The notes beneath the pieces are model-generated. The model was not told the DNA's origin. It saw nothing but the letters and a program-made list of their open reading frames with translations, and made no database searches. The translations under genes were made by a program, and so were the position numbers. A stretch of 11,600 nucleotides of DNA from a virus: UHGV virus genome UHGV-0197807; one strand, written 5' to 3'. This document shows positions 1-11,600 of the stretch, piece by piece; within the stretch, counting starts at the first letter, position 1, and the number at the start of each line of letters is the position of its first letter.

Positions 1-228
1 CGTGGCTGTCTGGAATATGACGTCAGCGCCACCGACATCACCAGCTCGTTTATGGCTATCCGCAAGACCATGACCAGCAGCGGACGCAGTGCCACCTATG
101 AGGCCAGCCGCAGCGAGGAAGCCAGCCACGCCGACCTCGCCTGGGCGACCATGCACGCCCTGTTAAATGAGCCACTCACCGCCGGTATCAGCACCCCGCT
201 GACATCCACCATTCTGGAGTTTTACTGA
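1..228 (+). CDS. P: Terminase ATPase (large) subunit gpP, C-terminal fragment; 5' end lies outside the window
   Basis: Frame 1 is open from position 1 to TGA at 226-228 (...PLTSTILEFY*). The stop overlaps the ATG of the next gene (TGATG), typical phage coupling. Identity is by synteny only: in P2 the P-Q operon is transcribed toward cos with P immediately upstream of Q. Confidence 0.55.
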   Translation, partial: RGCLEYDVSATDITSSFMAIRKTMTSSGRSATYEASRSEEASHADLAWATMHALLNEPLTAGISTPLTSTILEFY

Positions 229-1262
229 TGAGCAAGAAAAAAGGGAAAACACCGCAACCTGCGGCAAAAAAAATGACCGCCAGCGCCCCGAAAATGGAGG
301 CATTCACCTTTGGTGAGCCGGTGCCGGTACTCGACCGGCGTGACATTCTGGATTACGTCGAGTGCATCAGTAACGGCAGATGGTATGAGCCACCGGTCAG
401 CTTTACCGGTCTGGCAAAAAGCCTGCGTGCTGCCGTGCATCACAGCTCGCCGATTTACGTCAAACGCAATATTCTGGCGTCGACATTTATCCCGCATCCG
501 TGGCTTTCCCAGCAGGATTTCAGCCGCTTTGTGCTGGATTTTCTGGTGTTCGGTAATGCGTTTCTGGAAAAGCGATACAGCACCACCGGTAAGGTCATCA
601 GACTGGAAACCTCACCGGCAAAATATACCCGCCGTGGCGTGGAGGAGGATGTTTACTGGTGGGTGCCGTCCTTCAACGAGCCGACACCTTTCGCGCCCGG
701 CTCCGTGTTTCACCTGCTGGAGCCGGATATTAATCAGGAGCTGTACGGTCTGCCGGAATATCTCAGCGCCCTTAACTCTGCCTGGCTGAATGAGTCGGCC
801 ACGCTGTTCCGCCGCAAGTATTACGAAAACGGCGCACATGCCGGATACATCATGTACGTCACCGATGCCGTGCAGGATCGCAACGATATCGAAATGCTCC
901 GCGAAAACATGGTGAAGTCGAAAGGCCGCAACAACTTTAAAAACCTGTTTCTCTATGCCCCACAGGGGAAAGCTGACGGCATTAAAATTATTCCGCTCAG
1001 TGAAGTGGCAACGAAGGACGATTTTTTTAATATCAAAAAAGCCAGCGCCGCTGACCTGCTGGATGCGCACCGCATCCCCTTTCAGTTGATGGGCGGCAAG
1101 CCGGAGAACGTCGGGTCGCTGGGCGATATTGAGAAAGTGGCAAAGGTCTTTGTCCGCAATGAGCTTATCCCGCTACAAGACAGGATTCGGGAAATAAACG
1201 GCTGGCTCGGTCAGGAGGTCATCCGCTTTAAAAACTACTCACTGGACACTGACAACGACTGA
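228..1262 (+). CDS. Q: Portal (capsid portal) protein gpQ
   Basis: 344-aa ORF starting MSKKKGKTPQPAAKKMTA; length and N-terminus match my recollection of P2 gpQ (344 aa). Sits between the P fragment and cos as in P2; a rho-independent terminator follows directly. Confidence 0.9.
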   Translation: MSKKKGKTPQPAAKKMTASAPKMEAFTFGEPVPVLDRRDILDYVECISNGRWYEPPVSFTGLAKSLRAAVHHSSPIYVKRNILASTFIPHPWLSQQDFSRFVLDFLVFGNAFLEKRYSTTGKVIRLETSPAKYTRRGVEEDVYWWVPSFNEPTPFAPGSVFHLLEPDINQELYGLPEYLSALNSAWLNESATLFRRKYYENGAHAGYIMYVTDAVQDRNDIEMLRENMVKSKGRNNFKNLFLYAPQGKADGIKIIPLSEVATKDDFFNIKKASAADLLDAHRIPFQLMGGKPENVGSLGDIEKVAKVFVRNELIPLQDRIREINGWLGQEVIRFKNYSLDTDND

Positions 1263-1267
1263 ACATC

Positions 1268-1289
1268 GCCGCCTGCGGGCGGCTTTTTT
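1268..1289 (+). terminator. Rho-independent terminator downstream of Q
   Basis: GC stem gccgcc-tgcg-ggcggc (1268-1283) followed by a T6 run (1284-1289), 6 nt after the Q stop. Confidence 0.65.
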
Positions 1290-1431
1290 ACCCCCCGTCA
1301 TCACGCCCTCACACGCTCACCACCGCACAAAACATCCCGCAGACACACCAACGCCCCGGCTAACAATCTAAACGTCATCACGGCGCGCTCAGACGCTGAA
1401 AAAATAAAATCAGCACCACCGCCAGCGCGCA

Positions 1432-1450
1432 GTGCTTTCCCCGCCTCGCC
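1432..1450 (-). other. cos cohesive-end sequence (P2-type 19-nt 5' overhang)
   Basis: The + strand reads GTGCTTTCCCCGCCTCGCC, the reverse complement of GGCGAGGCGGGGAAAGCAC, which I recall as the P2 left cohesive end. Position (~170 bp past the Q stop) and orientation match the P2 map. From memory; not verified by alignment. Confidence 0.7.
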
Positions 1451-1499
1451 CGCCCGCTTCATGGGGCGATTTTAATGCAGTTGCATGATTTAGCCGAAT

Positions 1500-1688
1500 C
1501 CGCGCCATTGTTGACATTGATGTTTTGATATGGATATGGCGTAAGCATGCGAATTCATTCAAGATGATGCAAGAATGATGAAATTATGGTACAGATCGAT
1601 TAGCCATAATATGCCCCACGTTGTTACATGTGGTTCATAAGAGTTATGGCTCATAGGGATTTATACAAAATATATATAGGTAATTATC
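1500..1688 (+). promoter_or_regulatory. Putative promoter region of the AT-rich cargo operon
   Basis: Abrupt shift to AT-rich sequence immediately upstream of the first cargo ORF. TTGACA at 1511-1516, CATAAT at 1605-1610, TTGTTA at 1621-1626 and several TATA-like hexamers at 1660-1688, but no single -35/-10 pair with ideal spacing. The first gene has only a weak SD (TAGG, 1677-1680). Confidence 0.3.
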
Positions 1689-2753
1689 ATGTCAGGTGAA
1701 ACTCAAAATATTTCAGCAATGGCAGAAAAAATATCTTCAGACCTATTCAAATGGTTTAAGTGGGAACTCGTTGGTCCAACCAATGAAAACTTTCCATGCA
1801 TGAAAAAAGATCAACATAAAACACTAGCCGGAACACATCCAACTGATGTTGTATTTTCTTATAAAGATCCCTATTTGAATAGAACCATTTTTTTAAATAC
1901 TGATTTAAAAAGCTATATTAAAGGCTCAATTACAGCAACTAAAATGCGCAATGCTTTAGTATCGCTGGCTAATTCTATTGACTGTGCTCAAGGTTGTAAA
2001 GAATGGAAGGAGCGTTATTCTTATAAAAGTGGTGCGTCAGAAGTCAGAGGCATGCTCTTTGTATACAACCATGACGGAGACTTTGACCAATCTTTTTATG
2101 ATGTATTCTATCAGTCTCACAATACTGAAACTGATAAGAAGAAAAGAGGTATCAATCTTGACAATATACCGGTAAGGGTCGGTCAAAAAATACACATTAT
2201 TGAACCAAGAACTATAAACTACCTGCAGTCAATAATCTGCGATTTATCACAACTAAGCCACAAAAGAGAGTTTCCACTCGGTAAAAAATATCAATTCTTT
2301 TACCCAGACCTTTCACTACATAAAGTAAGCGGTTCGCCCGAAGAACTTCCAGCAACTGTAGAATTATTGACAGGCCCATTCCTTATTATAAAACATAATG
2401 ACGTCAGACATTGCAATGAAGAAACATCACAATGGGAAACCACATTTAAACATGGTTACATTATTTATTACAATGGCGAAGGAAAAAACGAGCTAGAGTT
2501 TATTTACATTCTGGACACACTATCTAAATATCAATTACTGGATGGCAATGAAAATATAAGAATTAGAATAGTTAACCCTAACATACATAAAGATGTTCGC
2601 AGTATTTTTATGCGTGCGAAGGATAGTTATTGTCAAGAATGGGGGTTCGATGAACATAAAAAAACGATAATAGATGCTATTGATTTTCAACAGGTAGAAT
2701 TTACAAAGCCTCGTTTTAGTTCGGTAGAGATTGGTTGGGAGCGACAGGCATGA
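1689..2753 (+). CDS. Hypothetical protein, cargo gene 1 (354 aa), no recognisable family; candidate defense component
   Basis: Long ORF in an AT-rich island with Lys/Asn/Ile-rich composition. Its stop (TGA 2751-2753) overlaps the ATG of the next gene (ATGA). No Walker A or other confident catalytic motif; a weak D...D-x-K spacing (D53/D60, D72-L-K74) is noted in the findings. Confidence 0.75.
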   Translation: MSGETQNISAMAEKISSDLFKWFKWELVGPTNENFPCMKKDQHKTLAGTHPTDVVFSYKDPYLNRTIFLNTDLKSYIKGSITATKMRNALVSLANSIDCAQGCKEWKERYSYKSGASEVRGMLFVYNHDGDFDQSFYDVFYQSHNTETDKKKRGINLDNIPVRVGQKIHIIEPRTINYLQSIICDLSQLSHKREFPLGKKYQFFYPDLSLHKVSGSPEELPATVELLTGPFLIIKHNDVRHCNEETSQWETTFKHGYIIYYNGEGKNELEFIYILDTLSKYQLLDGNENIRIRIVNPNIHKDVRSIFMRAKDSYCQEWGFDEHKKTIIDAIDFQQVEFTKPRFSSVEIGWERQA

Positions 2754-3862
2754 AAATTGGATTATATAGTGTAAATGATAAGGCAATGTTTGACGCATTG
2801 AATCAAACTAAAGTCACTCATGAAGATATGAAAAGTCTCTTTTTTAAAAGAGGAATGATTATATCCAAAGAGACTAAACGAAAAACATTGGCTTTGGATT
2901 TTTCCAGATACTATCATGGCTATTCTGATTTTGAATTTCTTTCAAACATACTCGGTTCTGTTGGGCGGAGAGAAAAAGTATCAATTAACATTATTAATAC
3001 AAATATAGATAAAAATAGTATGGAAAATACTATTAAATCTATTTGTGAAGATCTTCAAAAAGAAGGCGATATAACTAATATAAATTACACCGAGAATGGT
3101 TTTGAAGTATCAATAAAATATGTGAAACTAGATTTCAAAATGAGCGAGTTTCGCCAATCCTCATCACGTGAAGCCAAAATACAAGTTGAAATGAATGAAA
3201 GCGGTGAATTTATCACCCGTTTCCCTCAAAATGCTAAAGCAAGGGAATTCAACGAGCGCCTCGTGGAGAAGATCAAAGAAGACAACAATGAGGATCCAGC
3301 CAGTCTTGATGAGATTTCGCTCGAAACTGTTAAATCACCAGCGGAAAGAAGCAAATTTTTTGAGCAACTAATCTCAAGCATACCTAACTACAAATGCATT
3401 GACGTATCGGATGTATACGTTACGCATCCAATTCTTGAGTCAAATAAGTCTAACGAAAATGAAGATGATTCTGATGATGACGATACAATTATTGACACAG
3501 GATATCATATCTCCAAAGCTTCACTAAAAGGGCGCAGCGTTCTTGACTCTCTCGAGTTTAAGGAGTTGTTAGGAAAAGGATTTTATATTACCAAAATCAT
3601 TTGGAGTTCTGTTGTTGACACTTATAAAGACTCGGACAAATATGAATTCGAGGCTCAATTTGTCGACCCAGATAATTGCAAGTTATTCTCGTATATCGTT
3701 CGCGGTGTTTATAAGTACAAAAATATAAACGAATATGCAAATCGTCAAAATGTAGATAAAGAGAAGGAAAAACTGCTATTATTAGCACTTGAAAAAACCG
3801 CTCGCGAAATTTCAAACAGTATTATCGCCTCCAACACAATTGAGGTTGTTACTGATAAATAA
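2750..3862 (+). CDS. Hypothetical protein, cargo gene 2 (370 aa from ATG 2750), contains a polyacidic tract; candidate defense component
   Basis: The ORF track begins at TTG 2735, but ATG 2750 is preceded by GGGAG (2737-2741) and overlaps the upstream stop, so I place the start there. Contains ENEDDSDDDD (DNA ~3455-3484). No nucleotide-binding or nuclease motif recognised. Confidence 0.75.
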   Translation: MKIGLYSVNDKAMFDALNQTKVTHEDMKSLFFKRGMIISKETKRKTLALDFSRYYHGYSDFEFLSNILGSVGRREKVSINIINTNIDKNSMENTIKSICEDLQKEGDITNINYTENGFEVSIKYVKLDFKMSEFRQSSSREAKIQVEMNESGEFITRFPQNAKAREFNERLVEKIKEDNNEDPASLDEISLETVKSPAERSKFFEQLISSIPNYKCIDVSDVYVTHPILESNKSNENEDDSDDDDTIIDTGYHISKASLKGRSVLDSLEFKELLGKGFYITKIIWSSVVDTYKDSDKYEFEAQFVDPDNCKLFSYIVRGVYKYKNINEYANRQNVDKEKEKLLLLALEKTAREISNSIIASNTIEVVTDK

Positions 3863-3873
3863 AAGGAGTTGTT

Positions 3874-4545
3874 ATGAAAACAAAATGGTTTACTGCCAAC
3901 TTCCCTGCTGGACTTGATAGTTTATATCAGTCTATCATTAACACTCCTTTTGATAGTGATAAAGGCTGGGGATTTAGTATCAACTCATATGAAGAAAATG
4001 CAATATCATCTCGATACATCGAGAAAGTAGAGGTCAACGAGATAATCGTTGATCCATATGGAAACGAGACTCAATATACACAGCTAAAATATATTCAATT
4101 TAACTTTTGGCTTTACACAACAAAAGGTAAAAACTTCATCTTAATCATTGAGTCGCCTCCCAGAAGCATTAAGAACTTCATATCAAACATAATTAAATCA
4201 ACACATTCTGATTTTAATGTGTCAAATCTCAACATCAAAATTGAGGACTTCATTTATTTCCTGACCCCGCACTTTGAAAAAATACAAGTGCACAAGGCAA
4301 AATTAAAAGACTTAACGTTTAGCAAACACACATCCGGCATACTGGAACTTGAGTCATCAAGTGACGCACTTATGGAAATAAGAAACATTTTCAAAAATGC
4401 AAATTTTACAATTGATAAAGTTAAACTTAATGTTAAGGACGTTACCGGTTATGAGTCATTAGAAATTAACACAAATGGGTCCATTTCACTTTCAGAGCAA
4501 ATTTTTGACAAGGTGTATCGAACCATAGAAAGGTTTGCCCTTTAA
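3874..4545 (+). CDS. Hypothetical protein, cargo gene 3 (223 aa), no recognisable family; candidate defense component
   Basis: ATG 3874 is preceded by a strong SD AAGGAG (3862-3867), 11 nt after the cargo gene 2 stop. AT-rich composition as for genes 1-2; followed by a hairpin terminator. Confidence 0.75.
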   Translation: MKTKWFTANFPAGLDSLYQSIINTPFDSDKGWGFSINSYEENAISSRYIEKVEVNEIIVDPYGNETQYTQLKYIQFNFWLYTTKGKNFILIIESPPRSIKNFISNIIKSTHSDFNVSNLNIKIEDFIYFLTPHFEKIQVHKAKLKDLTFSKHTSGILELESSSDALMEIRNIFKNANFTIDKVKLNVKDVTGYESLEINTNGSISLSEQIFDKVYRTIERFAL

Positions 4546-4582
4546 GTTAACAATACAATTCAATTCTTTTGATGTAATAAAA

Positions 4583-4620
4583 ACGGCCTCATTAAAAATG
4601 AGGCTTATCGTTTTATTATT
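4583..4620. terminator. Bidirectional rho-independent terminator between the cargo operon (+) and gene A (-)
   Basis: Perfect 8-bp stem gcctcatt/aatgaggc (4586-4593 and 4598-4605) with loop aaaa, flanked by T-rich sequence on both strands (ttatcgttttatt on +, cgttttta on -). Confidence 0.55.
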
Positions 4621-4710
4621 GTAGCCATGCCATCTGGTTTTCACCTTTTCCTCCAGCACAGTATTAATACACACCTTATATAGTTTTATCTCTTAGATAT
4701 TCACACTATT

Positions 4711-6990
4711 TCAATCTATTACAGTTGTGAACCCTGGCCATCCATCAGCGACCGGATAAGCGAATTTTTTCCCGTCATAATTTACGGTCGCGCCACGCGC
4801 CAGCGCCTCAAGCTCCCATCGCTGCGGCCTGATACCGTTCTGAGCAAGGTCAACGCGGATACGGGGAATTTGCATTCGTTCCGACCGGGTCAGTCTGGCC
4901 GATGGCGCTATTTCATGCGGTTTTAACGGGCTTCCGTTTCTTTGCTGGCGGTTTGGTCTTCTCAGTCCGTGTTTTAATGCACCCCTGAGCGCCCTCACGA
5001 CCTCCGGGTCACTCCATTCGATGACACCGTCATCAACCAGATTAAGCACTGCTGCGGCGTGCTCAGAAGGTGTGGGAGCCGGTAACGAAGTATCACCACC
5101 GGTGAGCGTTCCACAGTTATTGACAGGACTCCGAGGCGCGGCGATGCCGCTTTTTAAAGTCAAAGGCTCCACGACCGGAACTTTCGGCACAATGCGCCAG
5201 TCCGTCGTTCTGGTGATATGAATATGACGCGCGCCGAGATGCGGCGCGTAAATGCCGACCACTCTCTCGACTTCTTCCTCGTACTCGTTAACTTCATCCG
5301 ACGGACTACGGGCGACCCTGACAGTCTGACAATCGCGCGGGACATTTGCCCCACCCTGCGCGCTGATATACAGCGCAAAATCGCCACTGTCTGCGGCAGC
5401 GCGTGCAGCCTCGACACGTTCGTCAAACTCATCAGCAATGCTGACGCCGCGAGGTAATTTGCGTAGTTCACGGTAAGCCCCCATTGTCGGCAGGCCAACA
5501 GTTTTAAATTGCGGAATGCGCCACGTTGACGCCCATGCGGTAACAGCCGCGGCAGTGTCTTTCAGCGGCCTGCCGGTATCGTTATCGAGCTGACCATCCA
5601 GTGCATAGCCGTCGATGTTTTTTGAAATGTATTTCGCGATATATCCCGCAGCACCGCCCCGGTTAAGGTGTTTTGCCTGAAAACGGTTTCGCGCAGCTCC
5701 TCTTTCGTCGCTATCCTCTTTGAGCGCGTAGCGACGCATGATTTCAATAATCTGGTTACGCTGGCGTGGATTACAAAAAAGCATCATATGCCAGTGCGGC
5801 GTTCCGTCGTGGTGTGGCTCGACGACTCGCAAACCGTAGACCTGTAAATCATTATCCTTGAATGCCGTGCGCATCAGGCTCCAGATACGGCAGAGATAAC
5901 GCTGCGCATCCTTTGGATTAAATGCCTCATCGTTCCAGCCGTGATTAAGCTGGACGGTTTTACTTTCTCCTTTTCCGACCTGACGTGTCGGGTGATACTT
6001 TGACGGCGTGGTCAGCGTGATAAACATCCCCACATCACCCTCTGCGGCGGCGTAACGCTCAATACCGGCGATTGTGTTCATCAGCTCCATCCGGCGAATT
6101 TCAGGATTAGAAATACTGCCCATCACCTTACTGATAAGGTCGATGCGCTCGCCGGTTTCCCTGTTTTCGAGGTCACACGATTTAAGAAATTCCAGATTTG
6201 CCTGGCGGCGTGCACGCACATCACGAATGGCATGTTTACTGGCATAAGGAGAACGGTCTTTATTGACCTCCCCGACAGCAATCAGTAACGCCTCATGCCA
6301 GCGCATACGCTGGCCTTTGAGCTGATGAGTCCACCACTCATCGTTAAACAGACGGGCAATGGCAGAATATGCCTGCCTCGTGGTCATCTGTCCTTTACGG
6401 TATTTTTTCCAGTAAAGCGGGGAAATATTGAAAGCACGTGCAGCGCCAGCAACATGACCATAGAGGTGAGCCTGCACCTCATCCGTAAACAGCGATTCTT
6501 TTTCGCCATGTGCATCCACCCATGCATCGCTGAGTTCCTCATACATCATGAAAAGCTGCGATGAGATACGGGCGGCAAACTTTTTCAGCTCCTTGTCATT
6601 CATTCCCGGCAGGCGCGCATAGTGGTCACGCTCTGCCAGAAACAGCAACGACGCGTCGGTGTTCATTTCATGGCGCTGATTCACACGCTCAATGCGCGGC
6701 CATAAACGACGCTGAAAAGTGGATGTGAGGAAATAAAACCCGTGCACCGGGCTTTTATTGTGCAGGATGTAGTCATAGCGTGAAGTAAACAGCGAGCGCA
6801 AAAAGTAAGGCAGGCGGTTAATCGTGGATAAAACACCTTGCACCTGACGCATCTCGTCACGTGTAAGGGGTCTTTCGCGCCCGACAGCCTCGCGTGGCGC
6901 GTTCCATGCATAAGCACCGGTAAACGCCTTACCGGTGCCTGCGGCAAATGCTGACGGAGGGACAAAACGCCCGGAGGCTTTAACGTCCAT
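4711..6990 (-). CDS. A: Replication initiation protein gpA (rolling-circle HUH endonuclease)
   Basis: The ORF track gives 4711-7032 with a TTG start; ATG 6990 (MDVKASGRF...) has a GAGG SD upstream and gives 759 aa (P2 gpA is ~761 aa). HUH-type motif PHWHMMLF (H-W-H at 5788-5796) and tyrosine pair GYIAKYISK (Tyr codons at 5641-5643 and 5629-5631). Counted from ATG 6990 these are Tyr450 and Tyr454, the numbering I recall for the P2 A active-site tyrosines. Confidence 0.9.
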   Translation of the reverse strand: MDVKASGRFVPPSAFAAGTGKAFTGAYAWNAPREAVGRERPLTRDEMRQVQGVLSTINRLPYFLRSLFTSRYDYILHNKSPVHGFYFLTSTFQRRLWPRIERVNQRHEMNTDASLLFLAERDHYARLPGMNDKELKKFAARISSQLFMMYEELSDAWVDAHGEKESLFTDEVQAHLYGHVAGAARAFNISPLYWKKYRKGQMTTRQAYSAIARLFNDEWWTHQLKGQRMRWHEALLIAVGEVNKDRSPYASKHAIRDVRARRQANLEFLKSCDLENRETGERIDLISKVMGSISNPEIRRMELMNTIAGIERYAAAEGDVGMFITLTTPSKYHPTRQVGKGESKTVQLNHGWNDEAFNPKDAQRYLCRIWSLMRTAFKDNDLQVYGLRVVEPHHDGTPHWHMMLFCNPRQRNQIIEIMRRYALKEDSDERGAARNRFQAKHLNRGGAAGYIAKYISKNIDGYALDGQLDNDTGRPLKDTAAAVTAWASTWRIPQFKTVGLPTMGAYRELRKLPRGVSIADEFDERVEAARAAADSGDFALYISAQGGANVPRDCQTVRVARSPSDEVNEYEEEVERVVGIYAPHLGARHIHITRTTDWRIVPKVPVVEPLTLKSGIAAPRSPVNNCGTLTGGDTSLPAPTPSEHAAAVLNLVDDGVIEWSDPEVVRALRGALKHGLRRPNRQQRNGSPLKPHEIAPSARLTRSERMQIPRIRVDLAQNGIRPQRWELEALARGATVNYDGKKFAYPVADGWPGFTTVID

Positions 6991-7255
6991 ATGAGCCAAA
7001 AGCCTCTGAACAACGCCTGCTGAGTTGCTCAACCTGCGCGTTTAAATCGGCAAAAGATTTTGCGCTTCCGGTCAGAATATCGTGATGCATCAGGCCGGAA
7101 ACGAGCTGGCTTAATTTCGGGTAATAACCAACCACCGCCAGCCATTCCTGACCGGCGTTTTTAACGCTTTCCGCTCTCTTTTTCTCGTGGAGAATAAACT
7201 GAAAGCTGTCACTGGTAACAACATAACGTTCGCCAATTTCGATACGAATACTCAT
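6980..7255 (-). CDS. Small hypothetical protein (91 aa), P2 orf83-position
   Basis: ATG 7255 overlaps the stop of the upstream ORF (ATGA); its 3' end overlaps the start of A by ~11 nt. Last of four small translationally coupled ORFs between B and A, the same arrangement as P2 orf80-83. Function unknown. Confidence 0.6.
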   Translation of the reverse strand: MSIRIEIGERYVVTSDSFQFILHEKKRAESVKNAGQEWLAVVGYYPKLSQLVSGLMHHDILTGSAKSFADLNAQVEQLSRRCSEAFGSYGR

Positions 7256-7476
7256 GCCGTTCTCCGGTAATGTTTGTTTTTTGCTTCAAAGACTGACTGA
7301 CAGGAAACACAACGCGTGGCTGACGGATAAGCCGCACGACGGGCAGCAGGTATTGGCGCGTCACACTCTTCGCAAACCAGCGCAGAAGCACCGCAATGTT
7401 TTACCCTTGCCGCGTTAATCTGGCGCTCCAGTAATTCAGCCTGTTGTTCCTGAATGAAATCTACGTTGTCCGGCAT
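7252..7476 (-). CDS. TraR/DksA-family C4 zinc-finger protein (74 aa), P2 orf82-position
   Basis: Four-Cys motif C-x2-C-x17-C-x2-C (VCEECDAPIPAARRAAYPSATRCVSCQ), characteristic of DksA/TraR-type zinc fingers. ATG 7476 overlaps the upstream stop (TAATG); SD AAGGA upstream. Confidence 0.7.
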   Translation of the reverse strand: MPDNVDFIQEQQAELLERQINAARVKHCGASALVCEECDAPIPAARRAAYPSATRCVSCQSVFEAKNKHYRRTA

Positions 7477-7778
7477 TACCAGTTCCTTTTGTCGTTCAGT
7501 TTCTTAAATTCATCAGCGCAATAGCTGGCGAGTTCTGTCGTTAATTTTGTCAGTTCATCCACTGAGGAAATTTGCTTGTGAAATACAGCGCGTTTAACAA
7601 GTAAATTGACCACATCAGACAGGAGGTTTAATTCGCTCTGATAAATCGCGATAACAGATTCAGTTATGTCGCGCTTTTCTTTATCAAGACCAAGTTGAAT
7701 AAGAGACAAATCGCCATTTTCCATAACGGCGATTTTTAAGGCGTTATTCAGTAATACAACTGAACGAGAACAGGACAT
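7476..7778 (-). CDS. Small hypothetical protein (100 aa), P2 orf81-position
   Basis: The ORF track start is TTG 7781; the adjacent ATG 7778 is preceded by GGAGG and overlaps the upstream stop (TGATG). Confidence 0.6.
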   Translation of the reverse strand: MSCSRSVVLLNNALKIAVMENGDLSLIQLGLDKEKRDITESVIAIYQSELNLLSDVVNLLVKRAVFHKQISSVDELTKLTTELASYCADEFKKLNDKRNW

Positions 7779-8002
7779 CAAAGCACCTCCCCGCGAGACA
7801 ATCCGATATTGTGAAATTTTTCCGACTCCTGACTGAGCAGCTCGACTATCTCCACGCGGGATAACTCCGCCTTTGTGATGTGGCGAATCATGGCGTCAAG
7901 ATGAGAAGAAAAGCGCGTCGCAGCGTCGGCCTGTGCTTCGGTTCTGGCCTGTTGCAGCAGTAATGCGTATATACCGCACTGATTTTCAGAAACTGTATGC
8001 AT
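7778..8002 (-). CDS. Small hypothetical protein (74 aa), P2 orf80-position
   Basis: The ORF track start is 8035; internal ATG 8002 (MHTVSENQ...) has GGAG 8 nt upstream, so I place the start there. Confidence 0.6.
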
Positions 8003-8065
8003 GACTTTCTCCAGGCAAAAAGAAGCCCCGCACAATTAAGTGCGTTAAAAACTCTGGTTAATTAC

Positions 8066-8566
8066 TTAATGCAGATATTGCTCTGGTTTTACCGACGTCA
8101 GAATTGTCGGTGCATACTCAAACAGACTGAATAATTCACGTAATGCACGGAATAAAGCATCACGCCAGTAACATGATTCTTCATTAATTCGCCAGTATGG
8201 CTGGTTAAATTCTTTTTCTGTCAGTCGTGCGTGCATAAATAAAGTGCGACGCTGACTGACTGTTAAAAAACTAATATATGCATACTCACTTGCGCCAACC
8301 TGACGGCGTTTTGAGAATGCCCCACGCAATTCATCAATTGCACATACCAGTCGTTCACGTTCGACGTCGTTCATTTCTTCAAAACGCATCGTTGCGTGAC
8401 GTTGTTTTAACTGCGCATGAAAGCAAACTGTTAGCCGTTCGCGCTCCATCATCTGATTATAATAATCACATGTATCCTGCCAGCGAGGGACGGCAAGATG
8501 CTTACCAATTATCCGGCGCATAGCTGCTGGCTGTTTTTCGACGAGATTGAGCGTCATCACTGTCAT
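8066..8566 (-). CDS. B: Replication protein gpB (helicase-loader-like early protein)
   Basis: Start at ATG 8566 (MTVMTLNLVEKQ...) has GGAGGA 7 nt upstream and gives 166 aa, the size of P2 gpB; the ORF track's 8572 start lies too close to the SD. Position between cox/orf78 and the orf80-83 string matches P2. Confidence 0.85.
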   Translation of the reverse strand: MTVMTLNLVEKQPAAMRRIIGKHLAVPRWQDTCDYYNQMMERERLTVCFHAQLKQRHATMRFEEMNDVERERLVCAIDELRGAFSKRRQVGASEYAYISFLTVSQRRTLFMHARLTEKEFNQPYWRINEESCYWRDALFRALRELFSLFEYAPTILTSVKPEQYLH

Positions 8567-8733
8567 TTCCATATCCTCCGGCTTTTCAGAAAGGTCAGAG
8601 CCTTTTTTAACGGACTCTGTTTTTTGGTGCGGATAATGATTCCCTTGCGTCCCTTCCCGTGGGTGATGGTAAAGTCAATCGCCCTGGGGCTTTCGTTACG
8701 CAATAACTGAGCAATACAACGAGGCTCGTTCAT
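8563..8733 (-). CDS. Small basic hypothetical protein (56 aa), P2 orf78-position
   Basis: The ORF track extends to 8853, but that upstream part overlaps cox out of frame. ATG 8733 (MNEPRCIAQ...) lies just after the cox stop, is preceded by AAGGTGGAAAGG, and the stop overlaps the B start. Start choice is my inference. Confidence 0.45.
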   Translation of the reverse strand: MNEPRCIAQLLRNESPRAIDFTITHGKGRKGIIIRTKKQSPLKKALTFLKSRRIWK

Positions 8734-8743
8734 CCTTTCCACC

Positions 8744-9100
8744 TTAAGCCGCACGGCCATGTCTTGATTTGCTGTAACTAATGCGATTTTTCCAGTCATG
8801 CCATTCTGTCGGAGCTTCATCAACCAGTTGGGCTGCGTACTTGTCCCACTCACGGCGATTAATCCATAATTCAGCTTTCCCTCTTGGTTTTAATGGGTCT
8901 GTCATGTAGAAGGCTGGCAGCTTTCCTGCTTTAGCCATTTCAGCCACCGCGCGTGGTGTCTTACCGATGTAAAGAGCAAAACCTTCTTTCGACAGCAAAT
9001 CAGATGGGCGCTCTGAAATCTGAATGCTTTTACGTTTGGCTTCATTTTCGAAACTTGCCTCATCGCTAGTTGGACAAGAAATTTCTACATTTGTCGTCAC
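8744..9100 (-). CDS. cox: Cox-like excisionase / lytic-switch regulator
   Basis: C-terminal half (FALYIGKTPRAVAEMAKAGKLPAFYMTDP...) resembles my recollection of P2 Cox (FAKLIGKSTGAVRRMIDKGKLPVIDMTDP...). Divergent from C, as in P2. Start uncertain: ATG 9115 has no SD, whereas GTG 9100 follows GGAGGA at 7 nt; either gives a protein longer (118-123 aa) than P2 Cox (91 aa). Confidence 0.7.
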   Translation of the reverse strand: MTTNVEISCPTSDEASFENEAKRKSIQISERPSDLLSKEGFALYIGKTPRAVAEMAKAGKLPAFYMTDPLKPRGKAELWINRREWDKYAAQLVDEAPTEWHDWKNRISYSKSRHGRAA

Positions 9101-9115
9101 TTTGCTATCCTCCAT

Positions 9116-9208
9116 AAGATTTGCGATTCACCAACTGGAGCCATCTAGAGCCTTTTTGAGTGAATCACAAATTGCCAAGTAGAAATATAATTGGAGATTA
9201 GCAAAATT
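9116..9208. promoter_or_regulatory. Divergent C/cox immunity-switch region (putative Pc/Pe promoters and operators)
   Basis: ~90-bp region between divergent cox and C, the position of the P2 Pe/Pc switch. Perfect TATAAT at 9186-9191 facing C; inverted repeat gattcac (9126-9132) / gtgaatc (9163-9169). No operator assignment possible from sequence alone. Confidence 0.4.
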
Positions 9209-9508
9209 ATGTCAAGTGAACAAAGTGAGAAACTAAAGCTCATCCGTGAATCCGAACGCCTTAAAACTAAGGAACTTGCTGAATTAATTGGAATTAATTA
9301 CTACACATATCATGGATATGAATCAGGAAAATCAAAAATGCCTATGGAAGCAGGTATGAAGCTGTTTAAGCATCCACGCTTTCGCAAGTATCGTGACTGG
9401 TTCATGTTTGATGAAACAGATCCAGCAGCTGGACAAATAGCCCCGGCTCTCGCACACATTGGGCAAGACTCAACAACCTTGCACCACTCAGACCAGAAGA
9501 CTGGCTGA
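9209..9508 (+). CDS. C: Immunity repressor C
   Basis: From ATG 9209 the protein is 99 aa, the size of P2 C. C-terminal region ...QIAPALAHIGQDSTT..HSDQKTG matches my recollection of P2 C (...QIAPALAHFGQNETT..HSGQKTG). The ORF track's TTG 9191 start is less likely. Confidence 0.85.
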   Translation: MSSEQSEKLKLIRESERLKTKELAELIGINYYTYHGYESGKSKMPMEAGMKLFKHPRFRKYRDWFMFDETDPAAGQIAPALAHIGQDSTTLHHSDQKTG

Positions 9509-9601
9509 CGATTTATTCAGCATATGTGTGTAGTAAATGTACGAAAGAAAATTGCATTAATTTTCAAGTAGTAGAAGTAAACAGCGTCATCGGAGGGCTT
9601 T

Positions 9602-10597
9602 ATGTCTATTAAAAAGCTCGATGATGGTCGTTATGAAGTGGACGTCAGACCGCAGGGTGCAGATGGAAAACGTATCAGGCGGAAATTTAAAACTAAAGGT
9701 GAAGCTCAGGCATTCGAACGTCATGTACTGGTTAACTACCACAACAAAGAGTGGTTGGAGAAACCAGCCGACCGCCGAACTCTTACAGAGTTGTTAGGTA
9801 GATGGTGGATATATCACGGAAAATCACATGAGCGTGGAGATATTGAACGGGGGCGTTTAACGACAATAATCGCCAAATTTGCAGAAATGGGAGTGTCCAG
9901 AGCTGACCAGCTAACAAAGAAAACGATAACTGATTATCGCGTTGTAATGATGAACGATGGTCTAAAACCAGCCAGCGTAAATCGACATCTGGCAATAATG
10001 AGCGGGATGTTCACCAAGTTAATTGACGCCGGTGAATACCACTCCCACAACCCGTTCCGTGATATTAAACGGTTACGTGAAGCTGTTACGGAAATGGCTT
10101 TTTTGTCCAGTGAAGAGATTACGCGGCTGTTATCCATGCTTGATGGTGATGAATTAAATGCAACTCTGGTCTGCCTTTCTACTGGTGGACGCTGGAGTGA
10201 AGTGTCTAATTTAAAAGCTGAACACATCATTAACCAGATGGTTACGTTTATGAAAACTAAAAACGGAAAACGCAGGACAATTCCCGTTTCGCAGGACCTG
10301 ATTAAACGGATCAAGACCAAAAATTCAGGCAGGCTTTTTAATGCCAGTTACTACAAAGTGCGTAACGCTCTCAGGGAAGTAAAACCCGATTTACCTGACG
10401 GACAAGCAGTACATGTTTTGAGGCATACATTTGCCACACATTTTATAATGAATGGAGGTAACATAATCACATTGCAGCGCATCCTGGGTCATTCTAACAT
10501 TCAGCAAACTATGACCTACGCACACTTTGCACCGGATTTCTTACAAGATGCTGTGACTCTTAACCCGGTGTCAGGAATGTCCATAATGCGTCCATAA
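9602..10597 (+). CDS. int: Tyrosine integrase (P2-type site-specific recombinase)
   Basis: 331-aa ORF with SD GGAGGG 6 nt upstream. C-terminal catalytic signature HVLRHTFATHF...LGHSNIQQTMTYAHF (H-x-x-R and the nucleophilic Tyr). Lies downstream of C on the same strand, adjacent to the chromosomal junction, as in P2. Confidence 0.95.
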   Translation: MSIKKLDDGRYEVDVRPQGADGKRIRRKFKTKGEAQAFERHVLVNYHNKEWLEKPADRRTLTELLGRWWIYHGKSHERGDIERGRLTTIIAKFAEMGVSRADQLTKKTITDYRVVMMNDGLKPASVNRHLAIMSGMFTKLIDAGEYHSHNPFRDIKRLREAVTEMAFLSSEEITRLLSMLDGDELNATLVCLSTGGRWSEVSNLKAEHIINQMVTFMKTKNGKRRTIPVSQDLIKRIKTKNSGRLFNASYYKVRNALREVKPDLPDGQAVHVLRHTFATHFIMNGGNIITLQRILGHSNIQQTMTYAHFAPDFLQDAVTLNPVSGMSIMRP

Positions 10598-10700
10598 ACC
10601 AGAGTTAACTAGAGCCAATTGAAGCGATATGAGTAATTTAACTAATTGTAATACAACAGAAAATACCGCTACGGCGGGGGCTACCAAGTCAGTTATTGGT
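10598..10700. other. Prophage-chromosome junction; attachment core not resolvable from this window
   Basis: The int stop (10597) lies 31 bp before the first in-frame ATG of the pflA ORF, and the pflA 5' end differs from the canonical one (see findings), so the junction must be here. The core cannot be delimited without the other prophage end or an empty-site sequence. Confidence 0.3.
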
Positions 10701-11426
10701 CGCATTCACTCCTTTGAATCCTGTGGAACCGTAGACGGCCCAGGTATTCGCTTTATCACCTTTTTCCAGGGCTGCCTGATGCGCTGCCTGTATTGTCATA
10801 ACCGCGACACCTGGGACACGCATGGCGGTAAAGAAGTTACCGTTGAAGATTTGATGAAGGAAGTGGTGACCTATCGCCACTTTATGAACGCTTCCGGCGG
10901 CGGCGTTACCGCATCCGGCGGTGAAGCAATCCTGCAAGCTGAGTTTGTTCGTGACTGGTTCCGCGCCTGCAAAAAAGAAGGCATTCATACCTGTCTGGAC
11001 ACCAACGGTTTTGTTCGTCGTTACGATCCGGTGATTGATGAACTGCTGGAAGTAACCGACCTGGTAATGCTCGATCTCAAACAGATGAACGACGAGATCC
11101 ACCAAAATCTGGTTGGAGTTTCCAACCACCGCACGCTGGAGTTCGCTAAATATCTGGCGAACAAAAATGTGAAGGTGTGGATCCGCTACGTTGTTGTCCC
11201 AGGCTGGTCTGACGATGACGATTCAGCGCATCGCCTCGGTGAATTTACCCGTGATATGGGCAACGTTGAGAAAATCGAGCTTCTCCCCTACCACGAGCTG
11301 GGCAAACACAAATGGGTGGCAATGGGTGAAGAGTACAAACTCGACGGTGTTAAACCACCGAAGAAAGAGACCATGGAACGCGTGAAAGGCATTCTTGAGC
11401 AGTACGGTCATAAGGTAATGTTCTAA
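10629..11426 (+). CDS. pflA: Pyruvate formate-lyase activating enzyme (radical SAM) with a non-canonical 19-codon 5' extension
   Basis: From residue 21 onward ([22 protein letters not shown]...CLMRCLYC...HKVMF) the protein matches E. coli PflA as I recall it (246 aa, starting MSVIGR). The canonical Met1 position here is AAG (Lys, 10686-10688), and the ORF extends in frame to ATG 10629. The native-length equivalent would be 10686-11426. Confidence 0.88.
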
Positions 11427-11437
11427 TTTCCCCGTAA

Positions 11438-11470
11438 AGCGGCAACTTTATTGAGTTGCCGCTTTTTTAT
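11438..11470. terminator. Rho-independent terminator downstream of pflA, likely bidirectional
   Basis: Stem agcggcaact (11438-11447) / agttgccgct (11454-11463) with loop ttattg, followed by a T6 run (11463-11468) and preceded by A-rich sequence on the other strand. Confidence 0.6.
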
Positions 11471-11507
11471 TCCGCGCTTCATTCTGCTACAGCGTTTTTA
11501 ACACATC

Positions 11508-11600
11508 TTATAGTGCATCTACCATATCCCGTACCTGAGATAATAACGACTGATAATAGCTCGCGTGAAGTTCTTCCCCATCGAATACCACTGTATTACA
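11508..11600 (-). CDS. 3' end of a convergent host gene (30 codons plus stop); identity not established, possibly the gene flanking pflA (ycaK-like)
   Basis: The only - strand frame open from the window edge ends at TAA 11508-11510 (...VVFDGEELHASYYQSLLSQVRDMVDAL*), just beyond the pflA terminator. Too short for confident identification. Confidence 0.3.
   Translation of the reverse strand, partial: CNTVVFDGEELHASYYQSLLSQVRDMVDAL

Follow-up and report, generated by a model that had tools for sequence, protein, structure and literature searches.

In phage P2, the genes between replication gene A and cos follow the order A-orf91-tin-old-cos (old-tin-orf91 locus: Odegrip 2006, as cited). An earlier note, made from the letters of the present DNA alone, gave this order correctly and proposed that all three genes are missing here. 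The window, that is, the whole 11,600-nt stretch analysed, is a P2-like (Peduovirus) prophage of E. coli whose insertion site adjoins pflA. Its left conserved arm is the portal gene Q (228..1262, plus strand; Pfam Phage_portal and PHROG 68, E = 2.8e-176), which is ~95% identical to P2 Q, and its right conserved arm is gene A (4711..6990, minus strand; Pfam Phage_GPA, E = 6.6e-123), both arms being 95-97% identical to P2. The 19-nt cohesive end of cos (1432..1450) is the exact reverse complement of P2 cosL, GGCGAGGCGGGGAAAGCAC, and the first base past it is 1451. The slot between A and Q that adjoins cos is the location of the P2 gpA-gpQ hotspot. P2 A aligned with 6990-4714 at 96.7% identity over 759 aa, and the A stop codon occupies 4711-4713 on the minus strand, where the note had placed it. 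P2 Orf91, Tin and Old, compared by tblastn and blastp with the entire window and with the three proteins encoded in the slot, reached an E-value of 0.3 at best, and the Pfam families of Old (AAA/OLD nuclease), Tin and Orf91 (DUF3850) had no match in the window, confirming that the three genes are absent. In P2, orf91 overlaps the end of A; since this gene too has been replaced, A ends with a different C-terminus (...GFTTVID* here vs ...GFSTVMEWT* in P2). No Rfam family or tRNA was found in or near the island.

We consider it highly probable that positions 1480-4710 are a cargo module of this cos-adjacent gpA-gpQ hotspot, in which a 3HP cassette has replaced old-tin-orf91. Reading the locus as a swap is correct, yet the hotspot and its exchange of cargo have already been published (Rousset et al. 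2022, PMC9122126; Moura de Sousa et al. 2026, PMC13586616), with a mean hotspot size of 3.2 kb (PMC9122126); that defence cassettes are exchanged intact among P2-like prophages at the slot beside cos is established biology.

The slot holds three adjacent, co-directional and translationally linked genes on the plus strand, with transcription running from cos to A: hp1 (1689..2753, 354 aa), hp2 (2750..3862, 370 aa) and hp3 (3874..4545, 223 aa). Hp2 starts at the ATG at 2750, which forms an ATGA overlap with the Hp1 stop, and not at the TTG at 2735; the operon also contains an AAGGAG ribosome-binding site and is free of internal terminators on the plus strand. The PADLOC profiles Hp1, Hp2 and Hp3 (PDLC03004/5/6) matched in canonical order (E = 2e-63, 3.7e-37 and 6e-8) across profile positions 1-330 of 333, 4-353 of 359 and 3-199 of 227, respectively. 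The validated 3HP member is the 'hp + hp + hp' system of pFR109 from E. coli E1114, which protected against P1 only, of eight phages (Rousset et al. 2022, PMC9122126). The E1114 system shares gene order, co-direction and residence in a P2 hotspot with ours, and its proteins are similar in size (333/359/227 aa), whereas identity to the validated proteins is only 36, 31 and 19% (BLASTP, E = 5e-68, 2e-39 and 1e-10), which makes the present cassette a distinct subtype. By sequence, then, it is a member of the 3HP (Rst_3HP) anti-phage family and a distant subtype of the P1-protective member. Table S5 of Rousset et al. 2022 (PMC9122126) includes exactly these three proteins among its hotspot arrangements, though they are not the ones that were cloned there, and 3HP was listed as unclassifiable in a 2024 survey. 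The subtype is widespread, and the three-gene layout is conserved in Escherichia, Vibrio, Alteromonas and Salmonella. The neighbours of the Alteromonas cassette include Mrr-type and NYN nucleases, which are typical of defence islands.

Hp1 (PADLOC Hp1, PHROG 7059) is the predicted effector, with a GAPS4-type PD-(D/E)xK nuclease domain. Hp1 homologs have precomputed assignments to PF26115 (PDDEXK_GAPS4), among them the copy in Salmonella and a fragment with 100% identity, and PGAP names the protein 'PD-(D/E)XK nuclease domain-containing protein'. Across 35 homologs, H50 P51 D53 and N70 T71 D72 L73 K74 S75 are invariant, and with them the motif H-P-x-D...D-x-K (H50/D53/D72/K74). Scans of Hp1-3 with Pfam (a set without PF26115) and NCBIfam returned nothing useful, and profile searches of the PDB with Hp1-3 alignments gave nothing significant. 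A representative search with the Hp1 profile retrieved 511 clusters; all 150 matches listed were full-length Hp1-type proteins, and there was no GAPS4a-type two-gene locus among them.

Structure models of Hp2 and Hp3 were confident, and the best PDB match for each was RdgC (E. coli, PDB 2OWL), the models containing the base and centre domains of the RdgC fold. Next came the CENP-L/Iml3 and CENP-N/Chl4 pair and lambda RexA, whose fold the modelled proteins likewise resemble; CENP-L/Iml3 and CENP-N/Chl4 form a DNA-gripping heterodimer, and RdgC forms a DNA-encircling ring. The resemblance to RdgC does not extend to sequence, as neither Pfam RdgC nor PDB sequence searches of the cargo proteins gave an RdgC match. 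Hp3 is also shorter than RdgC (223 vs ~300 aa), whereas Hp2 has an additional N-terminal helical region; it further carries an acidic disordered loop (residues 230-247) and an invariant HISKASLKG motif. When Hp2 and Hp3 were compared with each other by hhalign, no homology was detected (probability 1%) and only a short KA-x-LKG strand was aligned.

The nuclease domain of Hp1 invites comparison with GAPS4, a 2:2 complex of nuclease and ring that is triggered by DNA breaks and in which one GAPS4a+b unit measures ~80 kDa; the GAPS4a motif is HGxD-SxK, with an essential Asp (Mahata et al., bioRxiv 10.1101/2025.09.07.674715). Besides the PF26115 membership of Hp1 homologs, the two systems share the N-terminal position of the catalytic motif, a nuclease gene that comes first and is followed by that of a ~40 kDa protein, and a similar combined mass (Hp1, 41 kDa, plus Hp2, 43 kDa, gives ~84 kDa). 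The GAPS4 partner forms a ring, and Hp2 and Hp3 are modelled with the fold of a ring-forming DNA binder. They differ in that 3HP is a three-gene operon where GAPS4 has two genes or a fusion, and in the motif itself (HPxD-DxK vs HGxD-SxK). What is new here, the GAPS4-type nuclease domain of Hp1 and the RdgC-fold models of Hp2 and Hp3, suggests a DNA-sensing nuclease complex. We tentatively propose that Hp1 is a GAPS4a-type PD-(D/E)xK DNase and that Hp2 and Hp3 jointly build a DNA-binding sensor in the shape of a ring or horseshoe, the heterodimeric equivalent of the homodimeric GAPS4b ring. Abnormal DNA (ends or breaks) sensed during infection would license Hp1 to degrade DNA, and the outcome, whether abortive or direct defence, would benefit both lysogen and prophage. 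It is conceivable, with somewhat greater doubt, that 3HP is a three-component relative of GAPS4 whose Hp2-Hp3 ring clamps or threads abnormal DNA to control Hp1, as a bacterial analogue of CENP-L/CENP-N. The modelled folds and the domain assignment offer a first concrete, mutable hypothesis for 3HP action; if true, it would provide a mechanism for 3HP and join RdgC, RexA, GAPS4b and 3HP as one class of DNA-state sensors. It would also call for an explanation of how the carrier phage keeps from setting off a cassette that lies beside its own cos, cleavage of which makes DNA ends in the lytic cycle.

A defence system in which Hp2 and Hp3 are something other than a GAPS4b-like break sensor is possible, if doubtful. 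Hp2 and Hp3 might be a RexA-like sensor of DNA or of protein-DNA complexes that controls a separate effector, might be Hp1 inhibitors or antitoxins, released upon infection, or might lend sequence or modification specificity to a restriction-like Hp1. RexA has the RdgC fold and acts in phage exclusion, and RdgC modulates RecA and does not sense breaks; moreover, Hp2 has the HISKASLKG motif and an acidic loop that could mimic DNA or be auto-inhibitory, and the validated relative protects against one phage of eight, a narrower range than that of GAPS4. Yet the cassette has no membrane RexB-like partner, and Hp1 shares its domain family with the GAPS4a nuclease, whose partner forms a ring. As it has no methyltransferase, it is not a classical restriction-modification system.

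We also asked whether the cargo might not be anti-phage in its E. coli host at all, but instead a moron that serves some other function, or a passenger without activity. Some other cargoes of the hotspot are indeed not defence systems (the cdtABC toxin, plasmid-partition genes), Hp3 is just 19% identical to the validated protein, and a defence role for this particular cassette is predicted from sequence. We judge a non-defence role unlikely all the same: 3HP is a validated defence family, the three ORFs are intact, translationally linked and rich in residues that are invariant across orders, and the Alteromonas neighbours are those of a defence island. The exact Hp3 sequence is recorded on at least 1,000 contigs, which suggests selective maintenance.

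How the cassette came to lie in the slot can be read from its edges. GC content is 0.343 in 1480-4711 compared to 0.542 in the flanks, a low-GC block of ~3.2 kb whose contrast exceeds 20 SD by binomial arithmetic, and GC3 is 0.28-0.35 in the cargo genes compared to 0.55-0.66 in Q and A. Maximum-likelihood GC change points fell at 1507 on the left, ~57 bp beyond cos and close to the ~50 bp that the earlier note had given, and at 4732 on the right. The segment next to cos (1451..1479), which includes a GC-rich hairpin (1451-1468), is conserved and common to P2; homology to P2 ends at 1479. The left junction zone (1480..1507) is where homology is lost across P2-like phages and ends at the left change point, and the right junction zone (4711..4743, minus strand) comprises the A stop codon and the last ~10 codons of A. 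On the right, homology resumes at 4712 in P2, at 4724-4753 in most other phages and at 4857 in pro483. In nine P2-like phages carrying nine different cargoes (old-tin, paraMORC3+Dcm, Fic/VbhT, cdtABC, DUF4209, DUF4238, a retron with RT, and sets of hypothetical proteins), all breaks lay within 1465-1507 and 4712-4857. Among 5,426 E. coli genomes, left-arm matches ended at 1479-1507 in 2,151 and right-arm matches began at 4708-4743 in 582, while only 8-9 read through the junctions. Three independent measures, namely homology to P2 and eight other phages, match ends across hundreds of genomes and GC change points, place the edges at 1480-1507 and 4708-4743. The island is therefore enclosed between cos, together with the ~30-57 bp that adjoin it, and the last codons of A.

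The right edge corrects the earlier note, which had drawn the boundary, and the end of the composition shift, at a bidirectional terminator (4583-4620) past the A stop. Such a hairpin is indeed predicted where the cargo operon and gene A converge (4585..4605; 8-9 bp stem, 3-nt loop, T-rich tails on either side; folding energy -14.4/-13.7 kcal/mol), with a terminator-like form on both strands, and it is the sole terminator-like site on the plus strand downstream of the cargo start. Beyond it, the 105-bp spacer up to the A stop (4606..4710) is still low in GC (0.324), has no homology to P2 and is read through in only 8 of the 582 matching genomes. The shift in composition does coincide with the homology breaks, but on the right these lie at the 3′ end of A, and the hairpin is thus internal to the cargo module. 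Genomes with a different cargo lack the predicted terminator, which can therefore be assigned to this module.

Intact modules appear to be replaced whole in this slot, with no decay of genes in place. E. coli E308 carries the same pflA-integrated backbone, with arms 97.0% and 98.6% identical, and a different cargo of 3,027 bp; for this comparison DLI.5a had been tried and set aside, being a decayed prophage with a truncated A and a deleted hotspot. Conversely, this cargo is also borne by other backbones at other att sites, namely yegR in CFSAN061763 and cpxP in Salmonella. Identity to the Salmonella prophage L018 is 72-82% left of 1451, ~99.4% over the cargo and 96-98% in A, and CFSAN061763 has a single mismatch in 1384-4865, within a backbone that is 96-98% identical. 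Every match among the INPHARED phage records was confined to the flanks, and none of these records had the cargo. From these patterns of identity we infer that exchange would proceed by homologous recombination between related P2-like genomes, for which the conserved sequence at cos and the 3′ end of A would serve as arms. Together with the common break zones and the lack of any remnant of old, tin or orf91, the E308 swap and the occurrence of the cargo on other backbones bear out the earlier proposal of a clean module swap.

Entry of the island by a mobile element of its own, through transposition or site-specific integration, is very unlikely. Its composition is strongly foreign, the Alteromonas cassette sits in an integrase-associated island, and when the cassette first reached some P2-like genome, it must have done so illegitimately or through other homology. 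The island nevertheless holds no transposase or integrase, and no terminal inverted repeats or target-site duplications were found at 1480-1507 or 4708-4743, on which ground a transposon-type origin was rejected. All cargo types, moreover, have their junctions in the same conserved arms, and the tracts of high identity continue into cos on the left and into the 3′ end of A on the right, as homologous exchange predicts. There is next to no chance that Hp1-3 are strongly diverged old/tin/orf91 homologs and that divergence or decay in situ, not replacement, shaped the locus, the outcome that the earlier note had named as fatal to its reading: the genes do share the position and orientation of old-tin (from the cos side to A) and their segment has nearly the same length (3,232 vs 3,233 bp in P2), but no tblastn or blastp similarity fell below E 0.3, which refutes homology at the sequence level, Hp1-3 match different PADLOC and PHROG families at full-length coverage, Old is an AAA/OLD-family ATPase-nuclease while Hp1 belongs with PF26115 and Hp2 and Hp3 have a modelled RdgC fold, and the cassette also occurs outside P2, in Vibrio and Alteromonas.

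What the P2 locus and ours have in common is thus the slot between cos and the end of A, the direction of the cargo operon, the size and a low GC content (0.351 for the P2 segment), while the genes themselves are wholly different. The P2 cargo has a promoter region of its own, the old transcript starting ~150 bp from cos, past the homology break, and ours presumably does too. Here, the cargo-specific non-coding region upstream of hp1 (1508..1688, plus strand; GC 0.337) is the presumed promoter or leader. It was found only in the nine genomes with a close island, and its sequence is the same in the copies from Salmonella and CFSAN but diverges in a 76% variant. A sigma-70 consensus scan of 1480-1688 revealed no convincing promoter: the TTGACA at 1511-1516 was rejected for want of a good -10 partner, and a candidate at 1662-1690 because it overlaps the start codon. 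The cassette is self-contained, having a low-GC upstream region and a predicted hairpin terminator of its own, the latter opposite the end of the A operon. Since both travel with the cargo, both belong in a clone. The unit to be cloned, which the earlier note would have taken from 1451 to 4620, accordingly keeps its left end and gains on the right: it runs from ~1451/1480 to 4710 and includes the 181-bp upstream region and the terminator.

The window (11.6 kb) is a P2-like (Peduovirus) prophage of Escherichia coli, lying in the reverse orientation of the standard P2 map. From its left edge it contains only the end of the terminase gene P, then the portal gene Q (228-1262, plus strand), the Q terminator, cos, which matches the 19-nt P2 cohesive-end sequence exactly (1432-1450), a low-GC island, and the replication gene A (4711-6990, minus strand), whose product matches P2 A at 96.7% over 759 residues. 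Beyond A are the early genes (orf83, a DksA-like gene, and the equivalents of orf81 and orf80), a Cox-family gene followed by a C-type repressor gene, the integrase gene (9602-10597) and the host gene pflA. E. coli AST46 is a 100% match to the island and to the right end of the window. A 53-aa ORF (1301-1462, minus strand) spans cos, matches PHROG 17350 and is named "hypothetical protein" in several phage records; since cos cleavage would interrupt such an ORF in the linear genome, it is likely an annotation artefact propagated between records. Two more GC dips (0.37-0.41), at 7400-7800 and 9000-9400 in the early and immunity regions, may mark other mosaic segments, one being the orf81-like gene and the other the intergenic region of cox and C.

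In P2, the order of genes is A, orf91, tin, old and cos. Searches with P2 Orf91, Tin and Old gave no match better than E = 0.3, either in the window or in its three cargo products, confirming that all three genes are absent, as an earlier note on this DNA had claimed. The cargo consists of Hp1 (1689-2753), Hp2 (2750-3862) and Hp3 (3874-4545), all on the plus strand. The Hp1 stop and Hp2 start codons overlap (ATGA at 2750-2753), PGAP preferring this start to an upstream TTG, and Hp3, preceded by an 11-nt gap, has an AAGGAG ribosome-binding site. A search upstream of Hp1 located no promoter. The layout of three genes with overlapping frames (~355, 373 and 235 aa) is kept at a plain chromosomal site in Vibrio cholerae, in an integrase-linked island of Alteromonas next to Mrr-type and NYN nuclease genes, and in P2-like prophages of Salmonella; Hp1-Hp2-Hp3 behaves as a self-contained cassette. 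The divergent P2-like prophage of E. coli MRSN346647 has an extra 61-aa ORF between Hp3 and A, and its DUF3850 (orf91-type) gene (L012, 9576-9857) lies upstream of A in the early operon, rather than downstream as in P2.

The ends of the module were located by three independent measures, which agree: homology to P2-like phages, match ends in a population of genomes, and GC change points. Homology to P2 ends at 1479 and restarts at 4712. Against eight other P2-like phages, the breaks fall at 1465-1507 and 4724-4753, except for a right break at 4857 in pro483; the cargoes of these phages are paraMORC3+Dcm, an exoribonuclease locus, Fic/VbhT, cdtABC, DUF4209, DUF4238, a retron with its RT, and sets of hypothetical proteins. 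Among 5,426 complete E. coli genomes, matches on the cos side end at 1479-1507 in 2,151 genomes and run on in only 9, while those on the A side start at 4708-4743 in 582 and run on in only 8. The GC content is 0.343 in the island and 0.542 outside (GC3, 0.28-0.35 versus 0.55-0.66), with maximum-likelihood change points at 1507 and 4732. A hairpin at 4585-4605, the only plus-strand terminator-like site past the cargo start, scores as terminator-like on both strands, with a folding energy of ~-14 kcal/mol either way. The earlier note had bounded the composition shift by a point just past cos and by this terminator. Its left edge, the A stop codon (found at 4711-4713) and the bidirectional hairpin between cargo and A all hold, and its right boundary alone has to be moved: the stretch 4606-4710 (105 bp), which has no counterpart in P2, still has a GC content of 0.32. 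From the homology breaks and genome match ends, it follows that 1508-1688 (181 bp), the terminator and the spacer to the A stop move together with the cargo. The final few A codons belong to the junction, and the C-terminus of A in the window is unlike that of P2 A.

The replaced P2 segment (30313-33545; 3,233 bp) and its unrelated counterpart in the window (1480-4711; 3,232 bp) are nearly equal in length, both near the published mean of 3.2 kb for P2 hotspot cargo (Rousset et al. 2022, PMC9122126). A packaging-size constraint is possible, but the equality is probably a coincidence, because the slot varies from 1.2 to 4.6 kb in other phages.

The earlier note had read this arrangement as a clean module swap rather than decay, and comparison with related prophages bears this out. 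In E. coli E308, a prophage with this backbone is likewise integrated at pflA (arms 97.0% and 98.6% identical), and the slot is occupied by an oppositely oriented AAA-ATPase locus of 3,027 bp. Conversely, the cargo of the window recurs in P2-like prophages at yegR (CFSAN061763) and at cpxP (Salmonella), and a 76%-identical version occupies a more divergent P2-like backbone. The identity tracts are sharp: CFSAN061763 differs by one mismatch across 1384-4865 within a backbone 96-98% identical, whereas identity to the Salmonella prophage is 72-82% up to 1451, ~99.4% over the cargo and 96-98% through A. The last clustered mismatches with the latter (L018, 5381-5830) are at 1432, 1446 and 1451, and identity is ~99% directly past cos; this abrupt jump suggests crossing over at the terminase-cut end or at the conserved sequence of cos. 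The island edges lack both terminal inverted repeats and target-site duplications, the island encodes no recombinase, and neither Rfam families nor tRNAs were found in it or its surroundings. Homologous exchange is the simplest reading, with the cos region and the A 3′ end as the stretches in which recombination would take place. Decay does occur at this locus but looks quite unlike the intact swap in the window: in E. coli DLI.5a (L021, 3240-7991), the int-pflA arm is 100% identical and the prophage has decayed: A is truncated and fused beside part of a tail gene, and the head genes, cos and the hotspot have been deleted. Phage pro147 (L009, 1187-3501), besides cargo in the A-cos slot, has a further insertion between Q and cos, across cos from the usual hotspot, which consists of a retron Ec48 effector and a reverse transcriptase.

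The module swap at this hotspot is already known and the precise arrangement already catalogued: 1,650 arrangements were described for the gpA-gpQ hotspot (Rousset et al. 2022, PMC9122126), the exact trio WP_024160514, WP_001398851 and WP_032238998 is one of those in Table S5 of that study, and P2 and P4 were reported to swap intact defence loci rapidly, with no pseudogenes arising in the process (Moura de Sousa et al. 2026, PMC13586616). PADLOC matched Hp1, Hp2 and Hp3 to the anti-phage defence family 3HP (Rst_3HP) nearly full length (E = 2e-63, 3.7e-37 and 6e-8, respectively), and the ORFs also match three PHROGs of unknown function. The validated 3HP system (pFR109, "hp + hp + hp"), which comes from E. 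coli E1114, gave protection against just one phage out of eight (Rousset et al. 2022, PMC9122126). Identity to its proteins is 36% for Hp1, 31% for Hp2 and 19% for Hp3, making the cargo a distant 3HP subtype. Hp3, exact or as a one-residue variant, is on 655 and on at least 1,000 contigs. Since its 3,741 indexed blocks of the collection are mostly from Salmonella enterica and only 10 of the 5,426 complete E. coli genomes carry it, this subtype appears to be mainly a cargo of Salmonella P2-like prophages.

Homologs of Hp1 carry the Pfam domain PF26115 (PDDEXK_GAPS4), in agreement with UniRef and PGAP names, and H50-P51-x-D53 and N70-T71-D72-L73-K74-S75 are invariant among 35 homologs down to 43% identity. 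GAPS4, which shares this domain, has in GAPS4a an N-terminal HGxD-SxK motif, comparable to the HPxD…DLK residues of Hp1, in which the Asp of GAPS4a is essential; GAPS4a forms a 2:2 complex with the ring-forming GAPS4b, and the system senses DNA breaks and degrades host and phage DNA (bioRxiv 10.1101/2025.09.07.674715). Hp2 and Hp3 had no Pfam, NCBIfam or PDB sequence match and no detectable relationship to each other; their AlphaFold models are confident (pLDDT 83.4 and 90.9, respectively). The RdgC dimer forms a ring whose pore binds DNA; two proteins with the RdgC fold, Iml3 and Chl4, pair into a DNA-gripping heterodimer, and the phage-exclusion protein RexA also has this fold. Because the Hp1 domain, the nuclease-ring design of GAPS4 and these RdgC-fold DNA binders concur, we tentatively propose, with somewhat less than even confidence, that Hp2 and Hp3 would form a heterodimeric RdgC-like DNA sensor controlling Hp1 as the DNase, which would make the cassette a GAPS4 counterpart with three genes. 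Rst_3HP was unclassifiable in a 2024 survey, neither 3HP nor RdgC appears in the preprint on GAPS4 (bioRxiv 10.1101/2025.09.07.674715), and RdgC is not mentioned among the top-ranked matches listed from a literature search; this mechanistic lead is the sole part of the analysis that goes beyond the literature covered by the search. Hp2 contains a strongly acidic, low-confidence loop (residues 226-250, …NENEDDSDDDD…; pLDDT <50 at 230-247), directly followed by an invariant HISKASLKG motif (252-261), and a comparable invariant strand, K143-x-K145-x-L147 (VHKAKLKDL), is present in Hp3. The acidic loop could be an auto-inhibitory DNA mimic adjoining a shared functional strand.

Follow-up and report, generated by a model that had tools for sequence, protein, structure and literature searches.

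The locus analysed here is very probably, by sequence comparison, a diverged copy of the known anti-phage operon 3HP (Rst_3HP; Hp1-Hp2-Hp3), and its comparison with the two-gene defence system GAPS4 gives what had been 'three hypothetical proteins' a model open to testing, in which DNA ends or breaks license a DNase. This model follows from the homology of Hp1 and Hp2 to GAPS4a and GAPS4b, from the RdgC fold predicted for Hp2 and Hp3, and from a third gene that is always present in 3HP, as against the two genes of GAPS4. The window, a stretch of 11,600 nucleotides from the viral genome UHGV-0197807, carries the operon as three tightly linked genes on the + strand (354, 370 and 223 amino acids) between P2 cos and replication gene A. 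As a find the locus is ordinary, since the hotspot and the exact trio were catalogued in 2022 and PADLOC or DefenseFinder in routine use would call it 3HP; the useful result is mechanistic. The Hp1 nuclease motif, the GAPS4a and GAPS4b homologies and the intactness of the trio across loci are additions to the published description of 3HP, and are new relative to the searchable papers.

The 'hp + hp + hp' system (3HP, Rst_3HP; plasmid pFR109) was cloned from the P2 hotspot of Escherichia coli E1114 and gives protection against phage P1, the only phage blocked in an eight-phage panel; it was published without predicted domains or a mechanism (Rousset et al., 2022, Cell Host Microbe, PMC9122126). 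All three proteins of the window match the corresponding PADLOC models (Hp1, 2e-63; Hp2, 3.6e-37; Hp3, 6e-8), near full length for Hp1 and Hp2 and over profile positions 3-199 of 227 for Hp3. BLASTP against the E1114 proteins gave identities of 36%, 31% and 19% with E values of 5e-68, 2e-39 and 1e-10 for Hp1, Hp2 and Hp3, respectively, and the E1114 proteins are in turn matched by broad family HMMs (Hp1, 4e-108; Hp2, 5e-108; Hp3, 1.5e-41). Furthermore, the trio of an identical E. coli locus (RefSeq WP_024160514, WP_001398851 and WP_032238998) is present in Table S5 of Rousset et al. (2022; PMC9122126). The two operons thus have in common three genes, their order, the P2 hotspot between cos/Q and gene A, and homology of all of the proteins; they differ in that the window trio belongs to a diverged clade, and its anti-phage role is assigned by homology to the E1114 trio. 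The Hp1 of the window is 41-51% identical to the Hp1 proteins of chromosomal, ICE and other loci from Vibrio, Pseudomonas and Burkholderiales, compared with 36% for E1114 Hp1.

A first-pass annotation of this DNA had put the operon forward as a candidate novel defence system that could not be assigned to a described family, and had named, among the results that would refute this, clear homologues of all three proteins in a characterised system. Such homology was found: all three proteins match Hp1, Hp2 and Hp3 of PADLOC and are collinear with the E1114 operon, and the novelty is withdrawn. The remaining databases were less informative. In PHROGs, the trio matches only families of unknown function (7059, 6531 and 5850); against Pfam-A and NCBIfam it gave nothing beyond sub-threshold noise, and profile searches of the PDB with Hp1, Hp2 and Hp3 returned nothing meaningful. 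No study of the 3HP mechanism was found in the searchable literature, where the term returns mostly papers on the tuberculosis '3HP' and a few genome surveys.

The features of the locus are collected in Table 1. The open reading frames, their linkage and their position between cos and the convergent gene A were confirmed as first annotated, including the ATGA overlap of genes 1 and 2 at 2750-2753 and the 11-nt gap with a Shine-Dalgarno sequence before gene 3. A TTG at 2735, upstream of the ATG, is a possible alternative start for Hp2. The GC content is 0.29-0.39 across approximately 1600-4700 (0.35, 0.34 and 0.34 for genes 1, 2 and 3; about 0.34 for the trio) whereas the flanks with the portal gene and gene A have 0.50-0.58, which bears out the contrast first noted between an AT-rich trio and a GC-balanced core. 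The left edge of the low-GC insert lies just past a conserved backbone boundary ('...ttttaatgca') and its right edge is the stop codon of gene A. The cos string GGCGAGGCGGGGAAAGCAC also occurs in the P2 and P4 clones of Table S2A of Rousset et al. In the cos/gene-A hotspot of its P2-like prophage the locus is a piece of variable cargo, and the proposal that its three genes form one unit of defence cargo, acquired horizontally and lodged at the old/tin hotspot, is supported. The P2 genes old and tin occupy the same genomic slot and have the same role, prophage-encoded exclusion of other phages, but lack homology to the trio; as the earlier reading had it, neither Old nor Tin was matched in any search of the three proteins. 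Old is an ATPase and OLD-family (Toprim) nuclease, and Tin is a single protein that excludes T-even phages. Among the noncoding elements, the inverted repeat in the leader upstream of gene 1 is possibly an operator or a leader structure. No convincing sigma-70 promoter emerged from a scan of the sequence upstream of gene 1, and Rfam and tRNA scans found no RNA genes in the window.

Table 1. Features of the 3HP locus and its flanks (window coordinates).
Feature	Position	Strand	Details
Portal gene Q (P2-type), left hotspot flank	228..1262	+	ORF; annotated 'phage portal protein' in the identical locus
P2 cos cohesive-end 19-mer	1432..1450	-	GGCGAGGCGGGGAAAGCAC on the - strand (reverse complement)
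Low-GC cargo insert of the P2 hotspot	1481..4710	none	GC profile; boundary by comparison with P2 old-tin clone sequence
Inverted repeat, 11 nt	1599..1654	none	ATTAGCCATAA / TTATGGCTCAT; AT-rich leader upstream of gene 1
Hp1 (gene 1)	1689..2753	+	354 aa, 41 kDa; PD-(D/E)xK nuclease, GAPS4a homologue, predicted effector
Hp1 catalytic-motif codons	1836..1910	+	H50-P-T-D53 ... D72-L-K74-S75; residues invariant in 126 family members
Hp2 (gene 2)	2750..3862	+	370 aa from ATG, 43 kDa; remote GAPS4b homologue, predicted DNA sensor/scaffold
Hp2 disordered acidic loop	3437..3490	+	Residues 230-247, ESNKSNENEDDSDDDDTI; pLDDT below 50
Shine-Dalgarno sequence for gene 3	3863..3868	+	AAGGAG, within the 11-nt gap before the ATG at 3874
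Hp3 (gene 3)	3874..4545	+	223 aa, 26 kDa; RdgC/Iml3-like two-domain protein (model)
Bidirectional terminator-like hairpin	4585..4605	none	Between the stops of Hp3 and gene A
Replication endonuclease gene A (P2-type), right hotspot flank	4711..7032	-	Convergent; ORF and identical-locus annotation

The three-gene architecture of 3HP is obligate. In all 75 of the other related loci with enough downstream sequence, drawn from Gammaproteobacteria and Betaproteobacteria, the trio is intact with the order and strand of Hp1-Hp2-Hp3 kept. Purifying selection acts on the three genes, with dN values of 0.08-0.41 far below dS values that are 1.4-2.5 or saturated; because order and strand are kept and dN is much smaller than dS, the genes lie far beyond chance ORFs. 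Decayed or noncoding reading frames are likewise ruled out by the intact frames, the dN values and the presence of the locus in nine other E. coli genomes at nucleotide identities of 99.1-100%. The trio is found in P2-like prophages, in an SXT-like ICE, where it adjoins RecT/SSB/YqaJ, and in a Pf-like filamentous phage, where it adjoins the repressor and excisionase, indicating a cargo module that is widely exchanged.

From its motif and homology, Hp1 is a predicted PD-(D/E)xK nuclease. Across 126 homologues, the residues H50, P51, D53, D60, D72, K74 and S75 are invariant, and D53 ... D72-L-K74 forms a canonical motif of this class, contrary to the first-pass annotation, which had seen no HNH and named no other nuclease signature. 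The RefSeq name for the product of gene 1 in the identical locus is PD-(D/E)XK nuclease. The Pfam family PF26115 (PDDEXK_GAPS4) is carried by the listed Hp1 homologues except for one 231-residue entry and also by Hp1 genes of further loci, including that of the SXT-like ICE; window Hp1 had no match in a Pfam-A set without the PF26115 model.

GAPS4 consists of GAPS4a and GAPS4b, and is a demonstrated defence system for which two genes, or an a-b fusion, are sufficient (Mahata et al., bioRxiv 10.1101/2023.03.28.534373, 10.1101/2025.09.07.674715). It forms a 2:2 complex in which the GAPS4b subunits make up a ring in an AlphaFold3 prediction; its DNase is activated by linear or broken DNA, the substitution D59A in GAPS4a abolishes defence, the system is self-toxic upon DNA damage and the protection by GAPS4 RiKo is broad across phages (Mahata et al.). 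By profile comparison, the homology of Hp1 to GAPS4a spans the whole protein: hhalign gave a probability of 97% and an E value of 9.8e-12 over 298 columns, the Hp1 HMM matches Pantoea GAPS4a at 1.6e-10, and H50 and D53 of Hp1 align with H56 and D59 of GAPS4a. However, the GAPS4 motif HGxD ... SxK is replaced in Hp1 by HPxD ... DxK, found without exception in 126 sequences; the two motifs agree in the His, the first Asp and the Lys, while the Gly of GAPS4 becomes Pro and the Ser becomes Asp.

Hp2 appears to be remotely homologous to GAPS4b. When broader profiles were used for both proteins, hhalign gave a probability of 93% and an E value of 3.1e-7 over 248 columns; GAPS4b specifically matches members of the Hp2 family (BLASTP against the member P0327, 2e-7), and the broad Hp2 HMM matches Vibrio GAPS4b at 4e-6 with a high composition bias. 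The same HMM did not match Pantoea GAPS4b (0.07), BLASTP of window Hp2 against GAPS4b was not significant, and an alignment of 46 Hp2 sequences against the single GAPS4b sequence gave a weak hit (E value 0.056, 54 residues). Hp3 was considered as a split-off piece of GAPS4b, but hhalign of GAPS4b against Hp3 gave no signal. In Pantoea, the GAPS4 locus consists of just two genes, with no third. The systems are alike in their gene order, with the nuclease first, in genes that are tightly coupled or overlapping, in protein sizes (about 320-350 and 370-380 residues) and in the membership of GAPS4a and Hp1 in PF26115. They differ in Hp3, obligatory in 3HP and absent from GAPS4, and in sequence, where identities in the aligned segments do not exceed 24%; the break trigger and the 2:2 stoichiometry are those of GAPS4. 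Overall, the comparison suggests that 3HP and GAPS4 should be regarded as a single superfamily. Neither 3HP nor RdgC is mentioned in the GAPS4 preprint, and the accessions of the window trio are absent from its supplements.

According to predicted (AlphaFold) monomer models compared with crystal structures, Hp2 and Hp3 share an RdgC/Iml3-like fold. This is the fold of RdgC (E. coli, 2OWL; Pseudomonas aeruginosa, 2OWY), and it recurs in Iml3-Chl4 and CENP-L-N and in lambda RexA. RdgC forms a ring-shaped dimer with DNA bound in a basic pore. RdgC is a modulator of recombination that acts on RecA-mediated recombination, RexA is thought to sense phage DNA-protein intermediates, and Iml3-Chl4 shows that proteins of this fold can pair as unequal heterodimers. 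In the Hp2 model an N-terminal helical domain (residues 10-68), additional with respect to RdgC, precedes the RdgC-like double domain, and Hp2 also differs in its acidic loop; Hp3 is shorter than RdgC (223 compared with about 300 residues). Sequence similarity between RdgC and Hp2 or Hp3 is undetectable, and by sequence neither protein has a Pfam, NCBIfam or PDB match; neither is known to affect RecA. The loop sequence of Hp2 varies, but its acidity is conserved, with a net charge of at least 4 acidic in 89% of 217 homologues; both proteins are acidic overall (pI 5.1 for Hp2 and 6.1 for Hp3). Hp2 and Hp3 were also compared as candidate sequence paralogues, and hhalign was not significant. A short string common to the two, K-A-x-L-K-G/D, is not counted as evidence.

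On balance, DNA ends or breaks are judged to switch on the 3HP DNase in the manner of GAPS4, with RdgC-like Hp2 and Hp3 as the DNA sensor, although this judgement is held by a narrow measure. Membership of 3HP by homology, the nuclease motif, the RdgC-like folds of the models, the GAPS4a and GAPS4b homologies and the obligate three-gene architecture come from the analysis itself, whereas the assembly of a complex, its trigger and the DNA it attacks are inferred. The Hp1 DNase would be kept in a complex by Hp2, as GAPS4a is by GAPS4b, and Hp2 and Hp3, as RdgC-like DNA-binding proteins, would together make up the sensing module, possibly a heterodimeric ring or horseshoe resembling Iml3-Chl4. 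Engagement of linear or broken DNA by the sensor, for example injected phage DNA, would release the nuclease activity of Hp1, which would degrade phage DNA and probably host DNA too, so that the infection is halted either directly or through abortive infection. Hp2 may be autoinhibitory through its conserved acidic loop, which would mimic DNA. Several points weigh against this mechanism: the validated 3HP is only 36, 31 and 19% identical and protects only against P1 of eight phages; the Hp2-GAPS4b homology is remote and the Hp1 motif differs from that of GAPS4; the likeness to RdgC comes from AlphaFold models without a sequence signal; and Hp2 and Hp3 are acidic overall, so that a basic DNA-binding surface is still hypothetical.

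The part played by Hp3 separates two versions of a GAPS4-like nuclease. Tentatively, 3HP may be a three-component offshoot of GAPS4, in which the homodimeric ring of GAPS4b is replaced by an asymmetric Hp2 and Hp3 heterodimer, the analogue of Iml3-Chl4, that would be threaded on DNA ends or cradle them and license a single Hp1, with the acidic loop of Hp2 as a DNA-mimic autoinhibitor. If this is true, two separately named defence systems would be united and a class of 'RdgC-fold DNA-end sensors', including lambda RexA, would be defined. It is rather doubtful that Hp1 and Hp2 alone make up a GAPS4-like 2:2 nuclease complex with a homodimeric ring of Hp2, leaving Hp3 outside the ring as a regulatory subunit, either an RdgC-like inhibitor ('safety catch') or an adaptor for trigger specificity that keeps the DNase off until infection. 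GAPS4 does work with two genes, a homodimeric ring is predicted for its GAPS4b, a third gene is lacking from a genuine GAPS4 locus and similarity of the Hp3 sequence to Hp2 or GAPS4b is undetectable; in addition, the self-toxicity of GAPS4 on DNA damage would make an extra brake adaptive for a prophage. However, Hp3 was never lost in the 75 loci, and its modelled fold is that of Hp2, for which Iml3-Chl4 offers the precedent of unequal heterodimers.

The trigger may also be questioned. The narrow protection by E1114 3HP, against P1 alone among eight phages where GAPS4 RiKo is broad, would fit a system whose trigger is a specific phage protein or an intermediate of replication or recombination (of P1, for example) and not DNA ends in general; its likeness to GAPS4 would then be limited to a shared nuclease scaffold. 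The catalytic motif and the third gene, which differ from GAPS4, point the same way, as do the action of RdgC on RecA-mediated recombination and the sensing of phage DNA-protein intermediates attributed to RexA. Nevertheless, this is considered unlikely: the homology extends over the whole of Hp1 and about 250 residues of Hp2, the fold of both Hp2 and Hp3 is that of non-specific DNA-binding proteins, and a narrow phage range can also stem from the expression level or from phage counter-defences. It is far less probable still, to the point of being hardly credible, that the operon is not primarily a host defence and serves the prophage or mobile element in recombination control, exclusion of P4-like satellites or element maintenance. 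The neighbours of the trio in the SXT-like ICE (RecT/SSB/YqaJ) and the Pf-like phage (repressor and excisionase) and the role of RdgC as a recombination modulator would accord with such a service, but both locations are known slots for defence cargo, the related GAPS4 is a demonstrated defence system and a homologous trio alone on a plasmid gave phage resistance.

Three linked genes on the + strand (products Hp1, Hp2 and Hp3) were recovered by ORF calls where the first-pass annotation had placed them, between cos and replication gene A and convergent with the latter. An ATGA overlap joins genes 1 and 2, and the described 11-nt gap ahead of gene 3 contains a Shine–Dalgarno sequence, AAGGAG. The AT-richness of the trio relative to the phage core was likewise apparent in the GC profile, which is 0.29–0.39 over ∼1600–4700 against 0.50–0.58 in the flanks. 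The low-GC insert runs from ∼1481 to the stop codon of gene A; its left edge lies directly 3' of the backbone string '...ttttaatgca', and the backbone of the P2 old–tin clone ends with the same string. The AT-rich leader carries an 11-nt inverted repeat, ATTAGCCATAA / TTATGGCTCAT (1599–1654; arms separated by 34 nt), located 35 nt 5' of the Hp1 start codon, which may serve as an operator or form a hairpin in the leader. A sigma-70 promoter scan of the leader upstream of Hp1 gave no convincing candidate.

Features of the trio and its flanks in the window
Feature	Position	Strand	Remark
Portal gene Q	228-1262		left of the trio
P2 cos 19-mer	1432-1450		left of the trio
Gene 1 (Hp1)	1689-2753	+	ORF, 354 aa
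Gene 2 (Hp2)	2750-3862	+	ORF, 370 aa
Gene 3 (Hp3)	3874-4545	+	ORF, 223 aa
Bidirectional terminator-like hairpin	4585-4605		between the trio and gene A
Replication gene A	4711-7032		convergent with the trio, to its right

The interval between cos/Q and gene A is a known hotspot of P2-like prophages (Rousset et al., 2022; PMC9122126), and the anti-phage system 3HP (Rst_3HP), with the prototype 'hp + hp + hp' of Escherichia coli E1114 (plasmid pFR109; proteins in Table S2A), was described in the same study. The trio was correctly read as defence cargo, its proteins being homologues of this hotspot system; however, the claim of a novel, unassignable system does not hold. The PADLOC-DB Hp1, Hp2 and Hp3 models, a check that the annotation itself had proposed, match the three proteins (2e-63, 3.6e-37 and 6e-8), and the trio is collinear with that of E1114 at 36%, 31% and 19% identity (E = 5e-68, 2e-39 and 1e-10). 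In a genome with an identical locus, the proteins have the RefSeq accessions WP_024160514, WP_001398851 and WP_032238998, which constitute a P2 hotspot locus in Table S5 of Rousset et al. (2022; PMC9122126). Every testable defining feature of 3HP is present, and the locus very probably belongs to this family. Homology of all three proteins to a characterized system is the outcome that the annotation had itself named as counting against its proposal; the submitted finding was no longer new, and the locus would be labelled by standard tools. The proteins had no match in Pfam-A and NCBIfam scans, the blank in Pfam-A being explained by the lack of PF26115 (PDDEXK_GAPS4) in the copy used, and their PHROGs matches were to families of unknown function only. 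Precomputed Pfam assigns PF26115 to the listed Hp1 homologues save one 231-aa entry, and in RefSeq the product of gene 1 is already annotated as a 'PD-(D/E)XK nuclease domain-containing protein'.

GAPS4 is a defence system of two genes, encoding the PD-(D/E)xK nuclease GAPS4a and its partner GAPS4b (bioRxiv 10.1101/2023.03.28.534373). It forms a 2:2 complex with a predicted GAPS4b ring, its defence is abortive and it requires the Asp in the motif HGxD...SxK (10.1101/2025.09.07.674715). Vibrio GAPS4a/b sequences were taken from the AlphaFold3 mmCIF in the supplement of the latter preprint. A second pair was found on a Pantoea alfalfae plasmid (NZ_CP082297, 3067–5143; 308 and 386 aa; phmmer E = 1.6e-34 and 3.3e-33 against the Vibrio proteins); it has the nuclease motif HGID...SAK and no third co-oriented gene; its neighbours are an IS110 transposase, ArdA, a DNA methyltransferase and a DUF2971 gene. 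In profile–profile comparisons, GAPS4a matched Hp1 (97.4% probability, E = 9.8e-12, 298 columns) and GAPS4b matched Hp2 (93.1%, E = 3.1e-7, 248 columns), whereas GAPS4b against Hp3 was not significant. Pantoea GAPS4a matches many Hp1 proteins. In a set of 2,915 sequences GAPS4b matched Hp2-family proteins only, and in BLASTP it matched P0327, an Hp2-family protein encoded within a trio (2e-7); weaker GAPS4b–Hp2 tests, including those with Pantoea GAPS4b, failed or were marginal. The homology of Hp1 to GAPS4a is therefore rated as solid, and that of Hp2 to GAPS4b as probable. Seven Hp1 residues (H50, P51, D53, D60, D72, K74 and S75) are invariant among 126 homologues, and the pattern that they form, D ... 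D-x-K, is the canonical one of PD-(D/E)xK nucleases. Because the locus has neither the two-gene architecture nor the HGxD...SxK motif, it falls outside GAPS4 in the strict sense; it is, even so, a three-component homologous relative.

The modelled folds of Hp2 and Hp3 are RdgC-like, and no sequence similarity was detected between the two or between either and PDB chains. Proteins of this fold include RdgC, which dimerizes into a ring whose basic pore binds DNA; Iml3–Chl4, an unequal heterodimer on DNA; and RexA, which acts as the sensor in Rex exclusion (PMC11077077). Beyond the RdgC-like part, Hp2 comprises a helical domain at its N terminus (residues 10–68) and a disordered loop (230–247). 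This loop (window 3437–3490) is strongly acidic, ESNKSNENEDDSDDDDTI; its sequence varies but its acidity is kept (a net acidic charge of 4 or more in 89% of the 217 Hp2 homologues), and it may act in autoinhibition as a mimic of DNA. A 'K-A-x-L-K-G/D' string is common to Hp2 252–261 (HISKASLKG, the start of the second beta-rich domain) and Hp3 139–147 (VHKAKLKDL), with IKDLKLKG at the aligned position of GAPS4b; it is too short as evidence of Hp2/Hp3 paralogy. The preprint 10.1101/2025.09.07.674715 mentions neither 3HP nor RdgC, and a connection of 3HP with GAPS4 and with the RdgC fold was not found in the searchable literature. This connection is what is added to the known identity, and it makes the mechanism of 3HP directly testable.

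By analogy, the locus probably works like GAPS4. Hp1 would be the effector, a DNase that Hp2 holds in the way that GAPS4b holds GAPS4a, and Hp2 and Hp3 would form a DNA-sensing module, either by pairing as an Iml3–Chl4-like heterodimer or with Hp3 regulating a ring of Hp2. Linear or broken DNA would then elicit cleavage of phage DNA and probably also of host DNA. Such a GAPS4-like, DNA-triggered DNase mechanism is modestly favoured. Its main rivals are that Hp3 acts as a brake or an adaptor and is not part of the ring, that the trigger is more specific than linear or broken DNA, as suggested by the protection of the 3HP prototype against P1 only, and that the trio has a role other than defence.

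The trio behaves as an obligate unit. Among 80 loci in Gamma- and Betaproteobacteria (one genome per species), HMM searches of ORFs found Hp1–Hp2–Hp3 in constant order on one strand, abutting or overlapping, in 75; all six loci without Hp3 are cut by contig ends. Synonymous divergence is 1.4–2.5 or saturated and non-synonymous divergence far lower. In a library of 1.84 billion proteins, the Hp2 family (E ≤ 1e-3) amounts to 619 representative clusters. Of the 80 loci, just three or four have P2-type Q or A genes as flanks. In V. parahaemolyticus (JANFRQ010000099, 4937–7761) the trio is flanked by a RecT/SSB/YqaJ module with an Endonuclease_1 gene and by TraN/TraU, a site resembling the cargo slot of an SXT/R391-type ICE. 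The complete trio is also present in Pseudomonas phage 54-4 (OR621021, 485–3252), a filamentous, Pf-like member of the Tubulavirales, where it (325, 374 and 223 aa; HMM E = 6e-86, 2e-105 and 9e-36) adjoins the phage repressor and excisionase, the third gene being labelled 'RdgC-like exonuclease' by the depositor; many surveyed Pseudomonas loci may likewise lie in such phages. On a JGI metagenome contig (L084, 276–1717), MUG113 (GIY-YIG-like) and HNH_2 endonuclease genes precede the trio in what may be a defence island.

Of 5,426 complete E. coli genomes, 405 have the int–pflA junction (10597–10700) but just 10 the trio, counts consistent with variable cargo at the hotspot. The prophage integrase gene ends at 10597, and the pflA frame at the junction reads AAG TCA GTT ATT GGT. 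The host frame here lacks the presumed native start (native pflA reads ATG TCA GTT); the longest pflA ORF now begins 19 codons further upstream, with an ATG contributed by the prophage at 10629.

Follow-up and report, generated by a model that had tools for sequence, protein, structure and literature searches.

The 11,600-nucleotide stretch analyzed here (UHGV virus genome UHGV-0197807, referred to at its full length as the window) contains the junction between a prophage and the bacterial gene pflA. We have considerable confidence in a reading in which a P2-like attR lies within codons 1 to 5 of pflA, a phage-encoded leader supplies the start codon, and the resulting fusion is translated and active in Escherichia coli lysogens, where it would be transcribed mainly by read-through from the lysogenic C-int operon. 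In this model, the integrase recombines a 13-bp core located in the first five codons of the gene. The native pflA promoter, ribosome-binding site, and ATG are found ∼31 kb away at attL, where they precede only an 8-codon stub. In their place, the phage arm brings an in-frame ATG 57 nt upstream of the old start, which yields a 265-amino-acid (aa) PflA with a 20-residue N-terminal leader and an unaltered catalytic body. The sequences display this arrangement directly; translation, activity, and read-through transcription are inferred. The features on which this reading is built are collected in Table 1.

Table 1. Features of the window around the int-pflA junction (positions are those of the window)
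Feature	Position	Strand	Evidence
Candidate Pc-type promoter, ATCACA-16-TATAAT	9164..9191	+	Consensus scan, 10/12 matches
Candidate Pe-type promoter, facing Pc	9215-9187	-	Consensus scan; the 9164-9215 pair also occurs in free phage L003
Immunity repressor (C-like, helix-turn-helix)	9209..9508	+	PGAP CDS of E308 mapped to the window
P2-family tyrosine integrase, 331 aa	9602..10597	+	Pfam Int_N (E 3e-22) and Phage_integrase (E 1e-18)
Two direct repeats GTCCATA, 11-bp spacing, overlapping the int stop	10579..10596	+	Motif search
Untranslated phage-arm spacer	10598..10628	+	Weak purine tract (GAAG) located 4 nt upstream of the ATG; substitutions 9/7/9
Phage-encoded leader, ATG plus 18 codons	10629..10685	+	Present in free-phage attP; same-length homologues in related junctions
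Fused leader-pflA ORF, 265 aa	10629..11426	+	ORF list, Pfam, identity to 3C8F; PGAP WP_000067979.1
Codon 20 AAG (Lys), phage derived, at the position of the native pflA ATG	10686-10688	+	AAG in attP versus ATG in attB
Common core GTCAGTTATTGGT, pflA codons 1 to 5	10688-10700	none	Four-way comparison of att sequences
Native pflA terminator	11436..11465	+	First terminator-like site downstream of Pc

A four-way comparison of attachment sequences established the anatomy of the junction. The core GTCAGTTATTGGT is the same in attB, attP, attL, and attR; because it is perfectly shared by all four, strand exchange must fall within it. An imperfect extended core spans approximately 10684 to 10706, with BLAST end points at 10685 for empty sites and at 10706 for free phages. 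The empty site of strain g83 (attB) reads ...CACCGCA ATG TCAGTTATTGGT CGCATTCAC..., and the free phage (attP) reads ...GCTACC AAG TCAGTTATTGGT GACATTTTTTGA. At the other prophage end in strain E308 (attL, ...CGCAATG-TCAGTTATTGGT-GACATT...), the left side is bacterial and the right side is phage; in the window (attR, the int-side junction), the left side is phage and the right side is bacterial. The two ends are reciprocal recombinants of attP and attB over the common core, with the crossover within the first codons of pflA. The E308 lysogen matches the window at 100% over 10450 to 10950, and its attL adjoins pflB and ogr. Its two core copies are 30,969 bp apart and enclose a complete P2-type prophage that runs from ogr beside pflB to int beside pflA. 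The four-way comparison identifies the junction in the window as the int-side one, and the DNA to the left of the core is phage DNA. Among the matches listed, phage-free E. coli genomes align only from position 10685 rightwards, and free phage genomes (e.g., Peduovirus P24A7b) contain the whole upstream sequence, the AAG codon, and the first 13 bases common with pflA.

These comparisons also bear on the opposite explanation, namely, that the AAG codon and the sequence upstream of it are native to E. coli and that the att core lies elsewhere. A prophage-free reference carrying the same codon and upstream sequence would be expected in that case, whereas g83 has ATG at this position and unrelated DNA upstream. 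With the upstream DNA also found in free phages and the reciprocal junction present in E308, we discard this explanation altogether. The initial annotation had proposed that the attachment core lies inside the 5' end of pflA and that the phage arm gives the protein a substitute N terminus. The four-way comparison agrees on both points, and alignment of the window to a prophage-free region and to the other prophage end recovered the duplicated core; this reading of the junction is supported. We also considered whether AAG is forced by half-site symmetry of the core (ACCAA ... TTGGT in the E. coli phage) and rejected the idea as a general rule, as other groups carry GTTAAG, GCAAAG, GTAAAG, or ATG at this position. 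At the attL of E308 (L001:8012-8140), the displaced native promoter and ribosome-binding site precede an 8-codon ORF, MSVIGDIF, and its stop. This ORF is followed by a GC-rich hairpin with T-runs on both sides, which probably terminates ogr as well as any transcription entering the prophage from pflB.

On the int side, only 31 nt separate the int stop (TAA, 10595-10597) from the leader ATG. The initial annotation had noted this distance and the extension of the reading frame up to that ATG, and both are confirmed from the letters. The canonical E. coli PflA start (Met1-Ser2-Val3) is absent at the junction, and the start is shifted to 10629. As had also been described, Met1 is replaced by lysine, which the ATG of the g83 empty site confirms; the AAG codon is followed by TCA GTT ATT GGT (SVIG). 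Leader codons 2 to 19 include no ATG, GTG, or TTG, again in line with the earlier description. An in-frame TGA lies three codons upstream of the ATG (10620-10622), and the next in-frame Met downstream falls within the CxxxCxxC motif. Thus, 10629 is the only conventional start (ATG, GTG, or TTG) that keeps the radical S-adenosylmethionine (radical-SAM) cysteines.

The body of the enzyme is untouched by the junction. Residues 21 to 265 of the fusion are identical to the crystallized E. coli pyruvate formate-lyase (PFL)-activating enzyme (PDB entries 3C8F and 3CB8), PflA residues 2 to 246 are unchanged, and the product matches Pfam Radical_SAM and Fer4_12. The 19-codon extension precedes the CxxxCxxC motif, as first reported, and the motif is intact in the 265-aa fusion (C49/C53/C56). 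The exact 265-aa protein occurs on at least 1,000 contigs. A single-sequence AlphaFold model was poor (mean pLDDT, 45.6) and therefore says nothing on the leader. PflA proteins of other bacteria carry unrelated N-terminal extensions, such as MSTTQKTIPTTEISTTSPPATFGRIHSF and MSVINRIPAVEVSATAAETSVTADASGVIGRIHSV (fragments P0015, P0028, and P0027), which suggests that the PflA N terminus may tolerate additions generally. Taken by itself, the leader ORF is not beyond chance: among dinucleotide-preserving shuffles of the 88-nt arm, 12.5% yield an in-frame open ATG and 25% yield an in-frame open ATG, GTG, or TTG. Its significance comes from comparative data.

The prophage to which the arm belongs is closely related to known phages. 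Its integrase is 99.1 to 99.7% identical at the protein level to the integrases of 19 phage records, which match with at least 80% query cover and 97.6 to 99.7% nucleotide identity; 14 complete genomes read through attP to 10706. Beyond these, the next-closest integrase is that of P88 (60.7%), and other P2-family integrases of the phage collection, such as those of W-phi and of records labeled Peduovirus P2, are at closest ∼55% identical. The attP of P88 does not contain a pflA-like core, which indicates that the pflA-targeting clade is narrow. Two phage records with a pflA annotation (H51 and H53) were examined as a second attP type and rejected as mis-delimited records of ordinary focA-pflB-pflA chromosome. 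Pfam GPA and Cox matches within the window, together with ogr and tail genes at the far end of the E308 prophage, give a P2-type layout of A, B, cox, C, int, and att. The Pfam HTH_19 match of the repressor is weak (24.5 bits versus a curated cutoff of 30.2 bits). The Pc and Pe labels are assigned by position relative to cox and C, and both remain candidate promoters; Pc is where the C-int-pflA transcript is proposed to begin.

Both arms of the attachment site carry paired repeats. The GTCCATA pair of the left arm has a counterpart in the right arm of attP and attL, where GTCCACA and GACCACA are likewise 11 bp apart, and a similar motif is present beside the int stop of P88. We consider the left-arm pair to be candidate arm-type Int binding sites. 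No convincing integration host factor (IHF) consensus was seen on inspection of the attP arm by eye, and no Rfam match was obtained in the window.

Other parts of the window prophage are mosaic relative to the E308 prophage (L001). Long shared 25-mer runs are confined to approximately 7360 to 11600, with a few short stretches elsewhere, and the A gene and cargo region differ between the two. Between the portal gene (228-1262) and gene A (4711-7032), the window carries three plus-strand cargo genes (1689-4545) encoding proteins of 354, 375, and 223 aa. These match the PADLOC candidate-defense models Hp1, Hp2, and Hp3 (E values of 2e-63, 4e-37, and 6e-8), have no Pfam match, and retrieve only PHROG families of "unknown function." E308 carries an AAA ATPase and a hypothetical protein at the same spot, which marks it as a variable hotspot.

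The junction is common in E. coli. A 501-nt junction query matched all 5,426 complete E. coli genomes; counting only matches over at least 80% of the query length, the junction is present in 405 of them (7.5%, or approximately 1 in 13). The phage-only part of the query (10250-10684) was retrieved from exactly 405 genomes, in one copy each, and all listed matches adjoin pflA. An arm variant with only 86% identity is present in 11 genomes; its leader is MSNLNHCNTTENPAASGATK, and the ORF is intact at 265 codons. Of the 405 int-pflA junctions, three come from plasmid-labeled records, including H145 (NZ_CP148584.1, 73.8 kb); these are probably chromosome fragments that were mis-assigned in assembly.

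Related junctions extend well beyond E. coli. An integrase scan with one genome per species retrieved relatives of 76 to 99% identity, a range that covers the four scored genera, in Escherichia albertii, three Scandinavium species, Pseudescherichia vulneris, and Rahnella ecdela. All of these are directly upstream of pflA, each with a homologous in-frame 19-codon leader, and a Citrobacter portucalensis contig displays the same cox-C-int-leader-pflA order, also with a homologous 19-codon leader. Including pattern scans of viral and metagenome contigs, we collected 23 distinct leader sequences, each of which has the ATG and is free of in-frame stops, compared with 2 to 5 stops in each of the other two frames. 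At the old start position, most have AAG; one Salmonella lineage has AAT, and the Rahnella group has ATG. In the latter (L010, L014, L015, L018, and L020), the codon 20 ATG and the in-frame leader provide two possible starts, and some copies have the codon 20 ATG inside a 12-bp palindrome, GGACATATGTCC. Two further searches added little: a 60-aa leader profile retrieved only fragments of 43 to 105 aa, with a few extra leaders and no prevalence data, and an integrase-profile scan of viral contigs was uninformative, being saturated by near-identical E. coli prophages that are mostly cut at the int stop.

Among the loci with enough downstream sequence, 38 of 41 keep exactly 265 codons. The leader-pflA ORF is broken in three metagenome contigs, two of them with indels at ∼2 to 3× coverage (L146 and L151) and the third (L120) with a 1-nt deletion in an A-run followed by a 2-nt deletion. 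Sequencing error is the likely cause, and these may also be real pseudogenes.

Substitutions were counted by parsimony on a neighbor-joining tree of 28 distinct 281-nt sequences. Across leader codons 2 to 19, there were 17, 24, and 36 changes at codon positions 1, 2, and 3, respectively (P = 0.01 for the excess at position 3). Because the leader set was partly found with a search pattern that fixes codons 1 to 8, codons 11 to 19, which lie outside the pattern, were also counted separately, with 12, 14, and 28 changes (P = 0.004). The untranslated spacer gave 9, 7, and 9 changes (P = 0.46), and pflA proper gave 5, 3, and 43 (P = 8e-14). Synonymous changes in the leader were more frequent than expected (27 synonymous versus 50 nonsynonymous; 35% versus 23% expected; P = 0.009), and the chance of no stop arising given the 77 leader changes is ∼0.06. 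Judged from these alignments, the coding signature of the leader is modest but real (omega, ∼0.5), as for a loosely constrained tag. Cys7 (10647-10649) is kept in every leader variant, including those obtained independently of the pattern (Citrobacter, S42, and the divergent L171). Glu11 (10659-10661) is present in all MSNL-type leaders, and L171 has Asp there; the remaining residues vary freely.

The same alignments can be read at the level of DNA. The leader might be conserved only through constraints on attP (Int arm sites, sites for bending proteins, and spacing), with translation being irrelevant. The whole arm aligns without gaps across groups, so the constant leader length may equally reflect attP spacing; conservation of the spacer equals or exceeds that of the leader (0.84 versus 1.35 changes per site), and paired arm repeats flank the core on either side. 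However, constraints of this kind predict neither the excess of third-position and synonymous changes nor an arm that is stop-free in one frame only, and the leader ORF remains open and fused to pflA in the Salmonella and L171 relics described below, where recombination is no longer possible. We therefore regard DNA-level constraint alone as very improbable. More improbable still, in our estimation, is that the leader belongs to a small phage gene, 27 codons long in the free phage, with the pflA fusion a by-product. Such a gene would account for the stop just past the core that closes the ORF in attP and for the conservation of Cys7 and Glu11 in MSNL-type leaders, with Cys7 kept and Asp at position 11 in L171. 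Against it, the 27-codon ORF has no known family or function, its peptide varies strongly in the second half, and the relics retain the leader only as a fusion. A leader that is translated as the N terminus of PflA remains our preferred reading of these data.

The strongest evidence that the fusion is tolerated comes from the long use of the leader as the N terminus of Salmonella PflA. In metagenome contigs L122, L136, and L153, only 1.6 kb separates pflB from the leader-pflA downstream of it. Going from pflB toward pflA, this interval comprises the terminator of pflB, a SopD-family gene in the reverse orientation, an int pseudogene, and lastly the arm with the leader. The SopD-family gene encodes a full-length effector (Pfam SopD, E = 1.9e-148) and corresponds to sopD2. 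The decayed int 3' end retains 68 to 70% nucleotide identity to window positions 10406 to 10700 (E values of 6e-37 and 2e-33), with protein matches to Int residues 197 to 320 in L122 and 261 to 320 in L153, and the same internal stop is present in two lineages. Both the native pflA promoter region and attL are missing from the interval, of which the two versions are co-linear and 81% identical. An exact look-up identified the product as the standard Salmonella PflA (≥1,000 contigs under "MULTISPECIES ... [Salmonella]" and 820 contigs under S. enterica), with the leader peptide SNLTDCITNESVAVTADK. Here too, the leader ATG is the only conventional start (ATG, GTG, or TTG) that retains the cluster cysteines. 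Codons 21 to 265 of Salmonella pflA show a dN/dS of 0.024 at a dS of 0.36, and codon 20 is AAG in one lineage versus AAT in the other. These comparisons indicate that a homologous 265-aa leader-PflA has been used in Salmonella since before the split of the two lineages, and the leader extension is very probably tolerated in PflA.

The location of a sopD2-type gene inside a 1.6-kb P2-like prophage relic suggests that the effector arrived as phage cargo. In L122 (∼6100-7060, minus strand; equivalent interval in L153), the gene is frameshifted in a poly-T run, which may reflect either faulty assembly or true pseudogene formation. We also observed a second, independent relic in L171:446-2261 (Logan SRR2175557). 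It retains the 3' end of pflB, an int fragment (E = 5e-9), and the divergent leader MNKITDCITTDPSDLVEDKK, along with a GT25 glycosyltransferase gene encoded on the opposite strand. The pflA gene fused to this leader is frameshifted in the assembly.

The conservation of these junctions can be set against the simplest alternative, in which pflA is simply knocked out by integration, the upstream ATG and its open frame are there by coincidence, and lysogens either do without PFL activation or use another activase. Some observations fit this view: the proportion of shuffled arms that offer an in-frame open ATG (12.5%), the weak Shine-Dalgarno match, and the description of prophage ECA29 as a pflA disruption in a review (PMC13492144). 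Nevertheless, coincidence would not be expected to retain the start and frame in all related junctions, which span at least six genera, to leave a coding signature in the leader, or to keep pflA intact in 38 of 41 loci. Nor does inactivation sit well with strong purifying selection on Salmonella pflA while it relies on the leader ATG, or with a junction carried by 7.5% of complete E. coli genomes. Inactivation is thus an unlikely explanation. In our reading of the comparative data, a functional fusion in E. coli lysogens is very likely.

How the fusion would be expressed can be considered from the arrangement of terminators. In the free phage, the first plus-strand terminator after int lies beyond the core (L003 2681-2704) and is transferred to attL on integration; the positional logic resembles that of lambda sib. 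No plus-strand terminator-like site was found in 8700 to 11435. With the post-int terminator carried to attL and none before 11436, the lysogenic C-int transcript should run into pflA. Translation of the leader would start from a weak Shine-Dalgarno sequence (anti-Shine-Dalgarno pairing of -2.1 kcal/mol versus -6.4 kcal/mol for the native pflA site) in a region that is almost unstructured (-2.7 versus -11.8 kcal/mol over 70 nt). PflA is an activase, of which small amounts suffice. Promoter-like matches near the junction and in the Salmonella relic were no commoner than in shuffled sequence; one such site in the int 3' end (10560-10587, 9/12) is not above chance and is poorly conserved. Because C, Pc, and an intact int are missing in Salmonella, another promoter must serve pflA there.

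Prophages that integrate at the 3' ends of genes (tRNA genes, or e14 and phage 21 in icd) carry a duplicated gene end. As at pflA, the patch keeps the target whole; theirs is a homologous 3' copy, whereas that of pflA is a nonhomologous 5' extension. Phage P2 itself has an int-attP-ogr layout and uses imperfect cores at host sites. In common with P2, the pflA phage has the cox, C, int, att ... ogr order, with Int beside attP, direct repeats in both arms, and a short, partly mismatched core; it differs in the core sequence and in targeting a coding start. For E. coli W, K-12, B, and Crooks, the listed P2-like attachment sites are rybB, cyaR, and cpxP-fieF, and pflA is not among them.

Among described systems, the dusA-targeting islands and prophages share the most logic with the pflA phage. 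Their insertion point lies in the 5' end of dusA, which they exchange for sequence of their own while keeping the frame; putative promoters are present after insertion (Farrugia et al. 2015, PMC4482086). Both systems thus combine 5'-end integration with an element-supplied replacement that keeps the frame. The dusA replacement mimics a lost structural beta-strand; in contrast, the pflA phage leaves the enzyme body untouched and contributes a new start within an unrelated leader of 20 residues. The likeness proposed is one of logic and not of family membership. The dusA elements have another target and probably another integrase family, and the pflA-phage integrase is P2-like by context and closest relatives. 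ECA29 has both the phage family and the target gene in common with the pflA phage: the review PMC13492144 lists it as a P2-family prophage disrupting pflA in Pectobacterium atrosepticum (its ref. 82), and so reports a gene disruption. The same review describes replacement of the native torS promoter at the HK022 prophage junction, which parallels the promoter replacement at pflA; no change to the torS coding sequence is described there, whereas pflA loses both its promoter and its start codon. In the searchable, non-subscription literature, we found no paper that connects pflA to P2-like integration in E. coli or that connects sopD2 to pflA; the matches for sopD2 plus pflA were word-start artifacts of "pFLAG."

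Taken together, the pflA junction is a new and well-populated example of a known phenomenon, gene-restoring integration with an element-borne patch. Its distinctive property, as judged from the att and leader comparisons, is that the patch is an unrelated N-terminal leader and not a copy of the lost end. The gene is very probably patched, not broken, and the long form of PflA is a phage-made fusion that is very probably functional. RefSeq carries the 265-aa PflA without comment. The finding is relevant to annotation, to metabolic modeling of anaerobic growth, and to work in which prophages within genes are treated as knockouts. It is also a clear natural case of a phage bringing its own start codon as the price of integrating into a useful gene. 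The same kind of event appears to have been fixed in Salmonella along with the virulence effector gene sopD2, and the fossil offers an origin for both the sopD2 locus and the odd N terminus of Salmonella PflA. More tentatively, and with some doubt on our part, the leader may have evolved in the phage as a "repair patch" for an essential anaerobic function, the Salmonella PflA N terminus and sopD2 locus together may be a prophage fossil left as a lasting mark by this single lineage of pflA-targeting P2-like phages, and pflA of E. coli lysogens may belong to a Pc-C-int-pflA immunity operon. If so, PFL activation would hinge on lysogeny and would be altered by induction.
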